Virus record (IMG/VR): IMGVR_UViG_3300001335_000566
Coordinates: 7,427 to 71,426 of that record
Strand: one strand, 5' to 3'
DNA length: 64,000 nucleotides
DNA from: a virus
Lineage: Duplodnaviria; Caudoviricetes
The position numbers and the translations under genes were made by a program. The first letter of the stretch is position 1; each line of letters starts with the position of its first letter. The notes beneath the pieces were generated by a model, which was not told the origin of the DNA, did not search any database, and was given only the letters and a program-made list of their open reading frames with translations. Positions 1 to 64,000 of this stretch are shown here, one piece after another.

Positions 1-1
1 T

Positions 2-913
2 ATTTATGAAGATTTATTAAATAATAATCCTGAAAATTCTGAACATATAGCTAATTTATTACTTCATACCGGTTGGAGTACTTTTGATACATTTGTTGAA
101 ACAAGAAATGATAAAATTGTTATGATTGCTGGAGCAGCAAGTGAAGGTAAATCAAGATTTGTTGCTTCATGGATGTTTAGAATATTAAAAAAATATCCAA
201 ACCTTGTTTCTGTAAATTGGATTACTCTTGAAGATAGTGCAAAAGATGTTTCTTCTTTTTATTTTAGTCAATTAGCAATGATTTCAATTAAAGAATTAAA
301 ACGAAGAAAAATTAATGAAAATCAAAAATTATATTTACAAGGATTATTAGAAGAATATCGAAAATTTGATATTGAATTTGTAGAAATAAGCAATACTATT
401 GAATCTTTAACAAGAGGATTTGAAAAATTTTGTGTTAAAAGAGAAAAAAAATTCAATATAATGGTCATAGATAATATGTTGGCTGTACAAGGTTCAATTA
501 ATACCCGGGGAAATACAGAAGTATCATCTAATGATGCTATAATGAAAAAGATACTTAATACAAAACAAAAAACAAAAGGACTTATAATATGCATTCATCA
601 TTTTAAAGATGAACAAAGTCAAAATATATCTGCAAATTTAAAAACAGGTTTTAGACCCAATCTTACTTCAATGAAAGGTTCGGAAGCCTTTTATAGAATT
701 CCAGATCAAGTATTATTAATAAATGCACCACGAATGAAAAAACAACTTATTAATGATTACATTGGTCCACAAAGAGAAATTTTAAATAAACTTATGATTG
801 TAGATCCTGGAAAAATCAGAGATGATACAAATGTTGATGATACAACTCTAATGTATTTTTATGCACAATTAGATTATGCCGCCTTTTTTGAAATTCCAAA
901 AGTAATTAAATAA
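2..913 (+). CDS. dnaB: DnaB-like replicative helicase, 5'-truncated by the window edge
   Basis: Frame is open from base 2 (IYEDLL...HTGWSTFDTF...) into ORF 122..913. It has a TGWxxFD motif, Walker A AGAASEGKS, Walker B IMVIDN, HH motif and a GSEA..D motif as in DnaB/SF4 helicases. Confidence 0.8.
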   Translation: MYEDLLNNNPENSEHIANLLLHTGWSTFDTFVETRNDKIVMIAGAASEGKSRFVASWMFRILKKYPNLVSVNWITLEDSAKDVSSFYFSQLAMISIKELKRRKINENQKLYLQGLLEEYRKFDIEFVEISNTIESLTRGFEKFCVKREKKFNIMVIDNMLAVQGSINTRGNTEVSSNDAIMKKILNTKQKTKGLIICIHHFKDEQSQNISANLKTGFRPNLTSMKGSEAFYRIPDQVLLINAPRMKKQLINDYIGPQREILNKLMIVDPGKIRDDTNVDDTTLMYFYAQLDYAAFFEIPKVIK

Positions 914-938
914 TTATAAACATTTAAATTTTAAAGTT

Positions 939-1151
939 ATGACAAACAATGATTCATTCTCAAAAAAAGTTCTTGACCTTGCAGAAAGAATGTTTGAACA
1001 TTATTCTAAAACAGATCTTCAATTTGCAAAAGAAATTATTGATTTAAAAGAAGAATTTGAAAAATTAAAAAATTCAAATGATTCGTCAGAACCAAAGGTT
1101 TCAAATTCTGAACCTAAAAATGAAATTATTCCCGACAATTCACCTTTTTAA
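939..1151 (+). CDS. hypothetical protein (70 aa)
   Basis: ORF with AT-rich start context, in operon order. Confidence 0.6.
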   Translation: MTNNDSFSKKVLDLAERMFEHYSKTDLQFAKEIIDLKEEFEKLKNSNDSSEPKVSNSEPKNEIIPDNSPF

Positions 1152-1171
1152 AACATTAAATATATAAAACA

Positions 1172-2542
1172 ATGAAAAAAACTATTGAAATTCAAAAAAT
1201 TAAAGTTATTGACGACTTAAAAGTTAATTTAGAGGGTCAAGCATTTGCATTTATCGGTAAAAATGGAAGTGGTAAATCAACAGCAATACAATGTATTGAA
1301 ACAATTTTTGCAGCCAAATCACAAATAGTAAATCCTGTTAAAAAAGGTGAAAAATCAGGTTCTGTTACTTTTAATGGATCTGATAAAAATGGAAATCCTA
1401 TTATGATTTTATGGGAAGTTACTGAAGATGGAATAGGTCATTTTAAAGCAACAATAATAGAAAATAATAAAGCAAAAAACATTACAAATGTTACAAAAAT
1501 TCAAGAATTAATGGGTGTATATACACCTATAAATGTTCAAGAAGCTTTGTTTGCTATGAGGTATGCCGAAACTCGTAAAAAATTTATTAATGATTATATT
1601 TTACCTTGTATTGGACTTGATAATATTATCAGATTAAATGAAATTGATCTTTTAATTTCGGACTCTCGTAAAAAAGAATGTCAAAATAATTTATATCATA
1701 CAAGAACAGAATTAAAGAAAGAACATGAAAAAATTTTAGCACAATATGATGCTATTAATATTCCAGAAGATATTTCTTCTTTAAAAGAAGAAGATATTAT
1801 AAAATTAAAGAAATCTTTAGAAGAAAAAACACACAACTTTAATGAATTAAAAAATTCTTTATTTAATAATAATTTGTTTATAGATAAATTAAATCAAGAA
1901 TTAAAAACAATAGTAAATGTAGGAATTAAAATAAACGAATTTATAAAAAATTTCACAAAAGATAAAAATGATGAATTAGTTTTTATTAAACAAGATTTGT
2001 TAAATGTATATAATAAATTAAATAAATATTATGAAACAAAACAAAATGATGCAATGTATACATCAAAAACATTTTATGATTTAGAAAAAGAAATATCTGA
2101 ACTTAAAACTCAATATGATAAAATAATAATGTATTCTCAAATGGTTGAACAAAAAAAGGAACTTAAAATTAAAAGTGAAAAACTATTTGAAAATATTGTT
2201 TCAAAAAATAATGAAATGGAAAAATTAAAAAAAGAAAGACAAACTATTTTATCTTCAAATAAACTTCCTGCAGGTTTAGAATTAAATGATAATGAAAATT
2301 TAACTTTTGATGGATTTCCATTTCATGAAACATCAGTATCTGAAACAAAAGCTAACATTGCAATGTTGAAATTAATGACAGCAGTTAGTAATTCTGAATT
2401 ATTAAATATTGGAGATTGGAGCAAATATGATTCTGAGTCTAAAAAAGAAATAATTGAATTTGCTAAAAAGGAAAATCGTATCTTAATTGGTCAACAAGTT
2501 ACAGAAAATGAAAATGTAGAATTATCCGTAATAATTAAATAA
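1172..2542 (+). CDS. SMC/Rad50-like (AAA_23-type) ATPase with central coiled coil
   Basis: N-terminal Walker A GKNGSGKS, long coiled-coil middle, degenerate C-terminal signature/Walker B (SVSETK...LLNIGDWSKYD). Confidence 0.75.
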   Translation: MKKTIEIQKIKVIDDLKVNLEGQAFAFIGKNGSGKSTAIQCIETIFAAKSQIVNPVKKGEKSGSVTFNGSDKNGNPIMILWEVTEDGIGHFKATIIENNKAKNITNVTKIQELMGVYTPINVQEALFAMRYAETRKKFINDYILPCIGLDNIIRLNEIDLLISDSRKKECQNNLYHTRTELKKEHEKILAQYDAINIPEDISSLKEEDIIKLKKSLEEKTHNFNELKNSLFNNNLFIDKLNQELKTIVNVGIKINEFIKNFTKDKNDELVFIKQDLLNVYNKLNKYYETKQNDAMYTSKTFYDLEKEISELKTQYDKIIMYSQMVEQKKELKIKSEKLFENIVSKNNEMEKLKKERQTILSSNKLPAGLELNDNENLTFDGFPFHETSVSETKANIAMLKLMTAVSNSELLNIGDWSKYDSESKKEIIEFAKKENRILIGQQVTENENVELSVIIK

Positions 2543-2544
2543 AT

Positions 2545-2685
2545 ATGAAAACAAATTTAATAACATGCCCTAAATGTGGTAAATATTATACATTTAGTCC
2601 TCAAATTAAACACATAAAAATTTATGGCCATTGTATTAATTGTAAATCTTTAAAAAAAGAAAATTATGAAAACAAAAAAAATTAA
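2545..2685 (+). CDS. small zinc-ribbon protein (46 aa, not in ORF track)
   Basis: Hand translation MKTNLITCPKCGKYYTFSPQIKHIKIYGHCINCKSLKKENYENKKN; two CxxC pairs; fills the intergenic gap. Confidence 0.65.
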   Translation: MKTNLITCPKCGKYYTFSPQIKHIKIYGHCINCKSLKKENYENKKN

Positions 2686-3463
2686 AAATTTATTAGAAAA
2701 CATTATCAATAAATTTATTGAAAATGCTTTTAATTCATCAAATAAAAAATTAGATGATGAAATGAAAAAAATATTCATTAAACATAGTTTTATTACTGGT
2801 GGATGTATACCATCATTAATAATGGATGATTATGTTAATGATATTGATATTTATATAAATGAACCATCTTTGGCATATGAAATTACTAATTACTTCATTA
2901 AAATTGCAGAAGAAAAAAATATCAAAAAAATAATAGAAGGAGAATATTGTACTTATCATTATGAAGATGAAAATAAATATTTAGTTAATTTTAAATCTCC
3001 AAATTCTATTAATTTTAATGGAAATCCTAAAATTCAAATTATTTCAAAGTATGCTGGTCTTCCAGAAGAAATTATAGATAAGTTTGATTTTTTACACATA
3101 AAATCATATTATGTTATTTATACAAAAGAACTTCATTTTGTAAAAAATGTACATGAAACTTTGTTTAATAAAGAAATAATTTATACTGGTAGTGATTATC
3201 CATTAAGTTCTATGATTAGAGTTAATAAGTTAATTAAAAAAGGGTGGTCTATAGAACCATATTATAATTTACTTATTGCATTAGATTTACAAAAATATGA
3301 TTTAACAAATAAAAATGTAATAATTAATCAATTAACTGGTATTGATCCTTTATATATTAACAGTAAATTAAATGCTTTAATAAATGACAAATTAAATATT
3401 AATGAGAGAATAAATGATATTATTGATGTATTTAAAGAAAATGAAACACAGTTTTACTTTTAA
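2666..3463 (+). CDS. Pol-beta-superfamily nucleotidyltransferase (tRNA nucleotidyltransferase/poly(A) polymerase-like head)
   Basis: ITGGCIPSL...NDIDIY (GG...DxD motif) and a downstream FDF motif. Confidence 0.7.
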   Translation: MKTKKIKNLLENIINKFIENAFNSSNKKLDDEMKKIFIKHSFITGGCIPSLIMDDYVNDIDIYINEPSLAYEITNYFIKIAEEKNIKKIIEGEYCTYHYEDENKYLVNFKSPNSINFNGNPKIQIISKYAGLPEEIIDKFDFLHIKSYYVIYTKELHFVKNVHETLFNKEIIYTGSDYPLSSMIRVNKLIKKGWSIEPYYNLLIALDLQKYDLTNKNVIINQLTGIDPLYINSKLNALINDKLNINERINDIIDVFKENETQFYF

Positions 3464-3474
3464 AAATTAAAATT

Positions 3475-4017
3475 ATGGAAATAAAAATTTTAGAAATCAA
3501 AAAAGATAAAGTAATAAAAGATTATCGTCTTTATTATTTTTATGATGAAGCTGGTAAACAATATGAATATTGGTTAAAGGATACATATAATTTACAATAT
3601 AAAGTAAATGATATTATTGTTTTTGATCCAGTTGAAAAAACAGATAAAGATGGTAATATTATTATAAAAATAAAAGGACCCAAAAAGAAAGGAGAATATA
3701 CAAGATCATATAATGACCCTGAAGCTGTAAAATTAAATGCTAAAACAATGTCACTTGGTTTAATCATTAAATTATTTAAATCTTTAAAAATTCAACCTGA
3801 AACCGAAAATCAAATTTTTAAAGGATCTGATATAATTTATGCATGGTTAATTAAAGATGAACTAACAAGAGATACAATTTTAAATCGATATCATATTCTT
3901 GATGAATATATGAATTGTCTTGAATTTGATTGTTTTAAGGATGTTAAAACACTTGAAATATTATTTGAAAAATCAGACAAAATTCTTTTTGATATTAGTA
4001 AATCTATTTTAGAATGA
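3475..4017 (+). CDS. hypothetical protein, possibly OB-fold ssDNA-binding N-terminus
   Basis: Beta-rich N-terminal 70 aa followed by a basic linker; lies between ATPase and nuclease genes. Confidence 0.35.
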   Translation: MEIKILEIKKDKVIKDYRLYYFYDEAGKQYEYWLKDTYNLQYKVNDIIVFDPVEKTDKDGNIIIKIKGPKKKGEYTRSYNDPEAVKLNAKTMSLGLIIKLFKSLKIQPETENQIFKGSDIIYAWLIKDELTRDTILNRYHILDEYMNCLEFDCFKDVKTLEILFEKSDKILFDISKSILE

Positions 4018-4961
4018 ACTATACAGCAACATTTATAAAAAATATTCAAAAAGCAATACAACCAACACAAGGTATAAAGATAGAACAACAAAGAAGACCT
4101 CCTAAAATTTATTTTGACGAGAAAAATCATATTAAAACAATTATTGTTTCTCAAACTTTGCTAAAAGCACATTCTTTTAAAGGTGAGAAAAATGATCTTT
4201 GTTGGAAACGTTTTTATCATGAAGATTTAATTCATTCTCATCAAAAGAAAATAACATTACCTATGTTATATGGATTGTATTTTGAACAGCAATGTATTGG
4301 TAGGTCTCGTTATGATGATAAAACTGAATTACCAAGAAAACAAAATGGGCAAAAAACTATTGATCACATAAGAATTGATGAACAAGTTTTTTTATTTAAA
4401 TCTAAAATAAATGAATATGGAATTCTTCTTGATCCTATTGATGGTGGTTATCGAAATGTACAGGTACAAGCCAGAAGAAAATTAAAGTTAGCAGGATTTG
4501 AAGGAATAGACATATTTTTAGAGGGTGTTGCAGATATTGTAACACCATTAGAATATGAAAACTATAATTGGCCAATGGCTATCTGTGATATAAAACTTAC
4601 AAAAGATAGATTTGGTGGTTGGGGAAGAAATTCTTGGGAATATCCTGATAATAGAGATCATATTCAAGCAATAGTTTATAGTAAATTATTTAATTTACCC
4701 TTTTTTTATTGGGTTTTTGATTATAAATCAACAGATCGTGGAGAAGTAATATATCCGGTAAATACTAATGTCGAACATTCAGATTTCAGAAAAGCAAATG
4801 AAGCAAAATTACGTATTATAGAAATGAATGAAAGAATTAGGTCATATTGTGCTGATATAATAACAAACAATAATATATGGCCTGTAAATCCAAGATATGA
4901 AATTTGTAAAATGTGTTCAGTCTTGGAATGTAAAAGTAGAAATACAATTAAAGAAATATAA
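4014..4961 (+). CDS. Cas4/AddB-like PD-(D/E)XK exonuclease with Fe-S cysteines
   Basis: N-terminal C (DLCWKRFY), GVADIV...CDIKLT, HIQAIVY, C-terminal CKMCSVLEC. Confidence 0.8.
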   Translation: MNYTATFIKNIQKAIQPTQGIKIEQQRRPPKIYFDEKNHIKTIIVSQTLLKAHSFKGEKNDLCWKRFYHEDLIHSHQKKITLPMLYGLYFEQQCIGRSRYDDKTELPRKQNGQKTIDHIRIDEQVFLFKSKINEYGILLDPIDGGYRNVQVQARRKLKLAGFEGIDIFLEGVADIVTPLEYENYNWPMAICDIKLTKDRFGGWGRNSWEYPDNRDHIQAIVYSKLFNLPFFYWVFDYKSTDRGEVIYPVNTNVEHSDFRKANEAKLRIIEMNERIRSYCADIITNNNIWPVNPRYEICKMCSVLECKSRNTIKEI

Positions 4962-4984
4962 TTATTAATTTAAAACCTAAAAAA

Positions 4985-5842
4985 ATGAACTCTATTTTAT
5001 TTGAAGACAAAAAACCTGTAAAAGTAATTTCTTTAGAACAATTAAAAGAAACAACAGTTTTAAGTGAGTTTGATGGTAAATTACCAAAATCAAGACCAAT
5101 TGAACATTTTGAATTTATTGAAAAATTAACAAATATGTTAGAAACAAAAAAACATCCATTTACTGTTTCTGATATTATTGTTGCAAAAAGTGAATCTAAT
5201 AAAATTAAAGCATTAGATCCTAAATCTGTAGGAAATCCTAAAAGTTGGGTTTTTAGAAGATTAATAGCAAAAATTATTCTTAATGGTCAAACAGTATCAA
5301 ATAAAGAATCAAATTCTGCTATTGCAATAAGTTATGATACACCTGGTATTTGTGTTGCATTTGGTCAAAATGTTAATATTTGTAATAACATGTCCATCTT
5401 TGGAAATAAATACATGACAACCATTGGTAAATCTTCAACTGTTTTTGATAAAATGCTTGAAGTGTTAGAAAAATGGATTAGTGAATTAGAACAAATCAGA
5501 GAACATGATTTACATATTTTTAATCAATTAAAAAATTATAAAATTGATTTACGAATGGGTATTTCATTAATATTGGGAGAAATGTTAAAAATAGCTGCAA
5601 AACAATATTATGGTGGTGAACCATTTGTAACTATTAATGATGTTACTGGTATTGCTCAAGAATTCGTAAAAACATATAATGATGAAGATAAAATGATTAC
5701 TGGATGGGAACTTTATAATATTGGTACAAATATTTTATCACATTCTGAAACAAATATCAGTAATAAATTAGAACGTATTTACAAATTTGGTGATTTTTTC
5801 GTTAACAATGTTTTAAAAACAACTAAACAATTAACAAATTAA
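4985..5842 (+). CDS. DUF932-like protein
   Basis: PIEHFEFIE and ISYD...GQNVNICNNMSIF motifs resemble DUF932, which is common in crAss-like replication modules. Confidence 0.6.
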   Translation: MNSILFEDKKPVKVISLEQLKETTVLSEFDGKLPKSRPIEHFEFIEKLTNMLETKKHPFTVSDIIVAKSESNKIKALDPKSVGNPKSWVFRRLIAKIILNGQTVSNKESNSAIAISYDTPGICVAFGQNVNICNNMSIFGNKYMTTIGKSSTVFDKMLEVLEKWISELEQIREHDLHIFNQLKNYKIDLRMGISLILGEMLKIAAKQYYGGEPFVTINDVTGIAQEFVKTYNDEDKMITGWELYNIGTNILSHSETNISNKLERIYKFGDFFVNNVLKTTKQLTN

Positions 5843-5856
5843 AATTGATGAAATTG

Positions 5857-5902
5857 ATCCAGGAGAGGATTTACAATTAAGTGATCTTCTCCTGGATTTT
5901 TC
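5857..5902 (+). terminator. intrinsic terminator
   Basis: ATCCAGGAGAGGAT-13 nt loop-ATCTTCTCCTGGAT followed by a T-run, just after the DUF932 stop. Confidence 0.8.
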
Positions 5903-5941
5903 AATAAATAAAGATTTTCATGATGAACAAAATATTCCAAC

Positions 5942-6571
5942 ATGGCCAAGCGATTTAACAAATCTTGTAGTCTAAAAGTTCCTTTTTGTATTAATTCAAA
6001 AAATAATATTTTATTTGAATTATATAATACTGATCTATTGATTGATAATCCTATAAATAAAAAAATTATTAATCAAGAAATTCTTAATAAACATTGTGAA
6101 GGAGATTATGATGAAAATATACTTACAACAAATTATAGTATAATAAATTTAAATGTATCTGATTTCTTAATAATCAAAAAAAGATATCCAAAATATTACA
6201 AAATTCTTTATCCATGTTTAGTTTATATAAATTCAATTTTTCATCCTTTAGATTATGATATATTAGAAGAATGGTTTTCTATGGAAGATCATGAATTTGA
6301 TGAAATTCAAAAAGATGAAATAAATATAATTTTTAATAAAAATTCAAAATATCAAAAATTTATTAAAGAATTTAATAATAATGAAATAAAAATAATTGAT
6401 CTATTATCAGTTAAAAATGAAAATATTTATTTGTTAATTTTTTTCTTACAAAGAAATATAGCAATAATGTATGAATTATATTACCATAAACAAATAACTA
6501 AAAATGATTTTAATAATTATATAGGAAGGAGATTTTATGACATATCGAGTAATACATCCAATAAGATTTAA
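5942..6571 (+). CDS. hypothetical protein (209 aa)
   Basis: ORF track; codon usage like neighbours. Confidence 0.6.
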   Translation: MAKRFNKSCSLKVPFCINSKNNILFELYNTDLLIDNPINKKIINQEILNKHCEGDYDENILTTNYSIINLNVSDFLIIKKRYPKYYKILYPCLVYINSIFHPLDYDILEEWFSMEDHEFDEIQKDEINIIFNKNSKYQKFIKEFNNNEIKIIDLLSVKNENIYLLIFFLQRNIAIMYELYYHKQITKNDFNNYIGRRFYDISSNTSNKI

Positions 6572-6731
6572 AGAAAATAAAACTGTTATTTTTACAAATG
6601 AAATAATAGAAGTAGAAATAACAAACAAAACATTATTTTCAGAACCAATATATTTTTTAAAACATAAAGATTTTTCATTTAATGTTACAAAAGATATTTT
6701 TAATTTTTTAAAACCATATTATGAAAATTAA
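6537..6731 (+). CDS. hypothetical protein (64 aa)
   Basis: ORF in a chain of overlapping small early genes. Confidence 0.5.
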   Translation: MTYRVIHPIRFKENKTVIFTNEIIEVEITNKTLFSEPIYFLKHKDFSFNVTKDIFNFLKPYYEN

Positions 6732-6954
6732 AGTTAAAGTAACTCAAATAATAGAAAAGAGTGTTATTAAAATATTTGATGTGGATACAGATTCCTTTCG
6801 TATGAGTGATGATCCATCTACTAATAATGCTATCCTTACAAAACAGATAAAAAACTGTCCAGAGGTCTTAAATGGCCAAATATTCAAATCAAAAAATGCT
6901 ATTATTATTAATAAATTATTAATTGAAATTTTAAACAATGAAAATACAATTTAA
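6721..6954 (+). CDS. hypothetical protein (77 aa)
   Basis: ORF in a chain of overlapping small early genes. Confidence 0.55.
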   Translation: MKIKVKVTQIIEKSVIKIFDVDTDSFRMSDDPSTNNAILTKQIKNCPEVLNGQIFKSKNAIIINKLLIEILNNENTI

Positions 6955-7165
6955 ATATACAAATGTTCATCAATGGTCAGATATTAATATTCTTAAAAAT
7001 TTATTAATTGAAGAAAAAATTAATATAGATGAAATCATTTATAATCAAGAAGAAGCAGTTATTACAATTTATCTTGATAATATAAATGATTTAATTAATA
7101 AATTAAAAAATAATCCAGAATACCAAATTATTAAAAATAAAATTAAAATAATTATTATATTGTAA
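6938..7165 (+). CDS. hypothetical protein (75 aa)
   Basis: ORF in a chain of overlapping small early genes. Confidence 0.55.
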   Translation: MKIQFKYTNVHQWSDINILKNLLIEEKINIDEIIYNQEEAVITIYLDNINDLINKLKNNPEYQIIKNKIKIIIIL

Positions 7166-7168
7166 CAA

Positions 7169-7300
7169 ATGAATGAACCTATTGATGTACGAAATTATGA
7201 TGATTGTTCTACTTCCCCATATTATATTCCAGAAGATGAAATTTGTTCTGAATGTGGAAGAAAAATAAATCACGAAAAATTTTGTAGTAAAAACAAATAA
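7169..7300 (+). CDS. small Cys-containing protein (43 aa, not in ORF track)
   Basis: Hand translation MNEPIDVRNYDDCSTSPYYIPEDEICSECGRKINHEKFCSKNK; its stop abuts the next ATG at 7301. Confidence 0.55.
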   Translation: MNEPIDVRNYDDCSTSPYYIPEDEICSECGRKINHEKFCSKNK

Positions 7301-7642
7301 ATGTCACGAAAAAACATTAACCAAAAACATACTCGAATTTATTTTGATTATTTTGATCTTCCAAGTGATCAAACAACATTTATAGTATGTGAACTTTGTG
7401 GTGCAAAAGCAAACGATATACATCATATCAATGCAAGAGGAATGGGAGGAACTCAATACAATTACACTATTCAAGAATTAATGGCATTATGTTCAAAACA
7501 TCATTTAGAATATGGAGATATAAAAAAATTTAAATCATTTTTAAATTTAATGCATTTAAATTTCCTTAAAATATATAATATGAAAATTCAAGACTATGAA
7601 CATGAATTTATTCCTAATTATAAATTTCCAATAAAAAATTAA
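7301..7642 (+). CDS. HNH endonuclease family protein
   Basis: CELCG...DIHHI...LMALCSKHH zinc-bound HNH pattern. Confidence 0.8.
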   Translation: MSRKNINQKHTRIYFDYFDLPSDQTTFIVCELCGAKANDIHHINARGMGGTQYNYTIQELMALCSKHHLEYGDIKKFKSFLNLMHLNFLKIYNMKIQDYEHEFIPNYKFPIKN

Positions 7643-7645
7643 ATT

Positions 7646-7969
7646 ATGAAAGCACAACCAACAAAAATCAATGATCTCACTAATGGAGACTTAGAAAAAG
7701 CAATCAAATTATCAAGAAAATTAAAAAATCAATCTTTAATTAAATGTTTACAAAGATTAAAAAAAATTAATCATTTACACAATTACGAACATTTTATTTA
7801 TTCTGATTTTGCCCCTTATTCTTTTTATTTTATTAGAAAACTTAATAATAAATATATTATGAATGGTGGTATTATTTTTCATGGCTCTCATGATAATTTT
7901 GGCTCTGGATCTACACCAACTTTTTCAGTTACTTTAGAAAAAACAAAAGGATGGAAAATTCACACTTAA
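7646..7969 (+). CDS. DUF4120-like protein
   Basis: DFAPYSFYF...NGGIIFHG...PTFSVTL...GWKIHT matches my recollection of the Bacteroidota DUF4120 pattern. Confidence 0.55.
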   Translation: MKAQPTKINDLTNGDLEKAIKLSRKLKNQSLIKCLQRLKKINHLHNYEHFIYSDFAPYSFYFIRKLNNKYIMNGGIIFHGSHDNFGSGSTPTFSVTLEKTKGWKIHT

Positions 7970-8115
7970 ATAATGCTAAATTTATTAAAAAAGGAAATTT
8001 TTGGATATTAAATGTAGATGGTTATGAAATAGTATTTAAAGGAAATCTTAATAAAGAATATTTAGAAAATTTATATTCTAATTTAAATTATGAAATTATT
8101 AATGTTGAATCTTAA
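7951..8115 (+). CDS. hypothetical protein (54 aa, not in ORF track)
   Basis: Hand translation MENSHLNNAKFIKKGNFWILNVDGYEIVFKGNLNKEYLENLYSNLNYEIINVES fills the gap. Confidence 0.55.
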   Translation: MENSHLNNAKFIKKGNFWILNVDGYEIVFKGNLNKEYLENLYSNLNYEIINVES

Positions 8116-8126
8116 ATTTGTAAAAA

Positions 8127-8372
8127 ATGACAAAAAAAAAATTTATTTCTAAAACTGAAGAAAATTTTTTACTTGAACTTAACTTTGTTAAAACAGAATA
8201 TATTCATTATGAATTAAAAATTAAACATTTAAATATTACTTTAATTGTTACATCAGATAAGAATTTAATGATTTATCAATATCATAAATTTGATCCACAA
8301 ATAGTAAAAATTGGAAAATTTTCAATGGATAAAATAATTAATTTAATAAAAATATTAAATAAAAAACCATGA
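8127..8372 (+). CDS. hypothetical protein (81 aa)
   Basis: ORF track. Confidence 0.55.
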   Translation: MTKKKFISKTEENFLLELNFVKTEYIHYELKIKHLNITLIVTSDKNLMIYQYHKFDPQIVKIGKFSMDKIINLIKILNKKP

Positions 8373-8560
8373 AAAAAGAAAAAATATACCGTTTAATGAA
8401 TCACGATTCGCTTAACTGCGAACCAGCAAAATTCGAGGCATTCACGCTTGAGGAGTATTCCAATCAATTCGGGGTGCATTATCCTTCAATCAGCGATGCC
8501 GTTGATGCCGATTCTGAATACCTGTTTACTGAAGAGCAAATGAATGAGTTTGTCGATTAA
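8369..8560 (+). CDS. hypothetical protein (63 aa), first gene of the higher-GC island
   Basis: ORF track; GC rises from ~18% (line 8281) to ~47% (line 8401). Confidence 0.6.
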   Translation: MKKEKIYRLMNHDSLNCEPAKFEAFTLEEYSNQFGVHYPSISDAVDADSEYLFTEEQMNEFVD

Positions 8561-8568
8561 CCAGGTTT

Positions 8569-8604
8569 AAAACGCCGTCACTAAACTATTAAAAAAACAC
8601 AGCC
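8569..8604 (+). promoter_or_regulatory. repeated upstream motif copy 1 (AAAACGCCGT...TAAACTA...AAAAA..CC-ATG)
   Basis: Same motif about 27-31 nt before the ATGs at 8605, 8941 and 9715. Confidence 0.6.
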
Positions 8605-8841
8605 ATGAAAAAAAAACAGATTATTATGATTAAGTTATATAAGATTGATGAATTAGACAATGGCACAGAAAGGTTTTGTACTCAATTGCAAGTAGGGATG
8701 GGTATCGCTTCGTTTATCCGTGAAAAGGATGGTGACATGAAATTTTACAACAACGGTGAAAAGGGTTTTGGATTTTACAAATATGACAAGCCGTTTGAAA
8801 TAGTTAAAAACCTTACTGAAATGAAAATGCAGCCACTTTAA
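8605..8841 (+). CDS. hypothetical protein (78 aa)
   Basis: ORF track; preceded by the repeated motif. Confidence 0.6.
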   Translation: MKKKQIIMIKLYKIDELDNGTERFCTQLQVGMGIASFIREKDGDMKFYNNGEKGFGFYKYDKPFEIVKNLTEMKMQPL

Positions 8842-8867
8842 ACAGTTACCAAACCACTTCTATCAAC

Positions 8868-8895
8868 AGCCTTGCTTAACCGCAGGACTTTTTTT
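8868..8895 (+). terminator. probable intrinsic terminator
   Basis: AGCCTTGC-TTAACC-GCAGGACT stem (one GU pair, one mismatch) followed by a run of 7 T. Confidence 0.55.
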
Positions 8896-8900
8896 ATATC

Positions 8901-8940
8901 AAAACGCCGTATCAAATTACTAACCTTAAAAACCAAAACC
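8901..8940 (+). promoter_or_regulatory. repeated upstream motif copy 2
   Basis: AAAACGCCGTATCAAATTACTAACCTTAAAAACCAAAACC-ATG. Confidence 0.6.
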
Positions 8941-9204
8941 ATGAAAACAATACCTGAAATAAAAAAAGAAAGCGAAGCAAAGAGAAGCGCATTAATAAAC
9001 CAGTATGGGGTTTTTTTCGCATGGCTTTCATTTCCTGAAACTAAACCTAAGCAATATTCTTGGGTATTAGTAACCGTAAAAAGTCCAATTGACAAATGGG
9101 TTGAAATGGCAGGCTTTGACGGTGATAAATTCCAATTGCCTGGCAGGGGCGATACAACATTTGTAACTCACTGGATGCCTATTCCAGAACCAGCTTGTTG
9201 CTAA
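8941..9204 (+). CDS. DUF551-like protein, probably with an unrelated N-terminus (start 8941 rather than 8872)
   Basis: WLSFPETKP...THWMPIPEP is the DUF551 pattern; the motif and terminator upstream support the ATG at 8941. Confidence 0.65.
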   Translation: MKTIPEIKKESEAKRSALINQYGVFFAWLSFPETKPKQYSWVLVTVKSPIDKWVEMAGFDGDKFQLPGRGDTTFVTHWMPIPEPACC

Positions 9205-9331
9205 CGTATGGTGGTATGGTTAGTTGGGGATAAAACCGCACGAACCTATCAAATTAGTATAAACTTAATAAATTGATACAATGATGAATAACGAACAGAA
9301 ACCCCAATTAACTATACCACGGGTTACCAAC
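9197..9331 (+). mobile_element. attC-like (integron cassette-type) imperfect palindrome
   Basis: TGCTAAC (R''-like, overlaps the stop of the upstream gene), arm GTGGTATGGTTAGTTGGGG, inner hairpin, arm CCCCAATTAACTATACCAC, GTTACCA (R'-like); about 131 bp. Confidence 0.65.
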
Positions 9332-9523
9332 TGTGGTAATCCGTGGTTAAAAATTAAATGCGAAGAATGTGGGCAGCAAATATTATCTTATAAAAATTTA
9401 GGACTTGCGAGTTTCTTTCATAAAGATGACGAAGACCCTTGGAAAACTGGAATGGCATCAAGCCCTATAAGATATATTTGCGGTAAATGTTCAGATAAAC
9501 TTGGTTATGATGATGGTTATTAG
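9281..9523 (+). CDS. zinc-finger-like cassette protein (80 aa) whose start lies inside the attC-like element
   Basis: CEECG...CGKC; N-terminal MMNNEQKPQLTIPRVT is encoded by the palindrome's right arm. Confidence 0.65.
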   Translation: MMNNEQKPQLTIPRVTNCGNPWLKIKCEECGQQILSYKNLGLASFFHKDDEDPWKTGMASSPIRYICGKCSDKLGYDDGY

Positions 9524-9528
9524 CCATT

Positions 9529-9634
9529 GTTGGTAACTTGTGTATATGATAACAAAATGTTGCCAACAAAAGAGATTTGATATGGTTAAACCATTTAGTT
9601 ATGGAAAACTGCCACCAGATACACAACGATAATA
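9529..9634 (+). mobile_element. second, degenerate attC-like element
   Basis: GTTGGTAAC just after the stop at 9523; TTGTGTAT (9538) pairs with ATACACAA (9619); R' core degenerate (CGATAAT); alternative GTTGCCAAC at 9559. Confidence 0.45.
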
Positions 9635-9678
9635 TGCTTAATTTAATATAACACAGACCCCGTATTGTTGGATCAGTG

Positions 9679-9714
9679 AAACGCCGTTATTAAACTACTT
9701 TAAAAACCATACCA
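9679..9714 (+). promoter_or_regulatory. repeated upstream motif copy 3
   Basis: AAACGCCGTTATTAAACTACTTTAAAAACCATACCA-ATG. Confidence 0.6.
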
Positions 9715-10098
9715 ATGAAAACAACAATTTCAAAACAGGAAGGGATCACAAACGAAGCCGCCGAAGAAATTTTATCTGCTGCCGGCTTTCCAATGGCCGG
9801 ACTTGTAATCTACTCACTGACTTATAATCGTACCGGGTATGGACATTATGAACTTGTGGTCGAATTATGCAACTATTTTAATTTTGCAGAATCCGTTTAT
9901 CTGAGCCGCACCTCAACGGATGCTTCCTTGATTGACGATTGGGATGAAGATTTTCCGTTGCATCATGACAGACCTCAAGAAGACGCACTGTTATTCATTT
10001 TGACCCTGGATGAAAATCGTGAAGCCCTTTTATCATTTATTAATTATAAAACAAAAACCAACTCTGGCATTCAAGGTGTACCATTATCAAATTATTAA
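9715..10098 (+). CDS. hypothetical acidic protein (127 aa), last gene of the higher-GC island
   Basis: ORF track; up to 50% GC in line 9901. Confidence 0.65.
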   Translation: MKTTISKQEGITNEAAEEILSAAGFPMAGLVIYSLTYNRTGYGHYELVVELCNYFNFAESVYLSRTSTDASLIDDWDEDFPLHHDRPQEDALLFILTLDENREALLSFINYKTKTNSGIQGVPLSNY

Positions 10099-10115
10099 CT
10101 CATAAAATAAAAAAA

Positions 10116-10925
10116 ATGAAATTATTAAATACTCTTTTATCAGCAAGATGTCAAATATATATTTGGTTAAATTTATTTCCTAAAATAAACAATGCTCATA
10201 AAAAAATCTTTAAATTAGGATTTAATACAGAAAATCGTGAGTTTATTGACTCAAATTTATTTAAGAAAAAACTAAATATAAATTATGGAAGTGCCAGACC
10301 TGATATGGATAGTATTTTTCATGAAGATTGTGTTATTAAAAAAAATAATTCAATTACTATTCTTACAAAAGTAAAAAAAACACTTGGTTACGAATGGGAT
10401 GGTAAATCAATAACTAAAAATGTACAATCAGGTTTAGCATATACAGACAATATTTTTTATCCCAAGGGCCTTTATTTTGCAACTATTTTAATTGATAACA
10501 ATATGTTAGGTGCTTGGCCTGCATGGTGGTTTCTTCATGATACAAAAATAAAATATGAAGAAATTGATATGTTTGAACGATTTATATCTCCATATCCTAA
10601 ACGAAAAGATGTTACAATTTCTGTTTGGACTGGAAAGAGTTCAAAAATGGAAGACAGAAAAATGTATAATAATTCTTGTTCATTACCCAATAAAAGACCT
10701 TATATAAATTGTATGATATATTTTACTGATAAAAAAAGAATGAAGGTTTATATTAATGGTTTACTGGTTTTTATTGGAAGAAAATATTTTCCTACAGAAA
10801 AATTATCAATGCGAATAAATTCCGGATTACAAAAAAATATGTATAAATATCATTCAGTTATAAATTCTATTCAAACAAATAATCATACATTTATAGTTAA
10901 AAATTTATTTCATTATATAAAATAA
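10116..10925 (+). CDS. glycoside hydrolase family 16-like protein
   Basis: GAWPAWWFL...EEIDMFE = GH16 WPAxW plus catalytic ExDxxE. Confidence 0.75.
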   Translation: MKLLNTLLSARCQIYIWLNLFPKINNAHKKIFKLGFNTENREFIDSNLFKKKLNINYGSARPDMDSIFHEDCVIKKNNSITILTKVKKTLGYEWDGKSITKNVQSGLAYTDNIFYPKGLYFATILIDNNMLGAWPAWWFLHDTKIKYEEIDMFERFISPYPKRKDVTISVWTGKSSKMEDRKMYNNSCSLPNKRPYINCMIYFTDKKRMKVYINGLLVFIGRKYFPTEKLSMRINSGLQKNMYKYHSVINSIQTNNHTFIVKNLFHYIK

Positions 10926-10934
10926 CTTTTAATT

Positions 10935-11516
10935 ATGGCTTTCTGGACAAAAAAACAATTTGAAAATTTTGAGAACAATAGTATCAAAAACTCACACAAC
11001 TCTTATTCTATTAAAAATCCCACACAAGATGAAATTAATAAAATTTTAGAACGTCATGAATTGACCGGTCCAAATACATATTATATTCCAGGTGAAGTTC
11101 CATCATCTAAAAATTTTAAAAGAATTGCTTTTAAACCCGATAAAACTAATAAAAGTTCATGGAAATATTTACAACATGGTAAATGGATTCATGTTATACC
11201 TTTTATAGTTGCAAGTAATTTTACTGAAGTATATAAAAAATATGTTGGTCCTTATTATCAAAAATATGCATTTGATTTTAGAAATGCTTCTATTAAAAAA
11301 GGTTTTCCTGTTTATGTGGAATTTACTTTTATTCGAAAAACAAATCAAATTTGGGACTTCAATAATATTACACAAGTTGTTCAAGATTTAATGAAAGAAT
11401 ATGGATGGATTGATGATGATAATTCTCGATTTTTAATACCTATGCCTCCACAAAAACCAAAACCTGCATATCATGTAGATAAAGAAAATCCTGGTGTAAT
11501 AATAAGATTGTTATGA
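10935..11516 (+). CDS. rusA: RusA-like Holliday junction resolvase
   Basis: IPGEVPSSKN...VEFTFIRKT...WDFNNITQVVQDLM..YGWIDDDN. Confidence 0.75.
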   Translation: MAFWTKKQFENFENNSIKNSHNSYSIKNPTQDEINKILERHELTGPNTYYIPGEVPSSKNFKRIAFKPDKTNKSSWKYLQHGKWIHVIPFIVASNFTEVYKKYVGPYYQKYAFDFRNASIKKGFPVYVEFTFIRKTNQIWDFNNITQVVQDLMKEYGWIDDDNSRFLIPMPPQKPKPAYHVDKENPGVIIRLL

Positions 11517-11809
11517 AAAAATATATTAGTCATAAAATTAAAAAATTACCTAAAAATGTAGAATTGTTAAAAGAAAAAGATATGGGTAATATTAAATCAT
11601 TGTTATTTATTATGCAATCTTTTTATGATGATCATTATGAAATATTTTTAATGAATAAAGAAACATTTACTATTGATAAAATATTTCCTTGGATAAACGC
11701 AAACAGGTGTTGGATTAAATCAAATAAACCAACACCTGTTATAGAAAAAAAAGAAGAAAATAAAATTAAAACATTATATGATGAAATAGATTTTGGATTT
11801 AATCCTTAA
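11513..11809 (+). CDS. hypothetical protein (98 aa)
   Basis: ORF track; last + strand gene. Confidence 0.55.
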   Translation: MKKYISHKIKKLPKNVELLKEKDMGNIKSLLFIMQSFYDDHYEIFLMNKETFTIDKIFPWINANRCWIKSNKPTPVIEKKEENKIKTLYDEIDFGFNP

Positions 11810-11972
11810 TAGTCTTATCTGTCTTCTTATTTTCTGTTTTCTCTTTTAATGGTTCAATGGCATGCATAAATTTATAAAGATTATTATGTGCCTTAAGACC
11901 TTCTGAACGTAATGTAATATCTACCAAATAAGATAACACATCTTGAGCTTCTTTATCTACAATAATTTTCAT
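11799..11972 (-). CDS. small protein (57 aa, not in ORF track), last gene of the - strand operon
   Basis: Hand translation MKIIVDKEAQDVLSYLVDITLRSEGLKAHNNLYKFMHAIEPLKEKTENKKTDKTIKD, directly downstream of the fibre gene. Confidence 0.65.
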   Translation of the reverse strand: MKIIVDKEAQDVLSYLVDITLRSEGLKAHNNLYKFMHAIEPLKEKTENKKTDKTIKD

Positions 11973-11986
11973 AACTTAAACTTTTT

Positions 11987-14137
11987 TTATTTTAATACAA
12001 ATGTAGCACAAATTGTTAAATAATCAGCATCACCTGTTCCTTTTTGAAAAATTTTAGCTTCGATATTTTCTCCATAACCAATTGAATATTTAGCAGGATC
12101 AATATCTACAATTGTCTGATTATATCCTGTTCCTACAGTTATTCCTTCATTTGCATTTGATGTTGATAAATAATCTGTTGTTGAAGCAGCTAAACCAACT
12201 CTTAAATTAACATTAGGTTGAACCGTAGAATCATTAGCAACATGTATTGCAGTAAAATGAACACAAAATGCATCTTTATGATGCCATTTATATCCACCCT
12301 TAATATTCATTAAATCTGTTAATCCGGAAGCAGTATCTCCAACATTATAATTTGCGACATTTAAAATTAATTCTTTAGTAATTACTTTATTAGGACTACC
12401 AACCCACAAATTATCAATATCATTTGCACCAGTTGTTAATGGGGCTCCAGCAATATCAATGTAAGTTGCTTGAACATCTGTTATAATTGCATAATATATT
12501 GTTACTGCAGATGTTAATTTGAATTTTATTGGCATTCCTTTATTTAAAATACCAGTAAAATCATCATACATTGCAATTCTACTTGTTGAAGAAGCTGTAT
12601 TATTATATTCATCATCAGCATTTAATTCAAGCCATCCTGAATGACTTAATCCTGCAATATAGTAACCAAGATTATATCTTTTTGTATTTCCTGTCGGAAG
12701 AGATAAATCTTCTCCAAGAATAAAAGATTCTGTACTTAATTCCGAACCAGATAAATCAAAGTCAATAACAATTTCTTCAGCTGATTCAGTATATATTCCT
12801 AAAGAAATATAATCACCATGATCAGTTATTTTAAATCCTCCATGAATATCTAATCTTAATACACCCGCACCACCATCATATAAGTAACCAGGAGTGGCAG
12901 CAGCATCTACAGCAACATATTTATCAGCAGATGTAAGAGTTGTATCCCAAGATAGATTTCCGACTCCATCAGTTTTTATATATGCTACGGCACCAGGAGC
13001 AGCAAGACGAATAAATTCCGTACCATCATGTATTAAAATATCACCTTTACTTCCTGTACCAAATAACCAATCTTTAGTTTGAATATTTGTATTTTTTACG
13101 ATATTATTATTTGAATCTAAACCAAGAATAGTATTTTTCAATGTTGCTAATGTAACTGCAACATTAAGATCACCATCAATAAACATTTTACCATGTGTTG
13201 GTGTTCTTAAAGTAATATCATAACCCGATTCTATAGTTCCTAAAACTCCTATTTTACCTATTGCAACACTACCTTCAGAATACCCAAGAAATACATTTCC
13301 TTGATTAGCCCCACTACTGTTACCTCCATAAATATGTACAGACCCTCCATCCAAGGCAATACTTGAAGTACCCCCTTTAAGTACTAAATTTCCACCAGCA
13401 GCAATAGCCGAATCACTTGATTTAAGTGTTAATTTTGATCCACCAGTACCAGGTGATGTTTGATCATTTAATTTAATAACTGAATCAAAATTTGAATTTA
13501 AAGTAATATTTTCGCCTAAAAAAGTACCACGACCTATATCAACATCATCATTAGCAGTTTTAGGTTCAAGAATAGTTCCTGATCTGCTCCAAAATGATGC
13601 TCCTGCTATTAAATATGATATATTTGCAAGTTTTGGTTTATTTCCATCACTATAATCAAGAAATATAATTTTATCTGCAAGACTAAAGGATTTATCTGCA
13701 TCAATATCAGGAATTCCTTCAACTCCACCATTTAACAATATAGGAACAAATTCTATTTTAAAATTCATTCTTGTACTACCAGAATTATATACAGGTGTTA
13801 ATTTTATTCCATCTTCTTCTTCTAAAGCAGTATTAATTGTAGTTGCTTCTGTATCTGAAGCACCAACCATTAATGGTAATTGATGAGGTCTTACAACAGT
13901 TTGTTTTGCTTTTGTAGATAACGAAACACTTGTACGTGTAATTACATTAACATCAGTAGCAAGTTTTACAAGTCCTTGTTCTGATTCTTTAGCAGTATCA
14001 GAAGTTTCATTAAACATTGCTATTGAGTCAGTAAGATTTCGAAAACAAGTTTCATCTGGTAAATTTCTTTGACGAAACCGTTTATGTGCTGAAGTATTAG
14101 GGACATTAAAAAACCAAATTCTATCTTTTTTTGCCAT
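11987..14137 (-). CDS. tail fibre/spike-like structural protein (716 aa)
   Basis: N-terminal RFRQRNLPDETCFRNLTDS anchor-type motif; Gly-rich beta repeats; GSKGDILIHDGTEFIRLAA; position at the end of the structural block. Confidence 0.6.
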   Translation of the reverse strand: MAKKDRIWFFNVPNTSAHKRFRQRNLPDETCFRNLTDSIAMFNETSDTAKESEQGLVKLATDVNVITRTSVSLSTKAKQTVVRPHQLPLMVGASDTEATTINTALEEEDGIKLTPVYNSGSTRMNFKIEFVPILLNGGVEGIPDIDADKSFSLADKIIFLDYSDGNKPKLANISYLIAGASFWSRSGTILEPKTANDDVDIGRGTFLGENITLNSNFDSVIKLNDQTSPGTGGSKLTLKSSDSAIAAGGNLVLKGGTSSIALDGGSVHIYGGNSSGANQGNVFLGYSEGSVAIGKIGVLGTIESGYDITLRTPTHGKMFIDGDLNVAVTLATLKNTILGLDSNNNIVKNTNIQTKDWLFGTGSKGDILIHDGTEFIRLAAPGAVAYIKTDGVGNLSWDTTLTSADKYVAVDAAATPGYLYDGGAGVLRLDIHGGFKITDHGDYISLGIYTESAEEIVIDFDLSGSELSTESFILGEDLSLPTGNTKRYNLGYYIAGLSHSGWLELNADDEYNNTASSTSRIAMYDDFTGILNKGMPIKFKLTSAVTIYYAIITDVQATYIDIAGAPLTTGANDIDNLWVGSPNKVITKELILNVANYNVGDTASGLTDLMNIKGGYKWHHKDAFCVHFTAIHVANDSTVQPNVNLRVGLAASTTDYLSTSNANEGITVGTGYNQTIVDIDPAKYSIGYGENIEAKIFQKGTGDADYLTICATFVLK

Positions 14138-14149
14138 GATATAAATTTT

Positions 14150-14638
14150 TTAAGAAATTCTAAATATTGGATCTGTTGTGCCTTCTATTTGCATATAACC
14201 AATTCCATCATAATATTCAGGTGGATCTTCCTCGTTTAATGGTGCAAATTCTATAGCAAGATTAAATAACTGAAATATCTGTAGTATGTTTTGAATAGAA
14301 TATCCTTTACATTGAAAAACTTCTCGTATTTTTTTAGTACAATATTCTCTTATATAATAAGTAGAACCTTTATCTTTTCCTGTTTCTGAATTTAAAGCAT
14401 CAAATTCTCTTTCTTTTTGAATTAATTGTAAATATTTTAAAAGATGATGAATATCCATAATGTTTTGAGCCAAACAATAATCCTTTTTCCCAAATAAGTC
14501 CTTACCAACTATATTATCAAAGTTCTGATTTATTTCAGAATAAATAATATCCCAAAATCTTATTTCTTTTTCATCTGTTTCAGTAACATTAATGTTACCA
14601 CAACAATCCATTAAAGTTCCAAAGCTGTCAAATTCCAT
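14150..14638 (-). CDS. putative tail/virion protein (162 aa)
   Basis: Position between fibre and RNAP genes; Cys-containing. Confidence 0.4.
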   Translation of the reverse strand: MEFDSFGTLMDCCGNINVTETDEKEIRFWDIIYSEINQNFDNIVGKDLFGKKDYCLAQNIMDIHHLLKYLQLIQKEREFDALNSETGKDKGSTYYIREYCTKKIREVFQCKGYSIQNILQIFQLFNLAIEFAPLNEEDPPEYYDGIGYMQIEGTTDPIFRIS

Positions 14639-14641
14639 TTT

Positions 14642-15748
14642 TTAACAAGTTATATCATTATTAGAATCTTCAGTACAATTGCCACATCTTTCAGTAATTA
14701 TTTTTAATTTATCAACCATTTGTCCTACTGTAGTAATGAAATCTTCTCTTTGACTATTAATTGTTAAAATCCCAAGATACTTATATCTATCAAGAAAAAT
14801 ATACTTTTCAATTAATGTATATAATCCCCAAATCATGTTCATGTCATATCTTTTTTCTTGAATATTATATTGATCTTCACAATCAGAATCATCACAAGGA
14901 TCATTACATTTACAAATAATGTATCTAAACAATTGTTTATAACACTCTTCTGAATCACATAAATCATAAATTACAAGTTCTGCTTTTAATGAATTTTCTA
15001 AATCACCTACCTCTGAACCATATATTTCAATAACATATACACCATCATCACCTCCTTCATAATTTTCCAAATTTATACTTAATACATTATCAACAAATAA
15101 AAGTTCATCATCCAAAAGAACATTATCATAAGTTCTTAATTGTATTTTTGATACAGTTACACCACCACTTGTATTATCATGAACATTCCATTGATGACAA
15201 TCTGTTTTTTCAAGTGTATAAAGTAAACAATTAATTCCAACATTAATAGTACTCCAACCTATATTTTGTGATTGATCATTAAGTGAATACTCAAATAAAT
15301 CATAAATATCTTTATAATCATCAATCGTTCCACCCCCTACAGGATCTGTTTCGCCTATTTGAATAAGTGACCAACCAGTTGTTCCAGATGCCCCTGGTTG
15401 ACCAGAAGGATTTGCTACACTTTGAATATAAAAATAATTTTCAAACCATACTATCTTCCATTGAGTACCTGCATTATATGTTGTTGAAGAAGACCAAATA
15501 TCAACAATACATCCTTTTATATTAAAAGTATAATTATTTTCTGTTGAAATATACCATTCTTCAGAATTACTTAAATCACAACCACGAATATTTGTATATT
15601 CATCTATTGACCAAAATAATGCAATACCTAATTCATTTCTTTCTCTTGCGGGAGAAGATATAGGATATGTACTCAAATCAGAAATATAGATAAATCCACA
15701 ATCACGATCAGGATCTGCACCAAGTTTAAATTCAGAAGTATAACCCAT
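14642..15748 (-). CDS. putative tail (hub-like) structural protein (368 aa)
   Basis: Acidic, Cys-rich C-terminus (CYKQLFRYIICKCNDPCDDSDC); position in the structural block. Confidence 0.45.
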   Translation of the reverse strand: MGYTSEFKLGADPDRDCGFIYISDLSTYPISSPARERNELGIALFWSIDEYTNIRGCDLSNSEEWYISTENNYTFNIKGCIVDIWSSSTTYNAGTQWKIVWFENYFYIQSVANPSGQPGASGTTGWSLIQIGETDPVGGGTIDDYKDIYDLFEYSLNDQSQNIGWSTINVGINCLLYTLEKTDCHQWNVHDNTSGGVTVSKIQLRTYDNVLLDDELLFVDNVLSINLENYEGGDDGVYVIEIYGSEVGDLENSLKAELVIYDLCDSEECYKQLFRYIICKCNDPCDDSDCEDQYNIQEKRYDMNMIWGLYTLIEKYIFLDRYKYLGILTINSQREDFITTVGQMVDKLKIITERCGNCTEDSNNDITC

Positions 15749-15762
15749 TTTTATAGTTTTTA

Positions 15763-15794
15763 CAAAGTTAATGTTTTAAAAGTCATTTGTCAAT
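15763..15794 (-). promoter_or_regulatory. Bacteroidota sigma70-type promoter
   Basis: Minus strand ATTG-N20-TAACTTTG (consensus TTTG-N19-21-TAnnTTTG), 14 nt upstream of the ATG at 15748. Confidence 0.55.
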
Positions 15795-18700
15795 CTGTAT
15801 CTTCATCATAAATATCTCCTGTATACATTGCATGTAGTGGTTCTTTGAAAGCAGTAATAGCAGCTTTCCCGGGATAATTGTTAAACGACATTTTATTATT
15901 TCTATCAAAAATATAATTTCTAAGAATTTGAAATACTGCAAATGGTTCATTAATTGTTCTAATAGCAGTTGGTAAAACAAGTAATGATTCATAAGAATAC
16001 ATAACATTTCTTATTAATCTCCAATTAGGAATAGGTTTATCAAAATTCATTTTACTCCAAAACAATTTTGCACTTTTATCTTTGTCTTTATCATCATCAA
16101 CTAAACCAAGATATAATGCTCTCATTATAAAAAATAAGGCAACAGATGTAGCAAATTTCATGAAATTCCTTTTATCATTAGATGTCATATTTTTATAATC
16201 AAACTTACCATATCTTAATAATATTCCCATATATCTTGTAATGGTTCTCATATAACCTTCAACAAATTCTTTTTCAAATTGTACCATGGGTTCACCATGT
16301 TCATCATAAATAACATTACCTTTTTCATCATGACTTATTCTCCAATCTCCAAGTGTTTCTATATGTTCTCCTTTTTGAAATGCATTACTAACACGACTTA
16401 TAAACCATACATTAAACATTGAAAAAAGTTTCCCAAGTACATTTTGAGCAATAACTGATTTAGATAACGCATCGTAAGATCCTACAACATATTTATCAGC
16501 TAAAGCTTTAAATTTACGAGTTGTCATTAAGTCATAACCACTTACTAATGGATCATTTTCTTTTTGTCCCCAAACTCCATCAATAATAAGTCTTTGTTTC
16601 TTATGATTCATTAATGCTTTTTGTTCTTTTGATTGTGTTCCGTCTTCATTATAATATCTACGATCTTTCTTTACATTATAATCAACAAGACCAGTATCAG
16701 AATTAATAGAATAGGCATTCCAGGAACCATCATGTATCATTTGAGCAACCATTATAACACCTCTTGCATAATAATCTGCAGCCCAATTTGTCCAATTAGA
16801 AGCATAACTACTAATTAATGTTTTAGGTAATTTTTGCCTTCTACGAAAAGATATAAGATCTCTTTCAGTCATATTCATGACTTGTAATTGTTGTAACAAC
16901 TGACCAACTTTTCTTTTGTGTGAGAAAAACAATGTTGAAGCTTTTGCAAGATCAGCAGCATTATATAAATTTCCATCTTTAACCATAGTATTACCAATGG
17001 CTTCTGTCCATGCAAATAATGCATTAGCAGTTGCTCCAATCATTGCAATATTTGGGTTAAAAGCCATAACCATAGGCGATGTAACAGCCATTGATAATCG
17101 TAATCCTTTATCAAGTTTTTCACCCATTTCACCCTTCCATACATTTCTTCTACCCTTTATTGCTTGTTCTGTGTAAACATTTATATAATCAATTGTTTTT
17201 TGCATTTCTGTAGATGTATTTTCATCTATATCCCTTAAAAGTAATTTAATACCATTAATAGCTGGCATTACTTCTTCTTCATAAACTTCATTACGAATAG
17301 TAGTTATCATGAAATAATTCATGATCATTTCCATATTTGTTGACATTTTAGAATTAATATCTTTAGCTTCATTCAATATTTTCCATCCTACTTTATTTTG
17401 ACCTGATGCTAAAACACCTTCATTAATATCTTTAAAAATACCAAGCATTGCATCTGTTCTTAATTTTACACCTAATTCTGATGCAGGAGCATTTTTCTTA
17501 CCATAACCAAATTGCCAAAAAAATGAATCTCCTATCATTCTATGGTCATTATAATCATGAGTTCTATCCCTATTCCTTATATCGTATAGTTCCTCAAGGT
17601 CTGTTATTTCTATAAATCTTTTACCTAAAGCACCTTTTACTCCTTTAAAACCTTTACTCATCATTTCTCCAGTACTTTGAGTCATAAGAGGAACCATGCC
17701 TTTTACATAATGTGTATTGTTTTCATCAATTTCTCTTTGAGCAGATTCAGTATCGTAAAGTTTATCAGCTTCTGCATCCCAAAAACCATTAAATCCAGTA
17801 CTCATTCTTCTATGATGAACTATTGAATTTAAATATGTTTCATGAATTATTTCAACAAACCCACGTCCTATTTCAAGCCAATCTTTAAAATTATAATCTT
17901 CGGCAATCATTTTTCGGGCTTGTTTAGCATGTTCTTTAGCAATACCTTTGGCTTCATTTTCATTATCAGTCCAATAAATAAACCCTGTATTCAACATTCT
18001 ATTTCCAGTAATATCAGGAATTTTCACAAATATTTTTTCAAATATTTTACCTGATAAATTAAATACTAATTCTTCTACATTAGCACCAGGATGTTCTTTT
18101 AAATACAGTTTCTTTGCTTTATCAAGTAACACATTTACTTTTTTCTTTTGATCATTAAATTTTAAAACTATTTTTCTTGAAGATTCATTTATAATTCGAT
18201 GAACTTCTTGAACATTATCAGCACCAATACTATTAGCATCAAACAATTTTGAAACAGTATCTAAATCTGTTAATTCATTATATTGTCCATCAGCCATTTT
18301 GACAAGTTTAATGGCTTTTATGGCTTCAAGAATCATTTTAACTTCCCTTTTTTCTTTAATTGAAAAACTATCATTTTCTGGATTTCTTTCAAATATTGTA
18401 AGAAGTCTTCTATTAAGTATGTCTAATTTTTCATTAACACTTAAATTTTCTTCTTCTCTTATATAATGAAACATTCCTTTATCAATTCTTCCATCCCTTG
18501 CCCATTCACGATATGTAGTTATCATTATTCCTTCAGTATCATTATTTACATCATATAATTTACCTTTAAGAACTCTTTTTATTTTTTCATTATCAAATAA
18601 ATTCATAAATTCTTCATTTGATGCAAGTATTTTTAATTGTTTATTAAAATATGGCATATCAACTAAAAATCTTTCAGAGTCTTTGTTATTAAAATTAATA

Positions 18701-21700
18701 ACTCCAACATCCATAACACTAACAGTAGAATTTTCCTGTCTTATTTTATTAACCAACAAAGCAAGCATTAATTTTCTGACAGTCATTTCATCATTTGTCA
18801 ACTTAAATCTTTTTTGTTGTGCCTCACCTGCTTTAAAAAAGTTTTTAAATAATAATTTATCACTTCTTTTATCATAAGTTTTTACATTAAGTGTATTAAC
18901 ATCATGAATAGATATTACTATATGATTTTCACTTTGTGCTAAAATTGATATAACAGGATCAAAACCTTTAAAATCTTCATGATATAAAAAGCTTAAAGAA
19001 GCATCTTTCTTCAAATCAGAATATCTCATTGTTTTAACAACTGGATCAAAAGACATTTGATGATTTAATTTTCGTAAAACATCAATAGATACATTTGGTT
19101 TCTCTTTTTTAAGATTTATTCCAAAGTATTCTTCAGATTTACCAGGTTTACCTCCATCATTATAATATGCGATAATATTATCTTTCGTTTTTTCAGAATT
19201 ATCAAGTCTATTATTTATAATATTCAAAAGTGCATCATTATTTATGGGATCATAAACATTTGTAAATTCTATTTCTTCATTTTTTACAAAATCATAATAA
19301 ACACCTCCAGAATTTGCAATTTGATCTTTTAATAACATTAATTCTCTATCAATATTAACATTAACTGTTTTTGAAATTGGATTTACAGCATGTTCATATA
19401 AGTCAGTTAAACTTTTAACAGATTTTATAAATGTTTCTTCTCTAAATCCAATTGAAGTATCTTTAATTAAATTAAAACTATCTGTTGAAATATATGAAAT
19501 TGCTTTACCATTTTTAAGAGCTTTAAATAAATAATCACCAACCTCTTCAATAGTCATTTGTTCAAGATTTTCAATATTTTTAAATTCTATTCCAAATACC
19601 ATTTGGATAAAATGCATTATTGAATTTCGAATATCTTGTATGAATGATTGAATTGAATTAATTATTTTACTTGCCAATGTTTTTACTTCTGAAACGCCAT
19701 ATTTCATCATTAATTCTTCCATCATTCCTTGACTATTGAAACCAATGATGTAAGCCATTATTTCTTGCAATACATTTTCATCACTTAATTTTGGATGTTT
19801 TTGTTTTATTCTATCAGCAAGTTCACTATCAAGATAATTTTCCGCACTATTTTTTAATTTTGAATATAAATTAGGGTTATAATGTTCAATAATTGAAAGA
19901 AATATATGAGATAATTCATGTAATGGAGTACTAAATTTAATCCTTTCATAATTAATATAAAGAACACCATTGTGTATAACAGCATTTGAATATGGGTGTC
20001 CAAGACTTGCCAAAAATGCAGTATCTACTTTTTCCATTTTTATATTTGGAAAAACCCTATGCATCATATTAACGATACTATTTACAAATTCAGATGGTAT
20101 TACTGTTTCAGCAGTATGACTTATTTCTGATAATGAATTATCTTCAATTTTGCTTGGTCTAATACTTAAAGTATTAGCACTTTCTTCAATAATTATTACA
20201 TAACTATTATCTGGTAATTTTGTTAATTGATAAGAAATAGGTCTACCATCTATTTCTCCTTCATTAAACTGTACAGACTCTGCAGAAACAATACCATTAT
20301 CAACATAACTAATAAGTTCAACAGTTTCTCCATGTGATAATTTTATAATATCTTCAAAACCCAATCTATGATAAACTTTATCTGAACCAACTACTGATGT
20401 ATTAAAATACCCATTCATAGAAGTTAATATAGGATCATATAAATACACATAAAATTCTTTTGTATAATCTTTTGCCAAATGAGGTGATTCTTCTAATTCT
20501 TCTTTACCTTCTTTTTCTATATTTTCTATTTCTTTATTTCCTTTTTTCTTACCTGTATGCTTTATACCATATCTGCCTCTTGTCGTTGCATACATTGGCC
20601 GATCTTTTATCTTGCCACCCAGTTGTCCTCTGGCTATAATATCTTGCTGTGACTCTTTAAAATCCTCCCAGGGATATTCTTCAATCCATTGTTCAAATTT
20701 AGTTTCATATTTTGAATCAATAAGATCAAAAAAACTACCATTTATATTACTAAAACCATATCTTAAAAGTTGATATACCCGAAATAGTTCTTTTATATCT
20801 TCTGGCAACATATCATAATGGTTCTTATAAAAATCTTTTTCTACTAAATCCATTCTTGCACTTTCTTCAAATTTGGCAATTAAATATGTTTCCTTTTCTG
20901 TATATTGTTCAACAACTGTTCTTTTAATAAATTGATTATTTTTATATATTCCATTTTTTAATTCTCGTACAATATATGGAAACATCATAAAAAAGTATGT
21001 TCTTCCAACAGTACTACTTAAATCAAATCCATTATAATTAATATAATAATCCAAATAATCAATAACTTCATTTGGTTCTTTTAAAAAGTTTTTATTAAAA
21101 TAATCTTTAGTAAAATTATTACCAACATTAATATGGCCTATAATTTCAGATATCATTTTACCTTGATAAGCCCTGGTAATTTCTTTATAATAATTTTCAA
21201 ATGTATCTTGATAAAAGAAATCAGTAGCACCAACTTTTTTTAAGATTTGTTCTTTTACTTCAATATTTGAAGTAATGGTAAACGTCATATCAATTTTATT
21301 GTTTACTCTGTAAATAGCATATACATATTCTTCTAAAATAGGTGAAAGACCAACTATTGTTGCAATATTAAATGTTTTCCTTATTTCTTCTTCATGAATT
21401 TCATTTAATGATACATGATCGTTTTCCTTTACCCATGCCATTTGCTGATCATATGTTCTTCCAATAAAAGTTCTTTTAGATTCTGTACCTTTAAATAAAT
21501 TTTCAAGATTACCACCCAATGCTAAAGATAAATTATTAACTGTTTGTTTTAATTCCCAAAGAGTAGGTTTAACACCTTGTTGAATGCTAATTATATTTGT
21601 AAATCTTCTTATTTGTTCACCTATATAAGCATATTTCTTTAAGGTTTCATCTTCAAGTAATTCATATAGTCTTTTAGAAGTATTTTGATCTGATTTAGAA

Positions 21701-24700
21701 TTATCTGCTTTAATTGATTTTTCAACAAGTTCTTCATTTTCTAATAATATATCCAGTATTTCTTTTTCAGATTTTCCTAAAAATATCATACCGGCAATTA
21801 TTGGTGAAGTTTCTTCTGTTATATTAAGTCTTCCAAGTAATCCACCTTCTTTTGCATTATCAGTTGCAGCATTAATTAATTTCGTAATAAAATAAAGTGA
21901 TTCGAGTGCTTTTTCTTTATTATTAAATAATGCAAATTCTCCAAATGCTTTCTTTTTTGATTTTGAATATTTATTAAATTCTGACTCTAAAGATAAAAAC
22001 CTAAATATTGCATTTTGTAAATTAGCAAAATGTCCAACTAATGTATTTCCTGCTTTATTAAACTCACGAATTTGAATTGCTGAACCAATATCACTTGCAT
22101 TGTATTTAGAATAATCTAACTTATTTGCACGATCTCTTAAACTTTGAATATCTATTTTTTGACTTATTAATGGTTTATTTGCCTTATTATTATAAAATTC
22201 CCAAATAGTATCAAAAATAATATTTTCCATTTTAGCAATACCTTTGGCTTCATAATATCCATCTTCTGTAATAATGCCTTTATCATCAAGTGTTTTAAAA
22301 TATAATTGTAATGCATCAATGTCATAGTCAGATCCATCCCAAGAATTTTTTTGAGCTGATACATATACTGTATTATCAGCACGATTATGAAAACCTACAA
22401 CTTTAGCAATAAAGGCACTGGCTCCACCAGTTGTTGGAATACGTACACCAATTGTTTCTAAAGCAAGATTAAATTTTATTAAATAATCAAAGAAATATTT
22501 TTCTAAAAATTCAGGTTTAAGATTTTCAATAGGAACACCTCTTGTAATAGATTTTGCTTGATTTTCATCCATATTATCTAATGCCTCTATAAGGTCTTTT
22601 CCTTTTAAAGCATTTTTAATTTCTTGAGGTGTAAAACCATAAAAATAAATACTTTCATCACCAAAATTAAATGTTAATGATTCTTGTAAACTCATATTAA
22701 AATTTATCCCAAATTCTCTCATATAATGAAATGGAATAATAACTTCAGCTGGTTTAGCTTGATCATTTTCATCATAATGAAATGGATCTAATTTCCTGGC
22801 TGCACCAAAATTTTCATCAATATCTCTATCGAATTTCCCAATATCTGCAGGCATATAAGGCCTACCTTTTTCATCAAAAAATAATTTAAATGATTGAGGT
22901 GCTTGAACATATTGATTACCATGCATTGAAGGTTTAAGATAATCATTAATATGTTTTATAAGATTTTGAATATGTGCATCAGGGGCAATATTAATACCTG
23001 CATTTTTACCAAATGCAATTTCCATAAGTTTCAAACTTCTATGGCCCAACCCATTTTCATATGCTAAATTCTTTAAGAACTTAATAGTTTTGTCATGTCC
23101 TTGAGGAATTTTTTCTAAACCATATTCAGTTAAAGCTTTTAATGAAGAATTTAAGCTTTTTGCAATTAATTCATTATGAGAAAATCCCATAATTGTATAA
23201 ATCAACTGTGTGGGGATATTTTTAGTTGATTGAACAGTATTTTGATATGTAACTGTTTGTAATCCTAAAGAATCAGTAGGAACATAAATTACATTTTCTT
23301 CATTATTAAGTTTTACATCAAATTGAACATCTTCCCAACTTTTACCATTTAAAGTATTTACTTTGCGTTTTCCTGATTTAAAAGCACTTTCAAAAACTAC
23401 ATAATCTACAATCTTATTAAGATATGTTTTTCCTTCTTTACTTTGAATAAAATCTGCAGCTATTTGAATGCCTGCATCAAAATCAATGTCTAACCATTCT
23501 AAAATAGTTTTTTTTGCTTCTGTATTTGAAAGTTTAGGAAATAAATGTTTATAATCAGCAGGAATAACATTTCCAAGTTCACCTAACATCATTTTTGTTA
23601 AATCTCTCATTGAATTCGAATTTCTATATTCGATTTCAGTGATAGGCATTTGTGCCATTTTAAAATATGTCAAATTATTTGTTTTATGATCAACATTATA
23701 TAAAACATTTTTTAACATTCCTCTATTAACATTTCCATACACACCACCAGCAGCTCTGTATAATAATTCTCGGGTTATAGGATTAAGTATAGAAAGACCA
23801 TCTGTTGATTCAACTCTTGAATTATCTTGTTTATGATAATCTTCTAAATCAGTAGTTACTAAAACCCTCATTTGTTTATGTAACCCTATTTGTTCATTAG
23901 AATTATATTTAATTCTTGGTGCTACAAGTCCAGAAGCCCTTTTAACATAATCAATAATATCTTCATATTCATACATTGACTTTCTGGCTATATGCGAAAC
24001 ACTTTCATTAAAAATATGATGAGACCAAAAAGCTGCTTCTAAAATAGGATGCCAATTTTCATCCCATATAAATTGTTCTGAATAAGTTTCTTCTTCAGTT
24101 ATATCCCATAATTCATCTACAGATTTAGGCAATTTATATTCATATTTTTCTAAAAGTTCAAGATAATTTTTAAATTGATTTTCAAATTTCTTTTTAATAA
24201 GAGCATATTTTTCGTCACTATTAAGTTTACTCCATTTTGTTTGATCAATTTCAATATAAGGATTGTTTTTTTGTGTAATTGCATTTCCTGGTAAAACTTC
24301 TCCTTTTTTTGTTATAATATAATCTCTAAATTCTTGAAGATTTGAGTGTTTAAAAAATTCAACCAATTGTTTTCCTTTTCTTGTACCAGCTTCTTTTAAA
24401 GTATTCTGATAAGCTTTTGAAGAAATATTTTTTAATTCATGGTAATAATTAATAAAATCGGTAAAATATTCAATTAAAACATGAGGTTCAATTTTAAAAT
24501 TCTTTATCTTTTGTCCTCTTATAATATCTTTAAGTGCAAAAACAGAATTATAATTCGACTCATACCATTCAGCCATTGGCATAATACTTTTATCAGCCAT
24601 TGGATCTAACATTGATGCAAGTTTAAAATATGATCTGTCTTTAACTATTGACCCTATAATCATTGAATCAATAAAAGATTTTATATAATCTTTTGAAGTA

Positions 24701-27700
24701 AGTTTTTTATACTCTACATTTTTTGTAATCCCTTTAATACCATTAAATATAGTTAATTTATCAAATTTCATTTTCCCTCTTAATAGAGATGAATTATATC
24801 TAATAGTTCCATCACTTAAAACAGTTATTAAAGGATTGTTTTTATCTCCTTCATTAATTTCCCCTATTATTCTATTTCTTACTGTTTCAGTTGTGTTCCA
24901 CGTTCCACCAAATAAATCCATCAAAAATGATGAAGGAGTATGTTCATAAGCATTTTCACCAGTAACAGTTTTAAGTATTCGAGAATATGTCTTATTTGAA
25001 CGAAGCAACATTCTTTTAGCAATACTATCTTCTATATATTGCCACATGTCTTCTGGCATTGGAATTATAGCATTTTGTATTGCACCATCTTTATAAACTT
25101 GCTGATATTTTTTATTAACAGCTTCTGTGTTATAACCATTTTTCTTATAAAACTTATTTAATTCTTGTAGAATTTCAACTGTTTCATCACTATAAATAAT
25201 ATTTACTCGTTCACTATTAATATATAATTTAGGAGTTTGACTTTCTTTTATTGCTTCAGAATCTGTTTTTCTAATTCTTGGTAGTATACTTGGAACAGGT
25301 GGTTTCCCTTTTAATGTATTGTCAATATCATTTGTTACTAATACTGATGCTTTCATTGCTAAAAGCATATAATATAAATGATTTATTAATTTGTTTCTTT
25401 CAATTGCAATTAAATCATTTATAACAGGATATATAACCTCTTGATCACCTTTAAATCCAAGTATTTTAAACAACCATTTAACATGATGTGGTTCAATTTG
25501 TTTTTTAGTTATATCAAGAATAAGTGTTCGACCATTTTCAACATCATAAACCTTTCCATCTTTAATATCAATTACTTGTCCAATACCGGGCATTATCATA
25601 GATTGATATCGTTTTTTTAATTTTCCATTATAATATGTTTCCCTTCTTATATTTGATTTAATATTTGATTTAATCATAGAAACATCACTGTTACTATAAG
25701 TAATCATTTCATTTGTATTACGGTCTATATGAGTTTGCATTCTATTAAAAACAGAGAAATAATTAGACCAAATAGCATTTAAGATGTTACGCATTGCCTG
25801 TTCTTTTTCATACCAGGCACTTTCACTATAAGGATATGTTTCACTTTTTAATCGATGTTCTTTATCTAATTCCTTAAATCGTGGATCTGTTATTAAAGAA
25901 TACATCCCAACACCCTGAAATCCTACTTTTGTAACGTTTTTAAATAATGGATTTGGTACATTTATTTCAACAGAATAAACATTTCCAGCAAGCCTAAGAA
26001 AACTATAAATAGTATCTGCAGTAATTGCATCAGTTCCTGATTCTAATTGACTTCTTAATGTTGCAAATAAATTTTCCAATGAAGGTGTAATGCCACTTCC
26101 TTTAATTATAGAAGCAGCATCTAATAATAAACCATTTAATTTTTCAAATGATACAAATTGATGAGGCTTTTGTCTTTTATTACTAAGATTCATCCTCATT
26201 TTTTGTAATTCATTTTCTAATAAATTCTCATAAATTTCCTCATAATTTAAATCATCTTTTTTTATTTTCTTTCTTTTTAATTCTTGCTCTACATTTTTTT
26301 GAGCTCTTGTTCTTTGTTCTGAAGAAACATATGAATAATCATATAATGGTATTGACCGTAAAAACATGTTCAAATAACCACTTTGTAAATCTTTATTAGA
26401 TATCCTATGACTATCTATCGTTATATTAGTTTGTCCTCGACTTGTAGATATTTCTCCATAACGTGCAACATCAAGATTAATATTTCCCAATGCCATTTGC
26501 ATTATTGTTAATCCAACACTACCACCTAAATGATATGAAATATAATCATTAAATGCTTTAAGATTTCCGGAATATTTAGGATTATCTAAATTCATTTTTT
26601 TATTCATGAATATAGTTTTTTCCGGATTTTTATACAAACTTGAAAGATAAAACGCTTCTGGTGTCATTTCAGAAACATGTCCTTCAAAGATTAATATAGG
26701 ATTACCTTCTGAATCAGTTTGTGAATAATCATAAATTCTTTGAATATCATCTTGTTTTTGTATTAATCTTGACCTTGCATTTCTATATGTACTTATTGTA
26801 TGAATGATACTTGTTTTAAAATTTTGATTTGGTAAAAAGACTGGCCCAACTTCTGAATTATGCATAATTCTTCTTGTTACTAACTGATTTGCAACAAAGT
26901 TGGTCATCCCTGGGGTATGGAAAGTTTCATATGCAGCTTTAACTCTTTTAGGACTTACATATTTACTAACACGATGTTCAAGGTCAAATTCACTATATAT
27001 TTCTTGTATTGAATTATTTGCAAACACTCCGTTATCTGCCATTTCAAAAAAACTTTGCAAATAATCATATCTACCAGAAAATTTTGCAAGTATTCTTTTA
27101 AGCCACATAATGAATTGTCCTAACCTACTTTTGGCTTTATAATCTCCATCCATAAATTTGTCAGCAATATATTCATGAATATCTACATCATTATTAATTA
27201 TTTTCCCTTTTCTTAACATTTCTTCTGATGCAGCGTTCATAATATTTGTAGCCATTGTAGGATTTACAAGGTATAATAATATAAAATGTATTGCTTCATG
27301 TCTTGTTGTTTTTTCATCTACACCAAGAGAAACACCATCATTGAACATTGAAAGTTCTAACATAGCATTTCGAACCCTACCAAGTAAAAATCCATCATCA
27401 TTAATATCAAGATAACCATTTTTAAAATAAACCTTTGATAAATGATCTGAACCAATCAATCTTTTTAATTCACTTCTTGCTTTTTGTTCTGATATTAAAT
27501 TAATCCTATATTCTAAATTAACAGCATGACCTAAATATTCAGGATCATCAGGAATTTCATCAATAGATGTATCATCTGTCTTTTCATCAGAAACTTTATT
27601 TTCTAAATCCTCTTCCATCCCTTCTATTTGTTCATCTGTAAATTCTTTTACAGTTTGTGAATTTTGTCTTCCAGATGAACTTGAAACAAAGTGACTTGGT

Positions 27701-30700
27701 TGTGAAAGACCTCTAACATTTGTACTTAAATTATTATAATTATCTGAAACATCTTTTTCAGTAAAAGGAGTAAGATAAAAAGTAGGCTGATCAGTTATTC
27801 CTTCTTTTTCAAAATTTTCTAAAGTTTCATTAATAAAACTTATTGCTTTTTTAAGATTTTCAAGTTTTTGTTTTGGAGTTATACCTCTTAAATCAATAGA
27901 TGATCTTTTTTCATTATAATAAAGATATAATCCCATTTGTGAAAATTCATCAATTAAATGCTTTTTAATTAATGAACGATTATGACGTATAAACTGCATA
28001 GCATCTGTTTGATCAATGTATGCATATACAACCTTCTTTTCAATTTCATTTTTAGCTTCTTTTTCTATTAATTCTGCAATCTCTTTACTTTCTTCTATTT
28101 CTTTAAAAAAAGATATTAAGTCTTTTGAAGATGCTTGTTTTCCGTCAAGATATATTTTTACTGCATTTGTATGATCGTGATGATATGCTAAAATATAAAA
28201 TCGAGTTCTCTCTTCATCTCCTACATAAAAAGTTTCTCTTTGTATTAATGGAGTATTATCAGAATTTCTTATAATTTTAACATTAGAACCTTTTAAATTA
28301 TTTTCTAATTGTTTAAACGATATTTTTTTTCCATTTTCATTATAAAGTATATTTCCCGAATTAGTATAAAGTAAAGTACCATTTACATCAATATCGTTAT
28401 AAAGCTCCCACATTATTTCGAGCCTTCGTTGATTCATATTCCTTAAATTTTGTCTGATCACCTCATCAGTCTCACTCATAAAAGTATCAGACATTATTTC
28501 CTTTGCTATACTTCTATAATCATTTTCTGAACTATTTAAAAAATCTAATAATTCTTTTGTCTTCTTTTTGTCATCATAAATACTTTTACCTCTTTTGTTT
28601 TCTTTTGAAACAAAATCTATTTCAACTTCAGAGTCAACACCAATAATATGAAGACCATTAGATTTAAATAATTTTAATTTATCAGCTTTTTTAGTTTTAG
28701 AAGTAATATTTAACAAAGTAGACAATTCAGTACTATTAGCAATGATAGACAATATCAAATTATCATCAATAACAGTTACAACTGGAAATCTTCCATTTTT
28801 TTTATTTACAAATTCATGATTATGTTTCATCTTACCGGTTTTGGAATCAATCCAAACACCCTTAAGACTATCTTTAAACATTACCCTTTTAACATGTAAA
28901 CCTTTTGATTTATTTATATGAAATGATACAATATGTCTGGCTTTAAGAATTGTGTTATTTTGGTCTTTAGAAAAAGCATTTGTAAGTTTAGATATATCTA
29001 AACTGGGAGTACCTTCAGGATAAAATATATTATGGCCCATACTAATTAGTGGTTCTCCTTCTGTAACAAAGGCATCAGAAGAAGATTTAAACTTCATTGC
29101 AACCTTAACAGGTCCAATAATTGAAAAATCATTATTAAATTTATCAAGACTTACTCTGTCAATATTTCCATCTTCTGTTTTATAATAAATATAATATTTA
29201 TTGTTTTTTACAGTAATTTCTTTAATTTGAATAACATTACCACCTTGATCAAAATAATAATTATTAAGAATAATTCCTTCATCTTGTAAGGAATGATTTA
29301 ATATTCTTTCATTGGAAATTATTTCTTTTTCTGTTGCTAAACCAATATTAAACTCTGAAGGATTAGATATTTCTAATATTTTAACGATTTTATCATAAGA
29401 TGATTTTAAATCTTTTGAATCAAGCAAATGCATTTTTGTATATGACATTTTGCTATTTTTTTCATCAACATGAACTTCATTAACATAAATATTATTAACC
29501 TTAATAGTACTTTCATTTAGTCCATATATATAACCTGCCAATTTATTTAATGTAGTTTGCCAAGACTTAGTATCACGTATATCAGTATCTTTATCATACT
29601 TATAAACAACTTCATATACATCTACTATTGGAATATAAATTACTTCTCCTTTATTATTTTTAGATTTTACTTGTCCAACAACATTTAACATTAATGGTTG
29701 TCCAATTAATTCTTCACCAGTACTATTATCTTTATATCTTAATGTAGGACTTAAAACAGGAATACCATCATGTAATACATTAAGCATTTCCTGATTAACA
29801 TATAAAAGGTTTATAATTGTATTTTTATATCCTTCAATATTGTCAATTTTTTTTACTTCTTTTTCATAAATTTCTACATAATCATCAAAAGCTTTTAAAA
29901 AAACTTCTAAATTAGTAGTATTGCTCTCAAGGGCATATTCCATACCCCTTCTAATCATTAAATTTCTTGTTTTATTTAATTGATTCGATTCATCAACTTT
30001 TTCATTATTGTTAAGATTATATGCAATATCAGAAATATGTTTAAGTTCATTTATTTCTTTTAAAGAAGCTTTATTCTTTATAAGTTTATCAATAATTGGT
30101 TTTGTATTTTTACGAACTTTTTCTTTTTCTTTTTCTTGAAGATTTAGTGTTATATCAATATCTGTTTTACTAACCTCATTTTCACTTTTATCAGTTTCAT
30201 TTTTTAAATCCTCACCCATTAAGTTTTTAAGTCTTCCATTAGGATCAAGTAATTCATTTCTTAAATTAATGGAAAATTGAGAAACCGTTTCTTCATTATT
30301 AAAAGTATTAATTTTAGTATCTTCTTCTTGTTGTGCAATAGCTTCACTGTTATTATCAGGATTACCCACAAGCATTATATAACCTTGTTTAGATACTCTA
30401 CTAATAGCTGTTAATCCCAATCGACTTATAACACTTGTACCGGCATTAGTATTTGGAAAAAACATATCTTTTCCCTGCCATTTTTGATTCATAAAATCAA
30501 CAGCAAAGTATACACTTTCTGATTTTAAACCACTAATTAAATGATTGTTATTTGCATCCTTTTTTATTGAAGCAATATCATAAAAAAGAGTTTTTATATT
30601 ATTATGAAACTTTTTAGGTATTTGCCTGCTTGATATAATTCTATCTCTGTCTTGATTTGTTAAAACAATTAATATTGCTTCTTCAGGTGTAGGATCATTT

Positions 30701-33700
30701 TCCAATCGTTTAATAAATTCTTCTATAACTGAAGCCTCATTCATTGCATATTCAGCTCCTATGATAACACCACTACCATCTTTCTTTGCTTTTTTACTTA
30801 ATGTAATAGGTATGTCTCCAGTAAATTCATGTACTTTTAAATCCCTAAAATAAGATACCAAGTTATTTATTTGTTGTATACCTGATCTGAAAACATAAGT
30901 CATTGGCATTGTTTTTTCACCAGATCTTGCAAGATGGTAACTACCTGCTGGAATTATTTTAGATTCATATTCTAAATTTTCATTTACACTTATTATTTCA
31001 TTAGTTTGATTATCATCACCAATTAAAAATATTGGAGTTTTAAAACCCTCTTCATTTGCTTTTTTAAAGAAATTTGAATTTTCATTTACCAAAATACCAG
31101 GAATAACCGAAGATTCATCAATCATATAAAGATCTGCTTCACTATCTGAAAATTTATCTAAATCTTCAATTAATTCAAGTTTTAATTCAATAATCCCTTC
31201 ATCTGTTAATTTTGCAAGTGATTTATTATGTTCATTGGATAATTCTTTTGTTGGTACATATAATGTTAATTTTACTTTCCTACCAAGAATTTTATGTAAT
31301 GCTTTTAACATTGTAGGAACAAATAAAAATGATTTTCCTGCACCACCATAACCACGAATAGATAATGTATTATTAATTAATGAAGCTTTAAAAAATTCAT
31401 CAATATCATTATTTGTTATAAAGTCATTTCCTGGGTTAAAATAAAATCCAAGAGCATGAATTATTATTTGTTCTTGTTCAAATGTAAATATAGGATCACC
31501 TTCAGGTGTTTCCTTAACAACATCATAAAGAGTTTTATATAAAGAAGCAAATGTAGGAGATTCACCCTGCCCCATTTTATTAACCCTATTTAACATTGTA
31601 GTAGCAAAATATAAATAGAAACTTGCAGATGAACCTTTATTAAGTTCTTCATTATCAGAATAAAAGTTATCAATAGAATTTAAAATCCCATCATTAGAAA
31701 GTATACCATCAAAAGTTTTTATATTTTTACCATATAATGTTTTTTCAAATTCTCTTGTATGAGTATATCTTATATTAGATTTACTAAATATTTCTTTTAT
31801 TACATCTGTAAGTTTTCCAGTTAATTCATCCTTTAATTCAACAAGTTCTTTTTCAATTTTCATTATATGCTGAAAAATTTCATGTGCAAGTTCCATATTA
31901 TCATTCAACTTTGCTTCAGCATAATCCATATATAACTCTTCAATATTTTTATATTTTTTCTTTACATCTTTTTTAGTTTTTGGATCTTTAGTAGTTATAC
32001 CAGATTTTTCTAATAATTGCCTTATTTTATTTACCCTTCCACCGATTGTTTTTCCTATTTTGGAATTTTCAAGGATATTGGCATGTTTTTCAACAAGAAC
32101 ATTAAAGATATTCAATTCAATATTAGTTGTTGCAAACATTGGTCTGGTAGTTTCCAATTCCAAATTTGTTTTTTGTTCCTTTATTGCTTCCCGAAGATCA
32201 GCAGCTCTCTGTTTTTGTTTTTTAATAACAGCAAGTGCATTTTCTTTTGATTGAGTATTTATTCTTGTTGGAGTAAAATTATAAGCATCTTCTTTGGGAT
32301 TTGTATTTTTATTAACAATATAACTGTACTGAGGCATTTTATGTTTTTTCTCAATATTTTCTTGAAAAAAATCATGATTATAAGTGATATATTGTTCTAT
32401 ATCTTGAAGATATTCTAAAACACTATTAATTATATCGAATGCTGTTCCTGGATCATCAAATACACCGTCTGGTTGTTTTGATATTTCTTCAAAAGATTTT
32501 AAAACTTGTTCTACAGTATTTACCCCTTTACCTTCAAGGGAACTAAGTTTTACATCATTAATTAAATATTCTAATATTTCACCACCATGGTTTTCACTAA
32601 CCAAATTAACATCTTCAGCATTTTCGTTTTCCATATATTGCTGAAACAATCCACCCTCTTCCTTAAATACTATATTTTCAAATGAAGGATCAATTTCTTC
32701 AACTTGTCCTATTAAAGACATTGATTCTTTATATTGATTAAAAAGTCCTTCTATTTCTGTCTTTACTTTATTAAATGCATTTCGATCTTGAATGGAAAAT
32801 ATATTTGTCTGATTTTTTTCATCAAGTTTTAAACTAAATGACATACTATCTAATGTGACCTTTAATGCATTTAAATCATCTTTCATTTGAACAGGTAAAA
32901 TATCTCCTGTTTCCATAAGGGATTTAGCCTCATCAACAATAGTTTTTAGTTCACTCTGAAAATCTTCAGGACTTAAAAAGAAACTTTCTTTAATTTGTGT
33001 GTTTTTTTTAGTTAAATTCTCTGCAAAAGCAAATATTAAATTTTTATGTAAATTTAAAATTGAGTTTTTATTAGTCATGCTAAAATGCATAAGTGCTGAA
33101 AAAATTTCAGGGTTTAATTGCATTCCCAAAGTTTTACTTACTTCTAAAGTATGAAAAACACTCATCATTTCAGCAGGATTTTTCTTCATCCTGTTCAATA
33201 TTCTACTCTTTTCTTTAGCTAATCTTTCATTATATCTTTCATCATCTACTTTCATTTTCTTTTCAATTTTGGCTTTAGCCTGCCTTTCTGCTATAGCCTC
33301 CATATGATAATCTGTTTCAAGAAGTGCAAGTGCTTTCGCAATATACCCTTCGCTTACATTTCTTTTTTTAATTTTATTATTATCAACATATTCATCATTT
33401 AATGGCTCTGTCCACCAATTAAATCTTTCTTTTGCCTTTTCTCTTTGATCTTTTAAATATTCAATATTTATTTTAGGCAGCTGATCTTCTGTTATACCAA
33501 GAGCCTTTATACTTTCTTCAGGAATTCCTTCATTTTTTTCAAGAGAAGCAATCATTTTATCAATATGACTTATTGTTGAAGCCAAATTAAAACCTGAACG
33601 AACAATAGATTGACTATTGTTAATAGCTAATTGTTTTTCTTGGTCAGTAAATATATCAAATTCAGGATTTGTCAATACTTCTACTGCAAAATCTATCTCT

Positions 33701-35781
33701 TGAATAAGTTCATCCATTCGATGTTCTGCTTCGGTTTTTTGTGGTTTATTAGGATCTATTTTTTCACCAAATACATTTACAGCATTAGAACCATAAAATT
33801 GTTCTTCTTTTTGTAATTTACGCATTGAAGAAATAAATTCTTCTCGTTTAGAAGGATCTTTGACAATCATTTGAGCAATTTTTAATTTAGTCAAATCATT
33901 ATTTGATCCCCTCATTAAATTAAGTGAATTTCCACCACCAAAAACAGTAGCTGTAGTTAAAAATGCCATTGCCATTTCTTCAAAATTCCAATCTTCATCT
34001 AAAAGTTTTTCACCACTTAAGATATCATCTGCTGTTTGCAATTGTTTTTGTACTCTTTCAAATTGTGCTTTTGAAATATATGTATGTTCTCCAGTTTTAT
34101 TGTTTGTTACTTTTACATCTGCAGCCTTATAACCAATAGTCATTCCTTTATATAATTCTGTATCCGGAACTTCTGAAAACATTCCAGAAACATCACCTTC
34201 AGATTCAAATGTTTCAAATGTATAATCAGAATAAAAATCCATCGTACCTTTAGCCATTGTTAATAAAGTACCATTCATATACCTATTAAACATCATATAT
34301 CCGAATGCTTCAATACCCTCTTCAATACTTTCTTCACCAGCGGCATACATTGTTCTTCCAAATCCTTTCCAAAACCCCTTTCCAGGAGCATATGGCTTAT
34401 TTCCAAGATCCCTAAATTTACCAATTGTTTTTCCAACCATACTTTTTTTAGCAACTTCACTATGTTGGCCTACTGGAGTTCCATGTATTCCATAAGATTT
34501 TTGTGCTCCACCAATTTCTTTAGCAGCTAAATTTTTCTGTTGTGCTGTTGATATTCCTTTTCTTCTAAAATATTTACCACCAAATTTTTCTGCAGGAGCG
34601 AAAATAGATTCACTTGCCATAGTCATTGCTATATAAGCATATAATTCAGGTGCAAAATCGTCCATTTCATATCCTGCATCTAAAAAAACATCTGCTTGAT
34701 GACCACCTGCCTCAAGACCACCTAACATTGTTGCTCCCAAACGTGAAAATGCAGAGAAAAATCTTGGCCCCATGCTCATTGCTGACAAAGCACCTGCTCC
34801 AACAAATGATGAAAGCATGATACCACCAAGTTGTGTAATTCCTTCACCAAAAGAAAATAAAAATGAATTCCAATTAGCAAATGCACCCAATTCTTCATCA
34901 ACATTTTTAATCATCCATCGATTACTCCAATTCTGTATATCTATATAATTTTCATAAGCTTTGGTGTCTTCAAATTTTACATCAGGATGAAATATATCAT
35001 AATATCCTTTTGCCATTAATGCATATCCAGTTCCAATACCTTTTGCAATTGTAGGCATAGATCCAGCAACTAAACCATACCATAAAGAAGACCAGCCATT
35101 ACTATTCAACTTTCTTGGACCATTACCAATAATATCACTTGAAGAAATAAATGCTCCTGTAGGGGCTTCTTCAATAAGATATCTTCCATCTAATGTTTGT
35201 GTTCTTCTCAAATAATTATCAGCAACATCCCTATATTTTAATGGCAACATCCTCCCTTCTTTTGTAGTAAAATAATCACTATAAAATGCTGCTTCATCGG
35301 GTGTCCACATACTAATTGAACCACCTACAGTAGACATTTCAGTAGTAGATTGTACTTTTCTTTTTGTAGATAAATTATATTGTTCATCAACGGGATATCC
35401 TAATTTTTTATAATAATCAATATTAGGAAATTTATAGTTTGCAAAATTTGAAAACCTTTCTCCATCTAAATATAACGCATATAACATTTGACTGTTAGTA
35501 TATAATTCTTGTAACTTTTCATCAGTCATTTGTTCTTCACCATAAGCTTCTTTTAGGTTTGTACTAAATTCATCAAATGTTTCAAGTTTAATAGGAACAT
35601 CTTGTTTATTACTAATTTCAATCATATCACCAGGGCCCAATCCATTAATAAAAGAAGACCCAAAGTGTAAATACTTTCTTTTAGGCTCTTCTATTTGTTC
35701 TTCATTGGTAGGAATATTATCAGATTGAATAAGATTTTCTTGTTCTTTGATTTCAGTTTCCATAAATTTATTATTTAACAA
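15790..35781 (-). CDS. giant virion (ejected) RNA polymerase polyprotein, 6663 aa
   Basis: Catalytic GSDYDID (aa ~4485, nt 22315-22335); zincin HEAIH (aa ~2828) and HELSH (aa ~5288); SF1-type P-loop GYGGAGKS (aa ~1477) with IDESS and IGDDNQ; Gly/Ala hydrophobic N-terminal segments. Architecture matches crAss-like virion RNAP cargo proteins. Confidence 0.85.
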   Translation of the reverse strand: MLNNKFMETEIKEQENLIQSDNIPTNEEQIEEPKRKYLHFGSSFINGLGPGDMIEISNKQDVPIKLETFDEFSTNLKEAYGEEQMTDEKLQELYTNSQMLYALYLDGERFSNFANYKFPNIDYYKKLGYPVDEQYNLSTKRKVQSTTEMSTVGGSISMWTPDEAAFYSDYFTTKEGRMLPLKYRDVADNYLRRTQTLDGRYLIEEAPTGAFISSSDIIGNGPRKLNSNGWSSLWYGLVAGSMPTIAKGIGTGYALMAKGYYDIFHPDVKFEDTKAYENYIDIQNWSNRWMIKNVDEELGAFANWNSFLFSFGEGITQLGGIMLSSFVGAGALSAMSMGPRFFSAFSRLGATMLGGLEAGGHQADVFLDAGYEMDDFAPELYAYIAMTMASESIFAPAEKFGGKYFRRKGISTAQQKNLAAKEIGGAQKSYGIHGTPVGQHSEVAKKSMVGKTIGKFRDLGNKPYAPGKGFWKGFGRTMYAAGEESIEEGIEAFGYMMFNRYMNGTLLTMAKGTMDFYSDYTFETFESEGDVSGMFSEVPDTELYKGMTIGYKAADVKVTNNKTGEHTYISKAQFERVQKQLQTADDILSGEKLLDEDWNFEEMAMAFLTTATVFGGGNSLNLMRGSNNDLTKLKIAQMIVKDPSKREEFISSMRKLQKEEQFYGSNAVNVFGEKIDPNKPQKTEAEHRMDELIQEIDFAVEVLTNPEFDIFTDQEKQLAINNSQSIVRSGFNLASTISHIDKMIASLEKNEGIPEESIKALGITEDQLPKINIEYLKDQREKAKERFNWWTEPLNDEYVDNNKIKKRNVSEGYIAKALALLETDYHMEAIAERQAKAKIEKKMKVDDERYNERLAKEKSRILNRMKKNPAEMMSVFHTLEVSKTLGMQLNPEIFSALMHFSMTNKNSILNLHKNLIFAFAENLTKKNTQIKESFFLSPEDFQSELKTIVDEAKSLMETGDILPVQMKDDLNALKVTLDSMSFSLKLDEKNQTNIFSIQDRNAFNKVKTEIEGLFNQYKESMSLIGQVEEIDPSFENIVFKEEGGLFQQYMENENAEDVNLVSENHGGEILEYLINDVKLSSLEGKGVNTVEQVLKSFEEISKQPDGVFDDPGTAFDIINSVLEYLQDIEQYITYNHDFFQENIEKKHKMPQYSYIVNKNTNPKEDAYNFTPTRINTQSKENALAVIKKQKQRAADLREAIKEQKTNLELETTRPMFATTNIELNIFNVLVEKHANILENSKIGKTIGGRVNKIRQLLEKSGITTKDPKTKKDVKKKYKNIEELYMDYAEAKLNDNMELAHEIFQHIMKIEKELVELKDELTGKLTDVIKEIFSKSNIRYTHTREFEKTLYGKNIKTFDGILSNDGILNSIDNFYSDNEELNKGSSASFYLYFATTMLNRVNKMGQGESPTFASLYKTLYDVVKETPEGDPIFTFEQEQIIIHALGFYFNPGNDFITNNDIDEFFKASLINNTLSIRGYGGAGKSFLFVPTMLKALHKILGRKVKLTLYVPTKELSNEHNKSLAKLTDEGIIELKLELIEDLDKFSDSEADLYMIDESSVIPGILVNENSNFFKKANEEGFKTPIFLIGDDNQTNEIISVNENLEYESKIIPAGSYHLARSGEKTMPMTYVFRSGIQQINNLVSYFRDLKVHEFTGDIPITLSKKAKKDGSGVIIGAEYAMNEASVIEEFIKRLENDPTPEEAILIVLTNQDRDRIISSRQIPKKFHNNIKTLFYDIASIKKDANNNHLISGLKSESVYFAVDFMNQKWQGKDMFFPNTNAGTSVISRLGLTAISRVSKQGYIMLVGNPDNNSEAIAQQEEDTKINTFNNEETVSQFSINLRNELLDPNGRLKNLMGEDLKNETDKSENEVSKTDIDITLNLQEKEKEKVRKNTKPIIDKLIKNKASLKEINELKHISDIAYNLNNNEKVDESNQLNKTRNLMIRRGMEYALESNTTNLEVFLKAFDDYVEIYEKEVKKIDNIEGYKNTIINLLYVNQEMLNVLHDGIPVLSPTLRYKDNSTGEELIGQPLMLNVVGQVKSKNNKGEVIYIPIVDVYEVVYKYDKDTDIRDTKSWQTTLNKLAGYIYGLNESTIKVNNIYVNEVHVDEKNSKMSYTKMHLLDSKDLKSSYDKIVKILEISNPSEFNIGLATEKEIISNERILNHSLQDEGIILNNYYFDQGGNVIQIKEITVKNNKYYIYYKTEDGNIDRVSLDKFNNDFSIIGPVKVAMKFKSSSDAFVTEGEPLISMGHNIFYPEGTPSLDISKLTNAFSKDQNNTILKARHIVSFHINKSKGLHVKRVMFKDSLKGVWIDSKTGKMKHNHEFVNKKNGRFPVVTVIDDNLILSIIANSTELSTLLNITSKTKKADKLKLFKSNGLHIIGVDSEVEIDFVSKENKRGKSIYDDKKKTKELLDFLNSSENDYRSIAKEIMSDTFMSETDEVIRQNLRNMNQRRLEIMWELYNDIDVNGTLLYTNSGNILYNENGKKISFKQLENNLKGSNVKIIRNSDNTPLIQRETFYVGDEERTRFYILAYHHDHTNAVKIYLDGKQASSKDLISFFKEIEESKEIAELIEKEAKNEIEKKVVYAYIDQTDAMQFIRHNRSLIKKHLIDEFSQMGLYLYYNEKRSSIDLRGITPKQKLENLKKAISFINETLENFEKEGITDQPTFYLTPFTEKDVSDNYNNLSTNVRGLSQPSHFVSSSSGRQNSQTVKEFTDEQIEGMEEDLENKVSDEKTDDTSIDEIPDDPEYLGHAVNLEYRINLISEQKARSELKRLIGSDHLSKVYFKNGYLDINDDGFLLGRVRNAMLELSMFNDGVSLGVDEKTTRHEAIHFILLYLVNPTMATNIMNAASEEMLRKGKIINNDVDIHEYIADKFMDGDYKAKSRLGQFIMWLKRILAKFSGRYDYLQSFFEMADNGVFANNSIQEIYSEFDLEHRVSKYVSPKRVKAAYETFHTPGMTNFVANQLVTRRIMHNSEVGPVFLPNQNFKTSIIHTISTYRNARSRLIQKQDDIQRIYDYSQTDSEGNPILIFEGHVSEMTPEAFYLSSLYKNPEKTIFMNKKMNLDNPKYSGNLKAFNDYISYHLGGSVGLTIMQMALGNINLDVARYGEISTSRGQTNITIDSHRISNKDLQSGYLNMFLRSIPLYDYSYVSSEQRTRAQKNVEQELKRKKIKKDDLNYEEIYENLLENELQKMRMNLSNKRQKPHQFVSFEKLNGLLLDAASIIKGSGITPSLENLFATLRSQLESGTDAITADTIYSFLRLAGNVYSVEINVPNPLFKNVTKVGFQGVGMYSLITDPRFKELDKEHRLKSETYPYSESAWYEKEQAMRNILNAIWSNYFSVFNRMQTHIDRNTNEMITYSNSDVSMIKSNIKSNIRRETYYNGKLKKRYQSMIMPGIGQVIDIKDGKVYDVENGRTLILDITKKQIEPHHVKWLFKILGFKGDQEVIYPVINDLIAIERNKLINHLYYMLLAMKASVLVTNDIDNTLKGKPPVPSILPRIRKTDSEAIKESQTPKLYINSERVNIIYSDETVEILQELNKFYKKNGYNTEAVNKKYQQVYKDGAIQNAIIPMPEDMWQYIEDSIAKRMLLRSNKTYSRILKTVTGENAYEHTPSSFLMDLFGGTWNTTETVRNRIIGEINEGDKNNPLITVLSDGTIRYNSSLLRGKMKFDKLTIFNGIKGITKNVEYKKLTSKDYIKSFIDSMIIGSIVKDRSYFKLASMLDPMADKSIMPMAEWYESNYNSVFALKDIIRGQKIKNFKIEPHVLIEYFTDFINYYHELKNISSKAYQNTLKEAGTRKGKQLVEFFKHSNLQEFRDYIITKKGEVLPGNAITQKNNPYIEIDQTKWSKLNSDEKYALIKKKFENQFKNYLELLEKYEYKLPKSVDELWDITEEETYSEQFIWDENWHPILEAAFWSHHIFNESVSHIARKSMYEYEDIIDYVKRASGLVAPRIKYNSNEQIGLHKQMRVLVTTDLEDYHKQDNSRVESTDGLSILNPITRELLYRAAGGVYGNVNRGMLKNVLYNVDHKTNNLTYFKMAQMPITEIEYRNSNSMRDLTKMMLGELGNVIPADYKHLFPKLSNTEAKKTILEWLDIDFDAGIQIAADFIQSKEGKTYLNKIVDYVVFESAFKSGKRKVNTLNGKSWEDVQFDVKLNNEENVIYVPTDSLGLQTVTYQNTVQSTKNIPTQLIYTIMGFSHNELIAKSLNSSLKALTEYGLEKIPQGHDKTIKFLKNLAYENGLGHRSLKLMEIAFGKNAGINIAPDAHIQNLIKHINDYLKPSMHGNQYVQAPQSFKLFFDEKGRPYMPADIGKFDRDIDENFGAARKLDPFHYDENDQAKPAEVIIPFHYMREFGINFNMSLQESLTFNFGDESIYFYGFTPQEIKNALKGKDLIEALDNMDENQAKSITRGVPIENLKPEFLEKYFFDYLIKFNLALETIGVRIPTTGGASAFIAKVVGFHNRADNTVYVSAQKNSWDGSDYDIDALQLYFKTLDDKGIITEDGYYEAKGIAKMENIIFDTIWEFYNNKANKPLISQKIDIQSLRDRANKLDYSKYNASDIGSAIQIREFNKAGNTLVGHFANLQNAIFRFLSLESEFNKYSKSKKKAFGEFALFNNKEKALESLYFITKLINAATDNAKEGGLLGRLNITEETSPIIAGMIFLGKSEKEILDILLENEELVEKSIKADNSKSDQNTSKRLYELLEDETLKKYAYIGEQIRRFTNIISIQQGVKPTLWELKQTVNNLSLALGGNLENLFKGTESKRTFIGRTYDQQMAWVKENDHVSLNEIHEEEIRKTFNIATIVGLSPILEEYVYAIYRVNNKIDMTFTITSNIEVKEQILKKVGATDFFYQDTFENYYKEITRAYQGKMISEIIGHINVGNNFTKDYFNKNFLKEPNEVIDYLDYYINYNGFDLSSTVGRTYFFMMFPYIVRELKNGIYKNNQFIKRTVVEQYTEKETYLIAKFEESARMDLVEKDFYKNHYDMLPEDIKELFRVYQLLRYGFSNINGSFFDLIDSKYETKFEQWIEEYPWEDFKESQQDIIARGQLGGKIKDRPMYATTRGRYGIKHTGKKKGNKEIENIEKEGKEELEESPHLAKDYTKEFYVYLYDPILTSMNGYFNTSVVGSDKVYHRLGFEDIIKLSHGETVELISYVDNGIVSAESVQFNEGEIDGRPISYQLTKLPDNSYVIIIEESANTLSIRPSKIEDNSLSEISHTAETVIPSEFVNSIVNMMHRVFPNIKMEKVDTAFLASLGHPYSNAVIHNGVLYINYERIKFSTPLHELSHIFLSIIEHYNPNLYSKLKNSAENYLDSELADRIKQKHPKLSDENVLQEIMAYIIGFNSQGMMEELMMKYGVSEVKTLASKIINSIQSFIQDIRNSIMHFIQMVFGIEFKNIENLEQMTIEEVGDYLFKALKNGKAISYISTDSFNLIKDTSIGFREETFIKSVKSLTDLYEHAVNPISKTVNVNIDRELMLLKDQIANSGGVYYDFVKNEEIEFTNVYDPINNDALLNIINNRLDNSEKTKDNIIAYYNDGGKPGKSEEYFGINLKKEKPNVSIDVLRKLNHQMSFDPVVKTMRYSDLKKDASLSFLYHEDFKGFDPVISILAQSENHIVISIHDVNTLNVKTYDKRSDKLLFKNFFKAGEAQQKRFKLTNDEMTVRKLMLALLVNKIRQENSTVSVMDVGVINFNNKDSERFLVDMPYFNKQLKILASNEEFMNLFDNEKIKRVLKGKLYDVNNDTEGIMITTYREWARDGRIDKGMFHYIREEENLSVNEKLDILNRRLLTIFERNPENDSFSIKEKREVKMILEAIKAIKLVKMADGQYNELTDLDTVSKLFDANSIGADNVQEVHRIINESSRKIVLKFNDQKKKVNVLLDKAKKLYLKEHPGANVEELVFNLSGKIFEKIFVKIPDITGNRMLNTGFIYWTDNENEAKGIAKEHAKQARKMIAEDYNFKDWLEIGRGFVEIIHETYLNSIVHHRRMSTGFNGFWDAEADKLYDTESAQREIDENNTHYVKGMVPLMTQSTGEMMSKGFKGVKGALGKRFIEITDLEELYDIRNRDRTHDYNDHRMIGDSFFWQFGYGKKNAPASELGVKLRTDAMLGIFKDINEGVLASGQNKVGWKILNEAKDINSKMSTNMEMIMNYFMITTIRNEVYEEEVMPAINGIKLLLRDIDENTSTEMQKTIDYINVYTEQAIKGRRNVWKGEMGEKLDKGLRLSMAVTSPMVMAFNPNIAMIGATANALFAWTEAIGNTMVKDGNLYNAADLAKASTLFFSHKRKVGQLLQQLQVMNMTERDLISFRRRQKLPKTLISSYASNWTNWAADYYARGVIMVAQMIHDGSWNAYSINSDTGLVDYNVKKDRRYYNEDGTQSKEQKALMNHKKQRLIIDGVWGQKENDPLVSGYDLMTTRKFKALADKYVVGSYDALSKSVIAQNVLGKLFSMFNVWFISRVSNAFQKGEHIETLGDWRISHDEKGNVIYDEHGEPMVQFEKEFVEGYMRTITRYMGILLRYGKFDYKNMTSNDKRNFMKFATSVALFFIMRALYLGLVDDDKDKDKSAKLFWSKMNFDKPIPNWRLIRNVMYSYESLLVLPTAIRTINEPFAVFQILRNYIFDRNNKMSFNNYPGKAAITAFKEPLHAMYTGDIYDEDTD

Positions 35782-37759
35782 CTACCCGATTACTTAAATC
35801 ATCTTCTTCTTTAATAGCCCAATTTAATTGTTGTGCTTGTGCGTCAAATGCTCCTTGATCTAAATCAAAACTTTGATCATCAGTTTTCATATCTATATCT
35901 AAACTATAATATGGTAACATCATTTCAATCACAAGAACATAGGCCGTATTATCAATAAATGGGTTTTTATGAAAAGAACCAGAATTGCGTAATTCTGTTA
36001 AATTCTCATAGTTTATTTTTCTAATATTTAAACTTTCTTTTTCTGTATTAGATAATTCATTTATAGATACTGTTTGTTCTATCATTTCATTATTTATCAT
36101 TCTTGGTACTGTTATCATAATTTTATCTAAATCATCACTACCTTCAGGTACAACGACATTAGCAATTACAAAAGGACTGAATTGACCAGGAGAAAACTCA
36201 AATGTTTTACCTAACTCAACTACGTTTCCAACATATGCATCATTTAATCCTTCTGTATTAAATGATTTGCCCCCAACAAAAGCGGTTTTAAATTTCGTTA
36301 GTTTTTGATCATGAAGAGTTGAAATTCTATTCATCACCAGCGGTTTAATTGATCTGGTTTTTAATTCAACATATGCTTGTAAAGGCGTTCTGGCAATTGC
36401 TACAGATTCATCTTTTGCAGCATTTTCTTTTTCACTAATTGTAACCCATCTTGGATCATCATAATCCGGATAAGATCCTATACTTGAAAATCTACCAAAA
36501 CCAGTATGTTTATTATTTGTATTTTTGGCAGGTACTATTTTGCTTTTTTCTATTGTAAGTGGAGTTCCTTTATATCCTTCCAACACATAATAATCTTCTC
36601 CATCAGGATTCACGACATATCTTAAATCTTCTTGACCAACATAATATAAATTATCATAATAATATTTGTCTTTTATTTCATCATCACTTAAATCCTTAAT
36701 TTCATCTTGATGTTCTGCTTTCCAATTATTATAAGATAATTCAAAATTATTTTTATTAATATATTCTGCTATTGTTTTATTAATTATAGCTTCTTTTTTT
36801 ATTTGTTTTTCTTCTTCAGAATATCTGACACCTTGGTTTTTTGCATCTACTAAAAGATTATCATAATCATTTTTTGCTTTAATAAGATATTGTTTAAACG
36901 ATTCATCGTAATCATCAAGATTTTCACCGTTTTTTAAATTAAGGGATTTCACCAATACATCATTTAAATTAACTGCACTTTTTAAAACTTCTTCATTAAC
37001 ATTATTAACTTGAAATAATTCTTTTTTAGTTGTAAGCCCAGAAGCACTTACAAACTTTATACCATCCCAATTATCTCCATTAAAAGTAAAATCTATTATA
37101 TTAGCATAATCTATTGATGTACCTGATCCCAATTCTGCTGTTGTTTTACTTGTTTGTTGATATCCTTCAATAAGATGTTTTCTCATTTTATTATTATGTA
37201 AATCCTGAAAAAATAAATCATCTATTACATCTTCTCTTAATTTATTTTTTTCAGTTTCTGTTTTATATAATTCCTTTTCTTCATCAGTTAATTTTGAATA
37301 TTTTTCATCAACAACCTTATCAACTAATTCAGAATTATTATTCGCATATGCATAACGTAAAACATTATATGCTTTTGTTAATTCAGGATCGTTTCCTGTA
37401 TTAATAAGTTGATAGAATTCCGTTGCAGCAGCATTAAGAGAAGCATTATTTAAATAATATGTTCTATTTATTTCATATTCGCCATCCTTTATTGTTACAT
37501 TAACAGGATAAGATACTTCTTCTTCTATTGTTCTAATTCCTTTTTCAGTTGATACAGTTTCTGAAAGTTTTCCCTCTGTTTTACTACTATCTTTTAAAAA
37601 TTCATCAAAAGTTTCGAAAAATTTTTCAACATCTTCAACAATAATATCTCGATTAGTATTAAGTTGTCCATCTTTACCAAAAGTTGGTATTTGATGTTGA
37701 AAACTTAACATTTGACCAACAGTATTTCCACTTGGAGTACCATCAAAATTAAAAAACAT
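35771..37759 (-). CDS. ejected/cargo protein, C-terminal part (probably continuous with 37827..38159)
   Basis: 662-aa ORF; the frame stays open and coding-like ~28 codons upstream of the annotated ATG. Confidence 0.6.
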   Translation of the reverse strand: MFFNFDGTPSGNTVGQMLSFQHQIPTFGKDGQLNTNRDIIVEDVEKFFETFDEFLKDSSKTEGKLSETVSTEKGIRTIEEEVSYPVNVTIKDGEYEINRTYYLNNASLNAAATEFYQLINTGNDPELTKAYNVLRYAYANNNSELVDKVVDEKYSKLTDEEKELYKTETEKNKLREDVIDDLFFQDLHNNKMRKHLIEGYQQTSKTTAELGSGTSIDYANIIDFTFNGDNWDGIKFVSASGLTTKKELFQVNNVNEEVLKSAVNLNDVLVKSLNLKNGENLDDYDESFKQYLIKAKNDYDNLLVDAKNQGVRYSEEEKQIKKEAIINKTIAEYINKNNFELSYNNWKAEHQDEIKDLSDDEIKDKYYYDNLYYVGQEDLRYVVNPDGEDYYVLEGYKGTPLTIEKSKIVPAKNTNNKHTGFGRFSSIGSYPDYDDPRWVTISEKENAAKDESVAIARTPLQAYVELKTRSIKPLVMNRISTLHDQKLTKFKTAFVGGKSFNTEGLNDAYVGNVVELGKTFEFSPGQFSPFVIANVVVPEGSDDLDKIMITVPRMINNEMIEQTVSINELSNTEKESLNIRKINYENLTELRNSGSFHKNPFIDNTAYVLVIEMMLPYYSLDIDMKTDDQSFDLDQGAFDAQAQQLNWAIKEEDDLSNRVVVK

Positions 37760-37826
37760 TTGATTTTGATTAACATTCCTTTCGTTTAATCTTGTTTTTG
37801 TACTTTGAAGACTTTCTTTTGAACTT

Positions 37827-38159
37827 TCATAAGCTGATTTCTAATTGATATAATCTTTGTAATCCTTCTGTTGTAAGCCATTCTTGAGAATTTTCATGAT
37901 TTTTTGCTTCTTGTACTAATTTGATTTTTTCGTTTTGAAGCCATTGTTGATTTCTTGTTTTTGTTATATTATAATCCAAATTGTCTGCATATAAAAAGTC
38001 ACCTTCATATTCTGTTTTTTCTTGTTCTGATTGCTTGCTTCGTTGACTTATACTATTTCGTTGACCTGCATTATAATAAGGAGTTAATAAAGCCCCGAGA
38101 GGAGCTGCTGACGGAAGAGTTATCGGTGCCCTTTCAGGACTTATATTAACAATAGCCAT
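37827..38159 (-). CDS. ejected/cargo protein, N-terminal part (probable +1 frameshift near 37838)
   Basis: 38159..35771 spans 3x796+1 nt; removing one A from GAAATCA gives LYQLESAYESSKESLQ. Confidence 0.55.
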   Translation of the reverse strand: MAIVNISPERAPITLPSAAPLGALLTPYYNAGQRNSISQRSKQSEQEKTEYEGDFLYADNLDYNITKTRNQQWLQNEKIKLVQEAKNHENSQEWLTTEGLQRLYQLEISL

Positions 38160-38170
38160 ATTATAGTATT

Positions 38171-38596
38171 TTAAATTTTATCAAAAGTTTGATCATTACC
38201 AAGTATTGCAATTAAATCACTTGCTGTCAATTCGAAAATTATATGTCCTTTAAATATTAATCCAGTAAATCCATTAGGTTTTGTACGATAAGCAACAATA
38301 TCGCCAAGTTTAACAACTTGTTTTTGTAATCCACCTTCAGGATATTTAAAATCCGGACCAACTGCAACAACTTGCATTTGATTTGGATGATCATAAAAAA
38401 TTTCACCTGCATCCATTTTTGTTTTATCATTTACTGTATTGGGCAATAATAATGTAGATGATGCCTTTTTTCTAATAAATACTTCCTTAATAGGAACACA
38501 AAAAAATCTTCCAGGCATTGGAACCAAGTCTAACTCCTTAACTGTTTCTTTCATGGGTTTAGGATTCAACCCTAACTGTTTTACTTTCTCTTTCAT
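38171..38596 (-). CDS. groES: GroES/Cpn10-like co-chaperonin
   Basis: LVPMPGRFFCVP...LLLP...QVVAVGPD...VKLGDIVAY...SDLIAIL follows the GroES pattern. Confidence 0.75.
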   Translation of the reverse strand: MKEKVKQLGLNPKPMKETVKELDLVPMPGRFFCVPIKEVFIRKKASSTLLLPNTVNDKTKMDAGEIFYDHPNQMQVVAVGPDFKYPEGGLQKQVVKLGDIVAYRTKPNGFTGLIFKGHIIFELTASDLIAILGNDQTFDKI

Positions 38597-38706
38597 AATT
38601 TTTTTAATTTAAATTAGTATTAAAATGATAATAATTGCTTTTGCATTTTGGACAAAACACTTTACAAGACCTTTTTTCTGAGGAATATTTGTTTCCACAA
38701 TTCATA

Positions 38707-38714
38707 CAAATATA
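38707..38714 (-). promoter_or_regulatory. Bacteroidota -7 promoter element upstream of groES
   Basis: TATATTTG on the minus strand in a 160-nt intergenic gap; no clear -33 element. Confidence 0.45.
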
Positions 38715-38755
38715 ATTTCTTTTTTTTTTATTAACTTTCTTTTTTAATCTTTTCA

Positions 38756-40156
38756 TTATGTTTTGGCTTTTCCTTTATAAATATTAATAATATCATTATT
38801 ATATAATTTTTTATATTCATCCAAATCCATAATTATAGCTGAAGCACTTTGATTTTTTCTTTCAGAAACATCAGCAACATATTTTTGACCAGTTTTTTTA
38901 TCAACTATAATAACAGCAACATGATCAATACCATATTCTCTATCATCATCCCACCCATAATTACCAGTATCTAAAAATATAATTTCTCCATCTTCTAAAT
39001 TATCAATATCATTAATATCATTTAATTGTTTTTTATCTGTAGTATAATTTTGATATATATTTTCTGATGTATCTCTTGGAATATTAAACATTTTGCAAAT
39101 AGCACCACTACAATCTAAATTAGATGTGTCTGTTTTTCCAAATTCATATTTAGAACCTTCAAATTGTTTAAATTTATTAAAAGTTTCACTTTCTATATCT
39201 AATTTGGAAAAATCAGAATAATATTTTTTTGTAGGTTCATTTGAATCTTTTGGAAGTTCTGGAGGTTCAAACTGCATGTTTACATCATTATATTCATTAA
39301 CATTTGCTATTTCAGGAACTACTCTTTTTGTCATTTCAGGAGCTACTCTTTTTGCTATTTCAGGAGATTCTATTTTTGCCATTTCAGGGATATCATATCT
39401 TTCTATTTCTGAATCATCAACATTTTCAGTGTTTTGTGAATTGAACAATCGATTTAATTGGGCTGTTGATAATCCAAAGATATTTGCAAATTGACTATTT
39501 ACTAAATTCTCTTCATTTAATTTTCCTTGTTTTAACATATTTTCAAAAACACTTGCAGAAGTAAAGTTTTCCATTGCTCTTGCACCAGTATCAACCAATC
39601 CAGCCATCGACTGTGTTTGCATTTTTTTATTTGTTGCAATAGCCTGTGAAATATAATTATCAAATTCCATTTGTCGTCTGATATTTGCATCATCAATTTG
39701 AAGATTTGTTTGATCAACAGCTTGTCTTCCTTGAATATTTGTCCTGGCAGACTCCATATAAGACGCAAGATTATTTCTACCAACATCAGTATTCAGTTTT
39801 CTTAAAGAATCTTGTCGATTTGCAATTAATCCAGGTATAACATCAGCTCTTCCAAGTTGTCTTGCGAGATTAAGACCACTAATAAATCCTTTATCAACTT
39901 CCCGTTGTTCAGGACCAGCCGTTTGTAACAATGGAGATACTGGTGAATATTTAAGCCTTTTTATATTATCAGGTCGTGGAGCGTTTCTGTTTCTTCTTTC
40001 ATCATTAATAGCAATTAACAGATTAGCTGTGTCATTGATAGCACTTAGTCCACCTGTAATACCAAGACCTATTCGATAATTTTTAAATATCTTTTCTTGG
40101 TTTTTATCAAGTTCTGTTTGTAAATCATTCATAATAATATCGTTTTTTATATTCAA
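38756..40156 (-). CDS. ejected virion protein with C-terminal NlpC/P60 peptidoglycan hydrolase
   Basis: DCSGAICKMF...GIDHVAVI (catalytic Cys/His); hydrophobic N-terminal segment; central 8-aa repeats. Confidence 0.7.
   Translation of the reverse strand: MNIKNDIIMNDLQTELDKNQEKIFKNYRIGLGITGGLSAINDTANLLIAINDERRNRNAPRPDNIKRLKYSPVSPLLQTAGPEQREVDKGFISGLNLARQLGRADVIPGLIANRQDSLRKLNTDVGRNNLASYMESARTNIQGRQAVDQTNLQIDDANIRRQMEFDNYISQAIATNKKMQTQSMAGLVDTGARAMENFTSASVFENMLKQGKLNEENLVNSQFANIFGLSTAQLNRLFNSQNTENVDDSEIERYDIPEMAKIESPEIAKRVAPEMTKRVVPEIANVNEYNDVNMQFEPPELPKDSNEPTKKYYSDFSKLDIESETFNKFKQFEGSKYEFGKTDTSNLDCSGAICKMFNIPRDTSENIYQNYTTDKKQLNDINDIDNLEDGEIIFLDTGNYGWDDDREYGIDHVAVIIVDKKTGQKYVADVSERKNQSASAIIMDLDEYKKLYNNDIINIYKGKAKT
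39301..39390 (-). repeat. 24-nt tandem repeat, ~4 copies (PE[MI][AT]KxxA-like)
   Basis: ATTTCAGG recurs every 24 nt; protein PEMAKIES/PEIAKRVA/PEMTKRVV/PEIANVNE. Confidence 0.8.
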
Positions 40157-40797
40157 ATTATATCAAGAGAATTAATAATATCTTTTAATGATTTTCCAGA
40201 TTTTAATTCGAGCATTTGCTTTTCATTAAATATTGCTTTATTACCATTTGTAAACTCTACTTGAAATTCTCCACCTTCTGCTTCAATAGGTTTTTCATTT
40301 ACTTTAAGTTTAACACCGCCTTTTTTATGAGAAGGTCCCCGAATAGGTTTTATTGATTGTATAATAAGTTCATCATCATCTTTTTCTTTGATAAGAAGGC
40401 CATCTTTAGCTGTTTTTGAAAGAACATTAGTTATAGCATTTCCAGCAGCTTTACCACCAGTATTAGCAGCAGAAACAATACCAGAACCACCACCAATACT
40501 ACTACCACTACCACCAAAGGAACCCATAATACCACCCAATCCTGTTAATGCTCCACCGATAGTTCTTAATGTTGTAGCTTTTTTATTTTCTTCCTGATAT
40601 CTATGATAACTTAAATCAGGATTTATACCAGCACCGACACCAGAAACAGATCCTGCAGTTCTCCAATCACCCCATTCATTATTATTTATTAATGGTGTAG
40701 CTTTATCTATATAAGGTTTAAGACTTCCTGCAATAGAAAATCCTGTACCAGCAGCACTCAATCCTGCAGCAACGAGAGCAATAACGGGAATAGCCAT
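40153..40797 (-). CDS. Gly-rich membrane-spanning ejected protein
   Basis: Hydrophobic Gly/Ala segments; C-terminal GPSHKKGGV...EAEGGE motif seen in crAss-like cargo proteins. Confidence 0.55.
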   Translation of the reverse strand: MAIPVIALVAAGLSAAGTGFSIAGSLKPYIDKATPLINNNEWGDWRTAGSVSGVGAGINPDLSYHRYQEENKKATTLRTIGGALTGLGGIMGSFGGSGSSIGGGSGIVSAANTGGKAAGNAITNVLSKTAKDGLLIKEKDDDELIIQSIKPIRGPSHKKGGVKLKVNEKPIEAEGGEFQVEFTNGNKAIFNEKQMLELKSGKSLKDIINSLDII

Positions 40798-40800
40798 AAC

Positions 40801-43800
40801 TTAAATTTTAATTATGTTAAAATGAGTTAACACTCTTTTTATATAAATATCTTTTATATTATCTGAAGGGAAATATCGAAGAGTTACTTTTAACCATCTG
40901 CCCCTTATTAAACTATCAAGATGATAATCCTTACCTTTATCTTCTGTAGTTACAAAAATAGGTATTTGCCATTCATTTTGCAAGTATTCACTATATAACC
41001 AAAATTTACCGGTAGGATTATCTTTTGATTGAAATTCATATATACTCTTTTGAGATTCTGTTTCATATAAAATAGACGTTAATAATTCTTTTGTCATTTC
41101 TATATTCAAAGCCTCAAATGTTTTTTCAAGATCATACAATTTCTCACTTTCAGACGAATTTCCGGTAACAATAAAAGTTAATATAAAAGGATAATTAACA
41201 TCATAAAAAGACTGTGGTTTATCATCTACATCATGAAAATAAACAACATTTTTTTTGTCACCAGTGCCAAGAGAATATAAGTCTTTATTCAAATTCATAA
41301 ACTTATATGATGATATAGAAGTAAGGCCAACAATAATGTCAAAATCAACATGATATACAAGAGTAAAAGAATTCGTCATTATTTGTGAAAAACCAGGTCC
41401 GGGAGTACTGCTTAAATCATCTGTAGATGTAGGAATTATAAAGTTAATATATATTTCATCAAATTTTTCATTATAAACAGAATGAATACCACAACCATCA
41501 ATAATATTATTTGGCAATTCATTTGTTATATCACTATAAATGCTTAATCGATTTTTTAGTTCATCCCACCATTTAGTAATATATTTTGTTTTTATTAAAT
41601 TTATAGAATTCAAATATAAGTTTCCAGATTGATTTCTTTCTGATTTTACCATCCATATTACATCATTTTTCCAATCAACTCCAATTACAATATCTTCTGC
41701 TTTTACAACACTCATCATGTGTTGAGTACCATATTTAGCTAAGTTTTTAAAATATTCTGGAAGGATTGAAATTTCAGGCACTAAAATAATATTCCCCGAA
41801 CTACCATCACTTTCTACAACTCTTTCTTTTATATAATGTTGATTAATTGATTCTTTTTGTATTGATAAAAAACTATCTATTTTTTCATATGGTATAATTC
41901 TCATACCATCCCCATTTTCTGAAGGAAGGTCAATATAATTGTTTATTCCTATATCACGATAAGCATCTATAATACTACCTTCTGCCTTTTTAAATGAATG
42001 ATATATACGAGTTTTTCGTTGATCTTGTGATTCTTGTGGTATTTTGGGATCATATCCAATACCTACTTTACCCGGCAATGTAACATTATAACCATCATTA
42101 ATTTGTGTGGCTTCTACTGCATTTTCACTATATATTCCCAAAACAACCCACTGTTTAAATGTAGCTCTATGAAATACTTTTGGCCAATATGAATATTTTA
42201 TTTTTTCTTGTTCATCATCATAAAGAGAAATTTCATTTCGAGCATCTGCATTAATAAAATTTTCAGTTAACATTCCTAAAAGAAATCCCCATTGATAAAA
42301 AGGATTATCATGATTATTACTTTGATATCCCATATATTGCCAACCTTCACCACCACCTTTAATTTTATCAGCAGAATCACCCATTGCATTTGCTCCTTCA
42401 AAATCATACCATCTATGAGTACGGTAAAACGATCTTTGTAAAAAAGTGTCTCCTTTAAAAATAATAATATTGTCATCAATATTATCAATACTTACAAGTT
42501 TACTTATTTCATCATATATAGTAACTTCCGGAAGAAAATCATTAACTACACTTTTCAAATAATCTTCATCATCAGGATTAGTTTTATAAATATTATATAC
42601 ATCAATAAAATTTTTCTGGTTATAATTTGATCCAGTATATCTTTCAGAACTAAATGCTGAAATAGTATAAGGATTTAAACCAATATATCTTGATAATTGA
42701 AATCCTCTATTATAAAATCGAACCCAATTATTACCTTGTAAATCTGCCCACATAAAGGGTTTCATTTTTGAAGTAAAGTTTAGGGCTCCCAATTCTGTTG
42801 ATTTTTCAACAAATGCAGAAGTAACATTATCCTCCTTTCTGTTTTCATCAGAAAATGAAAGTTTTTCTTTTGCAACACTCACATCTGCTTCTACACCAAT
42901 AATATGGGGTCTAATAGTGCCAAGATCTGGATGATTGGAGTTTATTACTTCCCTTGCATGTGCCGTATATACATGTTTTAAATAAACACTATCAGGAATA
43001 TGAACATAAGGAGAAAGAATAATATCTGAACTAAATAATCCACCATGTAAAGATCCTCCAGAATAATTTGATGGAACAGTTAAAAAGTTTGGTAGATTCC
43101 ATGTTCCTGATCCTATAAGAAATTCATTCTTATATGTATGCGATATTGCACCATAATATACAATTTCTCCCGTATTATTAGAAGCTTGTTTTGCTGCAAT
43201 AGGCATACATCCTTTCCATAATGGAACTATTTTATTTTGATTAATATTACTAAAACCGCCACTTTTTTCATTTGTAAAATCAATTCTATTCGCAATTCCA
43301 TCTACTGTTCTAAATGCACTTTTATAACCAGTCAAAACTACTCCTTGACAAATCATATTATCAATTCTTTGACTTCTACCAAATTTTATTGCTATAACAT
43401 CTTTAAATAATTCAGGATTATCAACAATATATTGTTTAAAAAGATCACATTTAAACATAATTGCTAATGCGTAATTAAATGTTTGAACATCTTCATTATT
43501 CCAAAATGGAAATTCATATAATCCTTTATCATTTTCAACACCATTTATATTTCCTTTTACTGGAAACCAATCTGATTCTACTCCATTCTTAAAAATATAT
43601 TTCATTGAATATGGATATATTTCACCACGAGCATATCCCACATACTTATAAACATTTTCTTCCTTTTTATAAAATGAATTATCAAGTTTAATTTGATTAT
43701 ATTCATCTATTTTTTTATGAGTAGCACCATCAGTACAAATATTGCCTATTGAACAATTAAAATCAAGTTTTACTTTTAAGGCAGCCTGCCTTAACAATTC

Positions 43801-44919
43801 ATAATTATCTCCTGTAATATCTTTTTTCCAATTAATACCATAATAAATATTATTTACTATACAATGACTTTTATTAATATTAAAAGGAATTCTTGTTTTT
43901 AGAATTTCCTCATATGCTAAAACAGCCTGTGGTTCCCTACCTGTGATATTTATTTCTAATTCATCATCATTAATTACAAATTTTTGGTCAATAACATAAG
44001 TGTCTTTATCTGCTTTAGCGTTTTCAATTAATGAGGTATTTCTAACAACACCAACTTGAACATATGTAAATGATTTATCAAGGTTTTTAAGTTTTATTTT
44101 TATAGATTTGTTTGTTACATTTTCGCTATCTATAATCCAATCTTTTTCTTGCATACCTGCTTTATTTCCAACTGGTTTTTCTTGATTCAAAACACATATT
44201 GGTCCAATACTATCAACAAATGGAGTACCATTAAAATCTTTTGTTAAATATTTAAAAAACAAATAATAATTTCCTGGTTTATTTGCACCTGTATTAGTAA
44301 GCCCCAAAAATTCTATATCCAATACTTCTGCTGAAGAAGCTATCAAATTTATAGCACCATTAAAGCTTTTAGGACTAATATATCTTTCAAGAGAATTTCC
44401 CTTTTTATTAAAATTCGTATTTATTACACGAACAGGATTATTATAATCAGTTAAATAAAGATTTACACTTTCATCATAACTTTCATCAGCAAATATATCA
44501 AGTACGGTATTTTTAGTAAAATTAAATAATTGGGTTCTAAGTGGAAAAATTTTGTTAGTTGTTGGAATATAAAAATTATTTAATGCTTTATAGGTTCTTT
44601 CAAATACAGTATTTGTAGATGTCCATTCTTTAGGTGAAGGAAAACATCCAATTTCACTTCTTCCAGGTGTAAAACTTTCTTCTATATTATGAGAAACAAT
44701 ATATAATATACCATTATGTTGACATGCTCCAATCACAACATATCCAGTATTAATTTCAAATTCTTCTTTGTTTCCAGCCATATTGGTAATAACAAGTCCT
44801 TGCCCTTTACGATTCATAATTCTCGCATTAAGAGTAGGAAAATCCCATTGGTCAGAAGTTCTGAACATGTTGTCCAGGTCTGTTATTGCACCCTTTACAA
44901 ATATATTTTTATCTATCAT
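40801..44919 (-). CDS. tail stabilization / muzzle protein (P22 gp10-like)
   Basis: 1372 aa; N-terminal KGAITDLD...NARI...ITNMAGN; GDTF motif; C-terminal IRGRWLKVTL; canonical crAss gene order. Confidence 0.75.
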   Translation of the reverse strand: MIDKNIFVKGAITDLDNMFRTSDQWDFPTLNARIMNRKGQGLVITNMAGNKEEFEINTGYVVIGACQHNGILYIVSHNIEESFTPGRSEIGCFPSPKEWTSTNTVFERTYKALNNFYIPTTNKIFPLRTQLFNFTKNTVLDIFADESYDESVNLYLTDYNNPVRVINTNFNKKGNSLERYISPKSFNGAINLIASSAEVLDIEFLGLTNTGANKPGNYYLFFKYLTKDFNGTPFVDSIGPICVLNQEKPVGNKAGMQEKDWIIDSENVTNKSIKIKLKNLDKSFTYVQVGVVRNTSLIENAKADKDTYVIDQKFVINDDELEINITGREPQAVLAYEEILKTRIPFNINKSHCIVNNIYYGINWKKDITGDNYELLRQAALKVKLDFNCSIGNICTDGATHKKIDEYNQIKLDNSFYKKEENVYKYVGYARGEIYPYSMKYIFKNGVESDWFPVKGNINGVENDKGLYEFPFWNNEDVQTFNYALAIMFKCDLFKQYIVDNPELFKDVIAIKFGRSQRIDNMICQGVVLTGYKSAFRTVDGIANRIDFTNEKSGGFSNINQNKIVPLWKGCMPIAAKQASNNTGEIVYYGAISHTYKNEFLIGSGTWNLPNFLTVPSNYSGGSLHGGLFSSDIILSPYVHIPDSVYLKHVYTAHAREVINSNHPDLGTIRPHIIGVEADVSVAKEKLSFSDENRKEDNVTSAFVEKSTELGALNFTSKMKPFMWADLQGNNWVRFYNRGFQLSRYIGLNPYTISAFSSERYTGSNYNQKNFIDVYNIYKTNPDDEDYLKSVVNDFLPEVTIYDEISKLVSIDNIDDNIIIFKGDTFLQRSFYRTHRWYDFEGANAMGDSADKIKGGGEGWQYMGYQSNNHDNPFYQWGFLLGMLTENFINADARNEISLYDDEQEKIKYSYWPKVFHRATFKQWVVLGIYSENAVEATQINDGYNVTLPGKVGIGYDPKIPQESQDQRKTRIYHSFKKAEGSIIDAYRDIGINNYIDLPSENGDGMRIIPYEKIDSFLSIQKESINQHYIKERVVESDGSSGNIILVPEISILPEYFKNLAKYGTQHMMSVVKAEDIVIGVDWKNDVIWMVKSERNQSGNLYLNSINLIKTKYITKWWDELKNRLSIYSDITNELPNNIIDGCGIHSVYNEKFDEIYINFIIPTSTDDLSSTPGPGFSQIMTNSFTLVYHVDFDIIVGLTSISSYKFMNLNKDLYSLGTGDKKNVVYFHDVDDKPQSFYDVNYPFILTFIVTGNSSESEKLYDLEKTFEALNIEMTKELLTSILYETESQKSIYEFQSKDNPTGKFWLYSEYLQNEWQIPIFVTTEDKGKDYHLDSLIRGRWLKVTLRYFPSDNIKDIYIKRVLTHFNIIKI

Positions 44920-45554
44920 TATTCAAATTGATTATGTGAAAATGGCATTCTTCCTATCATAGCAAGCATATTTCCACGAATGATATTAAGTTGTTCATCA
45001 TGAGTTTTATCCCGATGTCTATATGAAGATTTTGCAGCCATCACTTGATTAGAAAATAATATATTCCATTCTCGCCACATATTAGGATCGATTTTTTTAA
45101 GCATGGCATCTTCTTCAAAAAATTTTACTTTACAAAATGTTTCACAAGCAAGTTCATGCCCGGAAGGAATAAGAATTTCACCAGTTACAGTATCAACAGG
45201 AATACCAATGTAATTAATATAAACAGTATCTCCTTCTTTATAATCATCACCACTTGTTATATTTTTCAATGCAAATAAATGAGTATTAGTTTTGTTATAT
45301 GTTATTCTGTCTTCATTTTCATCATATACTTCAATAATACGATATACATTACAAGGTAATAAAACAGATTTTTCAAAACCAACAATAAGAGGAATTTCTT
45401 CAAATTTCCACATAGTATCAATATCACCAAAATGCTCAACTTCTACTCGTGCACAATATTCAGCAACAAGTGATCTGTCAAATTCAAAAGCTCTAAATTG
45501 TGAATTTAGTCTTCCTGCTATTACTTCAGAAGTAACATATTGTTCAATAGCCAT
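44919..45554 (-). CDS. tail tubular / ring protein
   Basis: 211 aa directly upstream of the muzzle gene; LPCNVYRI...INYIGIPVD..GEILIP pattern. Confidence 0.65.
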   Translation of the reverse strand: MAIEQYVTSEVIAGRLNSQFRAFEFDRSLVAEYCARVEVEHFGDIDTMWKFEEIPLIVGFEKSVLLPCNVYRIIEVYDENEDRITYNKTNTHLFALKNITSGDDYKEGDTVYINYIGIPVDTVTGEILIPSGHELACETFCKVKFFEEDAMLKKIDPNMWREWNILFSNQVMAAKSSYRHRDKTHDEQLNIIRGNMLAMIGRMPFSHNQFE

Positions 45555-46197
45555 AATTTCTCATTTTTAAAATAATATCATCAATAACTGGATAAATATG
45601 TCCTTTATCAAGTTCTTGCCGTAACAAGTCTTGATATTTGTTTTCTAAATAAATGTATTTTCGTCTTCCATTAACAATTTTAAATCCTTTCCTGGAAAAG
45701 ACAAAAAATAATTTAACCCTACCTTGTCCATGTGCAACATCATAATAATAGTTTTTACTTGATACCGATTGTTGAGCAAATACAAGATAAGCCATTTTTT
45801 TAGGATATGAAAAAACAACATTGTTAATCATCATATCTCTTATAACTGTGTCAAAGAACAATTCTGAAATTCTTTCAATACATTTTAATTTGAATTTTCT
45901 TCCATTATTTTTTTTCTTTTCAACATATCCACTAAATATTTCATCAAATTCTTTTAAGGTATGTACCATTGTTTTAGGACTACCACATGTATTATCAATC
46001 ATATCTTCATAATCAAGCACTGGTATATCATAACGCTTCCCTGTTAAGTTTACTGTTACTGTTTTAATATGTTTGGTCTTCCGGACTGTCTTGCTCGATA
46101 CGGTATGGTATCTTCTCCTTTTTCTTTCTGTCTTTAAGCCATTTAAGGTATTGTTCATAGGCATTATGTTGTATTTGTGTTCTTTTTGACAAATCAA
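45544..46197 (-). CDS. IHF/HU-like basic protein (true start uncertain)
   Basis: Syntenic with crAss IHF-like genes; basic; helix followed by a beta arm. Confidence 0.4.
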   Translation of the reverse strand: MICQKEHKYNIMPMNNTLNGLKTERKRRRYHTVSSKTVRKTKHIKTVTVNLTGKRYDIPVLDYEDMIDNTCGSPKTMVHTLKEFDEIFSGYVEKKKNNGRKFKLKCIERISELFFDTVIRDMMINNVVFSYPKKMAYLVFAQQSVSSKNYYYDVAHGQGRVKLFFVFSRKGFKIVNGRRKYIYLENKYQDLLRQELDKGHIYPVIDDIILKMRNYGY

Positions 46198-46594
46198 TTC
46201 CTGTTATTTTCTTATATTCTTTAATCATATTTCTTGGTTGATCAGCTTTCTTTTCCATCCACTTATAAAAATCCTGATCCCAAAAAGGTCTTAATTTAAA
46301 TTCTACAACTGCAAAACAAACGGGTACATAAAATATTTCATCTTCAATAGTAATCTTATAATGGTCTTGTAAAACAGGATAATTTGTATCTTCACAATCA
46401 AAATAATAAGAGTGTCTTTTTTCAATTTCATTAAATAAATACTGGTGTCTTGAAAGAAAATTAAACTTTTTATTATTTTGATTTGTTATAGTAATATCAC
46501 AAATAAAAGTTATAATCTTACCAAGATCAACAGCATTTCCATCTTCATCAACAATATTTGCTATCATGCAAATTTCGGTTTTGTAAATAAACAA
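46064..46594 (-). CDS. hypothetical protein (likely ATG start at 46567)
   Basis: ORF track; overlaps the downstream gene. Confidence 0.5.
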   Translation of the reverse strand: MFIYKTEICMIANIVDEDGNAVDLGKIITFICDITITNQNNKKFNFLSRHQYLFNEIEKRHSYYFDCEDTNYPVLQDHYKITIEDEIFYVPVCFAVVEFKLRPFWDQDFYKWMEKKADQPRNMIKEYKKITGIDLSKRTQIQHNAYEQYLKWLKDRKKKEKIPYRIEQDSPEDQTY

Positions 46595-46720
46595 TTAAGG
46601 TCAAATCTTATTTTCTTTGTCTTAAAAACAAAAAGATATCGCCTTTTATATATTCTAACATAAAAAACAATATCATTTGTTTTAATTATGCGTATTAAAA
46701 ATAAACTGACACAACTTCCA

Positions 46721-47386
46721 TTAAGATGCGGTAATTTCGTCATTTTCATTTCGATCCTCCTTTTTTTCTTTTGGGGTTTGAACTCCAGGAAAAGTACTTA
46801 ATATGTCCTGTTTAACCAATAGTTTTAACTTATAACTTGATGGTACAGGATAAGGATCTGTATCTTTATAATTACAGACAGTAGAAGGTTTTTGATGTAT
46901 ACCAAGATATGAAATGAATTTTGTTGATTTAGTAGGAAGGTTTTTTAAATACATATTATTACCAACAATCGTGTATAATGGACCCGGTTTTGAATATTGT
47001 GGTTTATAATTTATGAAGTTCGAAAAATTTACTCTCATAAATGTATTTTCCATACTTTGACTCATAACAGATTTTAATTCCCTTCTCATTAATCCTGTCA
47101 CTAATGGAGATAAAGAAACCAAAAATATGTCTGTATTTGATTTTATTTCGATACCATTTATTACACATATATTACTTAAACAATTAACTTCAGAACAAGT
47201 AATAAATTGATAAAATCCATCATCAATATATTTTCTGCTAACAAGTTCATCTCTTATAAGTGTTTCTCGCATTGAATCACACTTATCAGCAATATATTCT
47301 TTGACAGTAACTAAATATTCTAAAGAAATAAGTTGCTGTAAATCAATGATTATTTCTTCAACGATTTGATAAAGGCTTCCTTTCAT
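46721..47386 (-). CDS. tail ring/adaptor protein
   Basis: 221 aa; NNMYLKN...YPVP..YKLKLLVKQDIL pattern; crAss synteny. Confidence 0.55.
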   Translation of the reverse strand: MKGSLYQIVEEIIIDLQQLISLEYLVTVKEYIADKCDSMRETLIRDELVSRKYIDDGFYQFITCSEVNCLSNICVINGIEIKSNTDIFLVSLSPLVTGLMRRELKSVMSQSMENTFMRVNFSNFINYKPQYSKPGPLYTIVGNNMYLKNLPTKSTKFISYLGIHQKPSTVCNYKDTDPYPVPSSYKLKLLVKQDILSTFPGVQTPKEKKEDRNENDEITAS

Positions 47387-47398
47387 AATATATCTTTT

Positions 47399-47440
47399 AA
47401 AAAAAGGGCATGGGCGATATCTTGCCCACGCCCCTTTTAT
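47399..47440. terminator. intrinsic (bidirectional-looking) terminator after the capsid operon
   Basis: AAAAAGGGCATGGGC-GATATCTT-GCCCACGCCCCTTTT. Confidence 0.75.
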
Positions 47441-47459
47441 TAAGCCAAAAACCTGACAA

Positions 47460-48974
47460 TTACCAACTGGAAGGTACTATACCTGACCAAATCTGAAGCA
47501 AATCTTCAAGATTTGTATCAAGTGTTTTTCCAGTTGTTACTTCATCAATAAAGCTGTACTGATCATTTGGAACATTAGCATCATAGATGTCATCATCAAT
47601 TGCTGAAGACAAAACATATAAGTGAACTTCCCTGGTATGTAATGCATCATAGCTTGCACCATGAAGACCAGAAACCCTCGTTCCCTTAAATGTTAATGTA
47701 TAAAGGGTATAATCTTCACCCTGAATAGCATTATCAGCATATAAGAATGCACTGAGCTTTCCACCCTTATTATAATGACTGAATATACGATGTACATCAT
47801 CAGCTGTTAAACTCGGATATTTAGCAAAGTATGAAATTTTGTCTTCCAACTCAGATGTTGAAGCTGCACTGAAAGTAAACTTAATGCTCTTATTAGAAGC
47901 ATTGCTGTAAACAATGGCTTCATCAACGTAAGTATCATATGAGGCATATATGTTTGTAAGACTTGCATTTGAGAAACCAGTATTCAAATTAGCCACATAT
48001 GTTGCAGAAGTATCATGATCATTTAATGCAGCTGTATCAGTTCCATCGACAGAAACAGTAGTTGTTCCTGCAGTTGTAGTTCCAGAGATTGAATAATAGG
48101 AAAACCCTTCAAGCGTTCCCATATCTTTTGGAAGTTCTACATCAAACTGAACCTGCTGTTCTTTTGCAACAAGCATGATATACCGGTTTACAACTTCAAG
48201 TGTTCCAGTGCCAGCTCCATCAGCAACAGTGAACAGAGTACCAGAATTCCTGCTGACAACCATGATTTGAGTAGTTGAAACAGCAAATGCTTGTACATAA
48301 AGTTGTAATGTGGCATTATTGTTAATAGCATGAGCAGAAGCAATAGAAGCAGTATTCAATGTTACTGTAGTTGCAACACCATCATCATCAGTAATAGTAA
48401 TATCTGCAGCATCACCAGCATCAATATTAATTCGATATGCCCTTTTTGCTTCACATACAGCACCAGACATTTTACTGATTGGATCAGTATTGTTATTGTG
48501 CATACCATCATCAAGATAAATCTGTTCAATGATATCATCTTCTGCTTCCAGAACATAAGTATCATCTACATATCCTGATGTGGTAGTAATTGCAGCAATA
48601 CTTCCTCCATAAGTAACCTGATGTGCATCATGTCTGTTATTTCTAACACCAGGCATTTTCACTTTAGGACGAATTACAAGACCATAACCCCAATGCGTAA
48701 TTTCAGCAGGAGCCATAGGATTTAATTCTACAAGCCAACCTTTAAGCAATCCATCATCTGAAGTGCTTTTTGATACTTCAAGATCTGCATTTAAAGTTCC
48801 TGAAGCAGCAAGTGGGTTTGTAGTAGCAGTATGGGTATCACCAGGTATGGTAATTCCAAGCTGTTTGAATTTCAACATTCTTCTACCCATAACTTCATCA
48901 CCATACAGGCCGATGATTTTATCAGTTACAGAGTTGAGAAGAATTCGGGTGATCGGTTGACGAATGTTTCTCAT
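47460..48974 (-). CDS. virion structural protein (auxiliary capsid/decoration-like, 504 aa)
   Basis: Thr/Ala-rich beta protein with high-expression codon bias; last gene before the terminator in the capsid operon. Confidence 0.5.
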   Translation of the reverse strand: MRNIRQPITRILLNSVTDKIIGLYGDEVMGRRMLKFKQLGITIPGDTHTATTNPLAASGTLNADLEVSKSTSDDGLLKGWLVELNPMAPAEITHWGYGLVIRPKVKMPGVRNNRHDAHQVTYGGSIAAITTTSGYVDDTYVLEAEDDIIEQIYLDDGMHNNNTDPISKMSGAVCEAKRAYRINIDAGDAADITITDDDGVATTVTLNTASIASAHAINNNATLQLYVQAFAVSTTQIMVVSRNSGTLFTVADGAGTGTLEVVNRYIMLVAKEQQVQFDVELPKDMGTLEGFSYYSISGTTTAGTTTVSVDGTDTAALNDHDTSATYVANLNTGFSNASLTNIYASYDTYVDEAIVYSNASNKSIKFTFSAASTSELEDKISYFAKYPSLTADDVHRIFSHYNKGGKLSAFLYADNAIQGEDYTLYTLTFKGTRVSGLHGASYDALHTREVHLYVLSSAIDDDIYDANVPNDQYSFIDEVTTGKTLDTNLEDLLQIWSGIVPSSW

Positions 48975-49002
48975 GATTAATTAAATTTTTATAATAAAAA
49001 GT

Positions 49003-49797
49003 TTATCTGTGTCTGACCTTTTCTTCATTTAAAAAGGTTTGATATCGTTGTGATGTAACACCTTCAAGATGTATTCTCACAGCCGAATCCACAACTTCTT
49101 CAAGTTGATCTTCGTTTAAATCGATATCATAAGTTATTTCTTCAGTTTCTTCATTATAAATCATATGATTAGCAACTCGAATATATTCAAGCAACAAATA
49201 TGCACACTCACTTTGCTTTCCATTATCAACATAAATTTTATTGTCAATAATTTTATAATACAATCTTTCATCTGAAGGTTTCAAATAATAAGATTTTCTA
49301 AAAACAGAATCAGCATTAGCCCTTACAAATATACCACCAATCCAATCACTAAAACCAGTATGATTACATTCTTGTAAATCGTTGGTATCATAATCTAACA
49401 AAAACTCACAAGTCAGGTGTCTTACATATTCTTCCATTATGGAAGGTATAATAATAGGACTTGAATCTTGATTATTGCCACCAGTACCAGTAGTTGTTAT
49501 TTGTGTAGGATCTATTTCCGGTCCATAACCGGTTATAATTCCATCGGGTATGCTAAAACGCCAGGGAAATCCATCATCAGGTGCATAAAAATACCTTCTA
49601 ATAAGGTTCCTGAATTTATCACGAATGATTGGATCAAGACTCACAGTTTCATCAAAGAGACCATGAGTCTTCATCCAATCCCTTAATGCCCACTCATTCC
49701 AAATACGAACAAATTTATCTGGTAATACAGTTGACATCTTTGACATATTAATGCCAAGCAAAAATGCCTTATAGATATCTTCTACAGAATTAAGCAT
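49003..49797 (-). CDS. head-tail ring/adaptor protein
   Basis: 264 aa; N-terminal helix and C-terminal EEVVDSAV..HLE...SQRYQTF; crAss synteny. Confidence 0.55.
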   Translation of the reverse strand: MLNSVEDIYKAFLLGINMSKMSTVLPDKFVRIWNEWALRDWMKTHGLFDETVSLDPIIRDKFRNLIRRYFYAPDDGFPWRFSIPDGIITGYGPEIDPTQITTTGTGGNNQDSSPIIIPSIMEEYVRHLTCEFLLDYDTNDLQECNHTGFSDWIGGIFVRANADSVFRKSYYLKPSDERLYYKIIDNKIYVDNGKQSECAYLLLEYIRVANHMIYNEETEEITYDIDLNEDQLEEVVDSAVRIHLEGVTSQRYQTFLNEEKVRHR

Positions 49798-50959
49798 TAG
49801 GATATTTAGTTTTAATCATATAATCTCGAAGCTTTTGTTCATCATCCCAAAAATCAATACAATCTTCTTTCGAAAATATACTTTTGGGTGAATTTATTCC
49901 CTGTTGCAAAGATTTTAAATCTCGCTTTTTAAGATTATCCTCAAATTCTTTTTTCTCAGAATTATAAGTAATATTCTTAAAATGGTTTTCAACTGTTTTC
50001 ACTTCTTCTCTAAAAGAAAAATCACCTGCAAGGTCAGCATATGCAGCCATGGTTTTTTGATATTCAGAAATAAATTCAGCATCTTTTTGATCAAAAGCCA
50101 ATGACTTCAAAGCTTTCAACTTAAAAGAAAACTCATTTTTTCTTTCTTTGTCGGTGGTAATATCACCCTGAGGTATTGTACCATGTTTTAAAGCCAATCG
50201 ATGATTAAAGACCTGTTTAAGATGTTGATTTTCCTTTTTAGCAATAGTTCGAATGACTTCATCAATACTACTACCAAGATATTTCTGTTCAAAGAAATAC
50301 TCATTATTGCCAGTATCACGAATAATATTGACATTAATAAGATCCAGAATGTAACCATATTCTCCAATCCCTTCATTGTATTCAGGAAAACAATTCATGA
50401 CATCTTCCGGATTTTCACGACAAGCCTTTAAAAGCCTGTTTTTTTGTATTTCTGTAGAAACACCGCTTACAGGAATATAACCTGGTTTTTTTGAAACATA
50501 ATTAAACAAGGTTACAATAGATTTAAACTTCTCAATAGGTAAATCATGAATTAACTTCATTGCCTTAAATGCATTTTCCTCAAATTGATTTTCTGTTTTT
50601 GCAGACTCAACCTCATCATAAAAATAACCAATATATGATTGATGATTATTTTTATAATCAGATTCTGATTTTGCAATTTTCCTTGATATTAAAATAAGAT
50701 CATAAATAGCCTTGTCATATGGTTTATTTATGTCAAGCTTTGTTCTATGTCTGATCTTATAGAAATTTTCCGGATTAATAACATAAGGATATTTTTCAGC
50801 CTCATCCTTATCCAACGGCTTCTTTCCAAGCATTTTTTCATTGGAAAGGTCTTGACCAGTTATATACCGATCATTAACAATTTCAATTGGAATATCCCAA
50901 CTTACTTTTTTGTTAATTGGCTCAGTAAAAATGATCATCTTAATACTTGAATCTTTCAT
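49790..50959 (-). CDS. conserved crAss-like protein following the major capsid gene (cargo protein-like)
   Basis: 389 aa; LDINKPYDKAIYDLI motif; position directly downstream of MCP. Confidence 0.5.
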   Translation of the reverse strand: MKDSSIKMIIFTEPINKKVSWDIPIEIVNDRYITGQDLSNEKMLGKKPLDKDEAEKYPYVINPENFYKIRHRTKLDINKPYDKAIYDLILISRKIAKSESDYKNNHQSYIGYFYDEVESAKTENQFEENAFKAMKLIHDLPIEKFKSIVTLFNYVSKKPGYIPVSGVSTEIQKNRLLKACRENPEDVMNCFPEYNEGIGEYGYILDLINVNIIRDTGNNEYFFEQKYLGSSIDEVIRTIAKKENQHLKQVFNHRLALKHGTIPQGDITTDKERKNEFSFKLKALKSLAFDQKDAEFISEYQKTMAAYADLAGDFSFREEVKTVENHFKNITYNSEKKEFEDNLKKRDLKSLQQGINSPKSIFSKEDCIDFWDDEQKLRDYMIKTKYPNA

Positions 50960-50978
50960 CTTTTAGAAAAGTTAAATG

Positions 50979-52454
50979 TTAGTCAATAAGATTATTTGCA
51001 ATAGGCTTGTAAGTTTTTATAGCCTGAACCTGTGAAATTACGCCACACTGAATCAGAGCATGTTCCGTTGTACCATCAACATCATTGGAAACCTCACCAC
51101 CTTTATTGATACCGGAAACAGTTCCTTTTACAAGAGGACGAAGCTGAACAAGCTGTATTCCACGTTCACCACCTTCAGTAAGACCCAAAGGCAACAGAAT
51201 ACAATCATGTTCATTTGACCTTGTACCATCCTTTAATGTTTTTGAAGGACGATCTTGCATATAGGTTGCACGATTAAAGTAAATTGTAAGACCACCAAAA
51301 GAATAACCGGCATAAGTATTATTAAGGATCTTGTCATCACCATCACCAACAATGTTTTGATCCCTTGTAACACCCATTTCACCCATTACAGTCATAACAT
51401 CAAAATATGCTTTAGGATGCAAAATTGCAACTGCTTCACGCTTACCTAATTCATTTGGACGAATATAAGTATCAGCATCAGTCAACAAGGCCTCAATGGT
51501 TTTCTTATTCCATTTTGTTACTGGTTTTTCAATTGGACCATCACCAGAATACAAAACACCACTTCCGGAAAGGATTTCCTGTCCAAGATCATTTGTCAAT
51601 GTAACCTTTTTAGTGTCTACACTAACAGTACCCTTACCCTCCAAAAGTTGAAAATTCTGATACCTGGCTAATTGACGCATCATTGAAATTTGAGCATCAG
51701 TAATAAAAGTTGCTCCACCCTTTCCATCACTTCTTGAAACCCAACGGCCACTTACTTTACCTTTTGTCATTGCTTCAGCAGTTCCTGAATAGGAATATTT
51801 AAACCGCTGTAAGGTCAAATAAGCATCCCCATAACCAGAGAAGAAATACTTTTCATTTCCACCAGTTGAAAAATCATGAGGATATTTACTGTAAGCAGAC
51901 TGGATTTCATCACCTTCTTGCATAATTTCAGGAAGTACGTACTCATCGGGATTTGAACCATCGATTTTTGCACGATATCTGAAAACACCACCTGAAACCT
52001 CTTTGCCACCCTCTTTATCCATCATATAAATATGAGTTTTACCATCACTCAACATGCAAATTTCATATCCTCCTACAATATTGCTATCAAGGAAAACATA
52101 AAATTCACCACCATTATATCCGGGCATAGTTGGATTGGCATAATCAACAAAAGTAACACCATCCATATTTGAACGAAAATGCTCTTTACGAAAATCACTT
52201 TGAGCAATTTTATATTGAATGTGGTTGTTTGTTACTGACCTGAATTTTGAATTCATAAAATTCGAAGAATAATTAACGCCTTTGGTTTTATAACCTTTAG
52301 CATCTAACAGGGCAATCATATTGGCCTGTTCAGGAAACATTGAAAAAATAGTTGGCATAAAATCGGGGTCTTTAACACCAAAATCTACCAACATTCGTGA
52401 ACTAATGGACTCCATGGCAACAGTGTCTTGGGGTCCTGGAATTAAACGTGCCAT
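50979..52454 (-). CDS. major capsid protein
   Basis: 491 aa; position terminase-portal-scaffold-MCP; YGDAYLTLQRFKYSYSGTA and QEILSGSGVL motifs as in crAss MCPs; codon bias. Confidence 0.8.
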   Translation of the reverse strand: MARLIPGPQDTVAMESISSRMLVDFGVKDPDFMPTIFSMFPEQANMIALLDAKGYKTKGVNYSSNFMNSKFRSVTNNHIQYKIAQSDFRKEHFRSNMDGVTFVDYANPTMPGYNGGEFYVFLDSNIVGGYEICMLSDGKTHIYMMDKEGGKEVSGGVFRYRAKIDGSNPDEYVLPEIMQEGDEIQSAYSKYPHDFSTGGNEKYFFSGYGDAYLTLQRFKYSYSGTAEAMTKGKVSGRWVSRSDGKGGATFITDAQISMMRQLARYQNFQLLEGKGTVSVDTKKVTLTNDLGQEILSGSGVLYSGDGPIEKPVTKWNKKTIEALLTDADTYIRPNELGKREAVAILHPKAYFDVMTVMGEMGVTRDQNIVGDGDDKILNNTYAGYSFGGLTIYFNRATYMQDRPSKTLKDGTRSNEHDCILLPLGLTEGGERGIQLVQLRPLVKGTVSGINKGGEVSNDVDGTTEHALIQCGVISQVQAIKTYKPIANNLID

Positions 52455-52490
52455 ATCTTGTAAAATTTTTTTTATTAATTAAAACAGCCT

Positions 52491-53543
52491 TTACATATTT
52501 CCAAATTCTTGTGGATCAAAATCCTCTTTTCGAATTTGTCCAATTTGTCTTTCTGGGCTTCTGTCTAACTTATCAATAATCTTTTCTTTTGCAGCATTTT
52601 CTAATCTGCTTGCATACCCTTCTATCCGACCTGTTTTAACAAGATATAAATAGGGTAATAATGCAAAACTTTTTTTAGAATCAGAAAGAAGTTCAGAAAG
52701 TAATACATCAGCATCAGAAAGAATCATTTTTTCTCCATTGTATTCCTGGAGTTTTTTTTCAGTGAACTTTGGTAATTCAGTAAGAAAATCTTTTTTTTCT
52801 TTTTCTGAAAACTTAAATCCACTAATTGTAGAAAGAGTTTTAACATCTTCAATGAACTCATTAACTACTTTGTTCGTTTCTTTTTGAATTTCTGGTAATA
52901 CTTTCTCCATTTCTTTTATTGAATTATCTTTAGATTTTTCAAACTCAGCCTTCTGTTTATCTACAATAACAGACCTAAACGCATCAGCTTTTTCGTTCCT
53001 TTCAATAGGAGTCATAGCTTCAATGTGGGCTTCAATTTGTTCTGCCGACCAATTCAATTTCTTTTCCTTACTTCGTTCTGCATATACATGTTTAAGAAGG
53101 TCTTCATCTGATAGAGTAGTAATTTCACTAATCTGTCTTTGGGCATTCAGCCAATTTGATACAGAAAAACCTTCTTGGGATTTTGCGGTTTTATAATTTT
53201 TTATAAATTCATCTTCATCATCATTTGATGATTTTGAATTTTCCTTCATCATTTGAAATAACCGTTCTGCTCTTTCATTTTCAGGAAGAGTTAAAACTTC
53301 TTTTGGAATTTCAACATCTTCATAATTTTTCTTAAAAGCAATCAAATATGGATCTGTCTCTAAATTTTCTGGTTCGTCTCCGGTTTTTTTTTCAGGTTCC
53401 TGTTTTTCGGGTTCCTGTTTTTCTTTAGAATCATCATCAAATAAATCCGGATTACTAAAGTCTTCAGCAAAAGCTTTGGGATCAAAATCTTCCAAACGCT
53501 CTTGATTTTCTTGATTTTCTGGGTTTTCTAATTTTTTAGTCAT
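52491..53543 (-). CDS. scaffolding-like acidic protein
   Basis: Highly acidic, helical, KQEPE repeat; lies between portal and MCP. Confidence 0.6.
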   Translation of the reverse strand: MTKKLENPENQENQERLEDFDPKAFAEDFSNPDLFDDDSKEKQEPEKQEPEKKTGDEPENLETDPYLIAFKKNYEDVEIPKEVLTLPENERAERLFQMMKENSKSSNDDEDEFIKNYKTAKSQEGFSVSNWLNAQRQISEITTLSDEDLLKHVYAERSKEKKLNWSAEQIEAHIEAMTPIERNEKADAFRSVIVDKQKAEFEKSKDNSIKEMEKVLPEIQKETNKVVNEFIEDVKTLSTISGFKFSEKEKKDFLTELPKFTEKKLQEYNGEKMILSDADVLLSELLSDSKKSFALLPYLYLVKTGRIEGYASRLENAAKEKIIDKLDRSPERQIGQIRKEDFDPQEFGNM

Positions 53544-53563
53544 CTTTTCTTTTTTTAATTAAA

Positions 53564-53595
53564 CAAAAATACAATATAATTGAGTTAAAATCAAA
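53564..53595 (-). promoter_or_regulatory. Bacteroidota sigma70-type promoter for the scaffold-capsid operon
   Basis: Minus strand TTTG-N20-TATTTTTG, an exact match to TTTG-N19-21-TAnnTTTG. Confidence 0.6.
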
Positions 53596-56241
53596 TTACT
53601 TATCACTTACATGTTCTTTTACTGTCTTTTTTATTTTTGTATCTGTTGAGATTTTCTTTATTCTGTCTGCATGATCTTTTTCATTTTTGTCTTTCATAAC
53701 TATAATATTTGCTTTATTAATCAAATAATTAAGCATAATCTCAAGTTCTTTTAATTTTGCATTAATTGTATTTGCACGATCATTTGCCATTACTGCATTA
53801 TCTTCACTTTCTTTTTCATTAGTAAGTTCAAATAATTTTAATTTAGCATCTGTTTCTGCAATAACCTTATCAAGTTCTAATCTTTCAGATTCAATTTTTG
53901 CCTGGAATTCTTTAAATTGACTTTCAAACTGTAATTTTGTTTGGTCAATTTGAAGTTCCTGTTGTTTCCAATATGCATCAAATTCATTCATGAAACGCAT
54001 TTTTTCTATTTCTAATTCTCTTACTCTCTGATGTTCTTCTGCTCGTTGTTGTTGTGCAATTTTTTCAGCTTTTTCAGTAAAATATTTAACTTTTGATTTT
54101 AACTCTCCAAAAGTTTCAGATTCATATATTTCTATTAAAGATGAAAAAGGTAATTGTGCATTTTTATAATGTATGGCTGCGATTTGTCGCAACTCTTCCA
54201 TTTTATAAATATTTTCATTACTCCTTTCAATAGATACTTTAAGGTCAATATTTGTAAATATTTTTTCAGGGATATTTAATATTTTTCTTCCAAGCCCCAA
54301 TTTATTCATTTCTACTTTACCACCATTTCTAAAAGCATATCTTCCTGCCAATGTAACAAGTTGAGTTAGTGCTTCAGATAATATTTCTTCATGGTCTGAA
54401 TATAATATTTCCGTTATTAAAAATGATTGTTTTAAGCTTTCTTTAAATGTACCTACCTGGTCTGTTTCTTTAAGTTGTGCTTGTCTTTGTCTTGGTACAC
54501 CAATAATATTACCCATGGACTCTTCCAATCTGTCAAGGATTAATTTTAAATTTAAAATCCCATCTGCCATTGTCAAATCTATCTGTGACCATTGATTAAA
54601 ACTTGTTCGTTTTGGGTTTCCTTCTTTTGTTAAAGTTTGAATATTTACAATACCAAGTTTCTTTTGAAAATTCCATTCATTATCAGACATATCATCAGGT
54701 TTTTGTGATCTGTCCATTATCATAGATTTCACACCTGATAATGCGATTAACAATTCCATATGAGTATAAATAACATCATATAGTTTTTGTATATCAAGTG
54801 TTGCTCCTATTAAAGAATAAGGGGTTTCTGTAGAACCAAAAACCGGTAAATTAATATCTGAATGCTTATCAATTGCTCTTGGAACAAACCTTTTTTTTCT
54901 TTTATTTACAACATATTCATTATTTATAACAACTGCTTCATATAAATCATTAGTATAACGATTAATAATCTTTTCTCCTTTTTTTACAGAATAAGTTTGT
55001 GCATCTTCCCTTCTTATTACATCATCAGGATTATCTCGAGCAACAAATGCTTTCTTTTTAAAATCATATTTATACACATCTTCATTTATAAGTTTCATAT
55101 ATGGATCTATAATGTTTCTAAAAAATTCACCTTCTTCATGAGGATTAGGTGATACTTTTATTTTTTCTTCTCTTGGTGCTTTAAAAAAAACCCTATCAAT
55201 TCTTATCCCACCAGAAGTTGTATAACCAGAATATGGCACTTCAATTGCTCCTTCAGGCGTACTTCCGAAATTGCCATTAACAGAAGTTTGATTTTCTTCA
55301 AGGATTTTATCAATCACATCATTTCCATAATTCTTTTTTAATTCTTCACCAAATTCAATAAGAACTTGCTGAGGTGTCATTAATTCATTAATAACTACCC
55401 AGGGTCCACGATTTATTCTATCAACTCCTTCAATGCGGGGATAATAAACCATTAAATCATTAAGTGCTTCAAAACGAGGATATCTTTCATCTTCAAGATA
55501 ATCTACCCAATATGCTTGTTTACCAACAACACATTTTGAACGAAAAGCCTTTTTTTCTGCATTTTTTATTTTCAATAAAGAATATAATGTTACCATTATT
55601 TTTTCTGCAATTTCTTCTTTATATTCTTTAAAATCAAACCTTATATACCTTTCAACTTCATCTTTAATTTCTGCAAGTTGTTCATCTTGTGTTTTGGTTT
55701 GTGATTGTAATAATTGCATTTGAGCAATTATGTTTGGCATTAAAGATTGCATTCGTTTTAATTCTTGAGCCTGTTCCTGAGTTTCGGGTTCTTGACTAAC
55801 ATATTCTTGAAGTTCTTGAATTTTTTGATCAATTGATGATATCTTAACACTTGCATGCATTCTCATTTCAGAAATCTTCAAAAACATCATATCAATTAAC
55901 TGTTTAATGATTAATTCATATTTTTCATCTATAGCTTCTTCATTTATTGTTCTAACAACAAATTCTTTAGGTCTGATAGTTAATTCAGATATAAGAAGAT
56001 CGATAAGATGCCTTTGTAGAGGAATATGTCTTGGCATTGCTGGTAGTGTATAATTACCATATTTGAGAAAATAATCCATCCGTTTTTCATCAAATTCATT
56101 ATTATAATATTGCCAATACTTTTTATCTAATTTTTTTCTGTTTACATCTACACTTGTTTTTGATAAATACAATGCAATATTTTTTATCCAATTGGAATCT
56201 TTTTTACTTTCAGGTACATTCAGATTTGGTATAGTGCTCAT
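53596..56241 (-). CDS. portal protein
   Basis: 881 aa; follows terminase; FNQWSQIDLT and IIGVPRQRQAQ motifs; C-terminal coiled coil. Confidence 0.85.
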   Translation of the reverse strand: MSTIPNLNVPESKKDSNWIKNIALYLSKTSVDVNRKKLDKKYWQYYNNEFDEKRMDYFLKYGNYTLPAMPRHIPLQRHLIDLLISELTIRPKEFVVRTINEEAIDEKYELIIKQLIDMMFLKISEMRMHASVKISSIDQKIQELQEYVSQEPETQEQAQELKRMQSLMPNIIAQMQLLQSQTKTQDEQLAEIKDEVERYIRFDFKEYKEEIAEKIMVTLYSLLKIKNAEKKAFRSKCVVGKQAYWVDYLEDERYPRFEALNDLMVYYPRIEGVDRINRGPWVVINELMTPQQVLIEFGEELKKNYGNDVIDKILEENQTSVNGNFGSTPEGAIEVPYSGYTTSGGIRIDRVFFKAPREEKIKVSPNPHEEGEFFRNIIDPYMKLINEDVYKYDFKKKAFVARDNPDDVIRREDAQTYSVKKGEKIINRYTNDLYEAVVINNEYVVNKRKKRFVPRAIDKHSDINLPVFGSTETPYSLIGATLDIQKLYDVIYTHMELLIALSGVKSMIMDRSQKPDDMSDNEWNFQKKLGIVNIQTLTKEGNPKRTSFNQWSQIDLTMADGILNLKLILDRLEESMGNIIGVPRQRQAQLKETDQVGTFKESLKQSFLITEILYSDHEEILSEALTQLVTLAGRYAFRNGGKVEMNKLGLGRKILNIPEKIFTNIDLKVSIERSNENIYKMEELRQIAAIHYKNAQLPFSSLIEIYESETFGELKSKVKYFTEKAEKIAQQQRAEEHQRVRELEIEKMRFMNEFDAYWKQQELQIDQTKLQFESQFKEFQAKIESERLELDKVIAETDAKLKLFELTNEKESEDNAVMANDRANTINAKLKELEIMLNYLINKANIIVMKDKNEKDHADRIKKISTDTKIKKTVKEHVSDK

Positions 56242-58277
56242 ATTATTTGTTGTTGTAATTCACCATTAATTCTCTTATAAACTAATATGCCCTTTATCTT
56301 TGTTTTATCTTCTGTTGTAGATTTAACAACATAATGTTCATATTCTTTTGCATGAACTTCTGCTTCAGCCATTGCCATTGTAATATCACAATTGTAATTC
56401 TTATTAAATTTAAACTTACTTAAGGCTTCTATTATTCTTATAATTCTTAAATTATTTATATATTCTGGTATTAATCTATCTTTTAAAATTGCAAGAACGT
56501 GAGGCTTTAAAACCTTATCTGTTCCATATTGATTTTGTAATTTACTATCATAAATCTTACCAGCAAATGCTAATTGAGGTCTTTGTTCCAATAAAACAGC
56601 AAACCCATTGTTTTTATAAAAGTCAAATATACGAATATTTGAATATTCAATATTATTTGTTGTCCCATAATATATACAAGCATATATTGTATGCATAAAA
56701 AATAACTCCGCACCACCTTCAGCAACAGATGGCCGTTCAAATATTAATGCAACAGGTGTAACATATATTGGAGAAGGACTATTTTGTCTATATGTTTTTC
56801 TTATAACCATTGATCCTTTAGAGGTAGATGTTTCTGCTTCATCTTGATCATAACTATCTGTGCCACCTTTATAAAGACCAGGATATGGTTTTCCATTTTC
56901 ATCCAGTTCTGGCTCTTCTAAAATTTCTATAAAACCATTTTCTTCATCAATTACGAAATCAATTCCTTCCCATAAATTTAAAGGATTTTTAGGCACAAGT
57001 CTTCCAACTCTTGTTATTTGTTCTGAACGATCACTTAATATTTTTCTTTTTTGCCTTTGCAATGCTTCTATTATTTCTTGTCCAAAATATCCAATGGAAC
57101 TTCTCATTAAAGCATCAGAAGCATAATAAGCCCATTGTGAACGGATAATATGTCTTTCTTTAATATGTGCATCAGCTACTTTTTTATCAATATCTTTTCT
57201 ACTTTTTTCTCTTAAAGGATTGCCATGATCATCTATAAAGTGAAACCAATCTTTACCTGTAAAATGACCAACAACAGAATCTTTGATTTTTTCTTTTTCA
57301 AAAACATTTTGGAATGTTAAAATATCATATTCTTCAGGATCATAATGTCTATCTTCAAGATCAGCACCCCCTTCATCCATATCCCCACCAGTACCTATAT
57401 ATAATTGCCAACCTGTTTTTTTACCTTCTGCAAATTGTGATGGTGAAACAAATTTTGAAACTTCTTTACTCCAACCTTTTTTACCTTTTCCAATTTCTTC
57501 ATGAATTACAAAATAAGGAGAAAACCTTGATAAACTTTGTGGTTTATCTCTTGCTGTAAGAGCCCTTATTTCAGAAAGAAAATATTTTGCATGTAATAAT
57601 CCTCCATTTACTGTCCTGGTAATATCTCGTTCTTTATAAAATTGAGTGTTTTTAATATAATCCAATCCTCTCATTGCATTATCAAAAGTTTTATCAGCAT
57701 CAACTTGTTCGCCAGCTACAACAATATTTTGAGAAGCAGGAACAAAAGAAAAATTCCATCCCAATACACCACCAGCTACTTTTTCAGAAAATCCTTCTTG
57801 TCTTCCTTTTAATTCCTGGCCATCCTTACTTTGCATAAACATCATTTCAAGTCTATGGAAAAAGAAAAAATCCATTGCTGTAAAACGAGGTTTTATAATA
57901 CTTTTTATTGATTTATTTTTTGCCAATCCATATATTGGCCAGAAATTAAGATAAAAGTAAAACCTTCCACTTATATCAAAAGTATTATCTTTTATTAATA
58001 AATCATATAAGGGAATATATACATCATTACCATACCATATTACATCTTCACCATCAATTAAAAAGTCTCCACCTTTTTCAATAAAATTTTTTACTGTAAA
58101 CCCATTTTTACACCTATCTTCTTGTCGAGCCCACCAAGCCTCATCAATATTGTAATTTCCTGAACTTAAAAATTCTTTATGTATATTATGAGGAGGCTTA
58201 AAATAATAATCTTCATCATGTGGAAGGTCATCTCCAAATGTGACTGGTGAAAACTGTCTTGTATTTGTAAATCTCAT
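56238..58277 (-). CDS. terL: terminase large subunit
   Basis: LKGRQEGFS Walker A variant, VIHEEIGK Walker B, GTGGDMD, nuclease GTDSYD, NCDITMAM. Confidence 0.9.
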   Translation of the reverse strand: MRFTNTRQFSPVTFGDDLPHDEDYYFKPPHNIHKEFLSSGNYNIDEAWWARQEDRCKNGFTVKNFIEKGGDFLIDGEDVIWYGNDVYIPLYDLLIKDNTFDISGRFYFYLNFWPIYGLAKNKSIKSIIKPRFTAMDFFFFHRLEMMFMQSKDGQELKGRQEGFSEKVAGGVLGWNFSFVPASQNIVVAGEQVDADKTFDNAMRGLDYIKNTQFYKERDITRTVNGGLLHAKYFLSEIRALTARDKPQSLSRFSPYFVIHEEIGKGKKGWSKEVSKFVSPSQFAEGKKTGWQLYIGTGGDMDEGGADLEDRHYDPEEYDILTFQNVFEKEKIKDSVVGHFTGKDWFHFIDDHGNPLREKSRKDIDKKVADAHIKERHIIRSQWAYYASDALMRSSIGYFGQEIIEALQRQKRKILSDRSEQITRVGRLVPKNPLNLWEGIDFVIDEENGFIEILEEPELDENGKPYPGLYKGGTDSYDQDEAETSTSKGSMVIRKTYRQNSPSPIYVTPVALIFERPSVAEGGAELFFMHTIYACIYYGTTNNIEYSNIRIFDFYKNNGFAVLLEQRPQLAFAGKIYDSKLQNQYGTDKVLKPHVLAILKDRLIPEYINNLRIIRIIEALSKFKFNKNYNCDITMAMAEAEVHAKEYEHYVVKSTTEDKTKIKGILVYKRINGELQQQII

Positions 58278-58903
58278 TTTTCTGCCTCCACATGAGTATC
58301 AAATAATCTTCGTTGATTTTGATTTTTATTTCTTTCTTTTTTTAAATCAATACGCAATTTTTGCTCCAACTGCATTAAAGCTTGTGCCTGACTAATAGCA
58401 TTTAATTTTTCCTTACTATTATCTACTTTGATTGGCAATTTTGCTTTAGCTTTTGTTTCTACAATTTCTCCACTATCATTAGTGTATTCAACTGTTATTT
58501 CAACTTGCTGTTTTACAAGATGGAACATTTTTATACTTTGAATATGTTCATAAAGATCCTCAATATCTTTTTGAACATTTTGATAAAATCGTTCTATTGT
58601 AGTCATGCAGTCTTTAGAATATATTTTAATTACTGCTTGAACATTGGGATCATTTTCTATTTCTGAAACATTTTCTCCTTTAAAATAAACTGATTGCACT
58701 TTTTCTTTTCTTTCTCCTGGCAAATAAGATTCAAATGCATGCTCAGATTTATAAACATGATAAATCCAAGTTATTACTTTATTAAAATATGACTTATTCT
58801 CTGAAATGTCTGAATCCCATAGCTTTTTCACTTCCTTAAAAACCATTGCTTCAGGATCAATAACAATTTTTGCCTCTTCTATATTAAATTTCAACCAACT
58901 CAT
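58274..58903 (-). CDS. conserved crAss-like protein upstream of TerL (possible small terminase)
   Basis: 209 aa, overlapping the TerL start. Confidence 0.4.
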   Translation of the reverse strand: MSWLKFNIEEAKIVIDPEAMVFKEVKKLWDSDISENKSYFNKVITWIYHVYKSEHAFESYLPGERKEKVQSVYFKGENVSEIENDPNVQAVIKIYSKDCMTTIERFYQNVQKDIEDLYEHIQSIKMFHLVKQQVEITVEYTNDSGEIVETKAKAKLPIKVDNSKEKLNAISQAQALMQLEQKLRIDLKKERNKNQNQRRLFDTHVEAEK

Positions 58904-59613
58904 TTACCAAAAAAATATGTAAAATCAACATTAATAAAATTTCCATTAAAAACCTTTTCTGGAGTATCATATGAAAAATACTCATAAGATGTACCAAAAG
59001 CAATACCCTTTCTGGTCATATAACCTGTCCCAAAACGTATTTTACTCCAGGATGTCCAAGATTTTAACTGATTTCCTACTGATCCAGCAAGATACCATCC
59101 TTTACGATATTTATATTCAATAACTGGATCAACAGGCGGTGGTGGATTATTAATTACCCATTGTTTTATTATTTTTTCTTTGTAAATTGTATATTCAGGA
59201 AATGATATTTCCTGTAAATGCCCCATGACCTTCACATACCAAAATAATTCAAAATCTGGAGTTTTAAGAGTATCATAATAAACAACCTCATAAATATCAA
59301 TAGTATCACCTGATTGAGAATGAATAGCAAAATAATTGAAAATTTTTTGAGAATCTTGTGCTGTTAAATCTTTACTAATATATTTAATACCTGTATATTT
59401 AGTTATGGTATCATAAATAGTATCAATCTTTTCTTTAGCCCTTACACAACTATCATATTTTGCATTATGATATTTTATTTGACGATTATTTTCCTTATTT
59501 ATTTCTACAATAAGTTCTTTTAGATTTTTTTTAGCGGAACATTCTGTAATACCCCATATTGATAGCCCAATAAGAGCAACTAATAAAATTGCCTTGATTA
59601 TTTTGTCTGTCAT
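58900..59613 (-). CDS. spanin-like membrane protein
   Basis: N-terminal TM/Cys (ILLVALIGLSIWGITEC), coiled coil, aromatic beta-strand C-terminus; downstream of the endolysin. Confidence 0.5.
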   Translation of the reverse strand: MTDKIIKAILLVALIGLSIWGITECSAKKNLKELIVEINKENNRQIKYHNAKYDSCVRAKEKIDTIYDTITKYTGIKYISKDLTAQDSQKIFNYFAIHSQSGDTIDIYEVVYYDTLKTPDFELFWYVKVMGHLQEISFPEYTIYKEKIIKQWVINNPPPPVDPVIEYKYRKGWYLAGSVGNQLKSWTSWSKIRFGTGYMTRKGIAFGTSYEYFSYDTPEKVFNGNFINVDFTYFFGK

Positions 59614-59618
59614 ATCTT

Positions 59619-60044
59619 TTATCTTTTAAATAATTCACGATAACTTAATAACTGGGTTTTAGGATATCTGGAAATATTAACTTGATTACTTTGGTTTCCT
59701 CCTAAAACATAAATATAATTTTCTGTTTCTCTAATAAAAAACCCTACATGTCCAAAAGGACTATCAAAACGGATTCTCCATAAAACAACAAGAGAACCCA
59801 ATATAGGATTTTCTATACTTCTACCAAACGACAACCATGATCTTGCTCGTAGGTCTTTAGTGTATTCATAACCGGCCTTCATTACACACCAATTAACAAA
59901 TGCACTACACCAAGCAAGTTCATCATTATCTACCCACCGGTGGCCAATATCATGGAAGTATTTCAACACTTCGAGATTGTGCTCCGGTCCCGGCATCTCT
60001 TTGATCCCATACTCGGCCAATGCAATATGAAGGAGGTCTGTCAT
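59619..60044 (-). CDS. endolysin, TIGR02594/NlpC-P60-like peptidase
   Basis: DELAWCSAFVNW, ARSW, GHVGF, VLGGNQSNQV. Confidence 0.85.
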   Translation of the reverse strand: MTDLLHIALAEYGIKEMPGPEHNLEVLKYFHDIGHRWVDNDELAWCSAFVNWCVMKAGYEYTKDLRARSWLSFGRSIENPILGSLVVLWRIRFDSPFGHVGFFIRETENYIYVLGGNQSNQVNISRYPKTQLLSYRELFKR

Positions 60045-60256
60045 TTGCGAATCATTTCGTTTTTATCGGCAGATCCTTTCGAGCTACCGTAAAAATAACT
60101 AACTACCACGCCAAAGGCAGCGATGAATGCACCAACGGCAAGGCTGATGACATCCCTCATCTCCTGCCGGAAAAGCAACAGCATGATTATTAAAACGATT
60201 GTTCCGAGAGCTATCAATGCCCCCAAAGCATACATAAATATATCCTTTGCTTTCAT
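60041..60256 (-). CDS. holin-like 2-TM protein
   Basis: Two hydrophobic helices, YFYGSSKGS tail; overlaps the endolysin start. Confidence 0.7.
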   Translation of the reverse strand: MKAKDIFMYALGALIALGTIVLIIMLLLFRQEMRDVISLAVGAFIAAFGVVVSYFYGSSKGSADKNEMIRK

Positions 60257-60435
60257 CTCTTACATATTTTGTTTTTACATAAATTCCAAATCTCTTTTAC
60301 AGCAAGGCCGACAATTGCCCCCAGTGCAGCAAAAAGCAGAACTTCTACAATTTTATGCATTGTAATTAATCCAATAACAGAACCCGAGCCACCGAAGATC
60401 TCGGGCAAATTATCGATTAGTCTTTTCATCTTCAT
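60253..60435 (-). CDS. holin/antiholin-like membrane protein
   Basis: 60 aa, hydrophobic core, basic C-terminus; MKM possible dual start. Confidence 0.55.
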   Translation of the reverse strand: MKMKRLIDNLPEIFGGSGSVIGLITMHKIVEVLLFAALGAIVGLAVKEIWNLCKNKICKR

Positions 60436-60492
60436 TTTATTTTGCTTATCCGGAGGTCAGCCGGGTTAGTACATAAAATTTGAGTTTTATAA

Positions 60493-60909
60493 TTATATCG
60501 TGTTAGTGTTTACCCATTTTTCAAGCCAACCGCCCAGAGCGGCCCATAGCAATACAAGCCCGATCCATACATACAATTCCGCCCTCCAAAACTTGCTATC
60601 CTTTGAACCAGCATAATCCCATACCCATTTATTGATATGATTAATGATCCGATCATATATCCAGTAAGAACAGCCAAAAGCGAACAAAACGGTAAGCACA
60701 CCACCATGCCAGGGAGTTAGCAACAAAGCGGGATTAATTACATATACTCCCCATGAAAACAAGGGGAGCAGCCCAGTGATCAACAGCCCTCCTACACACA
60801 ACCTTCCGATCATATGCCATATTTTGCTATCACGCTTTACATTGTGATGCTTCCAGCGGATCACGTATCCGTTCCAAAGGGCAAAAAGAAGAATTAATAG
60901 ATATATCAT
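60493..60909 (-). CDS. multi-pass membrane protein
   Basis: 3-4 hydrophobic segments. Confidence 0.55.
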   Translation of the reverse strand: MIYLLILLFALWNGYVIRWKHHNVKRDSKIWHMIGRLCVGGLLITGLLPLFSWGVYVINPALLLTPWHGGVLTVLFAFGCSYWIYDRIINHINKWVWDYAGSKDSKFWRAELYVWIGLVLLWAALGGWLEKWVNTNTI

Positions 60910-60944
60910 AGTTTATGTTTTAAGCAATATGATCAGCAGCCACC

Positions 60945-62477
60945 TCACGGTTTGGTTGTTGATACGGTTATCCCATCTCCGGCTGCATTCGGGTAAACAT
61001 AACAGGTATCCCCGTTCTCGTTGGTCATTATCCAGCCGGTAATATCGGTATCTGTTGTTCCTCGGAAAGCCCTTAAGAAGACCCCGGAGGCATAGCCTAT
61101 ATCAAGTTTCTCTTGTGGTGATGTAGTGCCGATGCCCACATCCCCCTGTATAACCATACCCCCCTGATATATATTTTTTGTTGGTGTTTCCGTCTGCAAG
61201 GAGTAGCCGGAAGTCATCACTCTGTTCGTGCCAGTAGTGGAACTAGCTACAAACAAACCATTGCCGTAAGTAACAGACCTCCAATCATTGGCCTCTGTTG
61301 CACTCCTTGCTGTCCATGTCACCCCATCAGGTGAGGTCATTACTCGGTTTGTACCATCATAGGAAACAGCGACAAACAAACCATTGCCGTAGGTGACAGA
61401 CCTCCAATCATTAGCCTCTGCTGCCGCCCTTGCTGTCCATGTCACCCCATCAGGTGAGGTCATCACCCTGTTCGTGCCATCATTAGCAACAGCGACAAAC
61501 AACCCATTGCCGTAGGTGACAGAATACCATTGATTGGCCTCTGCTGCCGCCCTTGCTGTCCAAGTCACCCCGTCAGGCGAGGTCATTACCCTGTTCGTGC
61601 CAGTGAAAGAAATAGCTACAAACAACCCATTGCCGTAGGTGACAGACCACCACATATTAGGCTCTGCTGCCGCCCTTGCTGTCCAAGTCACTCCGTCAGG
61701 TGAGGTCATTACCCTGTTCGTGCCAGCAATGGCAACAGCGACAAACAACCCATTGCCGTAAGTGACAGAATACCATTGATTGGCCTCTGCTGCCGCCCTT
61801 GCTGTCCATGTCACTCCATCAGGCGAGGTCATTACTTGGTTTGTACCACTGTTTGCAACAGCGACAAACAACCCATTGCCGTAAGTAACAGATAACCATT
61901 GATTGGCCTCTGCTGCCGCCCTTGCTGTCCAAGTCACCCCATCAGGCGAGGTCATCACTCTGTTCGTGCCAGTGTAAGAAACAGCTACAAACAAACCATT
62001 GCCGTAAGCGACAGAAAACCACATATTAGCCTCTGTTGCACTCCTCGCTGTCCATGTAAACCCCCTGTCATACAAAGGAGCAGACTCAACAGAGGTTATC
62101 GCATCCTTTGTACTTAACACAGTCCCCGTCAGGTCGAAGTAAGAGGTGTCGCCTGCTGCCGGAACAAGAGCATATCCAATACTATCATCCTTCATCACAA
62201 GCATTGTATCGGAATCAAACAGAGGAAGATTGCGAATGCCTACATCACCGTTTACATCGAGAGCAAACCCGGGAGTAGCCGTGCCGATACCTACATCCCC
62301 CCCATCATAATATATTCCGCCTCCGGCAATGGTATCCCAAACGGAGCTTCCGCCACCAATATCGCTTCGCACCCAGTCGGGCTGGTTGGTAAAGGGGTTA
62401 AACCTGTATTCGTAGGTAGCCTGTGCCATCCCCCACAGGGGGATCAACATAATAAAGATCATCAATAGCCTTTTCAT
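60945..62477 (-). CDS. tail fibre/receptor-binding-like protein with 7 x 41-aa beta-propeller repeats
   Basis: GDVGIGT fibre motifs flank seven WTAR...SVTYGNGLFVAV...MTSPDGVT (Asp-box/BNR-like) repeats. Confidence 0.7.
   Translation of the reverse strand: MKRLLMIFIMLIPLWGMAQATYEYRFNPFTNQPDWVRSDIGGGSSVWDTIAGGGIYYDGGDVGIGTATPGFALDVNGDVGIRNLPLFDSDTMLVMKDDSIGYALVPAAGDTSYFDLTGTVLSTKDAITSVESAPLYDRGFTWTARSATEANMWFSVAYGNGLFVAVSYTGTNRVMTSPDGVTWTARAAAEANQWLSVTYGNGLFVAVANSGTNQVMTSPDGVTWTARAAAEANQWYSVTYGNGLFVAVAIAGTNRVMTSPDGVTWTARAAAEPNMWWSVTYGNGLFVAISFTGTNRVMTSPDGVTWTARAAAEANQWYSVTYGNGLFVAVANDGTNRVMTSPDGVTWTARAAAEANDWRSVTYGNGLFVAVSYDGTNRVMTSPDGVTWTARSATEANDWRSVTYGNGLFVASSTTGTNRVMTSGYSLQTETPTKNIYQGGMVIQGDVGIGTTSPQEKLDIGYASGVFLRAFRGTTDTDITGWIMTNENGDTCYVYPNAAGDGITVSTTKP
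61207..62054 (-). repeat. 123-nt tandem repeat, ~7 copies
   Basis: GCTGTCCA(T/A)GT recurs at a 123-nt period. Confidence 0.9.
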
Positions 62478-62480
62478 CTC

Positions 62481-62747
62481 TTAGCTTTTAAATGAATAAT
62501 TGAGTGATGCGCGGTCGTCCCACACTTTGTCGAACTTCTCGTTGCCTTCGGCCCATTCCTTGGTATGTACGTTGGCCGAAATGGTAATGCGCAGGATCTT
62601 CCACTTTGCCTCACCCTTACGGGATGCCGTGGTTGCTGTTTCCCAGCCGGGGTTTTCGTCGTTGTACCAGCCTTGGTATATTACCGTTGCCTGATCCGAC
62701 AGGTCGGTAACATGGGCACTGGAGTTGATATTTTCTCGGATTGTCAT
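62481..62747 (-). CDS. small conserved phage protein (W.I.RI...WAEGN..FD.VWDDRASL.Y type)
   Basis: Motif often found next to fibre genes; 88 aa. Confidence 0.55.
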   Translation of the reverse strand: MTIRENINSSAHVTDLSDQATVIYQGWYNDENPGWETATTASRKGEAKWKILRITISANVHTKEWAEGNEKFDKVWDDRASLNYSFKS

Positions 62748-62780
62748 GGCCTTAAGTATTAATTATGATTAATTGAGTAA

Positions 62781-62817
62781 GCAAATTTGTATGCCCGGAC
62801 AGGGTTTTTAAAGGACA
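62781..62817 (-). promoter_or_regulatory. possible promoter upstream of 62747
   Basis: Minus strand TGTCCTTT-N20-CAAATTTGC; -7 element has one mismatch to TAnnTTTG. Confidence 0.25.
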
Positions 62818-62819
62818 TT

Positions 62820-64000
62820 TTAGTCTTCCAGCCGTCCTTCTTCTTCCACGGCCGTCATCTCATCATGGCCCCGTTTATAGGAGTCCCACTCCCATACTCC
62901 TTTCACCCCGTTCTGGTTTAGTTTTTCAAGCAGTTCATTGTTCTTTTCCAATGCCGATACCATGTCGCGGCTGCTGTCGCCAGGCGCCTGCCTTGATGCT
63001 GCAGGCGCTGCCGTGCTCACTGCCTGTGGGCCGGTGCTACGTTTGGCTTCTATCACATTTTCGTAGGCAGCCACTTCCGGATCCTGGCGCAGCCAGGTGG
63101 GGATCACATATTCCTGCCCGGCCTCGGCCAGTTGCGCCTGGTGCTTATAGGGCAGTGTCGGACCACCAAACTCATATTGGCTTTTAAAAGAAGGCTTGGG
63201 GGTGGCGTAGATCTTCCGTACCTGGGCAAAGCCATAGAGTACCGCAGAGGCTGCCGCTATCGGGCCCAGTAGCCACCCCACTACCGGTATCTCAGCCGCA
63301 GACTTATATGCCGATATACCGGCAGCCAGTGTGCTCATCGTCGCCTCAAAGGCCATCAATGCTTTATACTCGCCGCTCTGCTCATCATACATGGCTGCCA
63401 TTGAACCTGCCATATTGCCAAAAGTCCCCATAATGGCCATGGCGGTTTTTTGGTTCATGTCTGCCTGGTACTTCAAAGAAAGCTCCTGCTGATCCTGCCT
63501 TTTCGTTTCATACTCCCCGGAAATTCGCAGCATCTCATCGGCATGCAACTGTTCAAGCTCTTCCTTCAGCCGATCATACTCTTCCTTTTTCATGATCCCC
63601 TCACTGTGGAAGAAATCCAGTTGATTGAGAAGCTGCTCATACTTGGCCTCGGTCTCGAATACCTCCTGGCCCTGCTCATCCAGCTGCATGTAATAAATCT
63701 CGTCCTGGATGTTTTTCATCCTGTCGAGATGAGCCTTGTATCCTTCTTCAACAAATCGCTGGGTTTCGGGGTCCATGGGAAAGGGGCCCATGTCGAAAGG
63801 GATATTTCCGGCGGGCGCATCTTTGTCCTTCTTTACATCGGGGGTTTTCCCGTAATCTTCCAGCACCTTAATCTCTCTTTCCTTTGCCTCGATAAGGGCC
63901 ATGTTGGCTGCCAGTGCTTCTTTGTCGGCAGCGGCAATCCCTTCACGGGCTTCTTTCAGCCCTTTGAGTTCCTCTTTCAGGGTGGCGATGGTGGTGATGG
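62820..64000 (-). CDS. tail tape-measure-like protein, C-terminal part (continues beyond the window)
   Basis: Frame open to the window end (ITTIATLKEELKGL...); coiled coils, then Ala/Gly TM region (KALMAFEATMSTLAAGISAY...GPIAAASAVLYGFAQVRKI) and YEFGG...AEAGQEYVIP; ~50% GC. Confidence 0.7.
   Translation of the reverse strand, partial: ITTIATLKEELKGLKEAREGIAAADKEALAANMALIEAKEREIKVLEDYGKTPDVKKDKDAPAGNIPFDMGPFPMDPETQRFVEEGYKAHLDRMKNIQDEIYYMQLDEQGQEVFETEAKYEQLLNQLDFFHSEGIMKKEEYDRLKEELEQLHADEMLRISGEYETKRQDQQELSLKYQADMNQKTAMAIMGTFGNMAGSMAAMYDEQSGEYKALMAFEATMSTLAAGISAYKSAAEIPVVGWLLGPIAAASAVLYGFAQVRKIYATPKPSFKSQYEFGGPTLPYKHQAQLAEAGQEYVIPTWLRQDPEVAAYENVIEAKRSTGPQAVSTAAPAASRQAPGDSSRDMVSALEKNNELLEKLNQNGVKGVWEWDSYKRGHDEMTAVEEEGRLED

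What the first reader, a model, noticed from the sequence alone, without database searches (positions are those of the whole stretch)
9197..9537. Integron-like gene cassette (attC-type sites) in a lytic crAss-like phage
Seen: a ~131-bp imperfect palindrome begins at the stop codon of the upstream gene: TGCTAAC, arm GTGGTATGGTTAGTTGGGG, arm CCCCAATTAACTATACCAC, then GTTACCA. Its right core GTTACCAAC (9323-9331) mismatches its own left core (GTTGCTAAC) at one base, but is the perfect reverse complement of GTTGGTAAC (9529-9537) just after the next gene's stop; the match extends to 12/15 nt. Known: this is the signature of integron cassettes, where crossover at G/TT leaves each cassette's ends self-complementary. 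The enclosed 80-aa zinc-finger gene also takes its start codon and first ~15 residues from the palindrome's right arm. No tyrosine recombinase is in the window, and the arm spacing differs from canonical proteobacterial attC. Inference: the phage captures or shuffles Bacteroidota-type cassettes using a host or remote integrase, an integrase-less cassette array (CALIN-like) acting as a phage accessory-gene acquisition system.
Basis: partly seen in the sequence, partly recalled or inferred. Interest (0 to 1): 0.8.

Follow-up and report, generated by a model that had tools for sequence, protein, structure and literature searches.

The report
Hairpin-headed mobile gene cassette in phage
The palindrome is the folded-DNA recombination site at the head of a small mobile gene cassette that this crAss-like phage acquired from an integron-like gene-swapping system common in phages of Flavobacteria-type bacteria; the sites, gene orientation and enzyme of that system differ from classical integrons.

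Summary
It is a 19-bp imperfect palindrome (9211-9229 / 9302-9320) between a TAAC core (9202-9205) and a GTTA core (9323-9326). The box after the right core (9323-9334) is complementary to the box after the next stop codon (9526-9537).

It is one member of a large family. The exact 20-nt left arm occurs in 34 viral contigs. About 76 other stem sequences share the same layout and show strong covariation. Elements form co-oriented arrays, and cassette ends match each other rather than their own site.

The window's unit, 9206-9537, recurs at 86-90% identity in four metagenome contigs. Homology stops exactly at the AAC cores, with four different right flanks.

It differs from classical integrons in three ways:
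- The hairpin sits in front of its gene and supplies the start codon and leader.
- The sense strand folds better.
- Arrays elsewhere end in an attI-like site beside a 276-278-aa Xer-like recombinase that fails the IntI threshold.

This phage encodes no recombinase and has one intact site, so it is a solitary imported cassette, not an array.

The scan has reported this system before on other DNA (at least eight notes). One published site (Polaribacter phage P12002L_attC1) belongs to it. I found no paper describing the system.

The parts
9194..9205 (+). End box (R''-type, CTTGTTGCTAAC) of the upstream DUF551-like gene. Its TAA stop (9202-9204) lies inside the invariant TAAC left core. The left junction of the cassette is after 9205.
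   Evidence: The same box precedes another hairpin in L043. Homology with L080 and L083 starts just after this box.
9206..9210 (+). Left unpaired spacer, GTATG. In the family this is G plus 2-4 nt.
9211..9229 (+). Left arm of the hairpin.
   Evidence: I1. The 20-mer GGTGGTATGGTTAGTTGGGG has exact copies in 34 viral and 7 MAG stretches.
9230..9301 (+). 72-nt loop. It holds the conserved motif CCTATCAAATTAGTA..AAACTTAATAAAT, the start codon (9281) and the first seven codons.
9302..9320 (+). Right arm of the hairpin, which is also codons 8-13 of the ORF.
   Evidence: stem 90% paired; 17 of 19 pairs show changes on both sides.
9323..9334 (+). Right core GTTA plus the cassette-specific box (R'-type, GTTACCAACTGT). 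GTT is read as Val15.
9281..9523 (+). Cargo ORF of 80 aa: a hairpin-encoded leader (MMNNEQKPQLTIPRV) followed by a CxxC...CxxC zinc-ribbon protein of unknown function.
   Evidence: Homologues at 84-88% identity carry four different leaders.
9526..9537 (+). End box of the cassette (R''-type, ATTGTTGGTAAC), complementary to 9323-9334. The right junction is after 9537.
   Evidence: Four different sequences follow CCATTGTTGGTAAC in the window, L080, L081 and L082.
9538..9570 (+). Hairpin-less remnant or attI-like half-site. TTGTGTATATGATAAC resembles the motif between the last cassette and the recombinase gene elsewhere. GTTGCCAACAA (9559-9569) can pair with 9527-9537.
   Evidence: The motif match is weak (4 matches in the window against 1.4 expected) and the covariance model does not detect this stretch.
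9316..9347 (+). Local hairpin (14-nt arms, 4-nt loop) that overlaps the right arm and right core and competes with the main stem. It was not seen in the other loci I read.
   Evidence: I15.
8370..10100 (.). GC-rich island (32-41% GC in a background of about 20%) that contains the cassette and four other small genes.
   Evidence: The median GC of element-bearing loci is 35%.

Best explanation
Window 9206-9537 is a mobile gene cassette of an integron-like system found in phages of Flavobacteriia-type Bacteroidota.

Each cassette is headed by a site defined by structure rather than sequence. The layout is a TAAC core, an unpaired spacer of G plus 2-4 nt, a stem of about 19 bp with G.T pairs at fixed positions, a loop, the second arm, 1-2 nt, and a GTTA core. 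A private box of about 8 nt after GTTA is complementary to the box at the cassette's 3' end.

Shown here:
- The family exists and is widespread.
- Its stems covary.
- Cassette ends match each other rather than their own site.
- The junctions lie at AAC.
- The hairpin travels with the gene downstream of it.
- In other phages, arrays lie next to a compact Xer/IntI-related tyrosine recombinase.

Inferred:
- The sense strand folds when it is single-stranded, for example during replication.
- The recombinase exchanges one strand at the 5' AAC box, between two hairpins or between a hairpin and an attI-like site (TAAC|TATTATATG...) just upstream of the recombinase gene.
- The geometry is that of an integron with the cargo genes and the recombinase gene placed on the folded strand. 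The site therefore ends up in front of its gene, and in the long-loop class it supplies the start codon and a roughly 15-residue leader.

In this crAss-like phage the cassette is solitary. It carries a zinc-ribbon gene, lies in an imported GC-rich island, and has no recombinase in the genome. It was therefore acquired either in trans, through a co-infecting phage or host enzyme, or together with the island.
For: 1. Family membership. The exact left arm occurs in 34 viral stretches. Conservation begins at TAAC and ends at GTTA, and the flanks are unrelated.
2. Structure rather than sequence. There are 76 distinct arms; the stem is 90% paired; 17 of 19 pairs change on both sides; the covariation score is 0.54 against 0.17 when shuffled and 0.11-0.15 when slid. 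L080 carries a compensating core change, TAGC...GCTA.
3. Matched cassette ends. At positions 5-10 after GTT, complementarity to the next element's end box is 0.85-0.48. It is 0.20-0.44 for an element's own box and 0.27-0.37 for random pairs. Neighbouring hairpins usually have unrelated stems.
4. Junctions. Window 9208-9537 matches L080 at 88%, and L081 and L082 end at the same base, with four different right flanks. Several different cassette ends join the same TAAC|TATTATATGTAAAC... sequence about 75 nt before the recombinase gene in the L057-L066 group.
5. The hairpin belongs to the downstream gene. Same-head pairs share downstream only in 18 cases and upstream only in none. In L037 a unit is repeated three times, each time followed by a different hairpin. 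L038 and L043 share one unit.
6. Recombinase link. Among 29 loci fetched through a 278-aa recombinase, 20 hold elements. In those with upstream sequence, the arrays lie upstream of the gene and on its strand; four related loci also have one weak hit downstream. Shuffled sequence gives none.
7. Strand asymmetry. G.T plus T.G pairs number 172 against 23 A.C plus C.A. The + strand folds 1-5 kcal/mol better as DNA.
8. Cargo. Eight of ten larger cassette ORFs are DNA methyltransferases.
Against: - No recombination was observed; the mechanism is inferred from comparative anatomy.
- Only 4 of 32 records that carry the window's hairpin family have any tyrosine recombinase, and three of the five records at least 90% complete have none. 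The enzyme may be different or host-encoded.
- The same cargo occurs with four different leaders, and the same head occurs with many cargos. Exchange therefore also happens at or near the GTT side, which a single crossover point does not explain.
- L081 has a chimeric head broken within the loop, so ordinary recombination also acts on these elements.
- The G.T asymmetry would also fit folding of the mRNA.
- My element scans required pairing, so part of the covariation signal is built in.
- The window has only one intact site.
Confidence: 0.7

Rival explanations
1. It is a PeSL-like regulatory module. The element would be a portable stem-loop with expression signals, and genes would be shuffled by ordinary homologous recombination between repeated copies, as proposed for promoter-early stem-loops of T4-type phages.
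For: - The loop carries a conserved motif and the start codon.
- The same roughly 125-nt head sits at over 85% identity in front of many unrelated genes.
- One chimeric head is broken inside the loop (L081).
- PeSLs are documented (PMC2839356 and PMC4122927).
Against: - Adjacent hairpins in arrays have unrelated stems, yet cassette ends still match.
- Junctions fall at the 3-4-nt core, not within the homologous body.
- Arrays are tied to a tyrosine recombinase and a non-palindromic terminal site.
- The simple sigma-70 consensus scan gave no more promoter-like sites in 8300-10200 than in shuffled sequence, though it does not model Bacteroidota promoters.
Confidence: 0.12
2. It is an RNA element only. 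The stem would form in the mRNA and control translation, processing or stability of the downstream gene, and the modular distribution would reflect selection for that leader.
For: - The mismatches are G.U on the sense strand, and one wobble is nearly invariant (44 of 47).
- The RNA fold has z = -3.97.
- The stem encloses the start codon and the early codons.
Against: - An RNA role does not explain end boxes complementary across a whole gene.
- It does not explain homology breaks exactly at AAC with four different flanks.
- It does not explain the recombinase linkage.
- There is no Rfam match.
- An RNA role could coexist with the DNA role.
Confidence: 0.08
3. It is a classical integron attC site, a CALIN fragment recombined by a standard integron integrase (IntI) of the host.
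For: - It has AAC/GTT cores, an imperfect palindrome and matched cassette ends.
- CALINs in virulent phages have been published, including Polaribacter phage P12002L, with DNA methyltransferase cassettes (PMC9892861).
Against: - The site precedes its gene and the sense strand folds better.
- The recombinase beside arrays scores 172 bits on TIGR02249 against a cut-off of 265, in two stretches, and is 276-278 aa long.
- P12002L_attC1, which has this layout, was the one site of six not verified with IntI1.
- I ran no test for IntI genes in the element-bearing records beyond the general tyrosine recombinase search.
Confidence: 0.05
4. It is a single-strand transposition element of the IS200/IS605 type, moved by an HUH (Y1) transposase that recognises subterminal hairpins.
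For: It is a hairpin next to a short fixed tetranucleotide (TAAC, TTAC-like).
Against: - No Y1 transposase is present in the record.
- There is one large hairpin per unit rather than two small terminal ones.
- The arrays lie beside a tyrosine recombinase.
Confidence: 0.02

Closest known systems
Classical integrons (IntI, attI, attC cassettes), including CALINs reported in virulent phages (Qi et al. 2023, PMC9892861)
   Same: - Sites are defined by a folded imperfect palindrome with invariant AAC/GTT cores and variable stems.
- Cassettes are single-gene, co-oriented and arranged in arrays.
- The two ends of a cassette derive from one site.
- A non-palindromic site beside a tyrosine recombinase of the Xer/IntI group marks one end of the array.
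- Phage cassettes often encode DNA methyltransferases.
- P12002L_attC1 of that paper has the same layout as this family.
   Different: - The site lies 5' of its gene and provides the start codon and leader.
- The sense strand is the better folder, with fixed G.T pairs rather than extrahelical bases.
- The recombinase gene is co-oriented and downstream of the array. It is 276-278 aa long and scores below the IntI family threshold.
- P12002L_attC1 was not verified to recombine with IntI1.
- In this window there is one site only and no recombinase.
PeSLs (promoter-early stem-loops) of T4-type phages (PMC2839356, PMC4122927)
   Same: These are short conserved stem-loop modules that flank small accessory genes in variable regions of lytic phages and are proposed to mediate modular gene shuffling.
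   Different: PeSL shuffling is proposed to run on sequence homology between copies. Here the stems are unrelated between neighbours, the junctions lie at a 3-4-nt core, the cassette ends are complementary, and a recombinase is associated.
CTX-phi and other elements that exploit Xer recombinases
   Same: A folded single-stranded hairpin presents a recombination site to a Xer-type tyrosine recombinase, which exchanges one strand.
   Different: That case concerns integration of a whole filamentous phage at the chromosomal dif site, not arrays of gene cassettes. No dif-like target was tested here.

Membership tests
Classical integron attC / CALIN | An imperfect palindrome with inverse core ...AAC and core GTT..., whose structure is conserved and whose sequence varies. 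| tested here: met
Classical integron attC / CALIN | The 5' end of a cassette is complementary to the inverse core region at its own 3' end. | tested here: met
   (next element 0.85-0.48 against own 0.20-0.44). In the window, 9323-9334 pairs with 9526-9537.
Classical integron attC / CALIN | The attC lies 3' of its ORF, and the bottom (antisense) strand is the recombinogenic fold, marked by extrahelical bases. | tested here: not met
   The hairpin is linked to the downstream gene, 18 to 0. The start codon lies in the loop. The sense strand has 172 wobbles against 23 and folds better.
Classical integron attC / CALIN | An integron integrase (IntI, with its additional domain) is the associated recombinase. 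| tested here: not met
   None is present in the record. The recombinase beside arrays scores 162-173 bits on TIGR02249 against a cut-off of 265, in two stretches. Its best matches are XerA-type.
Classical integron attC / CALIN | CALIN: at least two attC sites close together and no integrase. | tested here: not met
   The window has one intact site by both the scan and the covariance model. The second site is a hairpin-less remnant.
Classical integron attC / CALIN | The site is recombined by IntI at G|TT. | not testable with these tools
   Literature only. P12002L_attC1, of this layout, was the exception that was not verified with IntI1.
Hairpin-headed cassette system of Bacteroidota phages (not found described in the literature searched) | The layout: TAAC, then G plus 2-4 nt, a stem of about 19 bp with fixed G.T pairs, a loop of about 33 or 71 nt, 1-2 nt, then GTTA. 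| tested here: met
   The covariance model scores the window site at 108.7 bits.
Hairpin-headed cassette system of Bacteroidota phages (not found described in the literature searched) | The same unit occurs in different genomic contexts, with junctions at AAC. | tested here: met
   (window, L080, L081, L082, L083).
Hairpin-headed cassette system of Bacteroidota phages (not found described in the literature searched) | A co-oriented array ends in an attI-like site next to a compact Xer-like recombinase. | tested here: not met
   This holds in other phages. The window has neither an array nor a recombinase, so this copy is an orphan.
PeSL-type modules | Exchange occurs through sequence homology between repeated stem-loop and promoter copies. 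| tested here: not met
   Neighbouring stems are unrelated, and junctions lie at the core.

The most novel reading that the evidence does not exclude
These hairpins may define a second, mirror-image kind of integron that operates mainly in lytic phages of Bacteroidota. The sense strand would fold. Each site would head its gene and give it a start codon and a common leader. A compact Xer-like recombinase would insert cassettes at an attI-like site just upstream of its own gene. The pool would largely trade DNA methyltransferases and other counter-defence genes between unrelated phages, reaching even crAss-like phages that lack the enzyme.
Probability: 0.55. Interest if true: 0.85.

Novelty: new variant of a known kind. 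Interest (0 to 1): 0.7.

Why it matters
Integrons are seen as bacterial devices for capturing genes. Their presence in phages has been reported only as a few classical-looking fragments.

Here a structurally distinct version appears to be widespread in phage contigs. Its cassettes are self-expressing, and in the sample I tested they are mostly DNA methyltransferases.

If the mechanism holds, it gives lytic phages a site-specific route to exchange anti-restriction and other accessory genes. That would help explain compositional islands such as the one in this crAss-like genome. It would also offer a compact recombinase and hairpin pair that could be tested as a tool.

Standard attC finders are tuned to proteobacterial sites and would largely miss these elements.

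Tried and rejected
- **Close relatives of this phage.** Searches with the flanking proteins 10116-10925 and 10935-11516 found nothing, and blastn of the island against the phage collection found nothing. Gain or loss within the phage's own lineage could not be examined.
- **Island neighbours.** The 127-aa gene (9715-10098) has no relatives in viral contigs. The DUF551-like gene has only weak ones. I could not show that these neighbours are cassettes.
- **Rfam.** There is no meaningful match in 8000-10500.
- **More sites in the window.** The covariance model with filters off found none. A weak full-length hit at 8743-8856 (10.1 bits, E about 4) ends on GTTACC at 8845 and is not significant.
- **attI-like reading of 9538-9553.** The motif is barely above chance in this AT-rich window, so I keep it only as a possibility.
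- **Chromosomal occurrence of the recombinase.** The genome collection gave only short MAG contigs, so I cannot confirm earlier notes that bacterial chromosomes carry the system.
- **Other enzyme families.** No serine recombinase or Y1 transposase is present in the record.
- **Promoter in the loop.** The simple sigma-70 scan gave no enrichment. A Bacteroidota-type -7 box (TAnnTTTG) appears only on the opposite strand of TATCAAATTA. The promoter role of the loop remains unproven.

Full report
**What is in the window.**
- The gene 8941-9204 (DUF551-like) ends TGT TGC TAA, and its stop codon lies inside TAAC (9202-9205).
- After a 5-nt spacer comes a 19-nt arm (9211-9229), a 72-nt loop and the complementary arm (9302-9320).
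- Two further bases are followed by GTTA (9323-9326).
- Both mismatches in the stem are G.T on the + strand.
- The 80-aa ORF 9281-9523 starts in the loop, reads the right arm as codons 8-13 and reads GTT as Val15.
- The 12 nt from 9323 (GTTACCAACTGT) pair with 9526-9537 (ATTGTTGGTAAC), which lies three bases after the ORF's stop codon. There are 10 Watson-Crick pairs and one G.T.

The + strand folds as a complete hairpin, including the TAAC/GTTA box, both as RNA (z = -3.97) and as DNA.

**It is one copy of a large family.**
A search with the 80-aa protein returned four viral contigs that share only the element and the first 12-17 residues, followed by different genes.

The exact 20-nt left arm occurs in 34 viral stretches, in contigs of 5 to 362 kb, and in seven short MAG contigs, five of them named Lutibacter, Flavobacterium or Bacteroidetes. 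In an alignment of 29 copies, conservation starts at TAAC and stops at GTTA, and the flanks are unrelated.

I then scanned for the layout itself: AAC, a short spacer, a stem, a loop, the second arm, 1-4 nt and GTT.
- It found 130 hits in these loci against 4 in shuffled sequence.
- The hits include 76 distinct arm sequences and loop classes of roughly 33 and 71 nt.
- On 47 diverse long-loop elements the stem is 90% paired, and 17 of 19 pairs change on both sides.
- The covariation score is 0.54, against 0.17 for shuffles and 0.11-0.15 for slid partners. One G.U pair is present in 44 of 47.

The scan required pairing, so part of this signal is built in. The shuffled controls argue against chance. 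So does a natural double change of the core in L080 (TAGC...GCTA in place of TAAC...GTTA).

**The elements bound cassettes.**
Within a locus the elements are co-oriented and 200-1700 nt apart, with up to seven in a row.

The box after GTT of one element is complementary to the box before AAC of the next element. At positions 5-10 the values are 0.85, 0.65, 0.67, 0.67, 0.65 and 0.48 (n = 48). Complementarity to an element's own box is 0.20-0.44 (n = 85), and to random boxes 0.27-0.37. Neighbouring elements usually have unrelated stems. The matched ends therefore cannot come from crossing over inside a shared repeat. They point to exchange at the short conserved core.

**The window's own cassette is mobile.**
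The metagenome search gave four contigs with the same zinc-ribbon gene.
- Homology to the window runs over 9208-9537 in L080 (88%).
- It ends at 9537 in L081 and L082 as well.
- After the identical CCATTGTTGGTAAC, the four sequences differ completely.
- In L081 and L082 the next thing is a short hairpin. The one in L081 is nearly the same as the published P12002L_attC1.
- The left flanks also differ between the window, L080 and L083.

The unit it defines is 9206-9537, not 9324 to about 9630.

**The hairpin belongs to the gene downstream of it.**
- Among pairs of elements with the same head in different contexts, 18 share the downstream sequence only and none share the upstream sequence only.
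- In L037 a unit of hairpin plus a 55-aa gene is repeated three times, each time followed by a different hairpin.
- L038 and L043 share exactly one element plus its gene, up to the next AAC.

The start codon and leader are therefore the cassette's own. Among long-loop elements, 32 have a loop ATG in frame with GTT and an ORF running on, 10 use another frame and 20 have none.

Heads are also exchanged. Homologues of the window's cargo, at 84-88% identity, carry four different N-terminal leaders. L081 has a chimeric head broken in the loop.

**The enzyme.**
The record, 71 kb and estimated 84% complete, has no tyrosine recombinase, serine recombinase or Y1 transposase. Only 4 of 32 records with the window's hairpin family have a tyrosine recombinase. 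In L037, however, a 278-aa one follows the six-element array directly.

I used that protein as bait and fetched 29 further viral loci that were not selected for hairpins.
- Twenty of them contain elements, against none in shuffled sequence.
- Where upstream sequence is available, the arrays lie upstream of the recombinase gene and on its strand. Four related loci also show one weak hit downstream.
- Between the last cassette and the gene lies a conserved non-palindromic sequence. In the L057-L066 group it reads TAAC|TATTATATGTAAAC and lies about 75 nt before the ATG. Several different cassette ends are joined to it in otherwise homologous loci.

This places a junction immediately after AAC and looks like an attI.

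The protein is of the Xer/IntI group. It scores 198 bits on XerA (cut-off 220) and 162-173 bits on the integron-integrase model (cut-off 265), the latter in two stretches. Its best solved relatives are XerA, followed by VchIntIA in two stretches. It does not qualify as IntI.

**Strand and geometry.**
On the sense strand, 172 of the non-Watson-Crick stem pairs are G.T or T.G and only 23 are A.C or C.A. DNA folding favours the sense strand by 1-5 kcal/mol. The covariance model scores the window's site at 108.7 bits on the + strand and 17.7 bits on the other.

Taken together with the AAC junction and the attI-like site at the 3' end of arrays, the geometry equals that of an integron viewed along its folded strand. 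The difference is that the cargo genes and the recombinase gene lie on that strand. This step is inference. The asymmetry would equally fit an additional role of the stem in the mRNA.

**Cargo and context.**
Eight of ten larger cassette ORFs tested are N6/N4 or C5 DNA methyltransferases, and their Pfam domain starts after the hairpin-encoded leader. The window's cargo is a small CxxC...CxxC protein with only weak zinc-ribbon matches.

The cassette lies in a 1.7-kb island of 32-41% GC within a region of about 20% GC. Element-bearing loci have a median GC of 35%.

The phage is a distant crAss-like one. It has a 6663-aa ORF, and its portal protein matches only crAss-like phages, at about 22% identity.

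After 9537 there is no second hairpin. TTGTGTATATGATAAC resembles the attI-like motif, and GTTGCCAACAA (9559-9569) can pair with the end box. This match is weak.

**Literature and earlier notes.**
Qi et al. 2023 (PMC9892861) reported CALINs in virulent phages, among them Polaribacter phage P12002L with methyltransferase cassettes.
- Their P12002L_attC1 has exactly this layout.
- It was predicted by HattCI only, and it was the one site of six not verified to recombine with IntI1.
- My scans find two long-loop and three short-type sites in that genome. The three short ones precede methyltransferase and Mom-like genes.

PeSLs of T4-type phages are the nearest phage analogue. They are proposed to work by homology.

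Full-text searches found no description of a hairpin-headed system linked to a Xer-like recombinase.

The scan's own notebook shows that the same system was reported at least eight times on other genomes. I used those notes as leads. I tested the recombinase link, the strand bias, the head position and the position-11 wobble myself.

**Verdict.**
This is a solitary, imported member of an integron-like cassette system that differs from classical integrons in site polarity, gene orientation and enzyme. The recombination mechanism remains inferred.

Noticed in passing
window 8370-10100: This is a GC-rich island (32-41% GC against about 20% around it) holding five small genes. It is probably imported from phages of higher GC content.
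   Followed up: partly
window 8569-8607, 8903-8943, 9679-9717: Three island genes (starting at 8605, 8941 and 9715) are each preceded by AAACGCCGT about 36 nt before the ATG, followed by an A-rich stretch (..TTAAAAACCA.. in two of the three). The leader is conserved and has no stem. The hairpin cassette sits between the second and third of these genes.
   Followed up: partly
window 8910-8922, 9247-9259, 10085-10097: The motif TATCAAATTAnTA lies 31-34 nt before three start codons, one of them inside the hairpin loop. Its reverse complement contains a Bacteroidota-type -7 box (TAATTTG). Its function is unknown.
   Followed up: no
window 9316-9347: A tight local hairpin (14-nt arms) overlaps the right arm and the GTTA core. 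It competes with the main stem in DNA folds of the + strand.
   Followed up: no
L080:4915-5045: A copy of the window's cassette has both cores changed in a compensating way: TAGC on the left and GCTA on the right. This supports pairing of the two cores.
   Followed up: partly
L081:900-1010: This head is chimeric. The left half comes from another hairpin family and the right half from the window's family, joined in the conserved loop motif. The stem can no longer form.
   Followed up: no
L037:2372-4214: A 330-nt unit (a hairpin plus a 55-aa gene, MDRTKEQ...) is repeated three times in a six-element array that ends next to a 278-aa tyrosine recombinase.
   Followed up: partly
L057-L066, about 75 nt upstream of the recombinase start: A conserved non-palindromic sequence, TAAC|TATTATATGTAAAC..., is joined to different cassette ends. 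It is a candidate attI-like site.
   Followed up: partly
L076 (Polaribacter phage P12002L) 32224-32280, 38036-38089, 38880-38935 (- strand); 14503-14624 (+), 39123-39244 (-): This cultured lytic phage carries several sites of this family, three of them in front of methyltransferase and Mom-like genes. It would suit experiments.
   Followed up: partly
window 7301-7642 and 7646-7969: An HNH endonuclease-like gene and a DUF4120 gene lie just upstream of the island.
   Followed up: no
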